Notes: generated from the sequence alone by a model not told the origin. A stretch of DNA of 64,000 nucleotides from Burkholderiales bacterium (GCA_036262835.1 DATAID010000105.1:35303-99302), one strand, 5' to 3'. Shown: positions 1 to 64,000, numbered from the stretch's first letter. Made by a program: numbers and translations.

Positions 1-337
1 TGCGCATGCGACGGTGGTCGACCGCGGCATGCCGCTGCTTTCGCTGGAGGCGCTCGTCTTCAGGCTGACGGGAGCGGCGTTCGTGGTGCTCACGCTCACG
101 TTCGTCGTCGGCATCGCCTACTCGGAGAGCATGGTGGGACGCGCCTTCCGCTTCGACCACAAGACGGTGTTCGTCGTGCTCTCCTGGCTCACCTTCGGGC
201 TGCTGCTCCTGGGGCGGTGGCGCTACGGCTGGCGCGGGCGCACGGCGTTCCGCTGGACGCTCGCCGGCTTCGTCATGCTGATGCTCGCCTACCCGGGCAG
301 CCGCTTCGTGCTCGAGGTCATCCTCGGCCGCCAGTGA
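1..337 (+). CDS. C-terminal fragment of a CcsA/YpjD-like (cytochrome c assembly family) inner-membrane protein; the 5' end lies outside the window
   Basis: Frame of ORF 14..337 is open to the window edge. Hydrophobic multi-TM sequence. Its TGA (335-337) overlaps the next ATG (337-339). Pairing with a CorC-family gene resembles ypjD-yfjD. Confidence 0.5.
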   Translation, partial: AHATVVDRGMPLLSLEALVFRLTGAAFVVLTLTFVVGIAYSESMVGRAFRFDHKTVFVVLSWLTFGLLLLGRWRYGWRGRTAFRWTLAGFVMLMLAYPGSRFVLEVILGRQ

Positions 338-1629
338 TGGAGGCGATCCCGCTCAGCTGGCTCGTCGGCGGGCTGGTCGCGATGCTCGTTCTCGGCGCGT
401 TCTTCTCGATCGCCGAGACCGCGATGATGGCGATCAACCGGTACCGGCTGAAGCACCTCGTCTCGGAGGGCAACAAGGCGGCGGCGCGCGTCGCCGGGAT
501 GCTCAAGCGCACCGAGCGGCTGCTGGGGGGCATTCTCATCGGCAACACGCTCGCGATCACGATCGCGACGACGATCGCGGGACTCATCACGGTGCGGCTG
601 TTCGGCAACGACAGGATGGCCTACCTGCTCAGTCCCCTCGTGGTCGGTTTCCTGATCATCGTTTTCTCGGAGATTACGCCGAAGGTGATCGGCGCCACGC
701 ACGCGGAGCGCGCCGCGTTGCTGCTCTCGCTGCCGCTCAAGTTCACGCTGCGCACGCTCGACCTGCCGGCCTGGTTCGTGAACCTGTTCGTGCGCCCGCT
801 CCTGTGGGCGCTGCGCATGACCCCCGATCCGGACGCGGAGGCGCAAAAGCTCTCGCCCGAGGAAATCCGCACGCTCGTGCTCGAGTCCTCGAGCTTCATG
901 CCGAAGAAGCACGTCTCGATCCTGCTCAACCTCTTCGACCTCGGCGATCTCACCGTTCAGGACGTGATGGTGCCGCGCCCGCGCATCGAGTCGCTCGTGC
1001 TCGAGGAGCCGCTCGAGGACCTCGTGCGCAAGATCTCGACGGCGTATCACATGCGCCTGCCCGTCTTTCGCGATCACGAGGGCGAGCTGATCGGCGTGCT
1101 CCATCTGCGCAGGGCGCTCGGGCTGCTCGCCGCCGGCGGCCTCGACAAGCGCTCCCTCGAGGAACTCGTCGCCGAGCCTTACTTCGTGCCGGCGAGCACC
1201 CCCGCGCTCGCGCAACTCCAGTACCTGCAGGAGCGCAAGGAGCACATCGCGCTCGTGGTCGACGAGTACGGCGAGCTGATGGGTCTGGTGACCGTCGAGG
1301 ACATCATCGAGGAGATCATCGGCAAGTTCACCACCTCGCTCCCCTCGATCGCCCCGCTCCTGTCGTGGGATGCAGACGGGAGCGCGCTCGCCGACGGGGC
1401 CATGCCGGTGCGGGAGGTCAACCGGGCGCTCGGGCTCGAGCTGCCGACCGACGGGCCGAAGACGCTGAACGGCCTCATCCTCGAGCATCTGCAGGACATT
1501 CCCGAGGCCGACGTCGCCGTCAAGATCGCGGGCGTGCCGATGGAGATTGTCCACACGCACGGCCGAGCGGTGAAATCGGTGAGGGTTTTCCGCCCGGTCG
1601 CCCCGCGGCAGGCCGCCGAGGCAACTTAA
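337..1629 (+). CDS. HlyC/CorC-family transporter (DUF21 membrane domain + CBS pair + CorC_HlyC C-terminal domain)
   Basis: Start taken at MEAIPLSWLVGG (ATG 337) inside ORF 217..1629. N-terminal TM region with the ETAMMAINRYRLKHL motif, a CBS-like middle, and a C-terminal TLNGLILEHLQDIPE...G transporter-associated domain. Confidence 0.8.
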   Translation: MEAIPLSWLVGGLVAMLVLGAFFSIAETAMMAINRYRLKHLVSEGNKAAARVAGMLKRTERLLGGILIGNTLAITIATTIAGLITVRLFGNDRMAYLLSPLVVGFLIIVFSEITPKVIGATHAERAALLLSLPLKFTLRTLDLPAWFVNLFVRPLLWALRMTPDPDAEAQKLSPEEIRTLVLESSSFMPKKHVSILLNLFDLGDLTVQDVMVPRPRIESLVLEEPLEDLVRKISTAYHMRLPVFRDHEGELIGVLHLRRALGLLAAGGLDKRSLEELVAEPYFVPASTPALAQLQYLQERKEHIALVVDEYGELMGLVTVEDIIEEIIGKFTTSLPSIAPLLSWDADGSALADGAMPVREVNRALGLELPTDGPKTLNGLILEHLQDIPEADVAVKIAGVPMEIVHTHGRAVKSVRVFRPVAPRQAAEAT

Positions 1630-1727
1630 GGTGACTTTTCTCCTGTTGCGGCCAGAGCTTTGACCCGGCGCTAGAAGTTTTGCAATAGAATCCCTTCTCA
1701 CAGGGGATTCCGGGCAGGGAGAAGGGC

Positions 1728-2948
1728 ATGGCGACTGCGGCGGCTGCGGCAAAGGGCAAGGAAATCACCTTCGTCTGGGAGGGCAAGGACAAGGGCGGCA
1801 AGACCGTCCGCGGGGAGATGCGCGCCACCGGCCAGAACATGGTCGAAGCATCGCTCCGTCGCCAGGGCATCACCGGGGCCAAGGTCAAGAAGCAGGCCCG
1901 GAAAATGGGGGGCTCGGTCTCGGAGAAAGACGTGGCCCTCTTCACGCGCCAGATGGCGACGATGATGAAAGCGGGCGTGCCGCTCCTGCAGGCCTTCGAC
2001 ATCGTCGGCAAGGGCGCGACCAATCCCGCGGTGTCGCGGCTCCTGAACGACATCAAGACCGAGGTCGAGACGGGCTCCTCGCTCGGGCAGGCGTTCCGCA
2101 AGTACCCGCTGCACTTCGACGCGCTGTACTGCAACCTTGTCGCCGCCGGCGAGGCGGCCGGCATTCTCGAGAGCCTGCTCGATCGTCTGGCGATCTACAA
2201 GGAAAAAACGCTCGCGATCAAATCCAAGATCAAGTCGGCGCTCTTCTATCCCGTGTCGATCATCGTGGTGGCCATCGTGATCACCGCGGTGATCATGATC
2301 TTCGTGATTCCGGCCTTCAAGAGCGTGTTCTCGAGCTTCGGCGCGGACCTGCCCACGCCCACGCTCGTCGTCATGGCGATCTCGGACTGGACGGTTGCGA
2401 ACTGGTACATCCTCTTCCCGGCGATGGGCGCCGCGATCTACGGATTCCTGGAAGCGTGGAAGCGCTCGCTCGCGGTGCAGATCTTCATGGACAGGCTGAG
2501 CCTCAAGCTGCCGATCTTCGGCCCGCTCCTGCGCAAGGCCGCCATCGCAAAATGGACGCGCACGCTCTCCACGATGTTCGCGGCAGGCGTGCCGCTGGTG
2601 GAAGCGCTCGACTCCGTCGGCGGCGCCGCCGGCAACGACGTGTACCTGCAGGCCACCCTGCGGATCAAGGCGGAGGTGTCGACCGGCACCGGCCTCACCG
2701 TCGCGATGACCAACGCAAACGTGTTCCCGCCGATGGTGCTGCAGATGTGCTTGATCGGCGAGGAGACAGGCGCGATCGACGCCATGCTCGGCAAGGTTGC
2801 CGACTTCTTCGAGGCCGAGGTGGACGAGGCGGTGGAGGCCCTTTCCTCCCTCATGGAGCCAATCATCATGGTCGTGCTCGGCACGTTGATCGGCGGCATG
2901 GTGGTCGCGATGTACCTGCCGATCTTCAAGCTCGGCGGCGCGGTCTAA
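1728..2948 (+). CDS. pilC: Type IV pilus assembly platform protein PilC (GspF family)
   Basis: 406 aa with a duplicated GspF-type domain. Motifs FTRQMATMMKAGVPLLQAF and FAAGVPLVEALD, C-terminal ...MYLPIFKLG. SD GGAGAAGGG lies upstream. Confidence 0.9.
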   Translation: MATAAAAAKGKEITFVWEGKDKGGKTVRGEMRATGQNMVEASLRRQGITGAKVKKQARKMGGSVSEKDVALFTRQMATMMKAGVPLLQAFDIVGKGATNPAVSRLLNDIKTEVETGSSLGQAFRKYPLHFDALYCNLVAAGEAAGILESLLDRLAIYKEKTLAIKSKIKSALFYPVSIIVVAIVITAVIMIFVIPAFKSVFSSFGADLPTPTLVVMAISDWTVANWYILFPAMGAAIYGFLEAWKRSLAVQIFMDRLSLKLPIFGPLLRKAAIAKWTRTLSTMFAAGVPLVEALDSVGGAAGNDVYLQATLRIKAEVSTGTGLTVAMTNANVFPPMVLQMCLIGEETGAIDAMLGKVADFFEAEVDEAVEALSSLMEPIIMVVLGTLIGGMVVAMYLPIFKLGGAV

Positions 2949-2966
2949 CCCGGGCTGTCGACCGGG

Positions 2967-3842
2967 TTGTCGATTACAGACCTGGGCTGGCTTACCCAGC
3001 CCGCTGTCTTTCCCTGGGTCGCGCTCGCCTTCGGGCTATGCGTCGGCTCGTTCCTGAACGTCGTCATCCATCGACTGCCGGTGATGATGGAGCGCGCCTG
3101 GCGCGCCGACTGCGCGGAGCTCGCGGGACAGGAAGCCCCGAAGCAGGAGCGCTACAACCTCGTCGTCCCGCGCTCGGCTTGCCCCGGCTGTGGCGGCGCG
3201 ATCAAGGCATGGCAGAACGTTCCGGTCCTCTCGTGGATCCTTCTCAAGGGACGCTGCGCGAGCTGCAAGACGCCGATCAGCCTCCGTTACCCCCTGGTCG
3301 AGCTCCTCGCGGGCCTGGGCGCGGGTGCAGCGGCCTGGCATTTTGGCGCGAGCGCTGCCGCGATCGGCGCGACGCTTTTCCTCTGGGTCACGATCGCGCT
3401 CGCCTTCATCGACCAGGCAACCGGCTACCTGCCCGATGACCTCACGCTCCCTCTGGTATGGGCGGGACTGCTCTTCAACGTGGCGGGAACCTTCGTGCCC
3501 CTCGCCGAAGCGGTGACGGGCGCGGTGGCCGGCTATGGCAGCCTGTGGGCCGTGTACTGGGGCTACAAGCTCGTCACCGGCAAGGAAGGCATGGGCTATG
3601 GCGATTTCAAGATGAATGCCGCCGTGGGCGCCTTCCTCGGCTGGAAGGCGCTGCCCCTGGTGATCCTGCTCTCTTCGGTGGTGGGGCTCGTCTTCGGGGC
3701 CGCGCAAATGCTCGCGGCGCGCGGGCGCTGGGACGGCGGCTTTCGCTTCCACTTCGGTCCCTACATCGCGATCGCGGGCGTGATCACGCTCTTCTGGGGG
3801 CGCAGAATCATGGATCTCGTTCCCGCGATCCGCATGCCCTGA
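2967..3842 (+). CDS. pilD: Prepilin peptidase / N-methyltransferase PilD (A24 family)
   Basis: GSFLNVVIHRLP motif, Cys cluster CPGCGG...CASCKT, and GYGDFK aspartyl-protease motif. TTG start at 2967. Confidence 0.9.
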   Translation: MSITDLGWLTQPAVFPWVALAFGLCVGSFLNVVIHRLPVMMERAWRADCAELAGQEAPKQERYNLVVPRSACPGCGGAIKAWQNVPVLSWILLKGRCASCKTPISLRYPLVELLAGLGAGAAAWHFGASAAAIGATLFLWVTIALAFIDQATGYLPDDLTLPLVWAGLLFNVAGTFVPLAEAVTGAVAGYGSLWAVYWGYKLVTGKEGMGYGDFKMNAAVGAFLGWKALPLVILLSSVVGLVFGAAQMLAARGRWDGGFRFHFGPYIAIAGVITLFWGRRIMDLVPAIRMP

Positions 3843-4450
3843 TGGCGTTCGTCGTCGGCCTCACCGGCGGCATCGGCAGCGGCAAGTCGGCGGCCGCCGA
3901 AGCATTCGGCCGGCTCGGCGCGGGCGTGGTGGATACCGACGCGATCGCGCACGCGCTCAGCGGCCCCGGCGGGCCTGCGATCGCCGAGATCCGGCGGATT
4001 TTCGGGCCTCGGTTCATCTCTGAATCGAACGCGATGGACCGCGACAGGATGCGCGAGCTTGTTTTCCGCGACCCCGCGCAAAAAAAGCGCCTCGAGGCGC
4101 TCCTGCACCCGATGATTCGCGCCGAGTCCGAGCGTCAAATCCGCGACTCGACCTCCCCGTATGTCGTGCACGTCGTGCCGCTCCTTGTCGAATCGCCGGA
4201 CTATCGCAAGCGCGTGCAGCGCGTGCTCGTCGTCGACTGTCCCGAGTCGCTCCAGATCGAGCGGGTGCGCGCGCGCAGCGGCCTCGCGCCCGGACAGGTC
4301 GAGGCCATCATCAAGTCGCAGGTTTCGCGGGAGAAAAGGCTCGCTGCGGCGGACGATGTGATCGACAATTCGGGGTCGTTTGACGCACTGCAGCAACAGG
4401 TCGAAACGCTGCATGAAAAATACCTTTCGCTGGCGTCCCCGGCGACGTGA
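3842..4450 (+). CDS. coaE: Dephospho-CoA kinase
   Basis: Begins MAFVVGLTGGIGSGKS (P-loop). ATG 3842 overlaps the pilD TGA by 1 nt. 202 aa. Confidence 0.9.
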   Translation: MAFVVGLTGGIGSGKSAAAEAFGRLGAGVVDTDAIAHALSGPGGPAIAEIRRIFGPRFISESNAMDRDRMRELVFRDPAQKKRLEALLHPMIRAESERQIRDSTSPYVVHVVPLLVESPDYRKRVQRVLVVDCPESLQIERVRARSGLAPGQVEAIIKSQVSREKRLAAADDVIDNSGSFDALQQQVETLHEKYLSLASPAT

Positions 4451-4518
4451 ATTTGTCTAGATAGCGTAAATCACTCAGAATCCGGGCATTTTCGCCCTTC
4501 GGCGAGGCGCGCCTGGCT

Positions 4519-5277
4519 GTGATCACGTACGAGTACCCGCTCAACGAGCGCATCCGGACGCTGCTGCGCTTGGAGGACCTGTTCGAGCGCTCGCGCCACT
4601 TCATCGCGCGCACCGACCCGCTCGATCACCACGTCGCGCTGCTGACGCTCTTCGAGATCCTCGAGGTGGCCGGCCGGGCCGACCTGAAATCCGATCTCCT
4701 GCAGGAATTGGAGCGCCAGAAGCAGGTGCTGCTGTCGTTCCGCAACAACCCCGAGATCTCCGAGGAAGCGCTCTCGGGCGTTCTGCGCGACATCGAGCAG
4801 GCGGCCGCCGCGCTCTTTTCCATGCAAGGCCGCATCGGCCAGTACCTGCGCGAGAACGAGTGGCTGATGTCGATCAAGCAGCGCACCGGCATCCCCGGGG
4901 GCGCCTGCGAGTTCGACCTGCCCTCCTATCACTACTGGCTGCACCGGCCGGCCGAGGAAAGGATCGGCCAGCTCGCCGCCTGGACGAGCCCGCTCTACCC
5001 GCTGCGCGACGGCTCGGCGATCATCCTCAGGATCCTGCGCGAGTCGGGCAAGCCGCAGACCCTCTCGGCGCCGCTCGGGACCTTCCAGCAGATGCTCGGC
5101 GGCAAGACGGCGCAGATGCTGCGGGTGCGCCTCGAGCCGGGACTGCCCTGCGTGCCGGAGATCAGCGCCAACAAGTACGTGCTCAACATCCGCTTCCTCG
5201 CCCAGAACGGCGAGGAGGCGCGCGCCAAGACCGCCGACTGGGACGTCGGCTTCGAGCTGACTTTCTGTAATTTGTGA
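4519..5277 (+). CDS. zapD: Cell division protein ZapD (FtsZ-ring associated)
   Basis: [23 protein letters not shown]-terminus is typical of ZapD/YacF. coaE-zapD-yacG synteny. Confidence 0.85.
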
Positions 5278-5456
5278 CCACGAAGACGGTTCCGTGCCCG
5301 CGCTGCGGGACGCTGTCTTTGTTCGCGCCTGCGAATCCGTGGCGGCCGTTCTGCAGCGAGCGTTGCAAGACGATCGACCTCGGCGCGTGGGCCTCGGAGT
5401 CGTATCGCGTCGCCGGCCCCGGGCAGGGCGACCCGGAAAAAGAGCCGACCGAGTGA
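5274..5456 (+). CDS. yacG: DNA gyrase inhibitor YacG (zinc finger)
   Basis: 60 aa with CPRC...[21 protein letters not shown] overlap with the zapD stop. Confidence 0.85.
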
Positions 5457-6265
5457 GCGCCAAAGACGTCGATCCGCTGCTGCAGAAGGAAGACGCGGCG
5501 CTCATGGGCTGGACCGAGCCCGCCGAGCGGCTGCGGCTCGCGCTGGCGAAAAACGAGCTCACGCTCTTCTGCCAGCCGATCGCCGCGCTCTCCGGGCCAG
5601 TGCGCTTTCCCATGGCGGAGGTGCTGGTGCGGCTGCGCGAAGAGGAAAAGGCGCTGCTGCCGCCGGGCGAGTTCATCCCCGTCTTCGAGCACTACCGGCT
5701 GATGCCCGATCTCGACCGCTGGGTCGTGCGCGAGGTGCTGCGCCAGTTGAAGCAGGGCCTGCGAATTCCGCGCTTCACGATCAACCTCTCCAGCCAGACG
5801 GTCGACGACCCGGAGTTCGCCAAGGCGGTCGCGCTTGCCCTCATCGAGGCAGGGGTGCCGGGCAAGTCGCTCCTCTTCGAGATCGGCGAATCCGACACGC
5901 TGCAGCGCCTGGAAGCGGCGATCCGGCTCGCCAACGGCTTGCGCGCGGTCGGCTGCGGCATCATGGTCGGCGGCTTCGGCCGGCGCACCGCCACCTTTGC
6001 GCCGCTGAAGGCACTCAAGCCCGATTTCGTCAAGGTCGACGGCGTCATCGTGAGGAAGCTGCTGAGCGCGCCCGCGGTCGAGGACAAGCTGAAGGCAATC
6101 CTGCGCGTGGGCGAGGTGATGGGCTACGCGGTGGTCGCCGAAATGGTGGAAGAGCAGGACATCCTGACCCGGCTCAAGGCGCTCGGAGTCGCGTATGCGC
6201 AGGGCTTCGGCATCCGCCAGCCGCACCCGGTCGAGCTGATCCAGAACTCACGCCCAGCTGCCTGA
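5453..6265 (+). CDS. Stand-alone EAL-domain protein, probably catalytically degenerate (EVL, GGFG in place of DDFG)
   Basis: EAL-domain landmarks QPIA..., AEVLVR, FIPVFE, INLS, FEIGES, VKVD, AEMVEE and AQGFG are present, but the DDFG aspartates read GGFG. The GTG 5453 start overlaps the yacG TGA; ATG 5504 is an alternative start. Confidence 0.75.
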
Positions 6266-7153
6266 GATCATGGCGAGGCCGTGGGCGCCCGCGCGCCTCG
6301 CTTCGTGCAGGTCGGCGGGACGCAGGCCGCCGATGGCGTAGACCGGGATCGACGCGTGCTCGGCGATGCGCCGGAAGCCGTCCCAGCCGATCGGCTCGGC
6401 CTGCGGATGCGATGCGGTCGCCTTCACCGGCCCGAGCACGACGAAATCCAGGCCGATCGCCATGGCGTGGCCGAGCTCCTGCCCGGTATGGCAGGACGCC
6501 GCGTAGAGAAGCTTCGCCTCGGGACGCGCGCGCAGCGTCATCAGCTGCTCGGCGGTGAAGTGAATCCCGTCGGCCGCCGGCCCGCCGTTGACGAGCACCT
6601 TGGCGCCGTATTGCTTCGCCATGCTGCGGATGACGTAGATCAACCGAGCGCGCTCCCAGTTGTCCTTGTCGCGCACCTGCACGAGGCGCAGCCCTTCCTT
6701 CATGCGCGCCTCGACTCGCGCCAGCTGCTCCGCGGCGCCCAGCGAATGCGCGTCGGTGATCGCGTACTCGAGCGGCAACGCCAGCGAAGCAAGCACGGGC
6801 CCGTTCGCGGGCAGCACCGGCTCGGCGATCGGCGCATCCAGGCGCTGCCAAAGGAGCGCCTGGCCTTCGCGCGCGCGCGGCGCGCCGGACCATTCGATCA
6901 CGCGGAAGAAATGCAGCATCACGGTGGCGTGCTCGTAGACGTGCACGCGCGTGATCCAGGGGTAGGCGCGCGCCACGTCGATGCCGAGCTCCTCGTGCAG
7001 CTCGCGCGCGAGCGCGGTCTGCAGGCTTTCGCCCGCGTCCACCTTGCCGCCGGGGAATTCCCACCAGCCGGCGTAGACCTTGCCGGCGGGGCGCTGTGCG
7101 AGGAGAAAGCTGCCGTCGGGCCGCTCGATCACCGCCGCGACGACTTCAACCAC
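6248..7153 (-). CDS. mutT: Nudix (MutT-like 8-oxo-dGTP diphosphatase) fused to a ThiE/TMP-synthase-like domain
   Basis: Nudix box GGKVDAGESLQTALARELHEELGI, and a C-terminal TIM-like LVQVRDK...YAIGG region. Start chosen at GTG 7153, just after the upstream stop. ATG 7243 would overlap the upstream gene by 88 nt. Confidence 0.7.
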   Translation of the reverse strand: MVEVVAAVIERPDGSFLLAQRPAGKVYAGWWEFPGGKVDAGESLQTALARELHEELGIDVARAYPWITRVHVYEHATVMLHFFRVIEWSGAPRAREGQALLWQRLDAPIAEPVLPANGPVLASLALPLEYAITDAHSLGAAEQLARVEARMKEGLRLVQVRDKDNWERARLIYVIRSMAKQYGAKVLVNGGPAADGIHFTAEQLMTLRARPEAKLLYAASCHTGQELGHAMAIGLDFVVLGPVKATASHPQAEPIGWDGFRRIAEHASIPVYAIGGLRPADLHEARRAGAHGLAMISGSWA

Positions 7154-7155
7154 CG

Positions 7156-8034
7156 CTAAGACTTCTTTGCGTGCCTGCCCGCCCAGTCCCGGGCGAATTG
7201 GTAGGCGACCCTGCCGCTGCGCGAGCCGCGCTGGAGCGACCACTGAAGGGCCTCTTCTCTCGCTTCGGAAATTTTTCTCCTTTCGGAAACGCCAAAGCAG
7301 CCCAGCCAGTGCTCCACGATCTTCAAGTACTCGTCCTGGTCGAACGGGTAGAACGAGACCCAGAGCCCGAAGCGCTCCGAGAGCGAGATCTTCTCCTCGA
7401 CCGTCTCGCCGGGATGGATCTCGTCGCCGACGTACTTGGCCTCCAGGTTCTCGGCCATGTATTCGGGCATCAAATGGCGCCGGTTCGAAGTGGCATAGAT
7501 GAGCAGGTTTTCGGAAGTGGTGGAGATCGAGCCGTCGAGCGCGACTTTCAGCGCGATATAGCCCTCCTCCGCGCCGTGGAAGGAAAGATCGTCGCAGAAG
7601 ACGAGAAACCGCTCAGCCCGGGAGGCCACCGCGTCGACGATGTTCGGCAGGTCGGCGAGATCGCTCTTTTCCACCTCGATCAGCCGCAGGCCCTGCTTGT
7701 GGTACTTGTTGAGCAGGCCCTTCACGATCGAGCTCTTGCCCGTGCCGCGTGCGCCTGTGAGGAGCACGTTGTTCGCGGGCTTGCCGTCGAGGAACTGGCG
7801 GGTGTTCTGCTCCACCTTCGCGATTTGCGGACCGATGCCCTGCAGGTCGGAAAGCCTCATGCGATGCACGTGGCGCACCGGCTGCAGCCAGCCGCCGGCG
7901 GAGCCGCTGCGGCCCCCGCCGCCCTTGCGCCAGCGGTAGGCGATGCTCGCGCTCCAGTCGGTCGGGGCCGGCGGCGCGGGCAGCAGCTGCTCGAGCTTCG
8001 CCAGGAGCTTCTCCAAGTCCTTCGATTGGCTCAT
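7156..8034 (-). CDS. AAA-type ATP-binding protein of the DUF815 family
   Basis: Walker A LLTGARGTGKSS and Walker B-like FLVFCDDLSF. ATG 8034 forms an ATGA overlap with the argJ stop. Confidence 0.7.
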   Translation of the reverse strand: MSQSKDLEKLLAKLEQLLPAPPAPTDWSASIAYRWRKGGGGRSGSAGGWLQPVRHVHRMRLSDLQGIGPQIAKVEQNTRQFLDGKPANNVLLTGARGTGKSSIVKGLLNKYHKQGLRLIEVEKSDLADLPNIVDAVASRAERFLVFCDDLSFHGAEEGYIALKVALDGSISTTSENLLIYATSNRRHLMPEYMAENLEAKYVGDEIHPGETVEEKISLSERFGLWVSFYPFDQDEYLKIVEHWLGCFGVSERRKISEAREEALQWSLQRGSRSGRVAYQFARDWAGRHAKKS

Positions 8035-9221
8035 GTCCGGTATTCGGCGTTGATTTTCACGTAGTCGTACGAAAAGTCGCAAGTCCAGAGTGTCGCCCCG
8101 GCTTTGCCGCGATTGAGCACGACGCGGACGGTGAATTCCGGCTTTTGCATGGCTTTCATTCCCAGCTCTTCTCGATACGCTGGATGCCGGGCGCCGGCCT
8201 TGGCAAACCCCACTTCATCCAGGAACACATCCACCCTGGAAACATCGAGTGGTACGCCGGCATAGCCGATCGCCGCGAGGATTCGCCCGAGGTTGGGATC
8301 GGAAGCGAAGAACGCCGTCTTGACGAGCGGCGAATGGGCGATCGCGTAGCCGACTTGCCGGCACTCCGCGGGAGTACGCCCGCGCTCGACCCGGATCGTC
8401 ACGAATTTTGTCGCGCCCTCGCCGTCACGGACGAGAGCCTGCGCCAGAACTTTCGAGACTTCTGAAATTGTTTTGTGAAGTTCCAGAAGATCCTTTTTGG
8501 TGGAAACCGCCGGACCCTTTCCGGTCGCCATCAAGACATAAGAGTCATTGGTGGAGGTATCGCCATCGACGGTCACGCAGTTGAACGACTCGTTCGCTGC
8601 CGTCTTCACGATTCGATTCAGGTCCGAGCGCGCGAGCTTCGCATCGGTCGCCACGAACCCGAGCATCGTCGCCATCCCCGGCCGGATCATCCCCGAGCCC
8701 TTGGCGATGCCGGTAACCGTTGCCTCGCCGCGCGAGAGCTTGACCTTGCGCGACACCGCCTTCGGCACCGTATCGGTCGTCATGATCGCCTCCGCCGCAT
8801 CGAGCCACGTCGCCTGCTTGAATTGGGCGGCGGCTATCTTGTCGACGGGCAGCTGCTCCATGATGACGCCCGTGGAGAAAGGGAGAATCTGGTCGGGTTT
8901 GCAGTTCAGATCTTTCGAGATCGAACGGCACACGGCAAAAGCACGATCGATCCCTTCCTTGCCCGTTCCGGCGTTTGCGTTTCCCGTATTCACGATCAGC
9001 CCGCGCACGGCATTCTTCAGGTGCTTCTTCGCGAGCGTGACGGGCGCAGCGCAAAAGCGGTTCTGCGTGAAAACGCCCGCCACCGCGGCGCCCGGCGCAA
9101 GCCTGATGACCAGCAGGTCCTTGCGGTTGGGCTTCTTGATGCCCGCCATCGCGACGGCGAGCTCGACGCCGGCGACGGCGAAAAGCTGCAATGGATCCGG
9201 CGGAGCCAGATTGACGGCCAT
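8031..9221 (-). CDS. argJ: Bifunctional glutamate N-acetyltransferase / amino-acid acetyltransferase ArgJ
   Basis: Starts MAVNLAPP..., with the autoprocessing region GMATMLGFVATDA and C-terminus DFSYDYVKINAEYRT. The upstream part of ORF 8031..9842 is low-complexity out-of-gene read-through. Confidence 0.9.
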   Translation of the reverse strand: MAVNLAPPDPLQLFAVAGVELAVAMAGIKKPNRKDLLVIRLAPGAAVAGVFTQNRFCAAPVTLAKKHLKNAVRGLIVNTGNANAGTGKEGIDRAFAVCRSISKDLNCKPDQILPFSTGVIMEQLPVDKIAAAQFKQATWLDAAEAIMTTDTVPKAVSRKVKLSRGEATVTGIAKGSGMIRPGMATMLGFVATDAKLARSDLNRIVKTAANESFNCVTVDGDTSTNDSYVLMATGKGPAVSTKKDLLELHKTISEVSKVLAQALVRDGEGATKFVTIRVERGRTPAECRQVGYAIAHSPLVKTAFFASDPNLGRILAAIGYAGVPLDVSRVDVFLDEVGFAKAGARHPAYREELGMKAMQKPEFTVRVVLNRGKAGATLWTCDFSYDYVKINAEYRT

Positions 9222-9235
9222 ATCCCCCTGCTTCC

Positions 9236-11992
<2,757 letters not shown>

Positions 11993-12097
11993 GATTGAGC
12001 GGAAGGATTCTTTGAATTCCGCGGGAAGACGCTCTAAGCCCGCGAAAAAACGGCGATTTTATCATGCCGCGGCGAGCGCCCCGCCGCGCTGGGCGGA

Positions 12098-13069
12098 CTA
12101 GGGAACGGCCTTGGCCTTGAGGATGCCGGCCTTCGCGAGCGGGGCCTGCGGGTTGTTCGCGAGCAGGAACTTCATCGGGTTCTGCGCCGCGCCCCGGAAG
12201 CGCACTTCGAAATGCAGGTGCGGCCCGGTGGAGCGGCCGGTCGTGCCGCTCTCGGCGATGCGCCGCCCGCGCTGAATCAGGTCGCCCTCCCTCACCAGAA
12301 CCTTGGAGAGGTGCGCATAGCGCGTCACGAGATCGTTGCCGTGGTCGATGTCGATCATGTTGCCGTACTGCGGATGAAAGCCCGCGAACTGGACGACGCC
12401 CCCGGCGGCGGCGACCACGGACGTGCCGGCGTCGGCCATGAAGTCGATGCCCTCGTGCATCGCCTGCTGGCCCGTGAAGGGATCGATGCGGTAGCCGAAG
12501 CTCGAGGCGTTGTAGGGGCTGTTCACCGGCATCATCGTCGGCATCGCCTTCTTCCTGACCGCCATCTCGAAGAGCTGCGCCTCGAGCAGGCCCAGCATGT
12601 CGCTGCGGCTTTCCATCTGCCGCGAGAGCGTGGTCACTTTTTCGTTGAACTGCGAGAGCGTCAGGTTCTGCGGCGGCAGCAGGGTCGATTGCGCGCCGCC
12701 CATCCCGGGCGTCTCGGAAAAGCGGAATTCCTGGGGGCGGATCCCGGCGAGCGCGGAAAGCCGCTCGCCCAGCGCGTCGAGGCGCGTGAGCTGCGCCTGC
12801 ATCTCGCCGATCTTCACCGCCATCGCGTTCAGGTTCTGCTGCATGAACTCGCGCGAGCGCTCCGATTCGGTCTTCTGCACGGCGAGCACCAGCTGGTGCA
12901 CGAGCGGAATGCGGATTTCGGCGGCATAGCGCAGGCTGAGCCAATACAGGCCCGCCGTCAGGGCGACGAGGACGAGGCTCGCGAGCCCGAGCGAGGCAAC
13001 GACATGGCGCAGCGACAGCGTCAGCGAGCGCGCCTTTGCCAGCCGGTCCGAGATCACGATAACCTGCAC
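12098..13069 (-). CDS. M23-family (LytM-type) metallopeptidase with N-terminal membrane anchor and coiled coil
   Basis: HEGIDF...DHGNDLVTRYAHL...GPHLHFEV zinc motifs. TM segment LGLASLVLVALTAGLYWL. Confidence 0.85.
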   Translation of the reverse strand: MQVIVISDRLAKARSLTLSLRHVVASLGLASLVLVALTAGLYWLSLRYAAEIRIPLVHQLVLAVQKTESERSREFMQQNLNAMAVKIGEMQAQLTRLDALGERLSALAGIRPQEFRFSETPGMGGAQSTLLPPQNLTLSQFNEKVTTLSRQMESRSDMLGLLEAQLFEMAVRKKAMPTMMPVNSPYNASSFGYRIDPFTGQQAMHEGIDFMADAGTSVVAAAGGVVQFAGFHPQYGNMIDIDHGNDLVTRYAHLSKVLVREGDLIQRGRRIAESGTTGRSTGPHLHFEVRFRGAAQNPMKFLLANNPQAPLAKAGILKAKAVP

Positions 13070-13092
13070 GCCGTCTCCTCTACACGGTACCC

Positions 13093-13530
13093 GTGCACCC
13101 CACCAAAGTCGGCCGCCTCCTGGAGTCCGACCCCGGCTTGCAGCCTGTTGTCGCGAAAGCGCGCGAACTGTCTGCGCTTTCCAGGCTTTGTTTGGACTTT
13201 CTGCCGGCTGAGCTCGCCCGCAGGATCCGGGCGGTGAATCTCAAGGACGGCCGGCTGGTGTTGCTTGCCGCGACCCCTGCCGCGGCGGCGAAGCTGAAGC
13301 TCCTGTCTGAAAGCCTTGGTAAATATCTGTCAGAGCAGGGCGCAAAGGTTAATTCAGTTCTGGTGAGGGTGCAACCCGGAAATCCGGGCGTGCAAGAAGT
13401 CACATCCAGGCCCCGCAAGAACCTTTCCGCCGAGGCGCAAAAGGCCTTGCGCGAGCTCTACGAGAAGCTACCGGACTCGCCGGCGCGCGCGGCGTTGAAA
13501 ACCCTGCTCGATCATCACCTTAAGCGCTAG
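13093..13530 (+). CDS. DUF721 (DciA-like) protein
   Basis: 145 aa. The pattern [35 protein letters not shown] fits my recollection of DUF721. The position between the M23 peptidase and lpxC is a common proteobacterial arrangement. GTG start. Confidence 0.55.
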
Positions 13531-14437
13531 CCTGGCGGAGCAGGCCGGCGACGCCTGCGGGCGCCTCCTCCGCGCGCTCGAACGTTACCACTTCGCAGGC
13601 GGCGGCATCGGCGAGCAGCTCGCGCAAAAGACGGTTGTTGAGCGTATGGCCGGACTTGTGCGCGCTGAAAGCGGCGAGCAGCGGCTTGCCGATCATGTAC
13701 AGGTCGCCGATCGCATCGAGCGCCTTGTGGCGGATGAATTCGTCGGCGAAGCGCAGGCCCTCGCTGTTCAGCACCCGGTATTCGTCGAGCACGACCGCGT
13801 TCTCGAGGCCGCCGCCGAGCGCGAGGCCGACGTTGCGCAAATCCTCGACGTCGTGCATGAAGCCGTAGGTGCGCGCGCGCGCGACTTCCTTCAGATAGGA
13901 CGTCTCGGCGAAGTCGACGGTGAGCGCGGTGTTCGATTTCTCGATCACGGGGTGGTCGTAGACGATCGAGAACGAAAGCTTGAAGCCCTCATAGGGCTCG
14001 AGCACCGCCCACTTGTCGCCGTCGCGCGCCTCGATCCTCTTTTTCAGGCGCAGAAAGCGCTTGGGCGCGCCCTGCTCCTCGATGCCGGCCTGCTGCAGCA
14101 GGAGCACGAAGGGCGCGGCGCTGCCGTCCATGATCGGCACCTCGGGTCCGTCCAGGTCCACATAGGCGTTGTCGATGCCCAGGCCGGCGAGCGCCGACAT
14201 CAGGTGCTCGACGGTGTGGATCTTCACCTCGCCTTTCACAAGGCACGAGCACAAGCGCGTCTCACCGACCAGGTCGGCGCGCGCGGGCAGGTCGACGGGC
14301 GGAGCGAGATCGGTGCGGCGGAACATGATCCCGGTATCGGGCTGCGCCGGCCGCAGCGTGATGCGCACTTTCTGGCCGGTGTGCAGGCCCACGCCGGTGG
14401 CGTGCACGAGCGACTTGAGCGTTCTCTGGCGCAGCAT
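13520..14437 (-). CDS. lpxC: UDP-3-O-acyl-N-acetylglucosamine deacetylase
   Basis: [34 protein letters not shown], and the HKALD...GD motifs. Confidence 0.95.
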
Positions 14438-14507
14438 GGAGAACGTGATTTTAGAGGAGAACCCGCGATCCGCCTTGCGCGAGCTGTAACGAGATGTTCC
14501 GGCCAGA

Positions 14508-15452
14508 CTATGCCGCGCGGCGCGGCGGCAGCGTCATCTCCGGGTCGTAGAAGCGGTGCGTGCCGCCCCCCTGCTGTTTCGCGAGGTACATCGCGAGATC
14601 GGCGAGCTTGAGCAGGCTTTCGGCGTCCTCGGCGTCCCAGGGGTAAATCGCGATGCCGACGCTCGCCGAGGCGGCCAGTCGGTGGCCCTCGATCTCGGTC
14701 GGCCGCTCGAGCGCCGCAGCCAGCTTGCGCGCCACGAGCTGCGCATCCTCGACGCGCTTCAGCATCGGCAGGATCGCGCCGAATTCGTCGCCGCCAATTC
14801 GGGCCACCGTATCGCCCGAGCGCACCGCCGCGGTGAGGCATTTGCCGATGCGGGCGAGCAGCCCGTCGCCGGTGGCGTGGCCATGGCGGTCGTTGACGGC
14901 CTTGAAATCGTCCAGGTCGACGTACATGACGCCCACGCGCCAGTCGCAGCGCCGTGCCGTGGCGAGCGCGACCCGCAGCCGGTCCTCGAACAGGTGCCGG
15001 TTCGGCAACCCGGTCAGCGCGTCGTAGTGCGCGAGCCGGCGCAGGCGCTCTTCGTCGCGGCGCTGCGCGCGGCGCGACTCGGCCCGGCGCAGCGCGCGAT
15101 CGAGCGCGCCAGGCAGGCGCAGCAGATTGTTCTTGAGGACGTAATCGGTCGCGCCGTCGTGCAGGGCGCGGATCGCGTTTTCCTCGCCGATCGTTCCGGA
15201 CACGAAGATGAACGGCACCTCGGGCGCGAGCTCGCGCGCAATACCGAGGGCCCTCAGCCCATCGAAGGCCGGCATCGAGAAATCCGAAAGAATGACCTGA
15301 GGTGCGAAGCGCGCGAGCTCGGCCCGGAACGCCGCCTCGGTTTGCACCCGCTCGCACTCGCAGCTAACGCCGGCGTGCTCGAGCATGCGCAACGCAAGAC
15401 CCGCGTCGGCTTCGGAATCTTCGACCAGCAACAGCCTGAGTTTTTGCGTCAC
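14508..15452 (-). CDS. Response-regulator receiver + GGDEF diguanylate cyclase (WspR/PleD-like)
   Basis: REC landmarks [17 protein letters not shown] (phospho-Asp) and DYVLK. Coiled linker. GGDEF domain with an intact GGDEF motif and an RxxD I-site (RSGD) 5 residues upstream. Confidence 0.85.
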
Positions 15453-15592
15453 GCAAAAACGCTAACTGCGTTCTGCGCGGTCTGTCTCGACGATATGAAG
15501 GCTTTTGTGAAGAACTGCAAATCTGCGAGGGGTACGTCATCTTTTGCACTACACCCGCCGATCCAGCACGCACTACACAACAGAATGGAAAG

Positions 15593-15628
15593 GCGGGACC
15601 CCTGGCAAGGACGGGGTCCCGCTTTTCT
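15593..15628. terminator. Intrinsic-terminator-like hairpin just downstream of ftsZ (potentially bidirectional)
   Basis: GCGGGACCCC (15593-15602), 10-nt loop, GGGGTCCCGC (15613-15622). TTTT follows on the + strand. An A-tract precedes it and CTTTCCATT follows on the - strand, 14 nt after the ftsZ stop. Confidence 0.55.
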
Positions 15629-15635
15629 GTCGGCG

Positions 15636-16820
15636 TCAGTCCGCCTGTTTGCGCAGAAACGCCGGAATGTCGTACTTGTCGACGCCGCTGTTGGCCAGCG
15701 CTTCCACCTGCGCGGCGCGGTCGCGGCGACGGAACACCGCCGGCGTTTCCGCCATCGCGCCGTAATCGGGCGCCGCCCCCGGCATCGCTGCGGAAGAAAA
15801 CGCCGGCTGATTGTCCGTGCCCGTCTTCTGCGACACCACGAGCTGCGGCTTCGGCTGGCGCACCATCATCGGCTGGCCGAGGCCGGTCGCGATCACCGTC
15901 ACGCGCAGCTCGTCGCCCAGCGTGTCGTCGAACACCCCGCCATGGATGATGGTGGCGTCCTCCGCGGCGAACGCCCGGATCGTGTTCATCACTTCCTTCG
16001 TCTCGCGCAGCTTGAGGCTCTGGCGCGAGGCCGTGATGTTGACGAGCACGCCGCGGGCGCCCGAGAGGTTGACGCCCTCGAGCAGCGGGCAGGCGATCGC
16101 CTGCTCGGCGGCGACCCGCGCGCGGTCGATGCCGCTCGCGGCTGCGGAGCCCATCATCGCCATGCCCTGCTCGCTCATGACGGTGCGCACGTCCTGGAAG
16201 TCGACGTTGACCACGCCATCGCGATGGATGATGTCGACGATGCCGCCGACCGCATTGCACAGCACGTCGTCGGCCGCGACGAACGCATCCTGCTGCGTGA
16301 CGTCGTCGCCGAGCACTTCCTCGAGCTTGTCGTTGAGGATCACGATGAGCGAATCGACGTGCGGCGCAAGCTCCTCGATGCCCGCCTCGGCGTTCTTCAT
16401 GCGCTTGGAGCCTTCCCAGGTGAAGGGCTTGGTCACCACCGCCACCGTAAGCACCCCGAGCGAGCGGGCGACTTCCGCGATCACCGGCCCGGCGCCCGTC
16501 CCCGTTCCGCCGCCCATGCCGGCGGTGATGAACACCATGTGCGCGCCCGCGATGGCCTCCTCCAGGCGCTCGCGCTCGGCCAGGGCGGCGGTTCTCGCCT
16601 CCTCCGGCTTGGCGCCCGCGCCCAGCCCGCTCGTGCCGAGCTGGATCTGGTTCTTCGCCTTGTTGCGCGAGAGCACCTGCGCGTCGGTGTTGACCGCGAA
16701 GAACTCCACCTTCTCGACGCCGCGCTCGATCATGTGATCGATCGCGTTGCCGCCCGCCCCACCCACGCCGATCACCTTGATGACCGGCCCCGCCGTGCTT
16801 TCGTTCACGATCTCGAACAT
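15636..16820 (-). CDS. ftsZ: Cell division GTPase FtsZ
   Basis: GVGGAGGNA and GGGTGTGA tubulin signature. C-terminal DIPAFLRKQAD peptide. Confidence 0.97.
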   Translation of the reverse strand: MFEIVNESTAGPVIKVIGVGGAGGNAIDHMIERGVEKVEFFAVNTDAQVLSRNKAKNQIQLGTSGLGAGAKPEEARTAALAERERLEEAIAGAHMVFITAGMGGGTGTGAGPVIAEVARSLGVLTVAVVTKPFTWEGSKRMKNAEAGIEELAPHVDSLIVILNDKLEEVLGDDVTQQDAFVAADDVLCNAVGGIVDIIHRDGVVNVDFQDVRTVMSEQGMAMMGSAAASGIDRARVAAEQAIACPLLEGVNLSGARGVLVNITASRQSLKLRETKEVMNTIRAFAAEDATIIHGGVFDDTLGDELRVTVIATGLGQPMMVRQPKPQLVVSQKTGTDNQPAFSSAAMPGAAPDYGAMAETPAVFRRRDRAAQVEALANSGVDKYDIPAFLRKQAD

Positions 16821-16866
16821 AGGTTTTTTCTCCTTGCCAGTGTTGGAACCAAAAACTCCTCCGAAA

Positions 16867-18096
16867 TCAGAAATTCCTCTGGAACCAGTCGCGCATGCGG
16901 CCGAACACCGCGCGCACCGACCCGTTCTGCTGGGAAACGCGCCCCTGCTGCAGCTGCGCCACCCCCTCGAAAAGAAGCCCCATCGCGGTGGCGTAGCGCG
17001 GGCTTTTCACCACGTCCGCGAGACCGCCCGCATAGCGCGGCACGCCAATGCGCACGGGCATGTGGAAGATCTCTTCGCCCAGCTCGACCATGCCCTGCAT
17101 GACGGCGGAGCCGCCGGTGAGCACGACGCCCGAGGAAAGCAGCTCCTCGTGGCCCGACTCGCGCAGCACCTGCTGCACGAGCGAGAAGAGCTCCTCGGCG
17201 CGGGGCTCGATCACCTCGGCGAGCGTCTGGCGCGAGAGCGCGCGCGGCGGCCGGTCGCCGATGCCGGGGACCTCGATCATCTCGTTCGGATCGGCGAGCT
17301 GGCGCAGCGCCACGCCGTGGCGGATCTTGATCGTCTCGGCCTCGGGCGTGGGCGTGCGCAGCGCCATGGCGATGTCGTTCGTGATCTGGTCGCCGGCGAT
17401 CGGAATCACCGCGGTGTGGCGGATCGCGCCGTGCGTGAAGATCGCGAGGTCGGTGGTGCCGCCGCCGATGTCGACGAGGCACACGCCGAGGTCCTTCTCG
17501 TCCTCCGAGAGCACCGCGCGCGAGGAGGCGAGCGGCTGCAGGATGAGGTCGTTCACATCCAGCCCGCAGCGGCGCACGCACTTCACGATGTTCTGCGCCG
17601 CCGAGACGGCGCCGGTGACGATGTGCACCTTCACCTCCAGGCGCACGCCCGACATGCCGACCGGCTCGCGCACGTCCTCCTGCCCGTCGATGATGAATTC
17701 CTGGCGCAGCACGTGCAGGATCTGCTGGTCGGTGGGGATGTTCACCGCGCGCGCGGTCTCCATCGCGCGCTCGACGTCGATCGCGCTCACCTCCTTGTCC
17801 TTCACCGCCACCATGCCGGTTGAATTGAAGCTGCGGATGTGGCTGCCGGCGATGCCGGTGAAGGCCGAGGCGATCTTGCAGTCGGCCATGAGCTCGGCTT
17901 CCTCGAGCGCGCGCTGGATCGCCGCGACCGTGGCCTCGATGTTGACCACCACGCCTTTCTTCAGGCCGCGCGAGTCGTGGTTGCCCATGCCGAGCACTTC
18001 CAGGGTGCCGTCGGGGCCGAGCTCGGCCACCAGCGCTGCCACCTTGGAGGTGCCGATGTCCAGGCCGACGACCAGGTTGCGATTTTCTTTTGGCAT
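16867..18096 (-). CDS. ftsA: Cell division protein FtsA
   Basis: Actin-like ATPase with VGLDIGTSKV and DIGGGTTD motifs, 409 aa, in dcw context. Confidence 0.95.
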   Translation of the reverse strand: MPKENRNLVVGLDIGTSKVAALVAELGPDGTLEVLGMGNHDSRGLKKGVVVNIEATVAAIQRALEEAELMADCKIASAFTGIAGSHIRSFNSTGMVAVKDKEVSAIDVERAMETARAVNIPTDQQILHVLRQEFIIDGQEDVREPVGMSGVRLEVKVHIVTGAVSAAQNIVKCVRRCGLDVNDLILQPLASSRAVLSEDEKDLGVCLVDIGGGTTDLAIFTHGAIRHTAVIPIAGDQITNDIAMALRTPTPEAETIKIRHGVALRQLADPNEMIEVPGIGDRPPRALSRQTLAEVIEPRAEELFSLVQQVLRESGHEELLSSGVVLTGGSAVMQGMVELGEEIFHMPVRIGVPRYAGGLADVVKSPRYATAMGLLFEGVAQLQQGRVSQQNGSVRAVFGRMRDWFQRNF

Positions 18097-18101
18097 CCGG
18101 A

Positions 18102-18824
18102 TCAGCCCTTCCAGCCGGCGACGCGCAGCGCGAAGCCGTTCGGGTAGCGCAGGTCGACATGCGGGAACGAGGCGGCATCGCGCCTGGCGAGCCGCCCCAG
18201 CGTCTCGGGGAAAACGGCGACGAAGCGCGCAAGGCGCTGCTCGACCGACTCGGTGCCGTCCCGGCCCAGCTCGAGCGTGAGCCCGCTCGCGAGGCGCAAC
18301 TGCCAGGCGTGGCGCGGCGTCAGGACCACGCGCTCGACCGACTCGCCAAGCGGCGCGAGGATCTCGACGAAGCGCCGGTAGCGCCCGGCGACGAGCGCCT
18401 CGCTTCCGGCCGGACCGGCAAGGAAGGGCAGCGCTTCCTCGTTTCGGCCGACGAAGCGCTCCCCGTGCGTGTTGACGAGCGCATCGTCGCCCCAGCGCGC
18501 GAGCGCGACGTGCTCCTCGATTTTCGCCTCGACCCGGTCGGGCCAGACGCGGCGCACGTCGACATGCCTCACCCAGGGCACCTGCTCGAAGCGCCCGCGC
18601 ACCGCGCGCAGGTCGAGGGCGAAGAAGTTGCCGCCCAGGCCCGCCGCCGCGTGCTCCAGGTCCGCGCGCAACGCATGCTTCAGCGCGCCCTGCACTTCGA
18701 CTTCGCGGACGGGAAAAAGCGGCGAGCGCACGAGCGTTTGCAGCGCGGCCGCCCCGAGAATCGCCAGCGCGACCGCGAACAGGACGTTCGCCGCAAGATT
18801 CAACAGGCGCGGGTTATCCCACAT
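18102..18824 (-). CDS. ftsQ: Cell division protein FtsQ
   Basis: N-terminal TM segment [22 protein letters not shown] followed by a POTRA-like VREVEVQG region. Lies between ddl and ftsA. Confidence 0.85.
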
Positions 18825-19734
18825 GGGCTCCCTCCAGGATCTTCACGCAGAGGTCCTCGTAGGAAATTCCAACCGCGCGCGCCGCCATCGGCACGAGGCT
18901 GTGCCCCGTCATTCCGGGGGCGGTGTTCACTTCCAGGAGCCACGGCGCGCCGGCCGCATCGAGCATCAAATCGACCCGGCCCCAGCCGGTGCAGCCGAGC
19001 GCCTTGAAGGAATCGAGCGCAAGGCGCTTTAGCGTTTCCTCCCTCGGCTCGGGCAGCCCGCAGGGACAGACGTACTTCGTGTCGTCGGTGAAGTACTTGT
19101 TCTGGTAGTCGTAGTTGCCTTTGGGCGCATCGATGCGGATGAGGGGCAGCGGCCGGTCGGCCACCACGCTCGCGGTGTATTCGGGCCCCTCGATGCACTT
19201 TTCGGCGATGACCGCACTGTTGCAGTTCACCGCGAGCGCATAGGCCTCGTCGAGGTCGCCGGCCGCCTGCACTTTGCTCACTCCGATCGAGGAGCCCTCG
19301 AGCACGGGCTTCACCACGATCGGCAGCCCAAGTCTTTTCGCGACCGCCTGCATGTCGCTGCCGCTCTCGAGCATTTCGTAATCGGGCGTTGGCAAGCCGC
19401 GCGCCTTCCAGACGAGCTTGGCCCGCTCCTTGTCCATCGCGAGCGCCGAGCCGAGCACGCCGCTGCCCGTGTAGGGAATGCCGAGAAACTCGAGCGCCCC
19501 CTGCAGGCTGCCGTCCTCGCCGCCGCGGCCGTGCAAGGCGATGAAGCAGCGCGCGAAGCGGTCGCGCTTGAGCTCCGCCAGGTCGCGCTCGGCCGGATCG
19601 AAGGCGTGCGCATCGACGCCCTTGGAGCGAAGCGCCTTCAGCACGCCCGTGCCGCTCATGATCGAAATCTCGCGCTCGGCCGATTTGCCGCCAAAGAGCA
19701 CCGCCACCTTGCCGAAGCCGGCGGCGCGGCTCAT
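18814..19734 (-). CDS. ddl: D-alanine--D-alanine ligase
   Basis: Starts [31 protein letters not shown] 19734 forms an ATGA overlap with the murB stop. The longer ORF start at 19821 was rejected. Confidence 0.9.
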
Positions 19735-20660
19735 GCGGCCTCTCCCACGATCTTCACTTCGAGCACGAGCTCGACGCGCGTCTCTTCCTTCACTTTCTCC
19801 TGGATGTGCAGGATCAGCCACTCGATGTCGGCCGCGCTGCCGGCGCCCTTGGGGTTGACGATGAAGTTGGCGTGCTTGTCCGACACCTTCGCCCCGCCGC
19901 GCTCGAGGCCCTTCAGGCCGCAGAACTGGATGAGGCGCGCCGCCGGCCGGCCCTCGGGCGGGTTGCGGAACACGCTGCCCGCGTTCGGGAGCTGCAGCGG
20001 CTGGGCCTCGATGCGCTTCTTGAGCAGCGACTTGATGATCTCGCGCGACTCCTCGGTGTCACCCTCGGGCAGCTTGAAATGCGCGGCCGCGAACCACATC
20101 TCCTCGCCGCTCGCGTTTGCGTCGGACTTCAGCTCGCAGTGCCGGTAGGCGATCTCGAAGTCCGACTTGGGATGGCTGCGCAGCTCGCCCAGCCGGTCGA
20201 TGGTGGTCACGCGCTCGACCAGGTCCCAGGTCTCCCCGCCGTAGCAGCCCGCGTTCATCGCGAGTGCGCCGCCGACCGTGCCCGGAATGCCGGACAGGAA
20301 TTCGGCGGAGCCGAGGCTTTGCATCGCCGCGAAGCGCGCCACCTTGGGACAGGCGACGCCCGCCTCGGCGTAGACGAGCCCGTCCTTGAGCTCCGGATGC
20401 TTGGCGGCGCGGTGCGTAAGCACGACCGTGCCCGGCCAGCCGCCCTCGCGCACGAGGAGGTTCGAGCCCAGGCCGACGAAGAGGATCGGCTCCTCGCGCG
20501 GCAGCTGGTTCAGGAAATTCGAGAGGTCGTCCAAGTCGGCCGGGACGTAGAAGCGGCGCGCGGGGCCGCCCGCGCGCCAGCTCACGTGCCGCGCCATCGG
20601 CTCGTTTTCCCTCATCTCGCCGCGCAGTCCCTGGAATCGCACCGTGTCTGCCATGTTCAT
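19731..20660 (-). CDS. murB: UDP-N-acetylenolpyruvoylglucosamine reductase
   Basis: Starts MNMADTV..., with the FAD-binding region [11 protein letters not shown] and C-terminus GSVFRNP...GGAKVS. ATG 20660 forms an ATGA overlap with the murC stop. The remaining 5' part of the 801-aa track ORF is an out-of-frame read of murC. Confidence 0.9.
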
Positions 20661-22030
20661 GTCAGCTGGGCCGCGACGTTGCCGATCGAGCCCGCCCCCA
20701 TGGTGAGCACGACGTCGCCCGCGCGCGCCAGGCGGCGGATCGCCTCGGGCATGCCGCCGATGTCCTCGACGAACACCGTGTCCGCCTTGCCCGCCCCGCG
20801 GACCGCGCCCATCAGCGTGCGGCCGTCCACGCCCGCGATCGGCGGCTCGCCCGCCGCGTAGACGTCGGCGAGCACGACCGCGTCGGCCGAGGCGATCACG
20901 CGCACGAAGTCCTCGAACAGGTCGCGCGTACGGGTGTACCTGTGCGGCTGGAACGCGAGCACGAGGCGCCGGCCCGGAAAGGCGCCTCGCGCGGCCGCGA
21001 TCGTCGCCGCCATCTCGGCCGGGTGATGGCCGTAGTCGTCGATGAGCGTGTAATGGCCGCCGCCGAGCGCGATGTCGCCCACGTGCTGGAAGCGGCGCGC
21101 GACGCCCCGGAACTCGGCCAGCGCCTTGAGGATCGCGGGCTGCGGCACGCCGATCTCCAGCCCCACGGCAATGGCGGCAAGCGAGTTGAGCACGTTGTGA
21201 TGGCCCGGCAGGTTGAGCGTCACCTCGACCGGCTTCGCCTCGCCGCGGCGCAGCCGATAGCGCATGCGGCCGGCGCGGTGCTCGATATTCTCGGCGCGCA
21301 AGGCCGCGTCGCCCGCCACACCGTAGGTCACCGTGGGCTTGGCGACCTTGGGCAGGATCTCGCGCACCTGCGGGTCGTCGATGCAGAGCACGGCCGAGCC
21401 GTAGAACGGCAGGTTGTCGAGGAAGTCGACGAACGCCTGGCGCAGCCGCCCGAGATCGTGCCGGTAGGTCTCCATGTGATCGGCGTCGATGTTCGTGACC
21501 ACCGCCATCACCGGCTGCAGGTGCAGAAAGCTCGCGTCGGACTCGTCGGCCTCGACCACGATGAAGTCGCCCGCGCCGAGGCGCGCGTGCGAGCCGGCCG
21601 CGTTCAGCCGCCCGCCGATCACGAAGGTCGGGTCGAGGCCGCCCTCGGCAAGGACGCTCGCGACGAGGCTCGTCGTGGTGGTCTTGCCGTGCGTGCCCGC
21701 GATCGCGATGCCCTGCTTCAGGCGCATGAGCTCGGCGAGCATGAGCGCGCGCGGCACCACGGGAATCTTGTATTCGCGCGCCGCGCGGACCTCGGGGTTG
21801 TCGTTTTGCACCGCGGTCGACACCACCACCGCGTCGGCGCCCGCGACATGGTCGGGCTTGTGGCCCGCGAAGATCTCGGCGCCCATTGCCGCGAGCCGCT
21901 GCGTGGAGGCATTGCGCGCCAGATCGGATCCACTCACCTTGAAGCCGAGGTTGACCAGCACCTCGGCGATGCCGCTCATTCCGGAGCCGCCGATGCCGAC
22001 GAAGTGGATGCGGCGCAGCTTGTGCTTCAC
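20657..22030 (-). CDS. murC: UDP-N-acetylmuramate--L-alanine ligase
   Basis: [20 protein letters not shown] and [10 protein letters not shown] motifs, 457 aa. Confidence 0.95.
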
Positions 22031-23100
22031 GCCCGCCTCCCTTCGACCAGCTCGGCGCAGCGATCCGCAACGGTGCGCGCGGCCTCGGGTTTCCCCATCC
22101 CCCTTGCTTTCTTCGCCATCGCGAGGAGCGCGTCACGGTCGAGGGACCGGAGGAGCGTCGCCAGGCTCTCCGGCGTCAGCCGGTCCTGCGGGAGAAGAAT
22201 GGCGGCCCCGCGATCAGCAAGAAATTTCGCGTTCGCCGTCTGATGATCGTCGACCGCATGCGGATAGGGCACGAGCACGCTTGCCGTGCCGGCGGCCGCG
22301 AGCTCGGCGATCGTCGTTGCGCCTGCCCGGCAGATGACGAGGTCGGCCTCGGCGTAGCGCCGCGCCATGTCGTCGATGAACGCGACGGCCTCCGCTTCGA
22401 CCCCTTCATTCCGATAATTCTTTTGCAAGGATTCGAGATGCTTCTCGCCGGCCTGATGCGTGACCGCGGGACGCTCCGAGGCATCCATCAAGGCAAGGGC
22501 CCGCGGAAGGCACTCGTTCAGCGCCTGCGCGCCAAGGCTGCCGCCGACGACCAGGATTCGCAGCGGTCCGGCCCGGTTTTGGAATCTTTTTTCAGGAACC
22601 TCCAGCAAGGAAATGGCGGCGCGCACGGGATTGCCCGTCCACTCGGCGCCCTTGAGCGCGCCGGGAAACGCCTCGAGCTTGCGATCGGCGAGGCCGGCAA
22701 GGACGCGGTTGACGAGGCCTGCGATCGCGTTCTGCTCGTGCACGGCGAGCGGCCGCGCGAGGAGGGAGGCCATCATGCCGCCGGGAAACGCGACGTAGCC
22801 GCCCATGCCGAGCACCACGTCGGGCCGGACGCGAAAGATCGCGCGCGCCGCCTGCCAGAAGCCGACGAAGAGATGCAGCGGCAGGAAGAGCTTCGCGGCC
22901 AGCCCCTTGCCGCGCAGCGCCACGGCCCGGATCCACTCGACCGGATAGCCCCGCGCGGGAACGAGGCGCGCTTCCAGGCCGCCTCGCGCGCCCATCCAGA
23001 CGACCTTCCAGCCGCGCTCGCGCAGTTCGTCGGCGACCGCGAGCCCCGGAAACACGTGCCCGCCCGTGCCGCCCGCCATGATGAGGATCGTCCCGCTCAT
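22027..23100 (-). CDS. murG: Undecaprenyldiphospho-muramoylpentapeptide beta-N-acetylglucosaminyltransferase
   Basis: Starts [26 protein letters not shown] 23100 forms an ATGA overlap with the ftsW stop. Confidence 0.9.
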
Positions 23101-24281
23101 GCGTTCAGACCCCGTGCCAGTTGCCGGTTCTCCCAGTCGATGCGAATGAGCACGGCGATCGCGACGCAGTTCATGAGCAGCCCCGAGCCGCCGAAGCTCA
23201 TGAGCGGGAGGGTGAGCCCCTTGGTGGGCAGCAGGCCCATGTTTACGCCCATGTTGATGAGCGCCTGAAAGCCGATCCAGATGCCGATCCCCTGTGCGAC
23301 GAGCGCGGTGAAGTGGCGCTCGCGCAGGGCTGCCTGGCGGCCGATCGCGAAGGCGCGCAGCACGATCCAGCCGAAGAGCGCGATCACCAGCGCGACGCCG
23401 GCGAGGCCGAGCTCCTCGGCGATCACGGCGAGGAGGAAATCGGTGTGCGCCTCCGGCAGGTAGTGCAGCTTCTCCACGCTCGCGCCCAGGCCCACCCCAA
23501 GCCATTCGCCGCGGCCGAAGGCGATAAGCGCATGCGACAGCTGATACCCCTTGCCGAAAGGATCCGACCAGGGATCCATGAAGCCGAAGATGCGCTGCAT
23601 GCGGTAAGGCGAGGAGAGCACGAGCGCGATGAAGCCGACCGCGAGCATGCCGAGGAGCGCCGAAAAGTGCCGGGCGCTCATGCCGCCGAGAAAGAGGATG
23701 CCGAAGGTGGTGACCGCGATCACGACGAAGGCGCCGAAGTCGGGCTCGCGCAGGAGCAGCCAGGCGATCACCAGCATGACCCCGAGCATCGGCAGCAGGC
23801 CGCGCTTGAAGTTCTTCAGCACGGCGTGCTTTCGCACGGTGTAGTCGGCAGCATAGAGTACAACCGCGAGCTTCATGATCTCGGAGGGCTGGACGTTGAC
23901 GGCGCCGAGGTTGAGCCAGCGGCGCGCGCCGTTCACCTCGCGCCCGACGCCGGGGACGAGGACGAGCACGAGGAGCACCGCGCCCGCCGCGAAGAGCCAG
24001 GGCGCGGCCTTCTGCCACAGGCGCGCCGGAATCATGAACACCGCGGTCGCCGCGGCGAGCGCGACGGCGAGGAACGCGCCGTGCCGCAGGAGGAAGTACG
24101 CCGGGTTGTGCCCGGAGAAGCGGCTTGACTCCGCGGTGGCGATGGAAGCCGAGTAAACCATCACCAGCCCGAGCATGACGAGGATCAGCGCCGCCCAGGC
24201 GAGCGAGCGGTCGTACTCCGGCGCGGGCTGGTTGCCGCGCAGGCTGCCGCCCAGGTTGCCGCCTGCGACGACGCTAGCCAT
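23097..24281 (-). CDS. ftsW: Peptidoglycan glycosyltransferase FtsW (SEDS family)
   Basis: Polytopic membrane protein with [24 protein letters not shown] and [16 protein letters not shown] motifs. ATG 24281 overlaps the murD end by 8 nt. Confidence 0.9.
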
Positions 24282-25650
24282 GCTTGAGTTCCTTGACCGC
24301 GGCGGCGAAGGCTTCGCCGCGATGCTTGTAGTCGCGGAACATGTCGAAGCTCGCGCACGCGGGCGAGAGCAGCACGGCGTCCCCTCTCTGCGCCACTTCG
24401 GCGGCACGCCTGACGGCGGCTTCGAGCGTGGAGGCTTTTTCCTTCGGAACGTCCACGCCTGAGAGTGCGCGCTTGATCAAGCCCGCGTCCCGGCCGATCA
24501 GAACCACATGCCGCGCGTGGGCTTTCACGGCCGGCGCAAGCGGCGAGAAGTCCTGGCCCTTGCCTTCGCCGCCGAGGATGAGGATCGCCGGGCGCCCGAG
24601 GCCGTTCAGCGCGGCGACCGTCGCCCCGACGTTCGTGCCCTTGGAATCGTCGAGCCAGGCGATGCCGCCGCGCTCGGCCACGAGTTCCATTCGGTGCGGC
24701 AGGCCGCGGAAGCTGCGCAGGCCGGCGCCGAGCGAAGCGAGCGGCGCGCCGGCGAGCGTCGCTAGCGCGCACGCGGCGAGCGCGTTGGAGACGTTGTGGG
24801 CTCCCGTGATGGGAAGTTCGCCAGCTTTCAGGATTCGTTCTTCACCTTGCACCAGCCATTCGTTCCTGATCCCGAAATCCTCCGGCATCGGCGGCACGTC
24901 CATGCCGAACGTCACCTGCGCGCGGCCGGCCAGCGCCATCGCCATCGATCCGGAATCGCAGCGATTGAGCACCTGCACGCCGCGCCCCTGGAAAATGCGC
25001 GCCTTCGCCGCGGCGTATTCGGCCAGCCCCGCGTAGCGGTCCAGATGGTCTTCGGAGAGGTTGAGCACCGCCGCCGCCTCGGGGGCAAGCGACCAGGTGG
25101 TCTCGAGCTGGTAGCTCGAGAGCTCGAGCACCCAGGCGGCCGGCGCTTTCTTCCTCTTGGCGAGCGCCTCGAGCGCGGGCGGCGAGATATTGCCCGCGAC
25201 TTCCGCGTCGATGCGCGCCGAGCGCAGCAGATGGCCGGTGAGCGCGGTGACGGTGCTTTTCCCGTTCGTCCCGGTGATCGCAAGCACCTTCGCCTTTGTC
25301 TTGCGCGCGTCCCACGCAAAGAGTTCTATGTCTCCCACCACCGGGATTTGTTTTTCTGCAGCTTCAAGAAAAATAGAGTCGGTCAGGGCAAGGCCGGGAC
25401 TGACACAGACAAGATCAACCCCTTTGAGAAGAGAGGTCTTGAAATTCCCGGTGACCAGCTCGCCGGCGTAATCGCTTTTCCTGGGCGGCGCCTTGCGCGT
25501 GTCGGCCGCGCGCACGATGCCGCCGTGGCGCTGCACCCATTGCGCGACCGAAAGGCCGGTGTCGCCGAGCCCGAGCACCAGAACTCTTTTTCCCTTGAGC
25601 GCAAACGCCCCGGGAGGAGCAAGCAGCGAGAAGGCCGGCTCGCGCATCAT
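24274..25650 (-). CDS. murD: UDP-N-acetylmuramoylalanine--D-glutamate ligase
   Basis: [12 protein letters not shown] Rossmann motif and [11 protein letters not shown]-loop. ATGA overlap with the mraY stop. Confidence 0.9.
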
Positions 25651-26747
25651 CTTAGCTTCAGCGTCGAGAGCCCGAAGAGGACGAGCATCATGGTGATGAT
25701 CCAGAAGCGCACCACCACCTGCGACTCTTTCCAGCCTTCGAGCTCATAGTGGTGGTGGAGCGGCGCCATGCGGAAGATGCGCTTGCCGCCTGACCACTTG
25801 AAGTAGAGCACCTGGATCATCACCGAAAGCGTCTCGGCGACAAAGACGCCGCCCATGATGAAGAGCACGATCTCCTGGCGCACGATCACCGCGATCGTGC
25901 CAAGCGCGGCGCCGAGGGCGAGCGCACCCACGTCGCCCATGAACACTTCCGCCGGGTAGGCGTTGAACCAGAGAAAGCCCAGCCCCGCGCCGACGATCGC
26001 ACCGCAGATGACGGCAAGCTCGCCCGCGCCCGCGATGTAGGGCAGCCCGAGGTACTTGGAAAACACGGCGTTGCCCGCGACGTAGGCGAAGATGCCGAGC
26101 GCGCCGCCGACCATGACCGTGGGCATGATCGCCAGGCCGTCCAGGCCGTCGGTGAGGTTGACCGCGTTCGAGCTGCCGACGATGACGAAATAGGTGAGGA
26201 TGACGAAGCCGATCGTGCCGAGCGGATAGGCGACGAACTTGAAGAAGGGCACGATCAGCTCGTTCAATGCCGGAATGCCGGGCGTGCCCTGCGCCATCCA
26301 GGCGAGAAAGCCGGCGGCGCCCAGGCCGAAGAGCGACTGCCAGAAGAATTTCGCCTTGGCCGAGAGTCCCTTCGGGTTGCGCCGCACCACCTTGCGGTAG
26401 TCGTCGATCCAGCCGATCGCGCCGAAGGCGAGCGTGACCAGCAGCACCACCCAGACGAAGCGGTTGCGCAGGTCGCCCCACAGCAGCGTCGTGATCGCGA
26501 TCGAGACGAGGATGAGCGCGCCGCCCATGGTCGGCGTGCCGGCCTTCGTGAGATGCGACTTGGGACCGTCGTCTCGCACCGCCTGGCCGATCTTGTAGGC
26601 CGTGAGCTTGCGGATCACGTAGGGCCCCAGGATGAGCGAGATGGCGAGCGCCGTGAGGCACGCGAGCACCGCTCGCAGCGTGATGTACTGGAAGACGTTG
26701 AAGAGCCGCACATCCTTGGCGAGCCATTGGGCGAGCTCGAGCAGCAT
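25647..26747 (-). CDS. mraY: Phospho-N-acetylmuramoyl-pentapeptide transferase
   Basis: Starts [26 protein letters not shown], with KAGTPTMGG and [13 protein letters not shown] motifs. TAATG overlap with the murF stop. Confidence 0.95.
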
Positions 26748-28114
26748 TAGTGCGCGCCCCCTTTTTCGCCGGTCAGCAGCTCGACGACGCGCTCCATCCT
26801 CATGAACCGCGAGCCCTTTACCAGGATCGTTCTGGCGTCCTGCAGGTTCGCCTTGATTTCGCTCAGATCCTCGACGTGGGTTCCGCCGAACGCTTTCGCG
26901 CTTTCTTTGGCTGCCGCGCCAAAAGAAAGAAGAAACCGGATGCCCTTCTCCTGCGCATACCTGCCGACTTCGGCGTGGAATTCCGGCCCCTGCTCGCCCA
27001 CTTCGCCCATGTCGCCGAGGACGAGCGCGGTCGGCCCCGGGCAGGCGGCAAGCACGTCGATCGCGGCGCGCACCGAGTCCGGGTTGGCGTTGTAGGTGTC
27101 GTCGATCAGGGTGGCGCCGCCGGCGGTCTTCTTCACCTGCAGGCGCCCGCTGTAGGGACGGAAATCCGAGAGGCCGGCGCCGATCGCCGCCGGCGCGACG
27201 CCCGCCGCGTGGGCGCAGGCCGCCGCGGCGAGCGCGTTCCTCACGTTGTGCAACCCGGGGATCGCGAGCTTCGCGTGCGCCTCGCCCGCCGGCGTTCTCA
27301 CGACGATCTCGCTTTCGAGCCCTTTTTGCGCGTAGCGGCCGGTGACATCGCCCACCGCGAGGCCGAATTCGATTCTCTTGCGGGCGCCTGCCTTCGCGCG
27401 GAAGACCGGCGCCATCGCATCCTCTGCGTTCAGCACGGCGATGCCGCCCTCCGGCAGCGCCTCGAACACGCTCGCGTTCTCGGCGGCGACCGCCTCGATC
27501 GAGTGCATGAATTCCTGGTGCTCGCGCTGCGCGTTGTTGACGAGCGCGATCGTGGGCAGCGCGATCGCGGCGAGCTCGGCGATCTCGCCCGGATGGTTCA
27601 TGCCGAGCTCGATCGCGCAATAGCGGTGCGTCGCGCGCATGCGCAGCAGCGTCAGCGGCACGCCGATGTCGGTGTTGAGATTGCCTTGCGTGTGCAGCGC
27701 GCCGGCTTCGCCCGCGTGGGCGCGCAGGATCGAGGCGAGCATCTCCTTGGTCGTGGTCTTGCCGTTGGAGCCCGTGATCGCGATGAGCGCCGGCGCGAAG
27801 CGCAGCCGCCAGTGGCGCCCGAGCCGCCCGAGGCCCTTGCGCGTGTCATCGCCGACGACGAGAAGAGGGAGGCCCGGCCGCGGCAGCGGCTCCCCGGCGG
27901 CGTATTTCTCGTCGACGAGGGCGCCCGCTGCGCCGCGCTCCTTTGCCACGCCGAGAAACCGGTGCCCGTCGAAGCGTTCGCCGCGGATGGCGACAAAGAG
28001 CTCGCCCCGCGCCAGGCTGCGGCTGTCGGTAGAGACGCCGCCGAAGATCGCGTCCGCGCCGGGTCCGGACACGCGCCCCTGGATCGCGCTGGCGGCCTCG
28101 GCGAGGCTCATCAT
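26747..28114 (-). CDS. murF: UDP-N-acetylmuramoyl-tripeptide--D-alanyl-D-alanine ligase
   Basis: Starts [19 protein letters not shown], with the [14 protein letters not shown]-loop. ATGATGA overlap with the murE stop. Confidence 0.9.
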
Positions 28115-29514
28115 CGCTCCGTCCGCGCCCCGAGCGCCGCGGCGGCGACGGCCGCATCGGAAAACGGCAGCCTGCGGCCCGCGATCTCCTGCGTGGCCTC
28201 GTGGCCCTTGCCCGCGAGAAGGACGACATCCCTTTCGTCCGCGCCAGCGATCGCCGCGCGGATCGCGCTTTCGCGGTCCGGATCGGTAGCGACCTCGCCA
28301 CTCGTGCCGCGCCGGATCGCCTCGATGATTTGCGCGGGATCCTCGCTGCGCGGGTTGTCCGAGGTGAGGATCACCCGATCGGCGAGCCGCGAAGCGACTC
28401 CGCCCATCAGCGGGCGCTTCGCCCCGTCCCGGTCGCCGCCCGCGCCGAACACGACCGCGAGCCGGCCGCCGCGCGCGGCGGCCACCGGCCTGAGCGCGCC
28501 GAGCACCTTCTCGAGTGCATCGGGCGTGTGCGCGTAGTCGACCACCACCATCGGCCGCTCGCCCACCACCTGCATGCGCCCGGGCACCGCCGGCAGCTTG
28601 CCGAGCAGCCGCGCGGCCTCGGCGAAAGGCATGCCCTTCGCCCGCAGGCAGCCGAGCACGCCGAGGGCGTTGGAAAGATTGAACGCCCCGACCTGCGCGA
28701 TCGGGACCTCGATGCTTCCGGAATTGGTCGTGATTTTTATTTGGCCTGGATTCTTTTGTTCGGCGACGAGAAATTCGGACACGCCCTCGCTCACGCCCGA
28801 GATGCTGTAGCCCACAGTCTTGGCGCGCGTACGTTTCGCCAGTTCGCGGCCGAACGAATCGTCGAGATTCAGCACTGCGGTTTCGAGCTGCGGCGTGCCG
28901 AACAGCTTCGCTTTTGCCTCGCCGTACTCGGCCATCGTGCCGTGGTAGTCGAGGTGATCGTGCGTCAGGTTGGTGAAGAGCGCGCACTTGAAGGCGATGC
29001 CGTTCGCGCGGCCCTGGTCCAGGCCGTGCGAGGACACTTCCATCGCGACCGCGCCGGCACCGGCGTCTTTGAATTCACGAAGCAGGCGATGGGTTTCGAG
29101 GGCATCGGGCGTGGTGTTTTGCACCGCCTCCAGCCGGGGAGGAAAGCCCGAACCCAGAGTCCCGATCACGGCGGACTTGACGTTCTCCATGGAAAGCGCC
29201 GCTGCGATCCACTGCGAGCAGGTCGTCTTGCCGTTCGTGCCGGTGACGCCGCACGTCCAGAGCGAATCGCTCGGGCGGCCGTAGAACTGGTGGGCGAGCA
29301 GGCCTGCCTTTTCTCTCAGGTTCTTGACGGCGGCGTTCGGCACGCTCCATGCCGGATCGAATGAAAAGCCCTCGCGCTCCCACACGACGGCGGAGGCGCC
29401 GCGCTTCACCGCATCGCCGATGAAGCGGCGACCGTCGGCCGACTCGCCCGGCCAGGCGAAGAACGCGGCGCCCGGCGCCGCGCGCCGGCTGTCGGATGTC
29501 AGCCGCTCGATCAC
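28111..29514 (-). CDS. murE: UDP-N-acetylmuramoyl-L-alanyl-D-glutamate--2,6-diaminopimelate ligase (start uncertain, possibly extends to 29568)
   Basis: TSDSRR, GVTGTNGKTT and the DNPR (meso-DAP-type) motif. The first canonical start is GTG 29514. An in-frame plausible N-terminal extension reaches CTG 29568, which overlaps the ftsI TGA. Confidence 0.88.
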   Translation of the reverse strand: MIERLTSDSRRAAPGAAFFAWPGESADGRRFIGDAVKRGASAVVWEREGFSFDPAWSVPNAAVKNLREKAGLLAHQFYGRPSDSLWTCGVTGTNGKTTCSQWIAAALSMENVKSAVIGTLGSGFPPRLEAVQNTTPDALETHRLLREFKDAGAGAVAMEVSSHGLDQGRANGIAFKCALFTNLTHDHLDYHGTMAEYGEAKAKLFGTPQLETAVLNLDDSFGRELAKRTRAKTVGYSISGVSEGVSEFLVAEQKNPGQIKITTNSGSIEVPIAQVGAFNLSNALGVLGCLRAKGMPFAEAARLLGKLPAVPGRMQVVGERPMVVVDYAHTPDALEKVLGALRPVAAARGGRLAVVFGAGGDRDGAKRPLMGGVASRLADRVILTSDNPRSEDPAQIIEAIRRGTSGEVATDPDRESAIRAAIAGADERDVVLLAGKGHEATQEIAGRRLPFSDAAVAAAALGARTER

Positions 29515-29564
29515 GGCTCCCCGGGATCGAAGCTGCGGCTCGAGCTGCGCGAAAACGTCGTCAA

Positions 29565-31292
29565 TCAGGTGCTCTCCTTCGCTTCCTCGCCCTCGCCGGG
29601 CAGCTCGAGCGGCGCGAGCGGGGCGTCGTAAGGCGCGCCCATCAGGCGCAGCGCGCCCTGCATGACCTGCGCGAACACGGGCGCGGCGACCTGGCCGCCG
29701 TAATATTGGCCGTCCGAAGGCTCATCCAGCATGACCGCGATCACGAGCCGGGGTTCGGACACGGGCGCGAATCCCACGAACGACGACACGTACTTGCTGG
29801 CCGCGTAGCCGCCGTTCTCCTGCTTGTGCGCGGTACCGGTCTTGCCGGCGACGCGCCAGCCGGCGATGCGCGCGCGCGGCGCGGTGCCGCCCGGCTGCAC
29901 GGCCGACTCGAGCATCGCGCGCATCTCGCGCGCGACTTCGGGCGAGAGCACGCGCGTTCCGCCGGCCGTGGTCGCGGTGCGCACCAGGGACAGCGGCACG
30001 AGCTCGCCGTCGCGCGCGAAGATCGTGTAGGCGTGCGCGAGCTGGATCAGGCTCACCGAGATGCCGTGCCCGTAGGCCATCGTCGCCTGCTCGACCGGGC
30101 GCCAGGTTTTCGCCGGGCGCAGCTTCCCGCTCGCCTCGCCCGGGAAGCCGAGGTGCGGCGCCGCCCCGAACCCGACGCGGCGAAAGAGCTCGTGCATCTC
30201 CTCGCGCGGCAGCGAGAGCGCGATCTTCGCCGAGCCCACGTTGGAGGACTTCTGCAGCACCTGCGAGACGGTCATCTGGCCGCCCGGGTGGGCGTCGTGG
30301 ATGGTGTAGTTGCCGATCGTCAGCGCCCCGGGCGCGGTCGGAATGAGCGTCTGCGGCGTGACGCGGCCGAGCTCGAGGGCGAGCCCGATGGTGAAAGGCT
30401 TCAGCGTCGAGCCGGGCTCGAAGGTGTCGGTCATGACGCGGTTGCGCACCTGCGCCGGCGACACCTTGGCGCGATTGTTGGGGTTGTAGCTCGGCAGGTT
30501 GGCGAGCGCGAGCACTTCGCCCGTGCGCACGTCCAGCACGACGATCGCACCGGCTTTCGCCTTGTGCGCTTCGACTGCGGCCTTGAGCGCGCCGAAGGCG
30601 ATGTTCTGGACCTTGCTGTCCAGGGCGAGCGTCAGGTCGTGACCGTCCTGCGCGGCGCGGATCGACTCGACGTCCTCGACGATGCGCCCGAGCCGGTCCT
30701 TGATCACCCGGCGGCTGCCGGCGGTGCCGGCGAGCTGGCTCTGGTGCGCGAGCTCGATGCCTTCCTGGCCGGCGTCGTCCACGCCGGTGAAGCCGACCAC
30801 GTGGGCCGTGGTCTCGCCGCCCGGGTAGTAGCGCCGGAACTCGCTTTGCTCGTAGAGGCCCGGGATGCCGAGCGCGGCGACTTTTGCCGCCGTCTCGGGC
30901 GGAATCTGGCGCTTGAGGTACACGAAGTCGCGCTCGGCGCCCGAGATGCGGCGCTCGATCTCCCTCGGCTCCTGGCCGAGCAGCCGCCCGAGCGCGGCGA
31001 GCTGCGCGGACTTGGCGCTGAAATCCTCCGGGATCGCCCACACCGACTTCACCGGCGTCGAAATGGCGAGCGCCTCGCCGTTGCGATCCAGGATGCGGCC
31101 GCGCGTGCCGGGGATCTCGAGCACGCGCGCGTAGCGCGCCTCGCCTTTTTCCTGGAGAAAGCCCGTCTTCAGGGACTGCAGGTACGCCGAGCGCCCGGCG
31201 AGGACGAGAAAGGCGGCGAGCAGCAGCGCCAGCGCGAAGCGGGCGCGCCACTGCGGCAGCCGGACCAGCACCGGCACGCTCGCGGAGCTCAC
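29565..31292 (-). CDS. ftsI: Peptidoglycan D,D-transpeptidase FtsI (PBP3)
   Basis: N-terminal TM segment, then the STLKPF (SxxK), SSN and KTGT motifs. GTG 31292 forms a GTGA overlap with the ftsL stop. Confidence 0.9.
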   Translation of the reverse strand: MSSASVPVLVRLPQWRARFALALLLAAFLVLAGRSAYLQSLKTGFLQEKGEARYARVLEIPGTRGRILDRNGEALAISTPVKSVWAIPEDFSAKSAQLAALGRLLGQEPREIERRISGAERDFVYLKRQIPPETAAKVAALGIPGLYEQSEFRRYYPGGETTAHVVGFTGVDDAGQEGIELAHQSQLAGTAGSRRVIKDRLGRIVEDVESIRAAQDGHDLTLALDSKVQNIAFGALKAAVEAHKAKAGAIVVLDVRTGEVLALANLPSYNPNNRAKVSPAQVRNRVMTDTFEPGSTLKPFTIGLALELGRVTPQTLIPTAPGALTIGNYTIHDAHPGGQMTVSQVLQKSSNVGSAKIALSLPREEMHELFRRVGFGAAPHLGFPGEASGKLRPAKTWRPVEQATMAYGHGISVSLIQLAHAYTIFARDGELVPLSLVRTATTAGGTRVLSPEVAREMRAMLESAVQPGGTAPRARIAGWRVAGKTGTAHKQENGGYAASKYVSSFVGFAPVSEPRLVIAVMLDEPSDGQYYGGQVAAPVFAQVMQGALRLMGAPYDAPLAPLELPGEGEEAKEST

Positions 31293-31555
31293 CGCCCGTC
31301 CCCGACGATCTTGACGCGGCGCGGATCGGGCGCGCGCATGCCGAGGGCGCCGGTCGCGACGCGCTCGACGCGCGAGTGCAGTCCCCAGGTGCTCGATTCA
31401 AGCTGCAGCTGCCCGTACTCGACTTCGAGGGCGCGGCTGTGCTCCTGCTCGCGTTCGAGCTCGGAGAACTTCTTGCGCGACTGGTGCTGGGAGGTGACGA
31501 GCCCGAGCGCGCAGACGACGAGAACCAGGAGGAGGAGGAGGTTCAGCTTCGCCAC
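31289..31555 (-). CDS. ftsL: Cell division protein FtsL
   Basis: 88 aa with the TM segment [17 protein letters not shown] followed by a coiled coil. Lies between rsmH and ftsI. Confidence 0.8.
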
Positions 31556-32523
31556 GCGTCGGGCTCGTGTTCGGAGATTCGCTTGAGAAAAGCGGGGTCA
31601 AGGCGAGCGCCGGTACGCTCGGCCGCGCGCAGCTTCGCGCTGCGGGCTCTGGGGTTAGCGCTCACTTCCGTGTCAGTGGGGCGCGTGACGCGCCCGACGA
31701 TGGTGAGCGGCGCTTGTGGCATTTCGCTGGCACGAATGGGCAAATTCTCGGGCACGTCGGGGCGGCTTGCCGCCGCGAAGAACCGCTTCACCAGCCGGTC
31801 CTCCAGCGAATGGAAGCTGATCACGGCGATCCGGCCGCCGGGGGCGAGCGCCGAGAGCGCCTGGGGAAGCATCAGCGCGACCTCCTCAAGCTCCCGATTG
31901 ACGAGAATCCGTAGAGCCTGAAAGGTGCGCGTCGCCGGATCCTGGCCCCTCTCCCGTGTGGGGATCGCCTCAGCCACGACAGCGGCAAGCTGCTCGGTGC
32001 GGACAAGCGGCTCGCGTGCGCGAGCAGCAGCAATCGCCTTTGCAACCTGTTTAGCAAACCGTTCTTCGCCATAGCTAGCGATCGCCTCCCGGAGTTCTTT
32101 TTCTGTGGTTTTCGCGAGCCACTCGGCCGCCGTCATCCCGCGCGTCGGGTCCATGCGCATGTCGAGCGGCCCCGGGTGGCGGAAGGAAAAGCCGCGCGCC
32201 GGATCCTCCAGCTGCGGCGAGGACACGCCGAGGTCCGCCAGCACGCCGTCCACTTTTTCGATGCCCAGGCGCGCCAGCGCCCGCCCGAGCTCGCTGAAGG
32301 GCGCGTGCACCGCGCTGAAACGCGGATCGCGGATTTCCTGCGCGGCGGCGATCGCCTGCGGATCGCGGTCGAGCGCCACGAGCCTCGCCGAGGGCGCAAG
32401 CCGCTCGAGCAGCGCGCGGCTGTGCCCGCCGCGTCCGAAGGTGGCATCGACGTAGGCGCCCCCGGGCTTGAGCGCAAGCGCCGTGAGCGCCTCTTCGAGC
32501 AGCACCGCGCGGTGCGCGCTCAT
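31543..32523 (-). CDS. rsmH: 16S rRNA (cytosine1402-N4)-methyltransferase
   Basis: [10 protein letters not shown]...[21 protein letters not shown] and SFHSLEDR motifs. Confidence 0.95.
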
Positions 32524-32532
32524 GGGCCTCGC

Positions 32533-32982
32533 TCAAAGCGAGAAGCCTTCCATCCCGGGCGGCGCCGTGCCCGTGCCGGCGAGCGCCGCGGAAAGCTTCG
32601 CGTTCCAGACGCCCGGGTCCCACAGCTCGAAGTAATGGCCCTGCCCGACGAGCATCGCTTCACGCTCGAGCTTCGCGTGCAGGCGCAGCCCGCTCGAGAG
32701 AAGCACGCGCCCCGAGGCATCCGGCGCGATGTGCTCCTCGAAGCCGAGCAGCAGCCGCTTCCACCAGCTCGCCTGCGGATGAAAGCTCGGAAATTTCTCG
32801 ACCTGGGCGCGCACGCGCTCCCACTCGCTCTCCGGATAAAGCAGCGCGCAGCCGTCGGGGTGGGCGGTCAGCACGAGCGTCCGGCTCGCCGCGACCAGCG
32901 ATTCGCGATGACGCGTGGGAATGGCAATGCGGCCCTTTGCATCGAGCGTGATGACCGCCGCGCCGTGAAACGCTCCTCCCAT
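32533..32982 (-). CDS. mraZ: Transcriptional regulator MraZ
   Basis: 149 aa with duplicated SpoVT/AbrB-like halves (LDAKGRIAIP and DASGRVLL). First gene of the dcw cluster. Confidence 0.9.
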   Translation of the reverse strand: MGGAFHGAAVITLDAKGRIAIPTRHRESLVAASRTLVLTAHPDGCALLYPESEWERVRAQVEKFPSFHPQASWWKRLLLGFEEHIAPDASGRVLLSSGLRLHAKLEREAMLVGQGHYFELWDPGVWNAKLSAALAGTGTAPPGMEGFSL

Positions 32983-33030
32983 CCCTTTTTTTCTCCTCGC
33001 CCTGACACCGCCCGCCCGAAAGCAGACATG

Positions 33031-33086
33031 TTCCCCACTTTTTTCTACGTTTCTCCACTTTAATGCGAAAGTCCGCTAAAGGTCAA
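33031..33086 (-). promoter_or_regulatory. Candidate Pmra promoter (-35 TTGACC) with two AAGTGGrGAA direct repeats (putative MraZ boxes)
   Basis: On the minus strand, AAGTGGAGAA (33060-33051) and AAGTGGGGAA (33040-33031) are exactly 20 bp apart, 49-78 nt upstream of the mraZ ATG. TTGACC (33086-33081) lies 17 nt upstream of a weak -10 (TTAAAG) that abuts the first box. The region is locally AT-rich. Confidence 0.4.
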
Positions 33087-33244
33087 GCTTCCGAGAGGAA
33101 AAAGTTCAGGTGCGACAAATACTTAGCTTAACATTTCGAGATGGTTTCTCGATTTTGAAACACATTAAATATCAATAACTTAATAACTGCACTAAAAGTG
33201 ACTTCTGAGGAGTCAGTCGCCTCCTCCGAGGCGATAATGCGAAG

Positions 33245-33925
33245 GTGATCAACAAGTTTGTGGCCTCGGCCGAAGCCGCTCTGGCCGACGTCCCTGATGG
33301 GGCGACCGTGATGCTTGGCGGCTTCGGCAATGCCGGAATGCCGGTGGAGCTGATCGATGCGCTCATGGCGCAGGGCGCGAAGGGGCTCACCATCGTCAAC
33401 AACAATGCTGGCAACGCCGATCACGGACTCGCCGCGCTGATCGGCGCGGGCCGCGTGAAAAAGATCATCTGCTCTTTTCCGCGCCAAGCCGATTCCTGGC
33501 ACTTCGACAAGGCGTATCGCTCGGGCGCGCTCGAGCTCGAGCTCGTGCCGCAGGGCACGCTCGCCGAGCGCATCCGTGCCGCCGGCGCGGGTATCGGCGC
33601 GTTCTACACGCCGACCGCGTTCGGCACCGACCTCGCGAAGGGAAAGGAAACACGGCGCATCGGCGAGCGCGACTACGTGCTCGAATATCCGATCCATGCC
33701 GACTACGCGCTCATCAAGGCCGAGCGCGCCGACCGCTGGGGCAATCTCACGTACCGCAAGACCGCGCGCCAGTTCGGCCCGATCATGGCAGCCGCCGCCA
33801 AATGCACCGTCGTCCAGGTGCGCGAGACCGTCGAGCTCGGCGAGATCGATCCGGAGGTCGTGGTGACTCCCGGAATTTTCGTGCACCGTGTCGTTCGCAT
33901 CGCCCCGATGAGGAAAGTCGCGTGA
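33245..33925 (+). CDS. scoA: 3-oxoacid CoA-transferase subunit A
   Basis: MINKFVASAEAAL...MLGGFGNAGMP...ELELVPQGTLAERIRAAGAGI. GTG start. Confidence 0.85.
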   Translation: MINKFVASAEAALADVPDGATVMLGGFGNAGMPVELIDALMAQGAKGLTIVNNNAGNADHGLAALIGAGRVKKIICSFPRQADSWHFDKAYRSGALELELVPQGTLAERIRAAGAGIGAFYTPTAFGTDLAKGKETRRIGERDYVLEYPIHADYALIKAERADRWGNLTYRKTARQFGPIMAAAAKCTVVQVRETVELGEIDPEVVVTPGIFVHRVVRIAPMRKVA

Positions 33926-34572
33926 AGAAACTCGATCGCAAGCAGCTCGCCGCGCGCGTCGCGCGCGACATCCCGGAAGGCGCCTACATCAATCTGGGCA
34001 TCGGATTGCCGACGCTCGTCGCCGACTTCCTGCCGAAGGGCCGCGAGATCATCCTGCACAGCGAGAACGGCGTGCTCGGCTTCGGCCCGCGCCCGCCCAA
34101 GGGCGAGGAGGACGAAGACCTCATCCACGCCGGCAAGGAACCGGTGACGCTGCTGGCGGGCGGCTCGTTCTTTCACCACGCCGACTCGTTCGCGATGGTG
34201 CGCGGCCGCCACCTCGACTACTGCGTGCTCGGCGCCTTCCAGGTTTCCGCCCAGGGCGACCTCGCCAACTGGCACACCGGCGCGGCCGATGCGATTCCCG
34301 CCGTCGGCGGCGCGATGGATCTCGCCGTCGGGGCGAAAAACGTGCTCGTGATGATGGAGCACCTCACCAAGGACGGCAAAAGCAAGATCGTCGAGCGCTG
34401 CAGCTATCCGCTCACCGGCGCGCGCTGCGTGACGCGCATCTACACCGATCTCGCCGTCATCGACGTCAAGGCGGACGGCCTGCACCTGGTGGAAATCCTC
34501 GCGGGGGAGCTGACATTCGACCAGCTCCAGCGCCTGAACGGCGTGACGTTGAAGTATCGCGCCGCCGCCTAG
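33922..34572 (+). CDS. scoB: 3-oxoacid CoA-transferase subunit B
   Basis: Begins VKKLDRKQLAARVARDIPEGAYINLGIGLPT and contains the SENG active-site motif (LHSENGVLG). GTGA overlap with the scoA stop. Confidence 0.85.
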   Translation: MKKLDRKQLAARVARDIPEGAYINLGIGLPTLVADFLPKGREIILHSENGVLGFGPRPPKGEEDEDLIHAGKEPVTLLAGGSFFHHADSFAMVRGRHLDYCVLGAFQVSAQGDLANWHTGAADAIPAVGGAMDLAVGAKNVLVMMEHLTKDGKSKIVERCSYPLTGARCVTRIYTDLAVIDVKADGLHLVEILAGELTFDQLQRLNGVTLKYRAAA

Positions 34573-34982
34573 CGCAGGATCACGAGCTCGGGCGCCCCGC
34601 CCTTCTGCACATAGACGATCGCGTTCTGCTCGAAGCGGTTGCCGAGCGCCTCGGCCTCCACGCGCGGGATGTCGAGGACGAGAACGCTGCCCTCCGGCCG
34701 CCAGACGCCCTCCGGATCGCGGCCTTCGCCCTCGAAGCACAGATAGCGGCTCTTGCGCACGAGGATCTTGAGCGCTTGAAACGCGATCACGTTACGCACC
34801 AGGCCGCGCGGCTCGCCGTGCGGGTTGGCAGCCGAGATGAAGGCGGCGCAACTGGCGCGCTTCGCCTCCAGCAGCGCGTCCAGATGCGCGTTCGGCTCGC
34901 TCACCTTGAGCACGATGTCCGGCTCGCCGAAAACGACGTAATGGGCGGCCTTGTACGCGACGATCAGAGGCTCGGGAATCAT
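34569..34982 (-). CDS. DUF3293-like protein of unknown function
   Basis: 137 aa from ATG 34982. The AFISAANPHGE and FEQNAIVYV motifs match my recollection of DUF3293. The longer track ORF (to 35333) overlaps the upstream gene. Confidence 0.5.
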   Translation of the reverse strand: MIPEPLIVAYKAAHYVVFGEPDIVLKVSEPNAHLDALLEAKRASCAAFISAANPHGEPRGLVRNVIAFQALKILVRKSRYLCFEGEGRDPEGVWRPEGSVLVLDIPRVEAEALGNRFEQNAIVYVQKGGAPELVILR

Positions 34983-35050
34983 TGCGTTCTTAAAAGGCAA
35001 AGCAAAACCTGGGCCCCCGATTAAAGCATTCGGAAGCGACGCAGAATTTC

Positions 35051-35989
35051 CTAGTGGAGCGTTTTTTCGGGTTGCGGTGCAGCAGCGCTCGCCGGGGGCA
35101 CGAGCGCGACGACGCGGCAGGAGCGGTCGATCTGCTCGGCGATGCGCTCGATCAGCGTCTCGGTCATCTCGGGCCGGGGGCGCATGCGCTGGAAGTAAGC
35201 CTGGATGCGGCGCGCGGCGAGCACCGGAATTCCGGAAACCGCGGTGCGCTTCACCGACCAGCCGGGCAGCACGAGGATCGGGCGAACCGCGACCGGCTCG
35301 CCGATCGCCTCCTCGATCCACTCGAACAGCCACTCGGCCTGGCGCATGGCCTGTCCGAGCGGCAGGGTTTCCTTCCAGCCCGGAAACTGCAGACTCTCGC
35401 CGTCGTAGGTGACTTCCCAGGGCCGCTGGCCGTCGTTCGGTCGATCGGCGTCGCGCCCGCGCGCGGCAACCGCGAAGACGCCCGCCGGCCCGATGACGAT
35501 GTGATCGATGTGCGCCTCGAGCCCGTCGGCCGGAACGTCGTGGAAGATGCGATAGCCGAGATGGCGCAGCTCGTCGAGCTCCTGCCCCACGGCGCGCTCG
35601 GCTTCATATCCGAGCGCGAGCGAGCGGGCGCGCCCCAGTACGCGCGCGAGGCGCGCGAGGATCCAGAGCTGCAGCAGCAGCGCGGCCCCCACGTAGACCG
35701 CGATCGTCTCGGTCTCGGGGAGCAGGCCGTCGTAGACCGCCTTCAGCGGAAAGACGCAGAAGAGGAGCGGGATGCCGAAGAGGCCGAGCGCCGCATACTC
35801 GGCGGCGTCCCACGCCGCGTCCTGCATGGGGTCGCGCAGCGACTCGCCCGGAGCGCGCAGCAGGTCGAGCGAGATTGCCTGACGCCGATCGGCGTGGAGC
35901 GCGCGGCGGCGATAGACGATGAGCACCGCGAGCGTCGAGACGAAAGCGGCCACGAGGCACAGAAGCGGAATCCACTGCCAGCGATACAT
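35051..35989 (-). CDS. Membrane-anchored NERD (nuclease-related domain) protein
   Basis: Three predicted N-terminal TM helices, then GYEAERAVGQELDEL..GYRIFHDV...IDHIVIGPAGVFAV. ATG 35989 has SD GGAG 6 nt upstream. The upstream ORF extension contains a strong hairpin and was rejected. Confidence 0.7.
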   Translation of the reverse strand: MYRWQWIPLLCLVAAFVSTLAVLIVYRRRALHADRRQAISLDLLRAPGESLRDPMQDAAWDAAEYAALGLFGIPLLFCVFPLKAVYDGLLPETETIAVYVGAALLLQLWILARLARVLGRARSLALGYEAERAVGQELDELRHLGYRIFHDVPADGLEAHIDHIVIGPAGVFAVAARGRDADRPNDGQRPWEVTYDGESLQFPGWKETLPLGQAMRQAEWLFEWIEEAIGEPVAVRPILVLPGWSVKRTAVSGIPVLAARRIQAYFQRMRPRPEMTETLIERIAEQIDRSCRVVALVPPASAAAPQPEKTLH

Positions 35990-36282
35990 CGATGCTCCGG
36001 CGAAATTGAAAGGGCCCGCATGGGAGCGGGCCCTTGGGTCCCGAATTTTTCGTTCGGGCAGCACCTTAAGTGGGCGCTGATTCGTCCGAATCCGCTCGGG
36101 GCGGTATCCCGACCGGTCGCCGGGAATTCCGCTGCTGCCGTCGCGTTTTTCGCGACCGCCCTCGCAGATTCGCCCTCTTTTTACTCCTTCGTTCGGGCTC
36201 GCGCAATCGTCGCTCGCTCCCGACGGAACGAATGGGCCGAGCGCTTGGTCGAATCGCCTTTCACCGCGTCGCCGGAGGCCCC

Positions 36283-36615
36283 ATGAAGGACGAACGCCGC
36301 AGCTTTCTTCGCACGATCCCGCTCGTTTTCGTCGTAGCCGCCTCGACGCAGGCTTCCCAAGTGCTCGCGCAGGCCAAGCCGGCGGCCGGGCCGAAGCTGG
36401 AGGAGAACGATCCGCAGGCCAAAGCCCTCGGCTATGTGCACGACGCGACCAAGGCCGACAAGGCGAAGTTCGCGAACTGGAAGCCCGGCGAGATTTGCGA
36501 CGGTTGCGTGCAGTTCAAGGGCAAGCCGAAAGACGCGTTCGGTCCCTGCACTATCTTCGGCAACAAGCAGGTGGCCGCCAAAGGCTGGTGCACCGCCTGG
36601 CAGAAGAAGGCTTGA
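36283..36615 (+). CDS. High-potential iron-sulfur protein (HiPIP) with Tat signal
   Basis: RRSFLRT twin-arginine leader. Four Cys in HiPIP spacing (CDGC...C...C.AW), ending GWCTAWQKKA. SD GGAGG. Confidence 0.85.
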   Translation: MKDERRSFLRTIPLVFVVAASTQASQVLAQAKPAAGPKLEENDPQAKALGYVHDATKADKAKFANWKPGEICDGCVQFKGKPKDAFGPCTIFGNKQVAAKGWCTAWQKKA

Positions 36616-36628
36616 GCCGGAAATAGAA

Positions 36629-36648
36629 AGGCCGCCCTATCGCGGCCT
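36629..36648. terminator. Weak hairpin between the convergent HiPIP and Ala/Lys-repeat genes
   Basis: AGGCCGC (36629-36635), 6-nt loop, GCGGCCT (36642-36648). No clear U-tract. Confidence 0.3.
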
Positions 36649-36659
36649 GCGACGTTAGC

Positions 36660-37103
36660 TTACTTGGGCCCGTTTCTTCCGGTTCCGGCGGCGTTTCCCT
36701 CGGACGGCGGGCCGTTGCGCGAACTCGCGATCGCGCGCTGCTCGCGAAGCTTGGCCTGCTCCGCGGCGCGCGCTTGCGCTCTGGCCTTTGCCTGCGCCGT
36801 TGCGTTCGCCTTGGCCGCCGCTGCCGCTTTCGCCTTTGCGTCGGCGGCCGCTTTTGCCTGAGCCGCCGCTGCCGACTTGGCCTTTGCATCGGCGGTGACT
36901 TTCGCCTGCGCCGCGGCCGCCTCTTTCGCCCTGGCATCCGCGGCCGCTTTCGCCGCCGCGGCCTCTTTTGCCTTTACATCCGCGGCTGCTTTGGCCTGCG
37001 CCGCAGCGGCGGCTTTCGCCTTCGCGTCGTCGGCCGCGCTCACCTGAGCGAACGCGGGAAGCGCAAGCGCGAGCATTGCAAAAACAACGAGCGTCTTCTT
37101 CAT
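36660..37103 (-). CDS. Secreted Ala/Lys-rich tandem-repeat protein (TolA-domain-II-like composition), function unknown
   Basis: Sec signal MKKTLVVFAMLALALPAFA. About 100 residues of D-A-K-A-K-x-A-A-A-A-Q-A-K-A-A-A-type repeats, then a Gly/Asn/Pro tail. SD AGGAG 9 nt upstream of ATG 37103. Confidence 0.55.
   Translation of the reverse strand: MKKTLVVFAMLALALPAFAQVSAADDAKAKAAAAAQAKAAADVKAKEAAAAKAAADARAKEAAAAQAKVTADAKAKSAAAAQAKAAADAKAKAAAAAKANATAQAKARAQARAAEQAKLREQRAIASSRNGPPSEGNAAGTGRNGPK
36732..37034 (-). repeat. In-frame tandem repeats (about 14-16 codons per unit, about 6 units) encoding the Ala/Lys-rich region
   Basis: Units DAKAKAAAAAQAKAAA, DVKAKEAAAAKAAA, DARAKEAAAAQAKVTA, DAKAKSAAAAQAKAAA, DAKAKAAAAAKANA... 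are readable directly in the translation. The matching GC-rich periodicity is visible in the DNA. Confidence 0.6.
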
Positions 37104-37255
37104 GGGATCCACTCCTGCGTAAAGTCTCCGCACGATGGCACACGCAGATGACGCAGCTTGCGACTTTCGTCACGAAAAAACCGTCGCCCGCGCGCGACAT
37201 TACGTGCTGAAAAATGTTGCGCTAGTGTGACGCAGCCTTTTCAAGGGAGGCGCAC

Positions 37256-37822
37256 ATGAAAAATCGGATCGCAGGGCTGGGGATGGCCGCGCTCATCGCC
37301 GCGGGCGGCGCGCAGGCGTGGGAAGAGCCGGACGCAACCTTCGCAAAATTCCACGAGGCGGTGAAATCCGGCAACGCCGAGGAGATGGTGCGGCTATCGA
37401 CGAGTGCGCGGCGCGGCGACATGAGCTCGCGCAAGGACGCCGAGCTGCGCGAGGCGCAAGCGGCCACGCCCGCCGCATTCGCGCTCGAGCAAAAGACCGT
37501 GAGCCGCGACGGCCAGGCGGCCAAGCTCTACCTCTCGGCGCCGGGCGACGCCTTTTCACCTGCCAGGGCCGGCGCCCAATACGGGATCGTCCGACTCGCG
37601 CTCGAGGCGGGCGAATGGCGCATCACCGGCGAAACGTGGGCGCGCGAGAAGCCCGTCGAGCTGCTGCCCGCACGCAGCCCGGCGAGCAACGCGAGCGGTG
37701 CCGAGCGCCCCCGCATGCCGGCAGCGCAGGCGCAGCCCAAAGCCCCGGTCCTGCGCCTCGCGCGCCCGGCCTGCACCTACAAGGGCGTGATGTCGGACGA
37801 GGAAATCGAGCGCTGCCGCTAG
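37256..37822 (+). CDS. Secreted protein of unknown function, paralog 1 (Cys-bracketed C-terminal motif)
   Basis: Signal peptide ...AAGGAQA/WE, conserved core KFHEAVKSGNAEEMVRL...YGIVRLALEAGEWRI, a Pro/Ala linker, and C-terminus PACTYKGVMSDEEIERCR. Strong SD AGGGAGG. Confidence 0.6.
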   Translation: MKNRIAGLGMAALIAAGGAQAWEEPDATFAKFHEAVKSGNAEEMVRLSTSARRGDMSSRKDAELREAQAATPAAFALEQKTVSRDGQAAKLYLSAPGDAFSPARAGAQYGIVRLALEAGEWRITGETWAREKPVELLPARSPASNASGAERPRMPAAQAQPKAPVLRLARPACTYKGVMSDEEIERCR

Positions 37823-37839
37823 GTGTTAAGCTTTCCGCG

Positions 37840-38439
37840 ATGAAATTTTGGGGAATCGCGCTTTTCGTCCTTGCCTGCCAGGCCTTCGCGGCCGATGAGC
37901 CGGAAATCGTGTACGGCAAATTCCATCGCGCGATCGCCGCGGGCAACCTCGAGGAGATGATGCGCTACGCACCGGCAGCGCGGCGCGCCGAGGTCGCGGC
38001 CATGTCCGCGGCGCAGAAGGACGCGCAGATGAAAATGCTCTCGATGCTCATGCCGAAGGCGTTCACGCTGGTCGACAAGCGCCTCGCGCCCGGCGGCAGG
38101 AACGCACGCCTCATCGTCACCGGCCCGGGGGAAACCGTGATCGCCGGCGGCGCCAAGGAGCCGATGTACGGCCGCGTGAGGATGGTGCAGGAAGCCGGCG
38201 AATGGAAAGTGGACGAGATCGCCTGGAGCAACGAGCCGCCCAACGCCGGCGAGGTCGGGCCCGCTGTCGCGGCACCGCCGGCAGCCGCTGCGGCCAAGCC
38301 GGTATCGGCCTCCAGGCAAGCGCCACGAACCGCCGCCCCGGCGGCGGCCTCGCCACCCGCCCGCAAGCTCGGCGCGGCAAAGCCCGAGTGCGTCTACAAG
38401 CCGGTGATGACGAACGAGGACATGGAGCGCTGCCGCTAA
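37840..38439 (+). CDS. Secreted protein of unknown function, paralog 2 (Cys-bracketed C-terminal motif)
   Basis: Signal peptide MKFWGIALFVLACQAFA, core KFHRAIAAGNLEEMMRY...YGRVRMVQEAGEWKV, a Pro/Ala linker, and C-terminus PECVYKPVMTNEDMERCR. Lies 17 nt after paralog 1. Confidence 0.6.
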   Translation: MKFWGIALFVLACQAFAADEPEIVYGKFHRAIAAGNLEEMMRYAPAARRAEVAAMSAAQKDAQMKMLSMLMPKAFTLVDKRLAPGGRNARLIVTGPGETVIAGGAKEPMYGRVRMVQEAGEWKVDEIAWSNEPPNAGEVGPAVAAPPAAAAAKPVSASRQAPRTAAPAAASPPARKLGAAKPECVYKPVMTNEDMERCR

Positions 38440-38442
38440 GCC

Positions 38443-40431
38443 CTACCAGGGGCGCTTTTCCGCGCGGGCAATGGTTGTCTCCACGTCCTCGGCTCGCAGA
38501 TAGCCCTTTCGCTGCAGCTCGGCCGCCGCGGCTCTGAGCCTGGCAAGAAAATTCTCCTTCGTTCCGTAACGCTCCACCATCGAGGGGCGCGGATCTTTCT
38601 TCTCTGCGCGCTCGTCGGCGGTGCGCGCAAACGGAAAAAGGGAGCCATCGAGGTAGCAAAGCTCGCCCGCGGCGCCGCCCGCGACGCTTCGCAGGGCCCA
38701 GCCGGTCGTCGTGGCAGCGGGCACGGCCTGCTCGGGCACGCGCAGGCCCGCGAGCTCGTTTCCGTCGGCGTCGATCGCCGGCACATACACCTTGTAGCGG
38801 TACTCGAGCGCCTTGGGCGGCGCATTCTCGAGGATGCCCTCGTCGTATTTGGCGCCGTAGTCGAACTGCAGCATCGGGTTGGGGCCGCGCGGGGCTGCAA
38901 AGCCAGGCAGCTTCGGCCACCTGAGCGAATCGGCCGCCACGAGCGTCTTGTCGGAGAGGCGCGGATAGACGCTCGGCGGCGGGGGCACGTCCTCCTTCAC
39001 CCAGCGGTCGAGCGCCAGGATGAGGGCGCGCATCACCGGTCGCGGGTCGATAACGGTGTTGGCGGGCGCCGCGCACACGCCCTTCGGCATGATCTGCGAG
39101 ATGACGTGCTGCGTGCCCGCGAAGTGGTAGATGCGCACGTTTTCCGGCAGCACCAGGTCGCGCCCGCCGGTGGCGTCGGTCGTGCCGAGCGAATGCCCGC
39201 CCTGCCAGTACTCGGTCGAGGTGACGGTCTGCATGATCTTCGGACAGTTGGTGCGCGTGCGGCAGCGCTCGAGCAGGCCGTCCTCGCGGCGACTGAGGTC
39301 ATCGCGCATCTTTTCGTAGGCGAACGGGAAGGTGGCGTCCGGGTAGCCGAGAAAGCCGTAGCCGAGGCTGTAGGCACGGTTCGGCTGCGCGAAGCGAAAG
39401 TTGAGGAAGAGCCGCGCCGAGGCGATGTGCGGGTTGATCCCGTCGAACACCTGGCGCAGGTCTTCGGTTTCGTTGAAGCCCTGGTGGATCATGTCGCGCA
39501 GGAACCGTCCCGACTGGGAGGTGCCGTGCGCGAGCGTGTAGGCGACCTTGTGGCGGCCCTCGGGGCCGAGCGGGTTGGGGTTGCCGAGCTTGTCGCGCGC
39601 CTGGTAGCGCAGAAAGGCGATGAAGTCGCGCGTCGCCGCGTAACCGATGCCGGCGATCGGCGGATCCTTGGCGACGTACGAGAACTGATAAAGCGCGCCG
39701 GCGCGAAACGCGCGCCCCTGCGGCAGCAGCCGAAGCATGCGGCCCTCGACCAGCTCCCAGGCATTCGGCGCGATGACGGTCGGGGCTTCGTCGTTTTTCT
39801 CCCTCACGCTGAGCTGCGGCTTCATCTTCGCGTCGGGAACGGCGGCGAAGCTCAGCAGGGCCTGCGTCTGGCCTTCGCTGTTGTAAAGAAACTCGTCCCA
39901 GACCGGCGCCTGCACGCCGCGCGCGGCCGGCACCTCGAGCTCGAGCGCGTAGCGCGCGCGCGGAGCCGCGCGGCCCGCGCCGGGGATCCAGCCGCTCCAG
40001 GCGATCGAAAACCCCTGGCGCATGAGAAAGCCGTCGCCGGCGCTCTCCGGAGAATCGAGCGCATTGCTCGGCGCAACGTCGTTCAGCAGATGAATCACGC
40101 GCTTGTTGCCGCGGTTGTTGACGTCGTAGAGCAGCGTGCCGTTGCCCTTCATCGGATCGGCCGGCCGCAGGAGCTCGAAGTCGGCCGAATATTCGACGCG
40201 CCCCTGCGCATTGCGCGGCGCGAGCCGCAGATCGACGATGCCGCGGTTGGCGGGGTGCGAGGGATCGAGCTCGCCGTAGAAGCGCCCCATCACGCGCACG
40301 TAGGGGCCGGTCGGGCCGAAGGCCTTGCCTGCGGCAAAGGGCACGGTGGAGCCGACCTCGATGCGCGTCAGTTCACCGCGCGCCGCCGCGAGAAATGCGA
40401 GCAAGGAAAGAAACAGGACGAGCCTTTGCAT
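38443..40431 (-). CDS. Large secreted protein resembling the uncharacterised 'alpha/beta hydrolase domain-containing' family
   Basis: Sec signal MQRLVLFLSLLAFLAAARG from ATG 40431. GPYVRVMGRFYGELDP...VDLRLAPRNAQGRVEYSADF...NNRG and HGTSQSGRFLRD (GxSQSG nucleophile-elbow-like) motifs. Family assignment is from memory only. Confidence 0.5.
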   Translation of the reverse strand: MQRLVLFLSLLAFLAAARGELTRIEVGSTVPFAAGKAFGPTGPYVRVMGRFYGELDPSHPANRGIVDLRLAPRNAQGRVEYSADFELLRPADPMKGNGTLLYDVNNRGNKRVIHLLNDVAPSNALDSPESAGDGFLMRQGFSIAWSGWIPGAGRAAPRARYALELEVPAARGVQAPVWDEFLYNSEGQTQALLSFAAVPDAKMKPQLSVREKNDEAPTVIAPNAWELVEGRMLRLLPQGRAFRAGALYQFSYVAKDPPIAGIGYAATRDFIAFLRYQARDKLGNPNPLGPEGRHKVAYTLAHGTSQSGRFLRDMIHQGFNETEDLRQVFDGINPHIASARLFLNFRFAQPNRAYSLGYGFLGYPDATFPFAYEKMRDDLSRREDGLLERCRTRTNCPKIMQTVTSTEYWQGGHSLGTTDATGGRDLVLPENVRIYHFAGTQHVISQIMPKGVCAAPANTVIDPRPVMRALILALDRWVKEDVPPPPSVYPRLSDKTLVAADSLRWPKLPGFAAPRGPNPMLQFDYGAKYDEGILENAPPKALEYRYKVYVPAIDADGNELAGLRVPEQAVPAATTTGWALRSVAGGAAGELCYLDGSLFPFARTADERAEKKDPRPSMVERYGTKENFLARLRAAAAELQRKGYLRAEDVETTIARAEKRPW

Positions 40432-40597
40432 CCCCGGGCCCCGCCGTCGATAGTCCGGGCGCAGTGTCCCGCCGCCGCGACAGTCCGTCAATGCGGACGA
40501 GCGTCAACGCCTTTGCCGGCTGCGGCGCCTCGGCTGCGAGGAACTTCATTGTCGCCGGCGCGCCCAATTGGGAGCTTTGTCTCGGAAGCTTTTTCCA

Positions 40598-42115
40598 ATG
40601 CGGCTATGGCTGGTCTTACTGCTCGTGCTTTCGCACGCCGGCGGCGCCCTCGCCGCGCGAGCGTTCGGCTTCGAGGACGTCGATGCGCGCGCGCGCGCGC
40701 TCGCGGAGAAACCTTACGAGGCGGGGCGCGAGCTGCCCGCGGCGCTGAAAGGACTCACGTACGACCGCTATCGCGACATCCGCTATCGGCCCGACAGGTT
40801 TCTCTGGCATGACCGGGGCCTTCCGTTCGAGCTCGCCTTTTTCCATCTCGGCTGGCACTTCGAGCGGCCGGTGCGCATCAACGAGGTCGCGGGGGGCGAG
40901 GCGCGCGAGATCGCCTTCGATCCCGCCGACTTTGACTATGGCAAGAACCCGCCCGACCTCTCGAAGCTGGAAGGTCTGGGTTTCGCGGGTTTCCGCATCC
41001 ACTATCCGCTGCTTAAGAACGGCTACAAGGACGAGGTCGCGGTGTTCCTCGGCGCGAGCTATTTCCGCGCGCTCGGGCGCGGACAGCGCTACGGCCTCTC
41101 GGCGCGCGGCCTCGCCATCGACACGGCGGCCCCGGGTGGGGAGGAGTTTCCGCGCTTCACCGAGTTCTGGGTCGAGCGACCCTCTCGCAAGGCGAAATCA
41201 CTCGTCGTCTATGCGCTGCTCGACTCCCGGCGCGCGACCGGCGCCTACCGCATCACGATCACGCCGGGCGAGGAGACGGAGCTCGACGTGAAATCGCGCC
41301 TCTACCTGCGCGAGGCGGTGGGCAAGCTCGGCCTTGCGCCACTCACGAGCATGTTCTTCTTCGGCGAAAACCAGCCGGCCGCTCGCGCCGGGTCCGCCAT
41401 CGATTATCGGCCCGAGGTGCACGATTCCGACGGCCTTTCGATCCATGCCGGCAACGGCGAGTGGCTGTGGCGGCCGCTCACCAATCCCAAGCGCCTGCTC
41501 GTCACGTCCTTTGCCACCGAGAACCCCCGCGGCTTCGGCCTGATGCAGCGCGACCGCGAGTTCGGGCATTACGAGGACCTGGAAGCCCGCTATGAGCGCC
41601 GCCCGAGCGCCTGGATCGAGCCCAAGGGCGACTGGGGCAAGGGTCGGATCGAGCTCGTCCTCCTGCCCTCGCCCGATGAGACCAACGACAACGTCGTCGC
41701 CTACTGGGTACCCGCGCAGCTGCCCAGGCCCCTGGAGCCGCTCGAGCTTGACTACCGCATCCGCTGGCAGGGCGATGAGTTCACCCGCCCGCCGCTCGCG
41801 TGGGTAACGCAGACTCGCCGCGGCAAGGGCTACCAGGCCAAGCCCGACGACACGATCGGCTTCGTCGTCGATTTCAAAGGCGCCGCGATCGAGGAAGCCG
41901 GCTCGGACTCGGCGGTCGAAGGCACGGTCACGGTGGACTCGAACGCCTCCGTGGTGAGCAACCTCGCCCACCACCACGACCTCACCAACGGCGCGCGCCT
42001 CGTGCCGCATATCCGGCGCAACGACAAGGCGAAGCCGGTCGAGATGCGCGCCTTCGTGCGCAGCGGCTCGCGCGCCCTCTCCGAGACATGGAGCTACGTT
42101 CTGCCGCCCGACTAG
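40598..42115 (+). CDS. opgG: Periplasmic glucan biosynthesis protein OpgG (MdoG)
   Basis: Sec signal [19 protein letters not shown], then FGFEDV...[16 protein letters not shown]...FELAFFHLG, typical of MdoG/MdoD. TTG 40568 is an alternative start. Confidence 0.85.
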
Positions 42116-42165
42116 ACGAAACCAGGGCGAGGCCGCCGTTCACCCCGCCCATCGCGCGTACGCCG

Positions 42166-44073
42166 ATGGCGCCGGAGCACTGGCACGGCCCGCCCGGCCA
42201 CCGCGATGACGAGCCGTGGATGCGCGCCGCGGCGCGACGCCGCGGGCTCCTCATCGCGCTCGTCGTGCTGCAGGCCGCCGCGGGCGCATGGGGAATGATC
42301 GCAGTGCTGCCCTACCACGGCGGCAACCCGCTAGAGGCCGCCACGCTCGCGCTCTTCGTCGTGCTCTTCGCCTGGATTTCGGCCGGTTTCTGGACTGCGG
42401 TGATGGGCTTCTGGCTCCTCGCGTTCGGGCGCGACCGCTACGCCATCGGCGCGGGCGTGCTGGCCGAGGCCCCGCTCCCCGCGGAGGCCCGCATCGCAGT
42501 GCTCATGCCGATCTGCAACGAGGATGTCGCGCGCGTTTTCGCCGGGCTGCGCGCCACGTGGGACTCGCTCGCCGCGACGGGCGAGGGCGCGGCGTTCGAC
42601 TTCTTCGTGCTCTCGGATTCGAGCGACGCCCGGGCGCGCGCCGATGAGCCCTGGGCGTGGCTCAATCTTTGCCAGGCCACGGGCGGCTTCGGACGCATCT
42701 TCTACCGCTGGCGCCGCGTGCGGCGCAAGAAAAAAGCGGGCAACGTCGCCGATTTCTGCCGGCGCTGGGGCCGGCACTACCGCTACATGGTGGTGCTCGA
42801 CGCCGACAGCGTGATGAGCGGGGAGTGCCTGGTGCGCCTGGTGCGCCTCATGGAGGCGAATCCCCGCGCCGGCATCCTGCAGACGCTGCCGCGCGCCGCG
42901 GGACGCGAGACGCTCTTCGCGCGCGTGCAGCAGTTCGCGAGCCGCGTGTACGGCCCCGTCTTCGCCGCGGGCCTTCATTTCTGGCAGCTCGGCGAGGCGC
43001 ACTACTGGGGCCACAACGCGATCCTCAGGGTCGCGCCCTTCATGCGCCACTGCGCGCTCGGGCGGCTCTCGGGCCGCGGGCCCTTCTCCGGCGAGATCCT
43101 GTCGCACGACTTCGTCGAGGCGGCGCTCATGCGCCGCGCCGGCTGGGGCGTCTGGCTCGCCTACCGGCTCGAGGGAAGCTACGAGGAAACGCCCCCGAGC
43201 CTCCTCGAAGAGCTCAAGCGCGACCGGCGCTGGTGCAAGGGCAACCTGCTCAACGCCCGGCTCTTCCTCGCCCCCGGCATGCCCGGGGCGCACCGGGCGC
43301 TTTTCGCGACCGGCGTCATGGCCTACCTCTCCGCGCCCCTCTGGTTCGCCTCGCTCGTGCTCGCCACCGCGACGCTCGCCGCGAATGCGCTGGTCGCGCC
43401 GCGCTATTTCGTGCACCCGGAGCAGCTCTTCCCGATCTGGCCCGAGTGGCACCCGGCCTGGGCGGCGGGGCTGCTCGCGGCAACCGCGGTGCTCCTCTTC
43501 CTGCCCAAGCTGCTTGCGCTTTTCCTGCAGTGCGCACGGGACGCGGAGGGCTTTGCCGGCCGCGCGCGCCTCGCGCTCGGCGTGCTCGCCGAATCGGCGC
43601 TCTCCATGCTGCTTGCGCCCGTGCGCATGATGTTCCACAGCAAATTCGTCGCCGCCGCGCTCGTCGGCGCCACCGTGGCATGGCGCTCTCCGCCGCGCGC
43701 CGACGCGCAGACGGGCTGGCGCGAGGCGCTGCGCCGCCACGGCGCGCACACGCTTTTGGGCGTCGCCTGGATCGCGCTGGTCGCGCGCCTCGCGCCCGGC
43801 GCGCTCCTCTGGCTTGCGCCCGTTGCCGGCGCGCTCGTGCTCTCGATTCCCGTCTCGGTGCTCTCGAGCCGGGTATTCCTCGGGCGCCGCGCGCGCGCCG
43901 CGGGGCTCTTCGTCGTGCCCGAGGAGGCTTCGCCGGCGCCGGAGCTGCGCCGGTTGAAGGAGCTGCTCGGGCCCTCGGCCGACGCGCCTAGCGGCTTACC
44001 CGGTTTCGGCCGCCCCGCTTCGCCCGATAAAGGGCTTCATCAGCCGCCTTCATTACCTGCGCGGGCGTCCTAG
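42166..44073 (+). CDS. opgH: Glucans biosynthesis glucosyltransferase OpgH (MdoH)
   Basis: Near-identical blocks to E. coli MdoH as I recall it: [80 protein letters not shown]. The N-terminal region is shorter than in E. coli, and the ATG 42166 start is tentative. Confidence 0.85.
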
Positions 44074-45229
44074 CGCGCTCCGAGGGCTCGGCGCAGCCGA
44101 TCGAGATCGTGACCGAGAGCAGCTTTTCGGGCGGGAGCGAATCGTCTCCCGAGTCTTCCCTGGTGCGGCGCTTCTCGCCCTCCTCCTTGTCCTTGGGGCG
44201 GTTCTCGCCGCGCACCGCCATGCGGTAGGCTTCGACCGCCGCGCGGATCGCTTCCAGGTGCGGCTGCGCTTCGCCCAGCGCCGCCTCGGGAAAGAGCACG
44301 GTGAACTCCTCCCCGCCGTAGCGAAAGGCACGTCCGCCGCCTTCGACCTCGGCCAGCCGCGCGGCGACGAGCTTGAGCACCTGATCGCCGATGTCATGGC
44401 CGTGGGTATCGTTGAAGGACTTGAAATGGTCGACGTCCGCCATGGCGATCACGTAGCGCGGGCCGAGGCCCGCCATCGCTTCGAGCAGCGCGCGCCGGCC
44501 CGGAAGCCCGGTCAGCTCGTCGTGGAAAGCGAGCCGGTAGGACTCCTGCAGCATCGCCACGACGAGCACCGCGCCCGCGGCGGAAGTGAAAACGCCGAAG
44601 ATCGCCGGGTCGCGCGCCCACTCCGAGGCGAGGTAGAAGGCGATGAGCGCCCCGGCGAGGCCGATGTCGAGCGGCGCGAAACGATCGGATTTTCTCGGCC
44701 AAGCGCGCCAGATCGCGCCGGCCACCGCGGCGACGAAGAGAAGGCGCCCGAGGAGCGGCACGGGCGGCGACCGCAGAAGCCAGTGATCGAGCATGTCCTG
44801 CCAGACCGTCCCCGAGAGCGCGCTGCGTCCGGAAGCCGCGATCCAGGCGACCAGCAGCACCTCGGCAGCGGCGATGAAAAGCCATCGGTAATCGCCGTGG
44901 TACTTCACGCCTCTTTCGGGGAGCAGCAGCGCCGCAAGGACATTCGCCGGAACCAGCACCGTGGCCGCCGCGAACACGGCTCGGGCGGTGAAGCTCGCTT
45001 CGCCAAAGCCGAGGGCGTAGCGGTAGCCCGCGTAGGCGAGAAAGAGGGAAAGCGCGGCCACCAGCGCCCGGCCGCGGTTGAACCACAAGCCCACCCCCGC
45101 CGAGACGAGGAGAGCGAAGTAGGGGCCGTACTCCTTCAGTCCCGAGAGCGAAGGGGGCAAGGCCGGCCCCGCCCAAAGCGCGAGCGCCGCGGCGGCGATG
45201 ATCGCCACCGGCGCAACGAGCGGCTTCAA
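43988..45229 (-). CDS. Polytopic membrane GGDEF diguanylate cyclase
   Basis: About 7 TM helices, then [12 protein letters not shown]...RYGGEEF...[13 protein letters not shown]. The start is tentative: TTG 45229, 1 nt after the upstream stop. The first ~90 aa of the track ORF are an out-of-frame read of the upstream gene. Confidence 0.8.
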
Positions 45230-45230
45230 T

Positions 45231-45635
45231 TCAGTCGCGCCCGCGGCGCGCACGCGCCCTCCGCGTCTTCGCGGGCACGGCCGCCAGCTCGATGCTGTGC
45301 TCCTCCGAATGGTCCTCCAGCAGCGGCGGCGCGCCCGCGGTCTTCTCCAGCACGGCGGCGAGCGGCTCGAAGACCGGCGAAGCCTCGTTCGCGCTGTAGC
45401 GGACCTGGTTGCCCAGGCGCTCGGCGTTGAGCAGTCCCGCATCGGCGAGGAGCCGCAACTCCCGGTGCAGCGAACCGGCCGGGACGCCGGTGAGCCGGGC
45501 AATCATGCGCACGTGAAAGCTGTCTCCGGGCCGCAGCAGCAGGAGCGAGAGGACGCGGTACCGGTACGCGCCGAACAGCAGGTCCGCGAGGTCGGGGCTC
45601 GGCTCCTCTGCGGCGGCGTGGTCGGGGGTGAGCAT
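45231..45635 (-). CDS. ArsR-like winged-helix transcriptional regulator
   Basis: 134 aa. YRYRVLSLLLL.PGDSFHVRMIARLTGVPAGSLHRELRLLADAGLL fits a wHTH fold, with a basic tail. Confidence 0.6.
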   Translation of the reverse strand: MLTPDHAAAEEPSPDLADLLFGAYRYRVLSLLLLRPGDSFHVRMIARLTGVPAGSLHRELRLLADAGLLNAERLGNQVRYSANEASPVFEPLAAVLEKTAGAPPLLEDHSEEHSIELAAVPAKTRRARARRGRD

Positions 45636-45636
45636 T

Positions 45637-45676
45637 CGTTCTCAGTATTGCTACTAATGTAGCATGTATGAGAACG
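45637..45676. promoter_or_regulatory. 40-bp AT-rich nested inverted repeat abutting the ArsR-like start codon (candidate operator)
   Basis: CGTTCTCA-gtat-TGCTAC-taat-GTAGCA-tgta-TGAGAACG. The outer 8-bp and inner 6-bp arms are perfect complements. The element begins 2 nt upstream of ATG 45635 and lies in the 69-bp gap after parC. Confidence 0.45.
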
Positions 45677-45704
45677 ACCTGCCTATCCCTTCGTACCCTG
45701 TTTT

Positions 45705-48026
45705 TTAGCCCAGCTGGTCGGGCCGGAAGCCGACGTCGCAGACGCGCCCGCGCTGCGCCCGCTTGCCCTCGAAGGCCTCGAGATCCTTCCCCTCGATGAC
45801 TTCCTCGGCCCTGTTCTTTCTCTTCACTCCGGAGACTTTGAGCGATCGACCGTCGAACACAAGAATCCCCGAAAGGAAAATCTTTTCCGGCAAACCCATG
45901 ACCTGCACGCCTACGCCGCCGTTCGGCCGCAGCGGCAGTTCTTCCAGCGGGAAGAGCAGCAGCCTCGCATCGCTGGAAAGCGCCGCCACGGCCGGGCCGC
46001 TGCCGGCGACGACGGGCGGAAGCGCCTTGGCGCCCTCGGGCACGCTCATGAAGTCCTTGCCCTGCCGGGTCTTGGAGGCGAGGTCGCCGAGCTGGCAGCG
46101 GAAGCCATAGCCGGCGGAGTTGGCGATCAGGAGCGGCGTCTCGGGGCTGCCCATCCCGATCCAGACGATCTCGTCGGAGCTCGAATTGACCAGGGTGTTC
46201 ATGGGGGCGCCATCGCCGCGGCCCGAAGGCAGCGCCGCCGCGTCCACGCTGAAGGCCTTGCCGCTCGAGGCGAGCACGGTGAGCGTGTCGGTGGTCTTGC
46301 ACTCGAGCTCCATGTAGCGCGCATCGCCGTCCTTGAAGCTGACCGACTCCATGTCCACGCCGTGGCCGCTGCGGGCGCGCACCCAGCCCTTCCTCGAGAG
46401 GATCACCGTGATCGGCTCCTCCAGCACCGTGCGCTCGATCTGGGCGCGCTCGGCCGTCTTGATGAGCGTCCTGCGGTCGTCGCCGTACTTCTTCGCGTCC
46501 TCGTCCAGCTCCTTCGTGACGAGCTTCTTCAGCACTTTCTCGTCGTCGAGGATCTCTTTCAAGCCCTTCCTCTCGGTTTCCAGGGTCTTGCGCTCGTCGT
46601 TCAGCTTCACGCCGTCGAGCTTGGTGAGCTGGCCCAGGCGCAGGTTGACGATGTCCTCCGCCTGCCGCTCGGTGAACTTGTACTTCGACTTCAGCTTCTC
46701 TTTTGCTTCCGCCTGGTCGTCGCAGGACCGGATCAGCTTGATGATCTCGTCGATCTTGACGAAGGCGAGGAGCCGCCCCATCACGATGTGCAGGCGGTCC
46801 TGGCATTTCTCCAGCCGGAACTGCGTGCGGCGCTTGACCGTGGCAAGGCGGAACTCGGTCCACTCGCGCAGGACCGTGACGAGGTCCTTCGTCTCGGGCA
46901 GCCCGTCCAGGCCGAGCCAGGTCAGGTTGACCGGGAAGCGGGTCTCCAGCGCCGTGTGGACCATGAGCATCGCCATCAGCTCATCCGGGCTCTGGCGCGA
47001 GGAGCGGGGCTCGATCACGAGGCGCAGTTTCGATTTGCGATCCGACTCGTCGCGCACCGCCTCGATCTGGTCGAGGATGAACTGCTTGAAGCGCTTCTGC
47101 TCCTGGGAGACTTCCTTCTTGTTCCCCGAGGGCTTCGGGTTGGCGAGCGCCTCGATCTCCTCCAGCACCTGCTTCACCGACACGCCGTGCGGCAGCTCGT
47201 TGACGACGATCCGCCACTGCCCGCGGGCGAGCGTCTCCTTTTCCCACTTGGCGCGCACCACGAGCGAGCCGCGCCCCGTCTCATAGGCCTCGCGGATCTC
47301 CGCGGGCGGCGAGATGATCTGGCCGCCGCCCGGAAAGTCCGGCCCCGGCATGATCTTGAGGATCTCCTCCAGCAACTTACGATCCGGGGCCCCTCCCCCG
47401 GATTTGGCGCGGGCATGCTTGAGCACGTGCGCCGCGGCCTCGGCCACTTCGCGCAGGTTGTGCGAGGGAATGCGGGTCGAGAAGCCGACCGGAATGCCGA
47501 AGGAGCCGTTCAAAAGCCCGAAGGGCAGGCGCGCGGGCAGGAGCACCGGCTCGTCGAACTTGCCGTCGTAGTTCTTGGCGAAATCGACGGTCCCTTCGTT
47601 GATTTCGGCGAGGAGCAGCTCGGCATAGCGGGAAAGCCGCGCCTCGGTATAGCGATACGCCGCCGCGGCGTCGCCGTCGCGCGAGCCGAAATTGCCCTGC
47701 CCCTCGATCAGCGGATAGCGCATCGAGAAGGGCTGGGCGAGGTGCACCATCGCCTCGTAGGTCGAGCTGTCGCCGTGCGGGTGGTATTTGCCGAGCACTT
47801 CGCCGACGTAGCGCGCGCATTTGACGAAGCCCTGCGTGTTGGCGTCGCCCATCGCGTAGAGGATTCGCCGCTGCACGGGCTTCAACCCGTCGGCGATCTC
47901 GGGCAGCGCCCGCGACTTGACGGTCGAGACCGCGTAGCCGAGGTACGCCTGCGAGGCGTGCCGCTCGATCGGCGCGGTGTCGTCGCCTTCGTCCTTTAGG
48001 AAAAGATCGCCGGTTCTGTCGTCCAT
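45705..48026 (-). CDS. parC: DNA topoisomerase IV subunit A
   Basis: [41 protein letters not shown] and the catalytic [11 protein letters not shown] region. 773 aa, paired with a ParE-sized partner. Confidence 0.9.
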
Positions 48027-48032
48027 GGTGGT

Positions 48033-48251
48033 CTACCTGAAAAGGTCGAGTTGCTTGTCGGCCATCGCGACGGCTGCCTCGACGGCTCTCTTGGCTTTCT
48101 CGAGGCCTTCGGCGCTGCCGCCGCGGCCCGCGGCTTCCCAGCTATAGCGTCCCCGCTCGGCGAGCGTCACCTTGCCGAGCTTCGTTTTCCCCTGCCAATA
48201 CACGTGTCCCTTGTAAGCGCGTTCCCAGACGGGTTTCTTGCTCTTAGACAT
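48033..48251 (-). CDS. 72-aa protein of unknown function embedded between parE and parC; C-terminus is QLDLFR
   Basis: The ATG overlaps the parE stop (ATGTCTAA). The stop lies 6 nt before the parC ATG. Third codon positions are GC-rich like the neighbours. No recognisable domain. Confidence 0.5.
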   Translation of the reverse strand: MSKSKKPVWERAYKGHVYWQGKTKLGKVTLAERGRYSWEAAGRGGSAEGLEKAKRAVEAAVAMADKQLDLFR

Positions 48252-50214
48252 CCGCCTCGACGGACTTCCAATGCTCGCGCATCCAGTTGCGCCGCCCTTC
48301 CGCTTCGCCGGAATCCATGAGGAGCTCGAAAGTCGCGCGCGCCTTCTTCAGGTTCTTCTGGTCGAACTCCATGCGCACCAGTCGCCGCGTGTCCGGGTTC
48401 ATGGTCGTCTCCCAGAGCTGCTCGGGGCTCATTTCGCCCAGGCCCTTGAAACGCGACACTTCCCAGCTGCCCTCCTTCACCTTTTCCTTCTTCAGCTTGC
48501 CGATTTCCTCGTCGAGCTCCTCGTCGTCGAGGCAGTAGATGCGCCGCGCGGGCTTGCCTTTGCCCTGCGAGGGAACTTCGAGCTTGAAGAGCGGTGGCTG
48601 AGCGACGTAGACGTGGCCGCTCGCCACGAGCTTGGGGGCGTGCATGAAGAAAAACGTGAGGAGCAGCGCCTGGATGTGGCCGCCGTCGACGTCGGCGTCG
48701 GTCATGATGACGATCTTGCCGTAGCGCAGCCCCGAGAGGTCCGGCGTCTCCTCCGGCCCGTGCGGATCGACGCCGATGGCGGTGGCGATCGCCTGCAGCT
48801 CCTTGTTCGCGAGCACGGTGCGCGAGTCCTTGGACATCGTGTTGAGCACCTTGCCGCGCAGGGGCAGGATCGCCTGGTTCTCCTTGTTGCGCGCCTCTTT
48901 CGCCGAGCCGCCGGCCGAATCGCCCTCGACCATGAAGAGCTCGTTGCGCGACGTGTCGTCGGAGGCGCAATCGACGAGCTTGCCCGGCAGCGTGGCGACG
49001 CCCGAGGATTTCTTGCGCTCGAACTTCTTGCCCTTGGAGAGCCGCGCGAGCGCCTGCTCGATCGCGAGCTCGGCGATCTTCTTGCCTTCGTCCGGGTGCT
49101 GGTTCAGCCACAGCTCGAAGGCATCCTTGGTGCAGAGCTCGAGGAGCTTCGAGGCGTGCCGCGTGGTGAGCTTTTCCTTGGTCTGCCCGTGAAACTGCGT
49201 GCGCACGATGCGCGCCGACAGGGTGAAGCACGCGCGCCCCCACAAATCCTCGGCGATCACCTTGACGCCCTTGGGCTGAAGCGAGCGCGTATCCATGAAG
49301 GCGGCGAGCGCCTCGAACACGCCGTTGCGAAAGCCCGCCTCGTGCGTGCCGCCTGAGCGCGTGGGGATGAGGTTGACGTGGCTATCGGCGAAGACCTCGC
49401 CCTCGGTCACCCAGCCGATCGCCCAGTTGGCGCCTTCGCCGGGCTCGATCTCGGAACTGCCTTGCGCGGATTTCTCGTCGAAGAACTTCTCACCCGTGAA
49501 AAGAGGGGCGACCAGCTCCCGGCCCTGCAGCATGAAGTCGAAATACTGCGCCATGCCTTTCTCGTACTTCCAGGTCTTGTCGCCCTTGCCCTCGACCTTG
49601 AGAACCGTCGTCAAACCCGGCAGCAGGTAGGCCTTGGAGCGGATCAGGTGCTCGAGCTCCGCCATCGGAATATTGGGCGAGTCGAAGTACTTCGGATCGG
49701 GCCAAAGGCGCACGACGGTGCCGCTGCCCTTTTCCTTCGACTTTTCGCTCTTGAGCTTCGTCTTGACCTCGCCACCCTCGAACGCGATGAAGTTCTTCTT
49801 CCCGTCCCGATAAACGGTCACCTCGCAGCGCCTGGAGAGCGCATTGGAGACGGCGACGCCGACGCCATGCAGGCCGCCGGAGATGTGATAGACGCCCTCG
49901 CCCGATTTCGAGAACTTGCCGCCGGCGTGCAGCATCGTGAAGGCGACCTCGACCGCGGGCCGTCCTTCCCCCTTGTGGAGATCGACCGGGATGCCGCGGC
50001 CCTCGTCCTCGACCTCGACCGAGCCGTCCTTGAAGACGGTGATGGTGATTTTCTTGCCGTAACCGGCGAGCGCCTCGTCCACCGCATTGTCGATCGCCTC
50101 CTGCACGATGTGCAGCGGGTGGATCGTGTGGGTGTACATGCCCGGCATGCGCCGGACGGGCTCGAGCCCTTTAAGCGCCTCGATCGCGGAGGCGTCGTAG
50201 ACCTGCTTGGCCAT
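48244..50214 (-). CDS. parE: DNA topoisomerase IV subunit B
   Basis: Starts MAKQVYDASAIEALKGLEPVRRMPGMYT, with GHKL ATPase motifs (GGLHGVG) and Toprim motifs (EGDSAGG, IMTDADVDGGHI). At 656 aa it is ParE-sized, not GyrB-sized. Confidence 0.9.
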   Translation of the reverse strand: MAKQVYDASAIEALKGLEPVRRMPGMYTHTIHPLHIVQEAIDNAVDEALAGYGKKITITVFKDGSVEVEDEGRGIPVDLHKGEGRPAVEVAFTMLHAGGKFSKSGEGVYHISGGLHGVGVAVSNALSRRCEVTVYRDGKKNFIAFEGGEVKTKLKSEKSKEKGSGTVVRLWPDPKYFDSPNIPMAELEHLIRSKAYLLPGLTTVLKVEGKGDKTWKYEKGMAQYFDFMLQGRELVAPLFTGEKFFDEKSAQGSSEIEPGEGANWAIGWVTEGEVFADSHVNLIPTRSGGTHEAGFRNGVFEALAAFMDTRSLQPKGVKVIAEDLWGRACFTLSARIVRTQFHGQTKEKLTTRHASKLLELCTKDAFELWLNQHPDEGKKIAELAIEQALARLSKGKKFERKKSSGVATLPGKLVDCASDDTSRNELFMVEGDSAGGSAKEARNKENQAILPLRGKVLNTMSKDSRTVLANKELQAIATAIGVDPHGPEETPDLSGLRYGKIVIMTDADVDGGHIQALLLTFFFMHAPKLVASGHVYVAQPPLFKLEVPSQGKGKPARRIYCLDDEELDEEIGKLKKEKVKEGSWEVSRFKGLGEMSPEQLWETTMNPDTRRLVRMEFDQKNLKKARATFELLMDSGEAEGRRNWMREHWKSVEADV

Positions 50215-50243
50215 GTATCTAGTATCCGCCGTTTGGCGAAGTA

Positions 50244-51590
50244 CTAGATATTGTACAGGGCTCCCGCCTGCGGCAGGGTCTCGAGGCCGCGCAGCCGCTC
50301 GAAAAGGCCGTCGCGGCGGCCCGACGGCAGCGAGCCGGCCAGGCAATCGTCGAACTTGGCGCGCAGCTCCTCCAGGCCGATCGGGTTCCTCGCATGGCCC
50401 CGGGCGTAGCGCACCGGGCCGCTTGCGAGCGAGCGCCCGTCGGCAAGGTGGATGGTCACGCTGTCCTCGGGCGCAAAGAGCGGCTCGAGGGGATCGGCTG
50501 CGTCGGTTGTCGTGATCCGGACCTTCGGAAAGAGGGCCTGAATCTCCTTCCGCCGGACGAATTCGTCGGTCAGCTCGTTCAATCCGACCTTGCCGGCGAC
50601 GACGGAGGCGGCCGCGGCGAATTCGGCGCTGAACTTGGCGTCCAGCCCGCTCTGCGGCCGGCTGTTGCGCAGCACCTGGGCCTGCAGCCGGCCGATTTTG
50701 AGTTCTATTTCTTTTATTTTTTCCACAGAAAAATCATTTTTGGATTTCAAAGCCAGCAACCCGTCGATTGAGCGGTGAAGCGCATAGCAGACCGGATAGC
50801 GTTTCACGTTCAAGCCGAGCTTGAGGATGTGCCACTCGCGCCCGGCCTTGATCTCGCCGTCGAGCCGCGCGTTGCCTTTCGGCGAATACGCCGCGAGCAT
50901 GCCTCCGGATTTGTGCTCAAGCGCATCGGGCGAGGACGTCATGCCAGCCGCCGCAAGTCGCGCCGCCGTGATGCCGCTTTGCGCCGCCCGCCCCGCCTGG
51001 AAGGGCTTGGTCATCGAGCCGAAGTTGGCCCCGAGCCCCGCGGACATCGACGCCGCGATGCCGAGTGCATTCTGGGTGCGCTTCGCATCCAGCCGCGCAA
51101 GCCGCGCCGCCGCGGCAGCCGCACCGACCGCGCCGAACACCGCGGTCGGATGCCAGCCCTTGCCGTGGTGCGGGTCGGCGTCGCGCGAAGAGAGCTCGGC
51201 CCAGCACTCGTAGCCCGCGACATACGCGGTCGCGAGGTCTGCGCCCGTGACGCCGAGGCGCTCGCCTTCGGCGAGGATCGCCGGCACGAGCACCACGCTC
51301 GGGTGACCGTCGATACCGACGTCGTCGAAGTCGAGCGCGTGCGCCGCCGCGCCGTTGAGGAGCGCCGCATCGGTCGATGAGGTCATGCCGCGGTCGAAGT
51401 GGATACGCGCTTCCTTCTTCTCGCTGAAAAGACCCTCCTCGAAAAGGATCTGGGCGACGGGCTCATTGCGGCCGGCGAACATGACGCCGACGCAGTCGAT
51501 AAAGCCCCTTTTGGCCGTTTCCACCGCTTCCTCTGGAACGGACTGGAGAGACGAAACAAATTCCGCCAGTTGCTGGGTGAGTCCGTTCAT
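50244..51590 (-). CDS. MmgE/PrpD-family protein
   Basis: Starts MNGLTQQLAEFVSSL...AKRGFIDCVGVMFAG, continuing AAHALDFDD...HPS. The ATG lies 1 nt after the upstream stop. Confidence 0.8.
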   Translation of the reverse strand: MNGLTQQLAEFVSSLQSVPEEAVETAKRGFIDCVGVMFAGRNEPVAQILFEEGLFSEKKEARIHFDRGMTSSTDAALLNGAAAHALDFDDVGIDGHPSVVLVPAILAEGERLGVTGADLATAYVAGYECWAELSSRDADPHHGKGWHPTAVFGAVGAAAAAARLARLDAKRTQNALGIAASMSAGLGANFGSMTKPFQAGRAAQSGITAARLAAAGMTSSPDALEHKSGGMLAAYSPKGNARLDGEIKAGREWHILKLGLNVKRYPVCYALHRSIDGLLALKSKNDFSVEKIKEIELKIGRLQAQVLRNSRPQSGLDAKFSAEFAAAASVVAGKVGLNELTDEFVRRKEIQALFPKVRITTTDAADPLEPLFAPEDSVTIHLADGRSLASGPVRYARGHARNPIGLEELRAKFDDCLAGSLPSGRRDGLFERLRGLETLPQAGALYNI

Positions 51591-51591
51591 G

Positions 51592-52791
51592 TCAGTAGCT
51601 CCTTGGCATGCCGAGGACGTGCTCGCCGATATAGGCGAGGACGAGGTTGGTCGAAATGGGCGCGGTGCGATGGATGCGGGCCTCGCGCCAGCGCCGCTCC
51701 ACATGGTACTCGCGCGCGAAGCCGAAGCCGCCGTAGGTTTGCATGCAGGCTTCCGCCGCTTCCCAGGCCGCTTCGGAGGCGAGCAGCTTCGCGACGTTCG
51801 CGTCCTCGCCGCAGGGCAGGCCCGCCTCGAAGAGCGCCGCCGCTTTCCTGAGCATCATGTCCGCCGCCTGCGCCTGCGCGTAGGCGCGCGCGATCGGGAA
51901 CTGGATCGCCTGGTTCTGGCCGATCGGGCGGCCGAAGACCACGCGCTCGCTTGCGTAGCTGGACGCGGTTTTCACGAACCAGCGCGCGTCGCCGATCGCC
52001 TCGTGCGAGACGAGAATGCGCTCGGCGTTCATGCCGTCGAGGATGCAGCGAAAGCCCCTGCCTTCGCCGCCGATCAGGTTCGCGGCCGGCACTCTCATGC
52101 CGTCCATGAACACTTCGGTGGTGTTGTGATTGATCATCGCCGCGAGCGGCCGTATCTCGAGGCCTTTGCCGAGGCATTCGCGCAGGTCCACCAGGAACAC
52201 CGAAAGGCCCTCGGTCTTCTTTTGCACCTGGTCGAGCGGCGTCGTGCGCGCGAGCAGCAGCATCAGGTCCGAGTGCAGCGCGCGCGAGGTCCATACCTTT
52301 TGCCCGCTGATCACGTAGTGATCGCCGTCGCGCACGGCTTTCGTCTTCAAGCTCGTCGTGTCGGTGCCCGAGGTCGGCTCGGTGACGCCGAACGCCTGCA
52401 GGCGCAGCTCGCCCGAGGCGACGCCGGGCAGGTATTTTCTTTTCTGCTCGGGACTGCCGTGGCGCAGCACCGAGCCCATGGTGTACATCTGCGCGTGGGC
52501 GGCAGCCGCGTAGCAGCCTGCGGCATGGCACTCCTCGAGCACGACGCCCGCCGCACGCAGCGGCAAACCGGCGCCGCCGTACTCCTCGGGGATGAGCGCG
52601 CCCAGGTAGCCGGCCTTGGTCAGCGCCTGCACGAACTCGGTCGGATAGGCGGACTGCTCGTCGAGCTTGCGCCAGTAGTCGCCCGGAAAATCGGCGCAGA
52701 TGCGCTGGACGCTCGCCCGGATTTCGGGCCAGTCCTCTCCGAGCGCGACGCTGACGTCACTTGCCTTTGAAGTTGGGTTTTCTCTTTTCAT
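51592..52791 (-). CDS. Acyl-CoA dehydrogenase
   Basis: About 399 aa with EEYGGAG, TEPTSGTD and a C-terminal YGGFGFAREYHVERRWREARI catalytic-base region. ATG 52791 overlaps the upstream gene by 35 nt. Confidence 0.85.
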   Translation of the reverse strand: MKRENPTSKASDVSVALGEDWPEIRASVQRICADFPGDYWRKLDEQSAYPTEFVQALTKAGYLGALIPEEYGGAGLPLRAAGVVLEECHAAGCYAAAAHAQMYTMGSVLRHGSPEQKRKYLPGVASGELRLQAFGVTEPTSGTDTTSLKTKAVRDGDHYVISGQKVWTSRALHSDLMLLLARTTPLDQVQKKTEGLSVFLVDLRECLGKGLEIRPLAAMINHNTTEVFMDGMRVPAANLIGGEGRGFRCILDGMNAERILVSHEAIGDARWFVKTASSYASERVVFGRPIGQNQAIQFPIARAYAQAQAADMMLRKAAALFEAGLPCGEDANVAKLLASEAAWEAAEACMQTYGGFGFAREYHVERRWREARIHRTAPISTNLVLAYIGEHVLGMPRSY

Positions 52792-53551
52792 TGAAGGCTT
52801 TCACGCCTTCCCGGCGGTCTTCCGTATCCACCAGCCGGTTATACGCCTCGATTTCGAACCTGTATCCGGTCAGCAGATCCATCTGCAGGCCGTAGTGGAT
52901 CGATTTTTTCGCCTGCCGCACGGAAAGCGGCGCGTTGGCGGCGATCGCCTGGGCAGTCCCGAGCGCTTCATCTAGGAGCTTGCCGGGCTCGCAGACGCGG
53001 TTGAGCACGCCCCATTCGAGCGCCTCGGCGGCGCTGAAGGGCCGTGCGGTGAGAATGAGCTCCTTCGCGCGCCGCTCGCCCACCGCGCGCGGCAGATTCT
53101 GCGTGCCCATGCCGCCCGGCATGATGCCGAGGCTTACTTCGGAGAGCGCGAAGCGCGCGTTCGCCACGGCATAGGCGAAGTCGCAGCAGAGCGCCATCTC
53201 AAGACCGCCGCCGAACGCGTGCCCGCTCACCGCGGCGATCACCGGCACCGTGCACTCGACCAGCGCGACGAAGGCGCGCTCGAAGAGCTCGTGCTGCGCC
53301 TGCCAGGCGGCTTGCGTCATGCCATCGCGCTCCTTCAGGTCGCCGCCCGCGCAGAACGCGCGCTCGCCCGAGCCGGTCAGCACGATGGCGCGCACGTTGT
53401 CAGGCCCGGCGGTAATACGGGACCACAGGTCGAGCTGGTCGTGGCCCATCTGCGTGTTGATCGCGTTCAAAACTTCCGGGCGATTAAGCGTGACGAGAAG
53501 GACTTGCTCTCCTCGTTTTTCCACCTTCAAGGTTTTGTATTCGAAATTCAC
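52757..53551 (-). CDS. Enoyl-CoA hydratase/isomerase (crotonase) family protein
   Basis: LLVTLNRPEVLNA, FCAGGDLKE and GHAFGGGLEMAL oxyanion-hole motifs. GTGA overlap with the upstream stop. Confidence 0.85.
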   Translation of the reverse strand: MNFEYKTLKVEKRGEQVLLVTLNRPEVLNAINTQMGHDQLDLWSRITAGPDNVRAIVLTGSGERAFCAGGDLKERDGMTQAAWQAQHELFERAFVALVECTVPVIAAVSGHAFGGGLEMALCCDFAYAVANARFALSEVSLGIMPGGMGTQNLPRAVGERRAKELILTARPFSAAEALEWGVLNRVCEPGKLLDEALGTAQAIAANAPLSVRQAKKSIHYGLQMDLLTGYRFEIEAYNRLVDTEDRREGVKAFNEKRKPNFKGK

Positions 53552-54684
53552 GAGCCCAGCACCGTTTTCGTATCCGCCCCGAGCGCCGGCGCGGCCGAGC
53601 GCGAAAGAGCCCTGTCCCCGTCGAAGCTGATCGGCAGGCCGATCATGGGAATGCTCGATCCGGGCACCGGCTGGAGCAGCCCGAGCGCCCTGGTCTGTTC
53701 GTGCGCGAGCATCTGCGCCACGTCCTGCACCGGCGCGCACGGCACCCCTGCAGCCTCGAGCACCTCGACCCAGTGCGCGTTGGCCTTCTTCGACATCTCG
53801 CCTTCGATCAGCGCGTAGAGCTTGTCGGCGTTCTTCACGCGCTCCGGGTTGGTCTTGAACTTGTCGCTTTCGGCCCATTCCGGATGCGAGAGCGCCCCGC
53901 AAAGCCTCTTGAAAAGATTGTCGTTCGCGCCGGAGACGACGACGTAGCCGTCGGCCGTCCGGATCGCTCGATACGGCGCGATTCCCACTTGGCCCGAGCC
54001 GTGCCGCTTCGGCAGATTGCCCGACGAGAGGTAGTGCGCCGAGAACATGTTCATCCAGCCCGCCGCCGTCTCGAAGAGAGACACGTCCACGAGCCCCCCC
54101 TTGCCCGTCTCGCGCCGGCGGTAGAGCGCGGAAACGATGCCGATCGCCGCCCACATCGCGGTGCCGACATCGATGATCGAGGGTCCGACACGCACCGGCG
54201 GCCGGCCTTCCTCGCCCACGACGCTCATCACGCCGCCGAAGGCCTGCATGAGCGCGTCGTAGCCGGGCCGCCCGGCGAGCGGGCCCTTCGCGCCGAACGC
54301 CCCCACGTTGCAATAAACGAGCCCCGGCTTTTTCCCGAGGAGCGCCTTGGCGCCGAGATCCAGCGCATCGGCCTGACCCGGGCGCAGGTTCTGCAGGACG
54401 ACGTCGGCCTTGGCGACGATGAATTCGACCAGCTTCGCCTTCTGCTTCTCGTCCCGCAGCTCGCAGACGACCGAGCGCTTGTTGCGGTTGACCGAATTGA
54501 AGGTGGCCGACGACCCGTCGGCGAAGGGGGGCCCCCAGGTGCGCGCATCGTCGCCCTGCGGCTTTTCGATCTTCACCACGTCGGCGCCCAGGTCGCCGAG
54601 GATCTGCCCCGCCGCGGGCGCCGCGACACTGTGGCCGAGCTCGACCACGACGATGCCGGCGAGCGGAGCGCTTGCCTTGGTCAT
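53548..54684 (-). CDS. CaiB/BaiF family (class III) CoA-transferase
   Basis: Starts MTKASAPLAGIVVVELGHSVAAPAAGQILGDLGADVVKIE, continuing NRNKRS...PGYDALMQA. ATGA overlap with the upstream stop. Confidence 0.85.
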   Translation of the reverse strand: MTKASAPLAGIVVVELGHSVAAPAAGQILGDLGADVVKIEKPQGDDARTWGPPFADGSSATFNSVNRNKRSVVCELRDEKQKAKLVEFIVAKADVVLQNLRPGQADALDLGAKALLGKKPGLVYCNVGAFGAKGPLAGRPGYDALMQAFGGVMSVVGEEGRPPVRVGPSIIDVGTAMWAAIGIVSALYRRRETGKGGLVDVSLFETAAGWMNMFSAHYLSSGNLPKRHGSGQVGIAPYRAIRTADGYVVVSGANDNLFKRLCGALSHPEWAESDKFKTNPERVKNADKLYALIEGEMSKKANAHWVEVLEAAGVPCAPVQDVAQMLAHEQTRALGLLQPVPGSSIPMIGLPISFDGDRALSRSAAPALGADTKTVLGS

Positions 54685-55547
54685 TTCATCAATCCGATTT
54701 CCCGAAGGTATTTCCTGACCCCGGGATGAATCAACTCGATTTTCGGCGCGGCGGCGACGGTGTTCGACGCGGTCGTCTCCCTTGCCTGCGCGAGGCGCGC
54801 GCCGAGCGCGCCCTCGGCGCGATGAATCGCTTGCGCAAGCACATATGCTTTTTCGTCCGCCAGCGCCTCGGAAGAAAGAACAAAGCTCCAGTGCCCGACG
54901 GTGTTGAGCGCCGCAGCCTGCCCCGGGTAGCTGCCCGCAGGCACCGTCATGGCTTTGAGCTGCGGCTCCTTCGCGAGGATCGTCTTGATCTCCTTCGCGT
55001 CGGGCACGATGAAGCGCCCGCCCTGCTTCGCCATCGTCTCGAACCCCGGCCAGCCAACCCCCGCGCCCCAGAGCGCAACCGCTTTGCCGTCGCGGATGAA
55101 GACTGGGCCGTCGGCTGCCTTTTCCAGGGTTATTTCCTGCACATCGACATTCAATGACTTCAAAACCATTCGGCCGAGGACGGTGAGCCCGGAACCCTGG
55201 GTCCCCAGCACGACCGGCTTTCCCTTCAGATCGGCGATCGACCGCACCGGGCTCTCGCCGCGCACGACGAACATTCCCGGCGAGCCGTACATCGCCGTGA
55301 TGATGCGAAGTCGCGTGCCGGGCTTTGCCAGCGCCCCGCTCGCGTAGTCGCCCGCGACGAGAGCGATGTCGAGCTTCCCCTCTTCGAGAAGCGGCACGTT
55401 TTCCGAGCTGCCCTTGGTGTTGCGGGTCTCGACGCGAAGCTTCGGCTCCTGCGCATTCACCGTCTCGGCGAAGGCCGCGCCGTAAACAGGGAATCCGCCG
55501 CCCGGCGTCGCCGTTCCCAGCACCAGCACGAAGAGCGCCTCGGCCAT
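54681..55547 (-). CDS. TAXI-type (TRAP-associated) solute-binding-protein homolog lacking any signal peptide
   Basis: LGTATPGGGFPVYGAAFAETVN...TKGSSENVPLLEEGKLDIALV...DLKGKPVVLGTQGSGL matches the TAXI pattern. The ORF begins with the codon immediately after the upstream TAG and has only 6 residues before the mature-domain motif. Confidence 0.65.
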   Translation of the reverse strand: MAEALFVLVLGTATPGGGFPVYGAAFAETVNAQEPKLRVETRNTKGSSENVPLLEEGKLDIALVAGDYASGALAKPGTRLRIITAMYGSPGMFVVRGESPVRSIADLKGKPVVLGTQGSGLTVLGRMVLKSLNVDVQEITLEKAADGPVFIRDGKAVALWGAGVGWPGFETMAKQGGRFIVPDAKEIKTILAKEPQLKAMTVPAGSYPGQAAALNTVGHWSFVLSSEALADEKAYVLAQAIHRAEGALGARLAQARETTASNTVAAAPKIELIHPGVRKYLREIGLMK

Positions 55548-56462
55548 CTACTGGACTCGCGCGGCCATCATCCAGCCCGAGCCCGAAAGCCGGAAGCCGT
55601 CCGCGCGGCCGCTGAAATAGCGCTCGTTCAACGCCGCCGCGCCGAGCGCGAGCGCCGAGCCGTAGCCTGCCGCGCGCAGGTCCGAGGCGAGCGTTTCGGG
55701 CTCGAAGTAGCTCACCCACGGCTCGCCCGAGCGCGCTACGAGCGCGGCGCGGCGCCAGTGCAGCCGCCGCTCGGCCGGGCCCATGGCCTCCGGCGGCGAG
55801 GAGAAGTCGAACACGATCTCGCTTCCGGGCGCGCCGCGCGCGACCGTAGCGAGCGTTTCGCGAATCGCTTTCTCGCTCAGGTAGATCGTCACGCCCAGCC
55901 AGGAAAAAAATGCAGGCCGGTCGGCGCGAAATCCGGCCGCTTTGAGTCCCTGCGCCAGTGTCTGGCGCTCGAAATCGACCGGCGCGAAGGTGAGCGTGCG
56001 CGGCACGGCGATGCCCTGGCGCGAGAGCATCTCGCGCTTCCAATTCTGCGTCGCCGCGAAGTCCACCTCGAAAACGCGCAGGTGCTTGTGCGGATTTCGG
56101 TAAGCAAAGGTGTCGAGCCCGGCACCGAGCACCACGTACTGGCGCGTTCCACGCGCGTGGGCCTCGGCGAGCTGGTCCTCGGCGTAGCGGCTGCGCATGA
56201 CGAGGAAGGCGCGCATGCCGCGAGAAGCCGGGGTGCCGTAGCGCTCGAGGTTGAAGCCGAGCCGACGCACCCCCTCCGCGCCGAAGATGCGCAGGGCGAG
56301 GGGATCCTCGAACACGCGCGGCGACTCGAGCAATTGGTGCGCCGCCCGTTGGAGCGCGGCGCCGCGGGCCGTCCTGCTGGGCCGTCCTTCTTCGAGTGCT
56401 TTTGCCGTTCCGGGCAGGAACAACGCCGCCGAAGACCCTAAGAAACCCCTCCGGGTAAGCAC
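55548..56462 (-). CDS. Class I SAM-dependent methyltransferase-like protein (LCM/TIGR00027-like) with a twin-arginine signal peptide
   Basis: N-terminus MLTRRGFLGSSAALFLPGTAKA/LEE (Tat consensus T-R-R-x-F-L, AxA cleavage site), then SRTARGAALQRAAH and VVLGAGLDTFAYR motifs. The GTG start lies 1 nt after the mmsA stop. Confidence 0.6.
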   Translation of the reverse strand: MLTRRGFLGSSAALFLPGTAKALEEGRPSRTARGAALQRAAHQLLESPRVFEDPLALRIFGAEGVRRLGFNLERYGTPASRGMRAFLVMRSRYAEDQLAEAHARGTRQYVVLGAGLDTFAYRNPHKHLRVFEVDFAATQNWKREMLSRQGIAVPRTLTFAPVDFERQTLAQGLKAAGFRADRPAFFSWLGVTIYLSEKAIRETLATVARGAPGSEIVFDFSSPPEAMGPAERRLHWRRAALVARSGEPWVSYFEPETLASDLRAAGYGSALALGAAALNERYFSGRADGFRLSGSGWMMAARVQ

Positions 56463-56463
56463 G

Positions 56464-57969
56464 TCAGCCGAGCGTCGGCATGTTGAAGCCGGCGGCGGGC
56501 GTGTCCTGGTGCGGCCAGCGCGTGGTGATCGCTTTCGTCCGCGTGTAAAACTTGACGCCTTCCATCCCGTGCACGTGCAGGTCGCCGAAGAGCGAGCTCT
56601 TCCAGCCGCCGAACGAATAGAACGCGACCGGCACCGGGATCGGCACGTTCACGCCGACCATGCCGATCGAGACCTCGTTGGCGAAGCGCCGCGCCGCGCC
56701 ACCCGACTCGGTGAAGATCGCCGCGCCGTTCGCGTAGGGGTTGGCATTGACGATCGCAATGGCTTCTTCCAGCGAGCTTGCGCGCAGAACCGAGAGCACG
56801 GGACCGAAAATCTCGTGCTTGTAGATCTCCATGCCGGGCTTCACCTGGTCGAAGAGCGTGGTGCCAAGGAAGAAACCCTCCTTGATGCCGTGATTGCGTC
56901 CGTCGACCACGAGCTTCGCGCCCTCGGCGACGCCCTTGTCGACGAAACCCTTGACCTTGTCGCGATGCTCGCCAGTGATGAGCGGGCCCATGTCCATGCC
57001 GTCCCTGTCGCCAGCCCCGACCTTGATCTTTTTGGCCTTTTCTTCGAGCAGTTTCACGATCCGGTCGCCGGCGGACCCCACTGCCACCACCGCGGAAACG
57101 GCCATGCAGCGCTCGCCCGCCGAGCCGTAACCGGCGCCGATCAATGCGTCCGCGGCGAACTCCATGTCCGCATCGGGGAGCACGACGGCATGGTTTTTCG
57201 CGCCGCCGAGCGCCTGCACGCGCTTGCCATTTCTTGCCGCGGTTTCGTAGATGTATTTGGCAATGGGAGTGGAGCCCACAAACGAGATGGCAGAAACTTT
57301 TTCGTGAGAAAGCAAGGCATCCACGGCAGCCTTGTCGCCGTGCACGACGTTAAAGACGCCGTCGGGCAGCCCCGCCTGCTTGAGCAGCTCGGCCATGAAA
57401 ATGGAAGCCGACGGGTCCTTCTCCGAGGGCTTGAGCACGAAGGTGTTGCCGCACGCCAGGGCGACCGGAAACATCCAGAGCGGCACCATGACCGGAAAAT
57501 TGAACGGCGTGATGCCGGCGCACACGCCGACCGGCTGGCGCACGGTGTGGCAATCGACGCCGGTGCCGACGTTCTCCGAGTGCTCGCCCTTGAGCAGATG
57601 CGGAATGCCGCAGGCGAATTCGACGACCTCCATGCCGCGCTGGACTGAGCCCATCGCGTCGGGCAGCGTCTTGCCGTGCTCGGCCGTGACGATGGACGCC
57701 AACTGCTTTTGGTTCTCCTGCAATAGAGCCAGGAACTTCTGCAGAACGCGCGCCCGCCTCACGGGCGGCCAGTCGCGCCATTCGGGAAGCGCCGCCGCGG
57801 CGGCCTTGACGGCTTTATCGATTGTGTCCTCGTTGCAAAGAGGCACTCGCCTGACGACCTGGCCGGTCGCAGGGTTGAAGACGTCTCCCATCCGTCCGGC
57901 GAGCGCGAGCGGCTTGCCGTTGATCCAGACGGGAACGGTGTCGAGCTTCAATTCAGCGGGCTTGTTCAT
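56464..57969 (-). CDS. mmsA: CoA-acylating methylmalonate-semialdehyde dehydrogenase
   Basis: 501-aa aldehyde dehydrogenase with ITPFNFPVMVPLWMFPVALACGNTFVLKPSEKDP and FVGST. The catalytic Cys context (GERCMA) is typical of MmsA. Confidence 0.85.
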   Translation of the reverse strand: MNKPAELKLDTVPVWINGKPLALAGRMGDVFNPATGQVVRRVPLCNEDTIDKAVKAAAAALPEWRDWPPVRRARVLQKFLALLQENQKQLASIVTAEHGKTLPDAMGSVQRGMEVVEFACGIPHLLKGEHSENVGTGVDCHTVRQPVGVCAGITPFNFPVMVPLWMFPVALACGNTFVLKPSEKDPSASIFMAELLKQAGLPDGVFNVVHGDKAAVDALLSHEKVSAISFVGSTPIAKYIYETAARNGKRVQALGGAKNHAVVLPDADMEFAADALIGAGYGSAGERCMAVSAVVAVGSAGDRIVKLLEEKAKKIKVGAGDRDGMDMGPLITGEHRDKVKGFVDKGVAEGAKLVVDGRNHGIKEGFFLGTTLFDQVKPGMEIYKHEIFGPVLSVLRASSLEEAIAIVNANPYANGAAIFTESGGAARRFANEVSIGMVGVNVPIPVPVAFYSFGGWKSSLFGDLHVHGMEGVKFYTRTKAITTRWPHQDTPAAGFNMPTLG

Positions 57970-58020
57970 GAGCGGGTCCGGCGCGAGAGAGCGGAAATTC
58001 TACGCCGATATACTGGCCGG

Positions 58021-59805
58021 ATGAGCGCTCCGCTCGTTCCCGCACGGCTCGAATTCGCAGCGGACGGAACCCCGTATTCGGCCGCGTTCGGCGACGTCTA
58101 TCACAGCGCGGCAGGTGGCGTCGCCCAGGCGCGCCACGTATTCCTCGGCGGCAACGCCCTGCCCGGACGCTGGCGCGGCAGGCGCACATTCACGATCCTC
58201 GAGACCGGATTCGGCCTCGGCCTCAACTTCCTCACGACCTTGCAGGCCTGGCGCGAGGACACCGCGCGCTGCGACCGGTTGCATTTCGTTTCCGTCGAAA
58301 AGCATCCCTTTTCCGTTGCCGATCTTTCCTCCGTTCTGGCAAAACATCCTGAACTAGAACCCCAGCCACTTCTCGACGCATGGCCGATGCTCACGCCGGG
58401 AATGCATCGCCTGGAACTTGAACAAGGCCGTGTCGTGCTCACGCTCCTCTTCGAGGACATCACGGCGATTCGCGAGCTCGGGCTTTCGGTTGACGCGTTC
58501 TACCTCGACGGCTTCGCGCCCGACCGCAATCCGGACATGTGGTCGCCCGCGCTCATGCGCGCGCTTTCGCGCCTCGCCACGCCCGGTGCGACCGCGGCCA
58601 CCTGGAGCGTGGCGGCCAGCGTGCGCGCCGCGCTGGAGCGAACCGGGTTCGTCGTGGAGAAGAGAAAGGGTTTCGGCAACAAGAAGGAGATGCTCCTTGC
58701 GACGCAGGGCGGAAAAGAAAGCCCCTCAACGAAAGGACCCGAAGAAAAGTCCGCCATCGTCGTAGGCGCCGGCATTGCCGGCGCCGCGGCGAGCGAGCGG
58801 CTGACCTCGCGCGGCTGGCGCGTGACCGTGATCGAGCGCCACCCGAAGCCCGCCATGGAGGCTTCGGGCAATCCAGTGGGCATATTTCATCCGGTCGTCT
58901 CGCCAGACGACAGCGTTTTTGCCCGGATTACCCGCGCCTCATTTCTTTATCTCCTTCAAAGAGCGACAAAGCTGAGCTCGCTGCGCTGGTCCCAATGCGG
59001 TGTCGTGCAACTGCCGCGCGATGAGGACGAGCGCCGCTCGCAGTGGAAGGCGATCGACGTGCTCGCCTTTCCTCAGGATTACGTTTCCTACGACCAGGGG
59101 CTGCTGTTTCCCAAGGCAGGATGGGTATCGCCAACGAGCCTGGTGGATTGCCTCTTGAAGGGCGCAGACCTTGTTTTAGGCCGCGAAGTCGTTTCGATCG
59201 AACAAACCGAGGGAAACTGGACCGCAAAAGACGGTGACGGAAAAGCCATCGCCTCCGCGCCGGTCATGATCCTCGCCAATTCATCCGAGGCCGCGCGCCT
59301 TGCGCCGCAGAAGGCGATTCGGCTGCGCCGGGTACGCGGGCAGATCAGCCTCATTCCGGCGATTCCAGGACTGGACAAGGTGCTCATCCGGGGCGGCTTC
59401 GCGATCCCGGGCGTGGACGGCGTCTCCGCGATCGGCGCGAGCTTCGACATCGACGACGAGGATCCCGAGGTGCGAGCCGACAGCCATGCCGGCAACCTCG
59501 AGCGGCTCGAGCAGCTGTTGCCCGGGACTTCGAAAGGTCTTGATTGCACAGCAATGCAAGGGCGCGTCGCCTTCCGCTCCGTCGTCCCCGACCGCTTGCC
59601 GGTGATCGGACCGCTCGGCCCGGACCTGTACGGCGCCTATGCCTACGGCTCGCGCGGGCTCATCTGGGCGGGCCTGGGCGGGGAATTGCTCGCGAGCCTC
59701 ATTTGCGGCGAGCCCTTGCCGCTTGAAAAAAAGCTCGTCGCCGCGCTCGCTCCCGGACGCTTCGCCGCGAGGGCGGCGAGAAAAGCTACGGCCGCTCGAG
59801 CTTGA
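58021..59805 (+). CDS. mnmC: Bifunctional tRNA U34 modification enzyme MnmC (methyltransferase + FAD oxidoreductase)
   Basis: N-terminus F..DGTPYSAAFGDVYHS, ILETGFGLGLNFL and FYLDGFAP, then the FAD fold VVGAGIAGAAA. 594 aa. Confidence 0.9.
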   Translation: MSAPLVPARLEFAADGTPYSAAFGDVYHSAAGGVAQARHVFLGGNALPGRWRGRRTFTILETGFGLGLNFLTTLQAWREDTARCDRLHFVSVEKHPFSVADLSSVLAKHPELEPQPLLDAWPMLTPGMHRLELEQGRVVLTLLFEDITAIRELGLSVDAFYLDGFAPDRNPDMWSPALMRALSRLATPGATAATWSVAASVRAALERTGFVVEKRKGFGNKKEMLLATQGGKESPSTKGPEEKSAIVVGAGIAGAAASERLTSRGWRVTVIERHPKPAMEASGNPVGIFHPVVSPDDSVFARITRASFLYLLQRATKLSSLRWSQCGVVQLPRDEDERRSQWKAIDVLAFPQDYVSYDQGLLFPKAGWVSPTSLVDCLLKGADLVLGREVVSIEQTEGNWTAKDGDGKAIASAPVMILANSSEAARLAPQKAIRLRRVRGQISLIPAIPGLDKVLIRGGFAIPGVDGVSAIGASFDIDDEDPEVRADSHAGNLERLEQLLPGTSKGLDCTAMQGRVAFRSVVPDRLPVIGPLGPDLYGAYAYGSRGLIWAGLGGELLASLICGEPLPLEKKLVAALAPGRFAARAARKATAARA

Positions 59806-60691
59806 TGTCGTCGTAGGAGGCGCGCTGGCCGATCGGCTCGATGTGCACGAGCAGGATTGCGTTCGGCACGAGCGAGCGCACGCGCGCCTCGATCTCCTCC
59901 GAGAGCGCATGCGCGCGCTCGACCGTCCAGTCGTCGGGCACGAGCAGGTGAAAGCTGACGAAGCGCCGGCTGCCCGACTGCCGGGTGCGCAGCGCATGGA
60001 AGTCCACCGCGTAGCGCGGCCGGTACTCGGCGAAGATCTTTTCGATCTCCTCGCGCTCGGCTTCGGGGATCGCGGCGTCCATGAGCCCGGCGAACGAGCG
60101 GCGCACCAGCATGAAGCCCGTCCACACGATGTGCGCGGCCACCGCCAGCGCGACGAGCGGGTCGAGCAGGTTCCAGCCGGTGGCCGCCGCGAGCGCGACG
60201 CCGACGATCACGCCGGCCGAAGTCCAGACATCGGCGAGAAGGTGGTGGCCGTCGGCTTCGAGCGCGATGCTCTCCTCGCGGCGCCCGACGCGAATGAGAT
60301 GCCAGCCCGCGGCCAGGTTGAACGCAGAGGCGATCGCCGAGAGCGCGAGCCCGAGGAGCGGCGCCTCGATCGGCTGCGGCGCGGCGAGGCGCGGCAAGGC
60401 CGTCCACACGATGCCCGCCGCGGCAAGGACGATCAGCGCGCCCTCGATGCCGCTCGAGAAATACTCGGCCTTGAAATGCCCGTGCGGATGCTCGTCGTCC
60501 GGCGGCGCGGCGGCGACGCGCAGCATCGAAACCGCGAGGAGCGCCGCGGCGAGGTTGATAAGCGACTCGAGCGCATCCGACAAAAGTCCGACCGAGCCGG
60601 TGTAATACCAGGCGAGCGTCTTCAGCGAGATGGTGACGAGCGCCACCGCGACCGACAGCCAGGCGTAGCGCTCTAGCCCGCCCTTTGCCAT
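59786..60691 (-). CDS. Cation diffusion facilitator (CDF) family transporter
   Basis: SVGLLSDALESLINL and HLLADVWTSAGV metal-site motifs in TM2/TM5, with a C-terminal cytoplasmic domain. The ATG lies 2 nt after the upstream stop. Confidence 0.8.
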   Translation of the reverse strand: MAKGGLERYAWLSVAVALVTISLKTLAWYYTGSVGLLSDALESLINLAAALLAVSMLRVAAAPPDDEHPHGHFKAEYFSSGIEGALIVLAAAGIVWTALPRLAAPQPIEAPLLGLALSAIASAFNLAAGWHLIRVGRREESIALEADGHHLLADVWTSAGVIVGVALAAATGWNLLDPLVALAVAAHIVWTGFMLVRRSFAGLMDAAIPEAEREEIEKIFAEYRPRYAVDFHALRTRQSGSRRFVSFHLLVPDDWTVERAHALSEEIEARVRSLVPNAILLVHIEPIGQRASYDDIKLERP

Positions 60692-60693
60692 GG

Positions 60694-61833
60694 CTAGCCG
60701 GAGCGGAGAATTTCCAGGTTGGCCTGGCGCACGTCCTTCACGCCGCAGAGCGCCATCGAGACGTCGAGCTCCTTGCGGAGGATCTCGAGGGCGAGAGAGA
60801 CGCCCTCCTCGCCCAGCGCGCCGAGCGCCCAGGCGAACGCCCGCCCGATCAGGGTGCCGCGCGCGCCGAACGCCAGCGCGCGCAGCACGTCCTGCCCCGA
60901 GCGCACGCCGCCATCGAAGAGCACCTCGCAGCGGCCGGCCACCGCGTCGACCACCTCGGGCAGGGCGCGGATGGAGGACACCGTGCCGTCGAGCTGGCGC
61001 CCGCCATGGTTGGAGACGACGACCGCGTCGGCGCCGGTCGAGACGGCGATCCTCGCGTCCTCGGCGTCGAGGATGCCTTTCAGGATGAGCTTGCCGCCCC
61101 AGAGCTTCTTGACCCACTCGACGTCGCGCCAGGAGAGCGTCGGATCGAACTGTCCCGCGATCCATTGCGAGAGCGTGAGCAGGTTGTCGGCGCCCTTGAT
61201 CTGTCCTTCGAGGTTTCCAAACGAGCGGCGACGGCTCGTCATCACGTTCAACGCCCAGCCCGGCTTCCTCAGGATATCCAGAAAAGTGGCCGGCGTAAGC
61301 CGTGGCGGCACGGTCAGGCCGTTCTTCAAGTCCATGTGCCGCTGGCCCTGGATCTGCAAGTCGAGCGTCAGCACGAGCGCGGAGCATTTCGCCGCCTTGG
61401 CGCGCTCGATCAACGAGGCCGCGAAGCCGCGGTCGCGGAACACGTAGAGCTGGAACCAGAAAGGCTTCTGCACTTCGGCGGCGACGTCCTCGATCGAGCA
61501 GATCGACATGGTCGAGAGCGTGAAGGGCACGCCGAACTTCGCGGCCGCGCGCGCGCCGAGGATCTCGCCGTCGGCCCAGTTGAGGCCCGTCAGCCCGACG
61601 GGCGCGATCGCGACCGGCATGGCGACTTCCTGGCCGACGAGCGTCGTCCTGGTCGAGCGCTTGTCCACGTTGATCGCAACGCGCTGGCGCAGGTGCACGC
61701 CTTCCAGGTCCGCGCGGTTCGCTCGCAGCGTCTCCTCGCTGTAGGAGCCGCGCGACACGTAATCGAAGATGGCCTTGGCGACCCGCCGCTCGGCGATCCG
61801 GCGCAGGTCTTCAATGCAGGTGATGACGGGCAT
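60694..61833 (-). CDS. FMN-dependent alpha-hydroxy-acid dehydrogenase/oxidase (LldD-like)
   Basis: Starts MPVITCIEDLRRIAERRV.KAIFDY, continuing SNHGGRQLD and GGVRSGQDV. 379 aa from ATG 61833. Confidence 0.8.
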   Translation of the reverse strand: MPVITCIEDLRRIAERRVAKAIFDYVSRGSYSEETLRANRADLEGVHLRQRVAINVDKRSTRTTLVGQEVAMPVAIAPVGLTGLNWADGEILGARAAAKFGVPFTLSTMSICSIEDVAAEVQKPFWFQLYVFRDRGFAASLIERAKAAKCSALVLTLDLQIQGQRHMDLKNGLTVPPRLTPATFLDILRKPGWALNVMTSRRRSFGNLEGQIKGADNLLTLSQWIAGQFDPTLSWRDVEWVKKLWGGKLILKGILDAEDARIAVSTGADAVVVSNHGGRQLDGTVSSIRALPEVVDAVAGRCEVLFDGGVRSGQDVLRALAFGARGTLIGRAFAWALGALGEEGVSLALEILRKELDVSMALCGVKDVRQANLEILRSG

Positions 61834-61879
61834 GGCGGGCCCGAGTGTTTCACATCGTGAGATACAATGCCACTCCCCC

Positions 61880-62680
61880 ATGGCGGCGCGCAGCGATCAG
61901 AAGAACGAGCGCAAGAATCCCATCCAGGTCATTGCCCGGATGATGAAGCTGCTCGACGTCCTCGCGGAGCATCCCGAGCCGCTGGGACTCAAGCAGGTTG
62001 CCCAGTACACGGGGCTGCATCCCTCCACCGCGCACCGGATTCTCTCGGCGATGGCGGGCGATCGCCTCGTCGATCGCATCGAACCGGGCAGCTACCGGCT
62101 GGGCATGCGGCTCCTCGAGCTCGGCAACCTCGTCAAGTCGCGCATCAACGTGCGCGAGATGGCGCTGCCGGTGATGCGCGAGCTGCATGCGCAGATCGGC
62201 GAGACGGTCAACCTCTCGGTGCGCCACGACGACGAGATCGTCTACGTGGAGCGCACCTCCTCGGGTCGCTCGGCGATGCGCGTGGTGCACGTGATCGGCA
62301 CGCGCGCGGCGCTTCACATCACCGCGGCGGGCAAGCTTTTCCTGCTCGAGGAAGGCTTCCCGCGCCTGCGCGAGTACGCCAAGCGCACCGGCCTCACCGG
62401 GCACACCAAGAACACGCTCACGAGCCTGCCGCTCCTTGAGCGCGAGCTTGGCCGCATCCAGACCCAAGGCTTCGCGACCGACGCCGAGGAAGCGGAGCTC
62501 GGCGTGCGCTGCGTCGCCGCCCCGGTAAGGGATGACGCAGGCCACCTCGTCGCCGCGCTCTCGATCTCCTCGCCCGCCGACCGCATGAAGGCGACCTGGG
62601 GACCGCTCGTCAAGGAATCGGCCGAGCGAATCTCGCACGCCATCGGCTATCGCAAGGAAGGCGTCCGGCTCGGGGCTTAG
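61880..62680 (+). CDS. IclR-family transcriptional regulator
   Basis: N-terminal wHTH (IQVIARMMKLLDVLAE...LGLKQVAQYTGLHPSTAHRIL) and a C-terminal IclR effector domain (ELGVRCVAAPV). Divergent from the lldD-like gene. Confidence 0.8.
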   Translation: MAARSDQKNERKNPIQVIARMMKLLDVLAEHPEPLGLKQVAQYTGLHPSTAHRILSAMAGDRLVDRIEPGSYRLGMRLLELGNLVKSRINVREMALPVMRELHAQIGETVNLSVRHDDEIVYVERTSSGRSAMRVVHVIGTRAALHITAAGKLFLLEEGFPRLREYAKRTGLTGHTKNTLTSLPLLERELGRIQTQGFATDAEEAELGVRCVAAPVRDDAGHLVAALSISSPADRMKATWGPLVKESAERISHAIGYRKEGVRLGA

Positions 62681-62687
62681 CAAATCC

Positions 62688-63671
62688 CTAGGCGGCGAGG
62701 AGCCCGTGCAGCGAAAACAGCCCGCGGCGGTCGAGCCACACCTTCGCGCCTCGAAATCCGGCGCGCCCGGCAAGCGCCTGAAACTCCGGCGCCGAATACT
62801 TGCAGGAATTCTCGCTGTGAATGGATTCGCCCGCGTCGAACGCGAATCGGTGGCGGCCAAGCTTGACGCGCTGGGCTTTCAGCGACACGAGGTGCATCTC
62901 GATGCGGCCGAGCGGCGCGTTGTAGAACGCGTAGTGCCGAAAGGCGCGCAGGTCGAAGTCAGCGCCGAGCTCGCGGTTGATTCGCGCGAGCAAGTTCAGG
63001 TTGAACTGGGCGGTCACGCCGCGCGCGTCGTTGTAGGCGGCGTGGAGCACGTTGGCGTCCTTCTTCAGGTCGACGCCGACGAGCATGGCGCCGCCCGCGC
63101 CGACCTGCGCGCGCGTCATGCGCAAAAACGCGTGCGCCTCGCCCGGCGTGAGGTTGCCGATCGTCGAGCCGGGAAAGTAGACCACGCGCCGGCCGGCGCG
63201 CCCCGGCACCGGAATCTTGAGCGGCTGCGAGAAGTCGCCATGCACCGCGCGAATGTCGAGCCAGGGGAACTCGCGCTCCAGGCGCGCGGCCGCGCCGCGC
63301 AGCGCATCCTGGGAAATGTCGACCGGAACGTACACCGCCGGCCGCACCGCGCGGATGAGGAGCCGCGACTTCAGGCTCTCGCCGCTGCCATACTCGATCA
63401 GGATGCTGCCGCGCCCCGCGAAGCGGCCGATGGCGGCGATGTGCGCGCGCGTGAGCGCAAGCTCGCTCCGCGTCGGGTAATACTCCGGCAGGCGGCAGAT
63501 CGCCTCGAAGAGGCGGCTGCCTTTTGCGTCGTAGAAGTATTTCGGCGGCAGCGCCTTCTGGCGCTGCGAGAGGCCGGCGATGACGTCCTCGCGAAAGCTG
63601 TCCGCGGGAACGACCGACTGAAGGATCTTCCTTAGAGGTGCTTGCTGCCGATGGCGGTCGTTTCGAGCCAC
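62688..63671 (-). CDS. egtD: EgtD-like L-histidine N-alpha-methyltransferase (Methyltransf_33 family)
   Basis: LPPKYFYDAKGSRLFEAICRLPEYYPTRSE, IEYGSGES, FPGSTIGN and ESIHSENSCKY motifs match the EgtD family as I recall it. ATG 63671 overlaps the upstream gene by 40 nt. Confidence 0.7.
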   Translation of the reverse strand: MARNDRHRQQAPLRKILQSVVPADSFREDVIAGLSQRQKALPPKYFYDAKGSRLFEAICRLPEYYPTRSELALTRAHIAAIGRFAGRGSILIEYGSGESLKSRLLIRAVRPAVYVPVDISQDALRGAAARLEREFPWLDIRAVHGDFSQPLKIPVPGRAGRRVVYFPGSTIGNLTPGEAHAFLRMTRAQVGAGGAMLVGVDLKKDANVLHAAYNDARGVTAQFNLNLLARINRELGADFDLRAFRHYAFYNAPLGRIEMHLVSLKAQRVKLGRHRFAFDAGESIHSENSCKYSAPEFQALAGRAGFRGAKVWLDRRGLFSLHGLLAA

Positions 63672-64000
63672 TTGCGGATGCGGTTGGCGTCTCCGATCCG
63701 CGATAGCCTACCCCAGGAGTCGAGCAGGATGACGTTCAGCTCGCGCGAGGCCATGCGCACCCGCATGACCAGGCACCTTCCCGCCTCCGAGATATAGCCG
63801 GTTTTCGACAGGCCGATGTCCCATTGTCCGGCGCGCACCAGGCCATTGGTGTTGTGAAAGCCGATCGCGCGGCCGCCAAACGAGTGCACCGTCGCGCTCG
63901 AGGTGGTCGAGTATTCGCGGATGAGCGGATACTCGTGCGCCTTCTCGACCAGCCGCGCCAGGTCGCGCGCGCTCGAGACGTTGGCCGCATCGAGCCCGGT
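63632..64000 (-). CDS. pbpG: C-terminal part of a D-alanyl-D-alanine endopeptidase (PbpG-like, S11 family); the 5' end lies outside the window
   Basis: The frame is open to the window edge. KTG motif (LSKTGYISEAG) and C-terminus ...VILLDSWGRLSRIGDANRIRKWLE. Confidence 0.6.
   Translation of the reverse strand, partial: TGLDAANVSSARDLARLVEKAHEYPLIREYSTTSSATVHSFGGRAIGFHNTNGLVRAGQWDIGLSKTGYISEAGRCLVMRVRMASRELNVILLDSWGRLSRIGDANRIRKWLETTAIGSKHL

What the first reader, a model, noticed from the sequence alone, without database searches (positions are those of the whole stretch)
54681..56462. Tat-signal SAM-methyltransferase-like ORF followed in the same frame, across one TAG, by a signal-less TAXI binding-protein homolog
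Seen in sequence:
- ORF 55548..56462 begins MLTRRGFLGSSAALFLPGTAKA/LEE. That is a textbook twin-arginine leader with an AxA cleavage site. It sits on a protein whose body carries LCM/TIGR00027-type class I methyltransferase motifs.
- Its TAG (55548-55550) is followed immediately, in the same frame, by the ATG (55547) of a TAXI-type periplasmic solute-binding-protein homolog.
- That homolog has no signal peptide. Only MAEALF precedes the conserved GTxxxGGxxxxxG start of the mature fold.
- No TRAP membrane component lies anywhere nearby.
- Both genes sit inside an otherwise cytoplasmic acyl-CoA operon.

Why this is odd: SAM is not known to be available in the periplasm, and a binding protein without export signal or transporter is unexplained.

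Hypotheses (inference):
- Tat hitchhiking. The leaderless TAXI protein would be co-exported bound to the Tat-signal partner, as in the hydrogenase small/large subunit or DmsAB precedents.
- TAG read-through, or an ancestral fusion split by a stop codon.
- Both proteins are cytoplasmic ligand-binding or sensor modules and the RR leader is vestigial.

Sharing a frame has a 1-in-3 chance expectation on its own.
Basis: partly seen in the sequence, partly recalled or inferred. Interest (0 to 1): 0.55.

Follow-up and report, generated by a model that had tools for sequence, protein, structure and literature searches.

The report
Tat-leader methyltransferase beside leaderless TAXI protein
Two ordinary neighbouring genes in a soil Burkholderiales catabolic operon have swapped their expected cell compartments: a carboxyl-methyltransferase relative gained an export (Tat) leader and a binding-protein relative lost its leader. 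Comparison with related genomes shows that they are independent genes, not a fused, read-through or obligatorily co-exported pair.

Summary
In detail: a GTG-start ORF (55548-56462, minus strand) encodes a TIGR00027/LCM methyltransferase with an N-terminal T-R-R-G-F-L ... A-K-A leader. Its TAG is followed directly, in frame, by the ATG of a 288-aa TAXI homolog lacking the family's first ~31 positions.

- **Read-through or split fusion is rejected.** The in-frame TAG is not conserved. An 86%-identical relative has TAG plus 4 nt in another frame; other relatives have 40 nt, 52 nt, or a whole gene between. No fused homolog was found.
- **Hitchhiking is not supported.** The leaderless TAXI proteins form one clade that nearly always follows an mmsA-like aldehyde dehydrogenase. 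The slot between them is variable: empty, a metallo-beta-lactamase-fold lipoprotein, a Bug/TctC binding protein, or the methyltransferase. The methyltransferase occupies it in only 3 of 25 fully visible intervals.
- **The Tat leader looks functional.** The twin-arginine motif is kept in 102 of 106 homologs, while most nearest relatives (about 40-55% identity) are leaderless.

Best reading: the methyltransferase is an exported ML2640c/OPCMT-type carboxyl-methyltransferase homolog, and the TAXI derivative is cytoplasmic. They are juxtaposed by ordinary gene packing. This is a new variant of known kinds and moderately interesting.

The parts
56464..57969 (-). mmsA-like (methylmalonate-semialdehyde-type) aldehyde dehydrogenase, first gene of the operon
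   Evidence: PF00171 at 2.8e-145. A 76-92% identical ortholog lies upstream of nearly every leaderless TAXI homolog.
55548..56462 (-). ML2640c/OPCMT-type (TIGR00027, LCM) class I methyltransferase homolog with an N-terminal twin-arginine leader; GTG start; 304 aa
   Evidence: PF04072 at 2.3e-47 and TIGR00027 at 3e-54. Foldseek to Rv0731c (6ID6) gives TM 0.70 and to ML2640c (2UYQ) 0.71. The catalytic landmarks Thr20 and Tyr194 map to T31 and Y194.
56397..56462 (-). Predicted Tat signal peptide, codons 1-22: MLTRRGFLGSSAALFLPGTAKA, with cleavage after A-K-A
   Evidence: It matches RR.[FGAVML][LITMVF], has 15 uncharged residues after RR, and ends in AxA. The motif is kept in 102 of 106 homologs. 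The window copy itself gives no hit to TIGR01409 or PF10518.
55548..55550 (-). TAG stop of the methyltransferase, abutting the ATG (55545-55547) of the TAXI gene in the same frame
   Evidence: Read directly from the sequence. The arrangement is not conserved in relatives.
54681..55547 (-). Leaderless TAXI-family solute-binding-protein homolog, 288 aa
   Evidence: TIGR02122 at 4e-58 over profile positions 32-320 only, and PF16868 at 2.3e-39. PDB sequence match to 1US4 at 2.8e-21. Foldseek to TAXI structures gives TM 0.66-0.73. It belongs to a monophyletic leaderless clade.
53548..54684 (-). Family III (CaiB/BaiF-type) CoA-transferase; its ATG overlaps the TAXI stop (ATGA)
   Evidence: PF02515 at 1.4e-119. 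The overlap was read.
52757..53545 (-). Enoyl-CoA hydratase/isomerase
   Evidence: PF00378 at 1.1e-70.
51592..52791 (-). Acyl-CoA dehydrogenase
   Evidence: PF00441, PF02771 and PF02770.
50244..51590 (-). MmgE/PrpD-family protein, last gene of the operon, followed by parE
   Evidence: PF03972 at 2.2e-54 and PF19305 at 6.6e-33. The start was placed by comparison with L093.

Best explanation
These are two separate genes that happen to abut inside a variable 'accessory slot' of a vertically inherited Burkholderiales catabolic operon. The layout is mnmC | mmsA-like aldehyde dehydrogenase (ALDH) - [slot] - leaderless TAXI - CoA-transferase / hydratase / dehydrogenase / PrpD | parE-parC.

**Methyltransferase (MTase).**
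- It is a homolog of the ML2640c/OPCMT small-molecule carboxyl methyltransferases.
- It belongs to a minority sub-branch that acquired a genuine twin-arginine leader.
- It is therefore most likely exported already folded through Tat, possibly with its nucleotide cofactor bound. It would then join the other exported proteins that occupy the same slot in relatives: a metallo-beta-lactamase (MBL)-fold lipoprotein and a Bug/TctC binding protein.

**TAXI protein.**
- It belongs to a monophyletic clade that lost the Sec-type leader still carried by its nearest relatives at 55-61% identity.
- That clade became fixed just downstream of the ALDH.
- It most likely stays in the cytoplasm as a soluble binder of a small carboxylate of this pathway, or possibly as an enzyme.
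- It does not need the MTase.

**TAG|ATG junction.**
- It is ordinary tight gene packing, allowing termination-reinitiation coupling.
- It probably arose by loss of the MBL gene that separates the two genes in some relatives.

**Shown versus inferred.**
- Shown: the family assignments, leader conservation, leader loss, variable slot and non-conserved junction.
- Inferred: the actual compartments and the biochemical roles.
For: **Families**
- ML2640c and Rv0731c are experimentally shown carboxyl methyltransferases with landmark residues Thr20 and Tyr194 (PMC10193983). These map to the invariant T31 and Y194 here.

**The leader is real**
- 102 of 106 homologs with intact N-termini keep RR.[FGAVML][LITMVF].
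- Position -1 is S/T in 81 of 102, position +3 is F in 98, and position +4 is L in 92.
- The hydrophobic region varies in sequence and length.
- One homolog's leader passes TIGR01409 (23.6 bits against a cutoff of 16.7).

**The leader is acquired**
- In an exhaustive search, most of the 150 best 50%-cluster representatives are about 280-290 aa and start about 5 residues before the PSxTA motif.
- Only about 5 representatives carry RR leaders.

**TAXI leader loss**
- Among the best 120 listed hits (68-91% identity), almost all are 284-293 aa and start at beta-strand 1.
- Homologs at 55-61% identity carry ordinary signal peptides.
- The leaderless clade is monophyletic with a long stem branch.
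- P0071 and P0076 keep remnants resembling the end of a signal peptide (A-x-A-Q).

**Independence of the two genes**
- Gene directly upstream of TAXI in a TAXI-seeded sample: ALDH 13, MBL lipoprotein 14, Bug 7, MTase 1, SnoaL-like 1.
- MTase is present in 3 of 25 fully visible ALDH-to-TAXI intervals.
- MTase-bearing loci are scattered over at least 5 sub-branches of the TAXI tree.
- No TAXI alignment column is associated with MTase presence after Bonferroni correction.
- A Tat-MTase homolog stands alone in L091 and L092.

**Junction**
- Junctions between the two genes vary across relatives.
- TAXI abuts whichever gene precedes it: the distance is 15 nt or less in 26 of 36 loci.
Against: - No signal-peptide predictor (SignalP, TatP) could be run.
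- The window's own leader is short (22 aa) and gives no hit to TIGR01409 or PF10518.
- Two annotation pipelines start the gene at codon 14.
- SAM is not known to be available in the periplasm, so an exported SAM-dependent methyltransferase has no obvious way to turn over.
- A cytoplasmic role for a TAXI-family protein has no described precedent. A 2025 paper on TAXI proteins states that all other SBPs are secreted or lipid-anchored (PMC12344293).
- MTase-bearing loci occur in several TAXI sub-branches, always in the same position. This fits the MTase being ancestral to the leaderless clade and leaves a historical link between the two relocations open.
Confidence: 0.55

Rival explanations
1. 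Tat hitchhiking. In genomes that carry both genes, the leaderless TAXI protein folds in the cytoplasm and binds the Tat-leader methyltransferase (MTase). It is then carried into the periplasm as a passenger, as in HybOC, DmsAB, PaoABC or the Burkholderia cepacia FAD-glucose dehydrogenase gamma/alpha pair.
For: - The leader states are reciprocal within one operon.
- The stop-start abutment here and in L043 favours coupled, equimolar synthesis.
It persists in L089 even when separated from the ALDH.
- The TAXI clade descends from exported ancestors and keeps the family's ligand-site motifs.
- Hitchhiker precedents exist, including one in Burkholderia (PMC4273604, PMC6719666).
Against: - The MTase is absent from 22 of 25 fully visible ALDH-to-TAXI intervals. 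In those, TAXI remains intact and 65-72% identical.
- The alternative slot genes carry Sec or lipoprotein leaders, which cannot carry a folded passenger.
- The Tat-MTase also occurs without TAXI.
- No TAXI residue is specific to MTase-bearing loci.
- The fused-chain AlphaFold2 model has pTM 0.52 with a disordered junction. This is a weak test because the alignment was unpaired.
Confidence: 0.08
2. Both proteins are cytoplasmic. Either the methyltransferase really starts at the TTG of codon 14 as publicly annotated, or its RR segment is a non-exporting remnant. The pair would then act on pathway carboxylates inside the cell, where SAM is available.
For: - NCBI and JGI annotate a 291-aa product without the RR motif.
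- The window's leader gives no hit to the Tat HMMs.
- The nearest relatives are leaderless cytoplasmic enzymes that share the same SWLGV..YL motif.
- SAM dependence argues for a cytoplasmic location.
Against: - The RR-x-F-L motif, hydrophobic stretch and small-x-small cleavage site are kept in 102-103 of 106 homologs across 58-100% identity. Meanwhile the intervening residues and the length drift, which is the signature of a functional signal peptide.
- Many homologs begin with ATG right before the motif and directly after the ALDH stop.
- The extension is absent from the cytoplasmic relatives.
Confidence: 0.12
3. TAG read-through, or a recently split fusion. A 592-residue methyltransferase-TAXI protein would be made by suppression of the single in-frame TAG, delivering the TAXI domain with the Tat leader.
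For: The frame is shared, with only one TAG between the ORFs.
Against: - The 86%-identical ortholog L093 has TAG plus 4 nt and a different frame. L043 uses TGA. L089 and L094 have 40 and 52 nt spacers in other frames. L019, L020 and L039 have a whole gene between.
- The methyltransferase C-terminus is conserved to its last residues.
- No homolog of fused length appears in the top hits. The seven multidomain relatives scanned by Pfam (P0249, P0257, P0259, P0264, P0332, P0337, P0338) carry MerR/TipAS, PPTase or helicase domains, never TAXI.
Confidence: 0.01
4. The leaderless TAXI protein still works outside the cytoplasm by some other route, such as an unrecognised partner encoded elsewhere or non-classical secretion. 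It would serve as an orphan receptor for uptake or signalling, like Bug-family proteins.
For: - Its slot neighbours are all exported proteins that handle extracellular substrates.
- The whole subfamily, leader-bearing members included, lacks TRAP permeases nearby and often sits next to Bug/TctC genes.
- TAXI proteins can pair with non-TRAP transporters (PMC12344293).
Against: - There is no export signal of any kind. The N-terminus is beta-strand 1 of the fold.
- The gene is translationally coupled to cytoplasmic enzymes: the ALDH upstream in 13 loci and the CoA-transferase downstream here.
- Leader loss coincides with relocation next to the ALDH.
Confidence: 0.07

Closest known systems
ML2640c / Rv0731c / OPCMT-like small-molecule carboxyl methyltransferases (TIGR00027, Pfam LCM; PMC10193983)
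   Same: - Same HMM family (TIGR00027 at 3e-54) and same fold (TM 0.70-0.71).
- The carboxylate-holding landmarks are kept: Thr20 maps to T31 and Tyr194 to Y194.
- The SAM contacts R28, R90, G115, D135, D164 and G190 are kept.
   Different: - It carries a 22-aa twin-arginine leader that the characterised actinobacterial enzymes and most close relatives lack.
- Glu189 (SAM-tail contact) is Leu, in a SWLGV..YL motif. That change is shared with the leaderless relatives, so it is a subfamily trait and not a consequence of export.
- The substrate is unknown.
TAXI-family TRAP solute-binding proteins (TtGluBP 1US4/8U79, VcGluP 8S4J/9IBO, VCA0144 9IBP)
   Same: - TIGR02122 at 4e-58.
- Full two-lobe fold (TM 0.66-0.73).
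- The GTATPGGG and TKGSxEN ligand-site motifs are invariant.
   Different: - No signal peptide or lipobox.
- No TRAP (or GltS) membrane partner within 64 kb.
- Embedded between, and translationally coupled to, cytoplasmic enzymes.
Tat hitchhiker pairs (HybO/HybC, DmsA/DmsB, PaoABC, B. cepacia FAD-GDH gamma/alpha)
   Same: One partner carries an RR leader and the adjacent partner has none; the two genes are co-transcribed.
   Different: - Known pairs are obligate subunits of one redox enzyme and co-occur strictly.
- Here the partners occur independently, and no complex is predicted.
Orphan periplasmic receptors in Burkholderiales (Bug/TctC family) and TAXI-GltS BP0403 (PMC12344293)
   Same: Binding-protein genes scattered in catabolic operons without a cognate TRAP permease. 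Bug genes even occupy the same slot in relatives.
   Different: Those proteins keep Sec or lipoprotein leaders; this one does not.
Cytoplasmic proteins with the periplasmic-binding-protein fold (THI5/NMT1 HMP-P synthase, 4H6D/4H67)
   Same: Same clan (weak PF09084 hit at 1.8e-07; Foldseek hits). They are a precedent for this fold working inside the cell.
   Different: Only distant similarity (about 15% identity). There is no evidence here for catalytic residues.

Membership tests
Twin-arginine (Tat) signal peptide | S/T-R-R-x-F-L-K-type motif near the N-terminus | tested here: met
   The window has T-R-R-G-F-L-G at residues 3-9. The TatP-style regex RR.[FGAVML][LITMVF] is matched here and in 102 of 106 homologs.
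Twin-arginine (Tat) signal peptide | Uncharged, moderately hydrophobic stretch of at least 13 residues after RR, followed by a small-x-small cleavage site | tested here: met
   There are 15 uncharged residues (GFLGSSAALFLPGTA), then K, then A-K-A|L. A small-x-small site is present in 103 of 106 homologs. Mean hydropathy of the hydrophobic region is 1.05.
Twin-arginine (Tat) signal peptide | Score above the curated cutoff of TIGR01409 or PF10518 | tested here: inconclusive
   The window's leader gives no hit. Homolog P0193 scores 23.6 bits against a cutoff of 16.7. Other homologs score 9-19 bits, below the cutoffs.
Twin-arginine (Tat) signal peptide | Tat-dependent export shown experimentally, or by SignalP/TatP | not testable with these tools
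   No predictor or experiment was available.
OPCMT-like / TIGR00027 carboxyl methyltransferase | Family HMM above the curated cutoff | tested here: met
   TIGR00027 scores 184.2 bits against a cutoff of 93.55. PF04072 scores 161.8 bits against 22.3.
OPCMT-like / TIGR00027 carboxyl methyltransferase | Landmark substrate-carboxylate residues Thr20 and Tyr/Phe194 (PMC10193983) | tested here: met
   - T31 lies in the motif TA......RAA, compared with ML2640c T-A-V-M-V-A-A-A-R-A-A.
- Y194 lies in GVTIYL, compared with GLLMYL.
- Both are invariant in the clade.
OPCMT-like / TIGR00027 carboxyl methyltransferase | SAM-contact residues R28, R90, A113, S114, G115, D135, D164, L165, E189, G190 | tested here: inconclusive
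   - Mapped to R39, R90, G113, A114, G115, D134, D163, F164, L189 and G190.
- All are kept or conservatively changed except Glu189, which is Leu.
- The same Leu is found in 100 leaderless relatives.
OPCMT-like / TIGR00027 carboxyl methyltransferase | Methyl-ester formation from a carboxylic acid plus SAM | not testable with these tools
   A biochemical assay is needed.
TAXI-family TRAP solute-binding subunit | Family HMM above the cutoff, and a two-lobe binding-protein fold | tested here: met
   TIGR02122 scores 196.8 bits against a cutoff of 84.35. Foldseek TM is 0.66-0.73 to 9IBP, 1US4, 4DDD and 9IBO.
TAXI-family TRAP solute-binding subunit | N-terminal signal peptide or lipobox (extracytoplasmic location) | tested here: not met
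   - The match starts at profile position 32, at residue 8 of the protein.
- An in-frame TAG lies immediately upstream.
- Almost all of the best 120 listed hits (68-91% identity) are equally short, 284-293 aa.
TAXI-family TRAP solute-binding subunit | Cognate TRAP membrane component encoded nearby | tested here: not met
   None was found in the 64-kb window. No TRAP-sized polytopic ORF was found in the related loci of 6 kb or more that were scanned.
Tat hitchhiker heterodimer | Strict co-occurrence of the leader-bearing and leaderless partners | tested here: not met
   The methyltransferase is present in 3 of 25 fully visible intervals upstream of leaderless TAXI. The Tat-methyltransferase occurs alone in L091 and L092.
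Tat hitchhiker heterodimer | Stable complex between the partners | tested here: inconclusive
   The fused-chain AlphaFold2 model with an unpaired alignment has pTM 0.52 and junction pLDDT below 50. No multimer tool or PAE output was available.
Programmed stop-codon read-through / split gene fusion | Conserved in-frame stop and frame relationship, or fused orthologs | tested here: not met
   Junctions vary in stop codon, spacer and frame. No fused homolog was found.

The most novel reading that the evidence does not exclude
In the minority of genomes that keep both genes, the Tat-leader carboxyl-methyltransferase homolog carries the leaderless TAXI protein into the periplasm as a hitchhiker. 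This would be the first solute-binding protein exported without a signal of its own. It would form a periplasmic complex between a carboxylate receptor and a methyltransferase-fold enzyme.
Probability: 0.07. Interest if true: 0.8.

Novelty: new variant of a known kind. Interest (0 to 1): 0.42.

Why it matters
- **Binding-protein location.** Solute-binding proteins of the TRAP/TAXI type are treated as extracytoplasmic by definition (PMC12344293, PMC9602780). A large, conserved and apparently cytoplasmic TAXI clade wired to an mmsA-type dehydrogenase would be a natural case of a transporter receptor recruited for intracellular work, whether ligand buffering, channelling, sensing or catalysis.
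- **Methyltransferase location.** SAM-dependent methyltransferases are treated as cytoplasmic. A conserved Tat-leader branch of the newly recognised carboxyl-methyltransferase family raises a question. Either SAM chemistry or a SAM-independent use of the fold happens in the periplasm, or Tat export of a cofactor-loaded enzyme gives a single-turnover or structural role.
- **Testability.** Both questions can be tested with simple fusions, fractionation and ligand screens.
- **Annotation.** Two pipelines start the methyltransferase at codon 14 and so hide the leader.

Tried and rejected
- **Read-through or fusion.** Rejected from the junction comparison and the absence of fused homologs.
- **Missed upstream start for TAXI.** The apparent leader-bearing close homolog P0060 has a T-rich, 50%-GC stretch upstream and an internal Met. 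It is therefore ambiguous; it could be a remnant or a miscalled start.
- **Loss of the SAM-tail Glu189 as a sign that the exported clade is no longer a methyltransferase.** Rejected, because the same Leu occurs in 100 leaderless relatives.
- **Pseudo-multimer prediction.**
  - A concatenated chain with a block-diagonal alignment ran, but only pTM and pLDDT are returned. The test is therefore weak.
- **Curated Tat HMMs on the window's leader.** No hit.
- **Genome-collection scan with the single TAXI sequence.** Whole-genome co-occurrence therefore could not be tested.
- **Literature searches.** Searches for Tat-exported SAM methyltransferases and for leaderless TRAP/TAXI binding proteins found no direct precedent.
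- **TRAP permease search by transmembrane count.** Nothing was found in the window, and nothing TRAP-sized in the scanned loci.

Full report
**1. The observation**

On the minus strand a GTG at 56462 lies one base after the TGA of an aldehyde dehydrogenase (ALDH) gene. It opens a 304-codon ORF reading MLTRRGFLGSSAALFLPGTAKA/LEEGRPSRTARG....
- The body is a TIGR00027/LCM class I methyltransferase (MTase). TIGR00027 scores 3e-54 and PF04072 scores 2.3e-47, both matching from about residue 30.
- Its TAG (55548-55550) is followed with no spacer, and in frame, by the ATG of a 288-aa protein.
- That protein matches TIGR02122 (TAXI TRAP solute-binding subunit) at 4e-58, but only over profile positions 32-320 of 320. 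The part of the model that covers the signal peptide has no counterpart.
- An in-frame stop directly upstream rules out a missed start.
- The TAXI stop overlaps the ATG of a family III CoA-transferase (ATGA). Downstream come an enoyl-CoA hydratase, an acyl-CoA dehydrogenase and an MmgE/PrpD protein, then parE and parC. Upstream of the ALDH, mnmC is transcribed divergently.
- No ORF in the 64-kb window has the size and transmembrane count of a TRAP permease. The large membrane ORFs are OpgH-like and GGDEF proteins.
- The window is from a Burkholderiales MAG. The TAXI protein is NCBI HEX2651683.1. The MTase is HEX2651684.1, annotated as 291 aa starting at codon 14, so the public record hides the RR motif.

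**2. The leader on the methyltransferase**

Among the 120 best homologs (58-100% identity), 106 have an intact N-terminus.
- 102 match the TatP-type pattern RR.[FGAVML][LITMVF].
- Position -1 is S/T in 81 of those 102, position +3 is F in 98, and position +4 is L in 92.
- 103 of the 106 have a small-x-small site just before the conserved PSxTA start of the enzyme.
- The residues in between drift in sequence and length (median leader 27 aa).

That pattern is what a working signal peptide looks like. It also supports the GTG start: in relatives the equivalent start is often an ATG placed right after the ALDH stop.

Curated Tat HMMs give a mixed answer. There is no hit for the window's own short leader, a pass for one homolog (TIGR01409, 23.6 bits against a cutoff of 16.7), and sub-threshold scores for others.

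An exhaustive search of 1.84 billion cluster representatives shows that the leader is a derived feature. Most of the 150 best representatives (about 40-55% identity) are 280-290 aa and begin about 5 residues before PSxTA. Only about five carry N-terminal RR leaders.

**3. What the methyltransferase is**

Its nearest solved relatives are ML2640c (2CKD, 2UYO, 2UYQ) and Rv0731c (6ID6), by sequence profile (3e-15 and 2e-14) and by fold (TM 0.70-0.71).

These two proteins were shown in 2023 to be small-molecule carboxyl methyltransferases ('OPCMT-like'). Their landmark residues are Thr20 and Tyr194, with a defined set of SAM contacts (PMC10193983).
- From the alignments, the landmarks map to T31 and Y194, both invariant in the clade.
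- The SAM contacts map to R39, R90, G113, A114, G115, D134, D163, F164 and G190.
- The one exception is Glu189, which contacts the SAM amino-acid tail and is Leu here. The same SWLGV..YL motif is present in 100 leaderless relatives, so it is a subfamily trait and not linked to export.

Multidomain relatives are fused to MerR-HTH/TipAS drug-recognition modules, a phosphopantetheinyl transferase, or a NERD-UvrD helicase. None is fused to a TAXI domain.

**4. What the TAXI protein is**

- Among the best 120 listed hits (68-91% identity), almost all are 284-293 aa and start at beta-strand 1: M-x-x-x-x-F-x-L-x-L-G-T-A-T-P-G-G-G.
- Homologs at 55-61% identity carry ordinary Sec-type leaders, for example MKLELMLLLPLLAALGDLGMTAVAHAQQ.
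- In a neighbour-joining tree the leaderless proteins form one clade on a long stem branch.
- A few members (P0071, P0076, and P0060 from an internal Met) start with ...S-A-Q or ...M-A-Q remnants. These resemble the cleavage region of the ancestral leader.
- The ligand-site motifs are invariant, and the fold matches glutamate-binding TAXI proteins (TM 0.66-0.73).
- No TRAP-sized permease lies near either the leaderless or the leader-bearing members among the loci of 6 kb or more that were scanned. Bug/TctC genes are frequent neighbours.

**5. Are the two genes linked?**

I fetched 88 loci seeded with the TAXI protein and 7 more from look-ups of methyltransferase homologs and of TAXI homolog P0060.

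The leaderless TAXI nearly always lies downstream of a 76-92% identical ALDH, in the same mnmC ... parE-parC neighbourhood. The interval between the ALDH and TAXI is variable.
- Gene directly upstream of TAXI: the ALDH itself in 13 loci, a metallo-beta-lactamase (MBL)-fold lipoprotein in 14, a Bug/TctC binding protein with a Sec leader in 7, the MTase in 1, and a SnoaL-like protein in 1.
- Among the 25 loci where the whole interval is visible, the MTase is present in 3.
- When present, the MTase always sits right after the ALDH. The MBL gene always sits right before TAXI. This suggests a fuller ancestral order, ALDH-MTase-(Bug)-MBL-TAXI, eroded by deletions.
- MTase-bearing loci are scattered over at least five sub-branches of the TAXI tree.
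- No TAXI alignment column is associated with MTase presence after multiple-test correction (best p = 8e-4, against a threshold of 9e-5).
- Conversely, a 58%-identical MTase with an intact RR leader sits alone, with no TAXI gene within 7 kb.

Against this, the pair does recur. At least ten contigs carry both genes among the top hits (matching contig lengths). In L089 the pair stays together although separated from the ALDH.

**6. The junction**

| Locus | Stop and spacer | Frame relative to the MTase |
|---|---|---|
| Window | TAG, then ATG, 0 nt | same |
| L093 (86% identical, same seven-gene operon) | TAG + 4 nt | different |
| L043 | TGA, then TTG, 0 nt | same |
| L089 / L090 | TAG + 40 nt | different |
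| L094 | TAG + 52 nt | different |
| L019 / L020 / L039 | a whole MBL gene between | not applicable |

- Two of five distinct direct junctions share a frame, which is the chance rate.
- The MTase C-terminus is conserved to its end.
- TAXI abuts whatever gene precedes it: the distance is 15 nt or less in 26 of 36 loci.
- The TAG|ATG arrangement is therefore generic operon packing that allows termination-reinitiation. It is not a recoding site or a fusion scar.

**7. Complex prediction**

No multimer tool was available. A concatenated chain with a block-diagonal alignment of homologs of each half (A2) gave two reasonably folded halves.
- Mean pLDDT was 77.5.
- pTM was only 0.52.
- pLDDT was below 50 across the junction.

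That is the value expected for two domains without a confident mutual arrangement. The test is weak because the alignment was unpaired, there was no linker, and no PAE was returned.

**8. Interpretation**

- The data fit two independent relocations meeting in one operon. A carboxyl-methyltransferase homolog gained a Tat leader. A TAXI receptor lost its Sec leader and became a fixed, translationally coupled companion of an mmsA-type dehydrogenase.
- The slot genes in relatives are all exported proteins (lipoprotein hydrolase, Bug receptor). An exported methyltransferase-fold protein is therefore in keeping with the slot, even though its chemistry in a SAM-free compartment is unexplained. Tat export would at least allow it to leave folded and loaded with cofactor.
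- The TAXI derivative most likely acts inside the cell as a binder, or possibly an enzyme, for a small carboxylate of the pathway.
- The compartments and biochemical roles are inferences.
- Hitchhiking remains possible only for the minority of genomes with both genes, and I rate it at about 0.08.
- 'Both cytoplasmic' rates about 0.12. Its main support is the annotation start, the failed HMM test and the SAM argument.

**9. Novelty**

Each protein is a clear member of a known family by sequence and fold, but each departs from a feature regarded as general for that family.
- Searches of the held literature found no description of leaderless TAXI proteins or of Tat-exported SAM methyltransferases.
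- A 2025 TAXI paper states that all other SBPs are secreted or lipid-anchored.
- I therefore class the finding as a new variant of known kinds.
- It is moderately interesting for the two relocations themselves, and not for the fusion or hitchhiking idea that prompted it.

Noticed in passing
window 56423-56462 (codons 1-13 of the methyltransferase): NCBI (HEX2651684.1) and JGI annotate this gene as 291 aa starting at the TTG of codon 14, and other cluster members as 255 aa. The conserved RR motif is therefore missing from the public protein records.
   Followed up: yes
L019, L020, L025, L039, L045, L022, L095 (gene directly upstream of TAXI): A ~280-aa metallo-beta-lactamase-fold protein with a lipobox leader (e.g. 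...LAGC...LGGC) and an HxHxDH motif is the commonest gene in the slot before the leaderless TAXI. It is often translationally coupled to TAXI by an ATGA overlap. It may be a periplasmic lactonase or esterase feeding the pathway.
   Followed up: partly
L094:3859-7200: In one relative the genes downstream of TAXI (CoA-transferase, acyl-CoA dehydrogenase, PrpD, plus TctC and SDR fragments) are reduced to fragments. The ALDH, methyltransferase, TAXI and hydratase stay intact. This is operon decay that spares the core.
   Followed up: no
Proteins P0249, P0250, P0260, P0264, P0271, P0337, P0356, P0366, P0374 (relatives of the methyltransferase): Relatives at 44-49% identity are C-terminal domains of 536-699-aa proteins with MerR-type N-termini. 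Pfam confirmed MerR HTH plus TipAS antibiotic-recognition domains for P0249, P0264 and P0337. P0338 is fused to a 4'-phosphopantetheinyl transferase, and P0332 to NERD plus UvrD helicase domains.
   Followed up: partly
L004:8118-10593: A leader-bearing TAXI paralog lies immediately after a 509-aa ORF with about 12 transmembrane segments, and a Bug/TctC gene lies 2 kb upstream. This could be a TAXI receptor attached to a tripartite tricarboxylate (TctCBA) transporter rather than a TRAP one.
   Followed up: no
Methyltransferase residue L189 (window ~55896-55898) and homologs: The Glu that contacts the SAM amino-acid tail in ML2640c (Glu189) is an invariant Leu in a SWLGV..YL motif. This holds both in the Tat-leader clade and in 100 leaderless relatives. 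The effect on cofactor binding is unknown.
   Followed up: partly
window 62688-63671 (-) and 60694-61881 (-): These ORFs are an EgtD-like histidine-specific SAM methyltransferase (PF10017, 1.1e-108) and an FMN-dependent alpha-hydroxy-acid dehydrogenase (PF01070). The FMN-dependent dehydrogenase and an IclR regulator recur next to mnmC in relatives L089 and L093.
   Followed up: no
L089:8853-10669: In one relative a PAS-GGDEF-EAL signalling protein is inserted between the leaderless TAXI gene and the enoyl-CoA hydratase gene. A PhD/PIN toxin-antitoxin pair precedes parE there and in L094.
   Followed up: no
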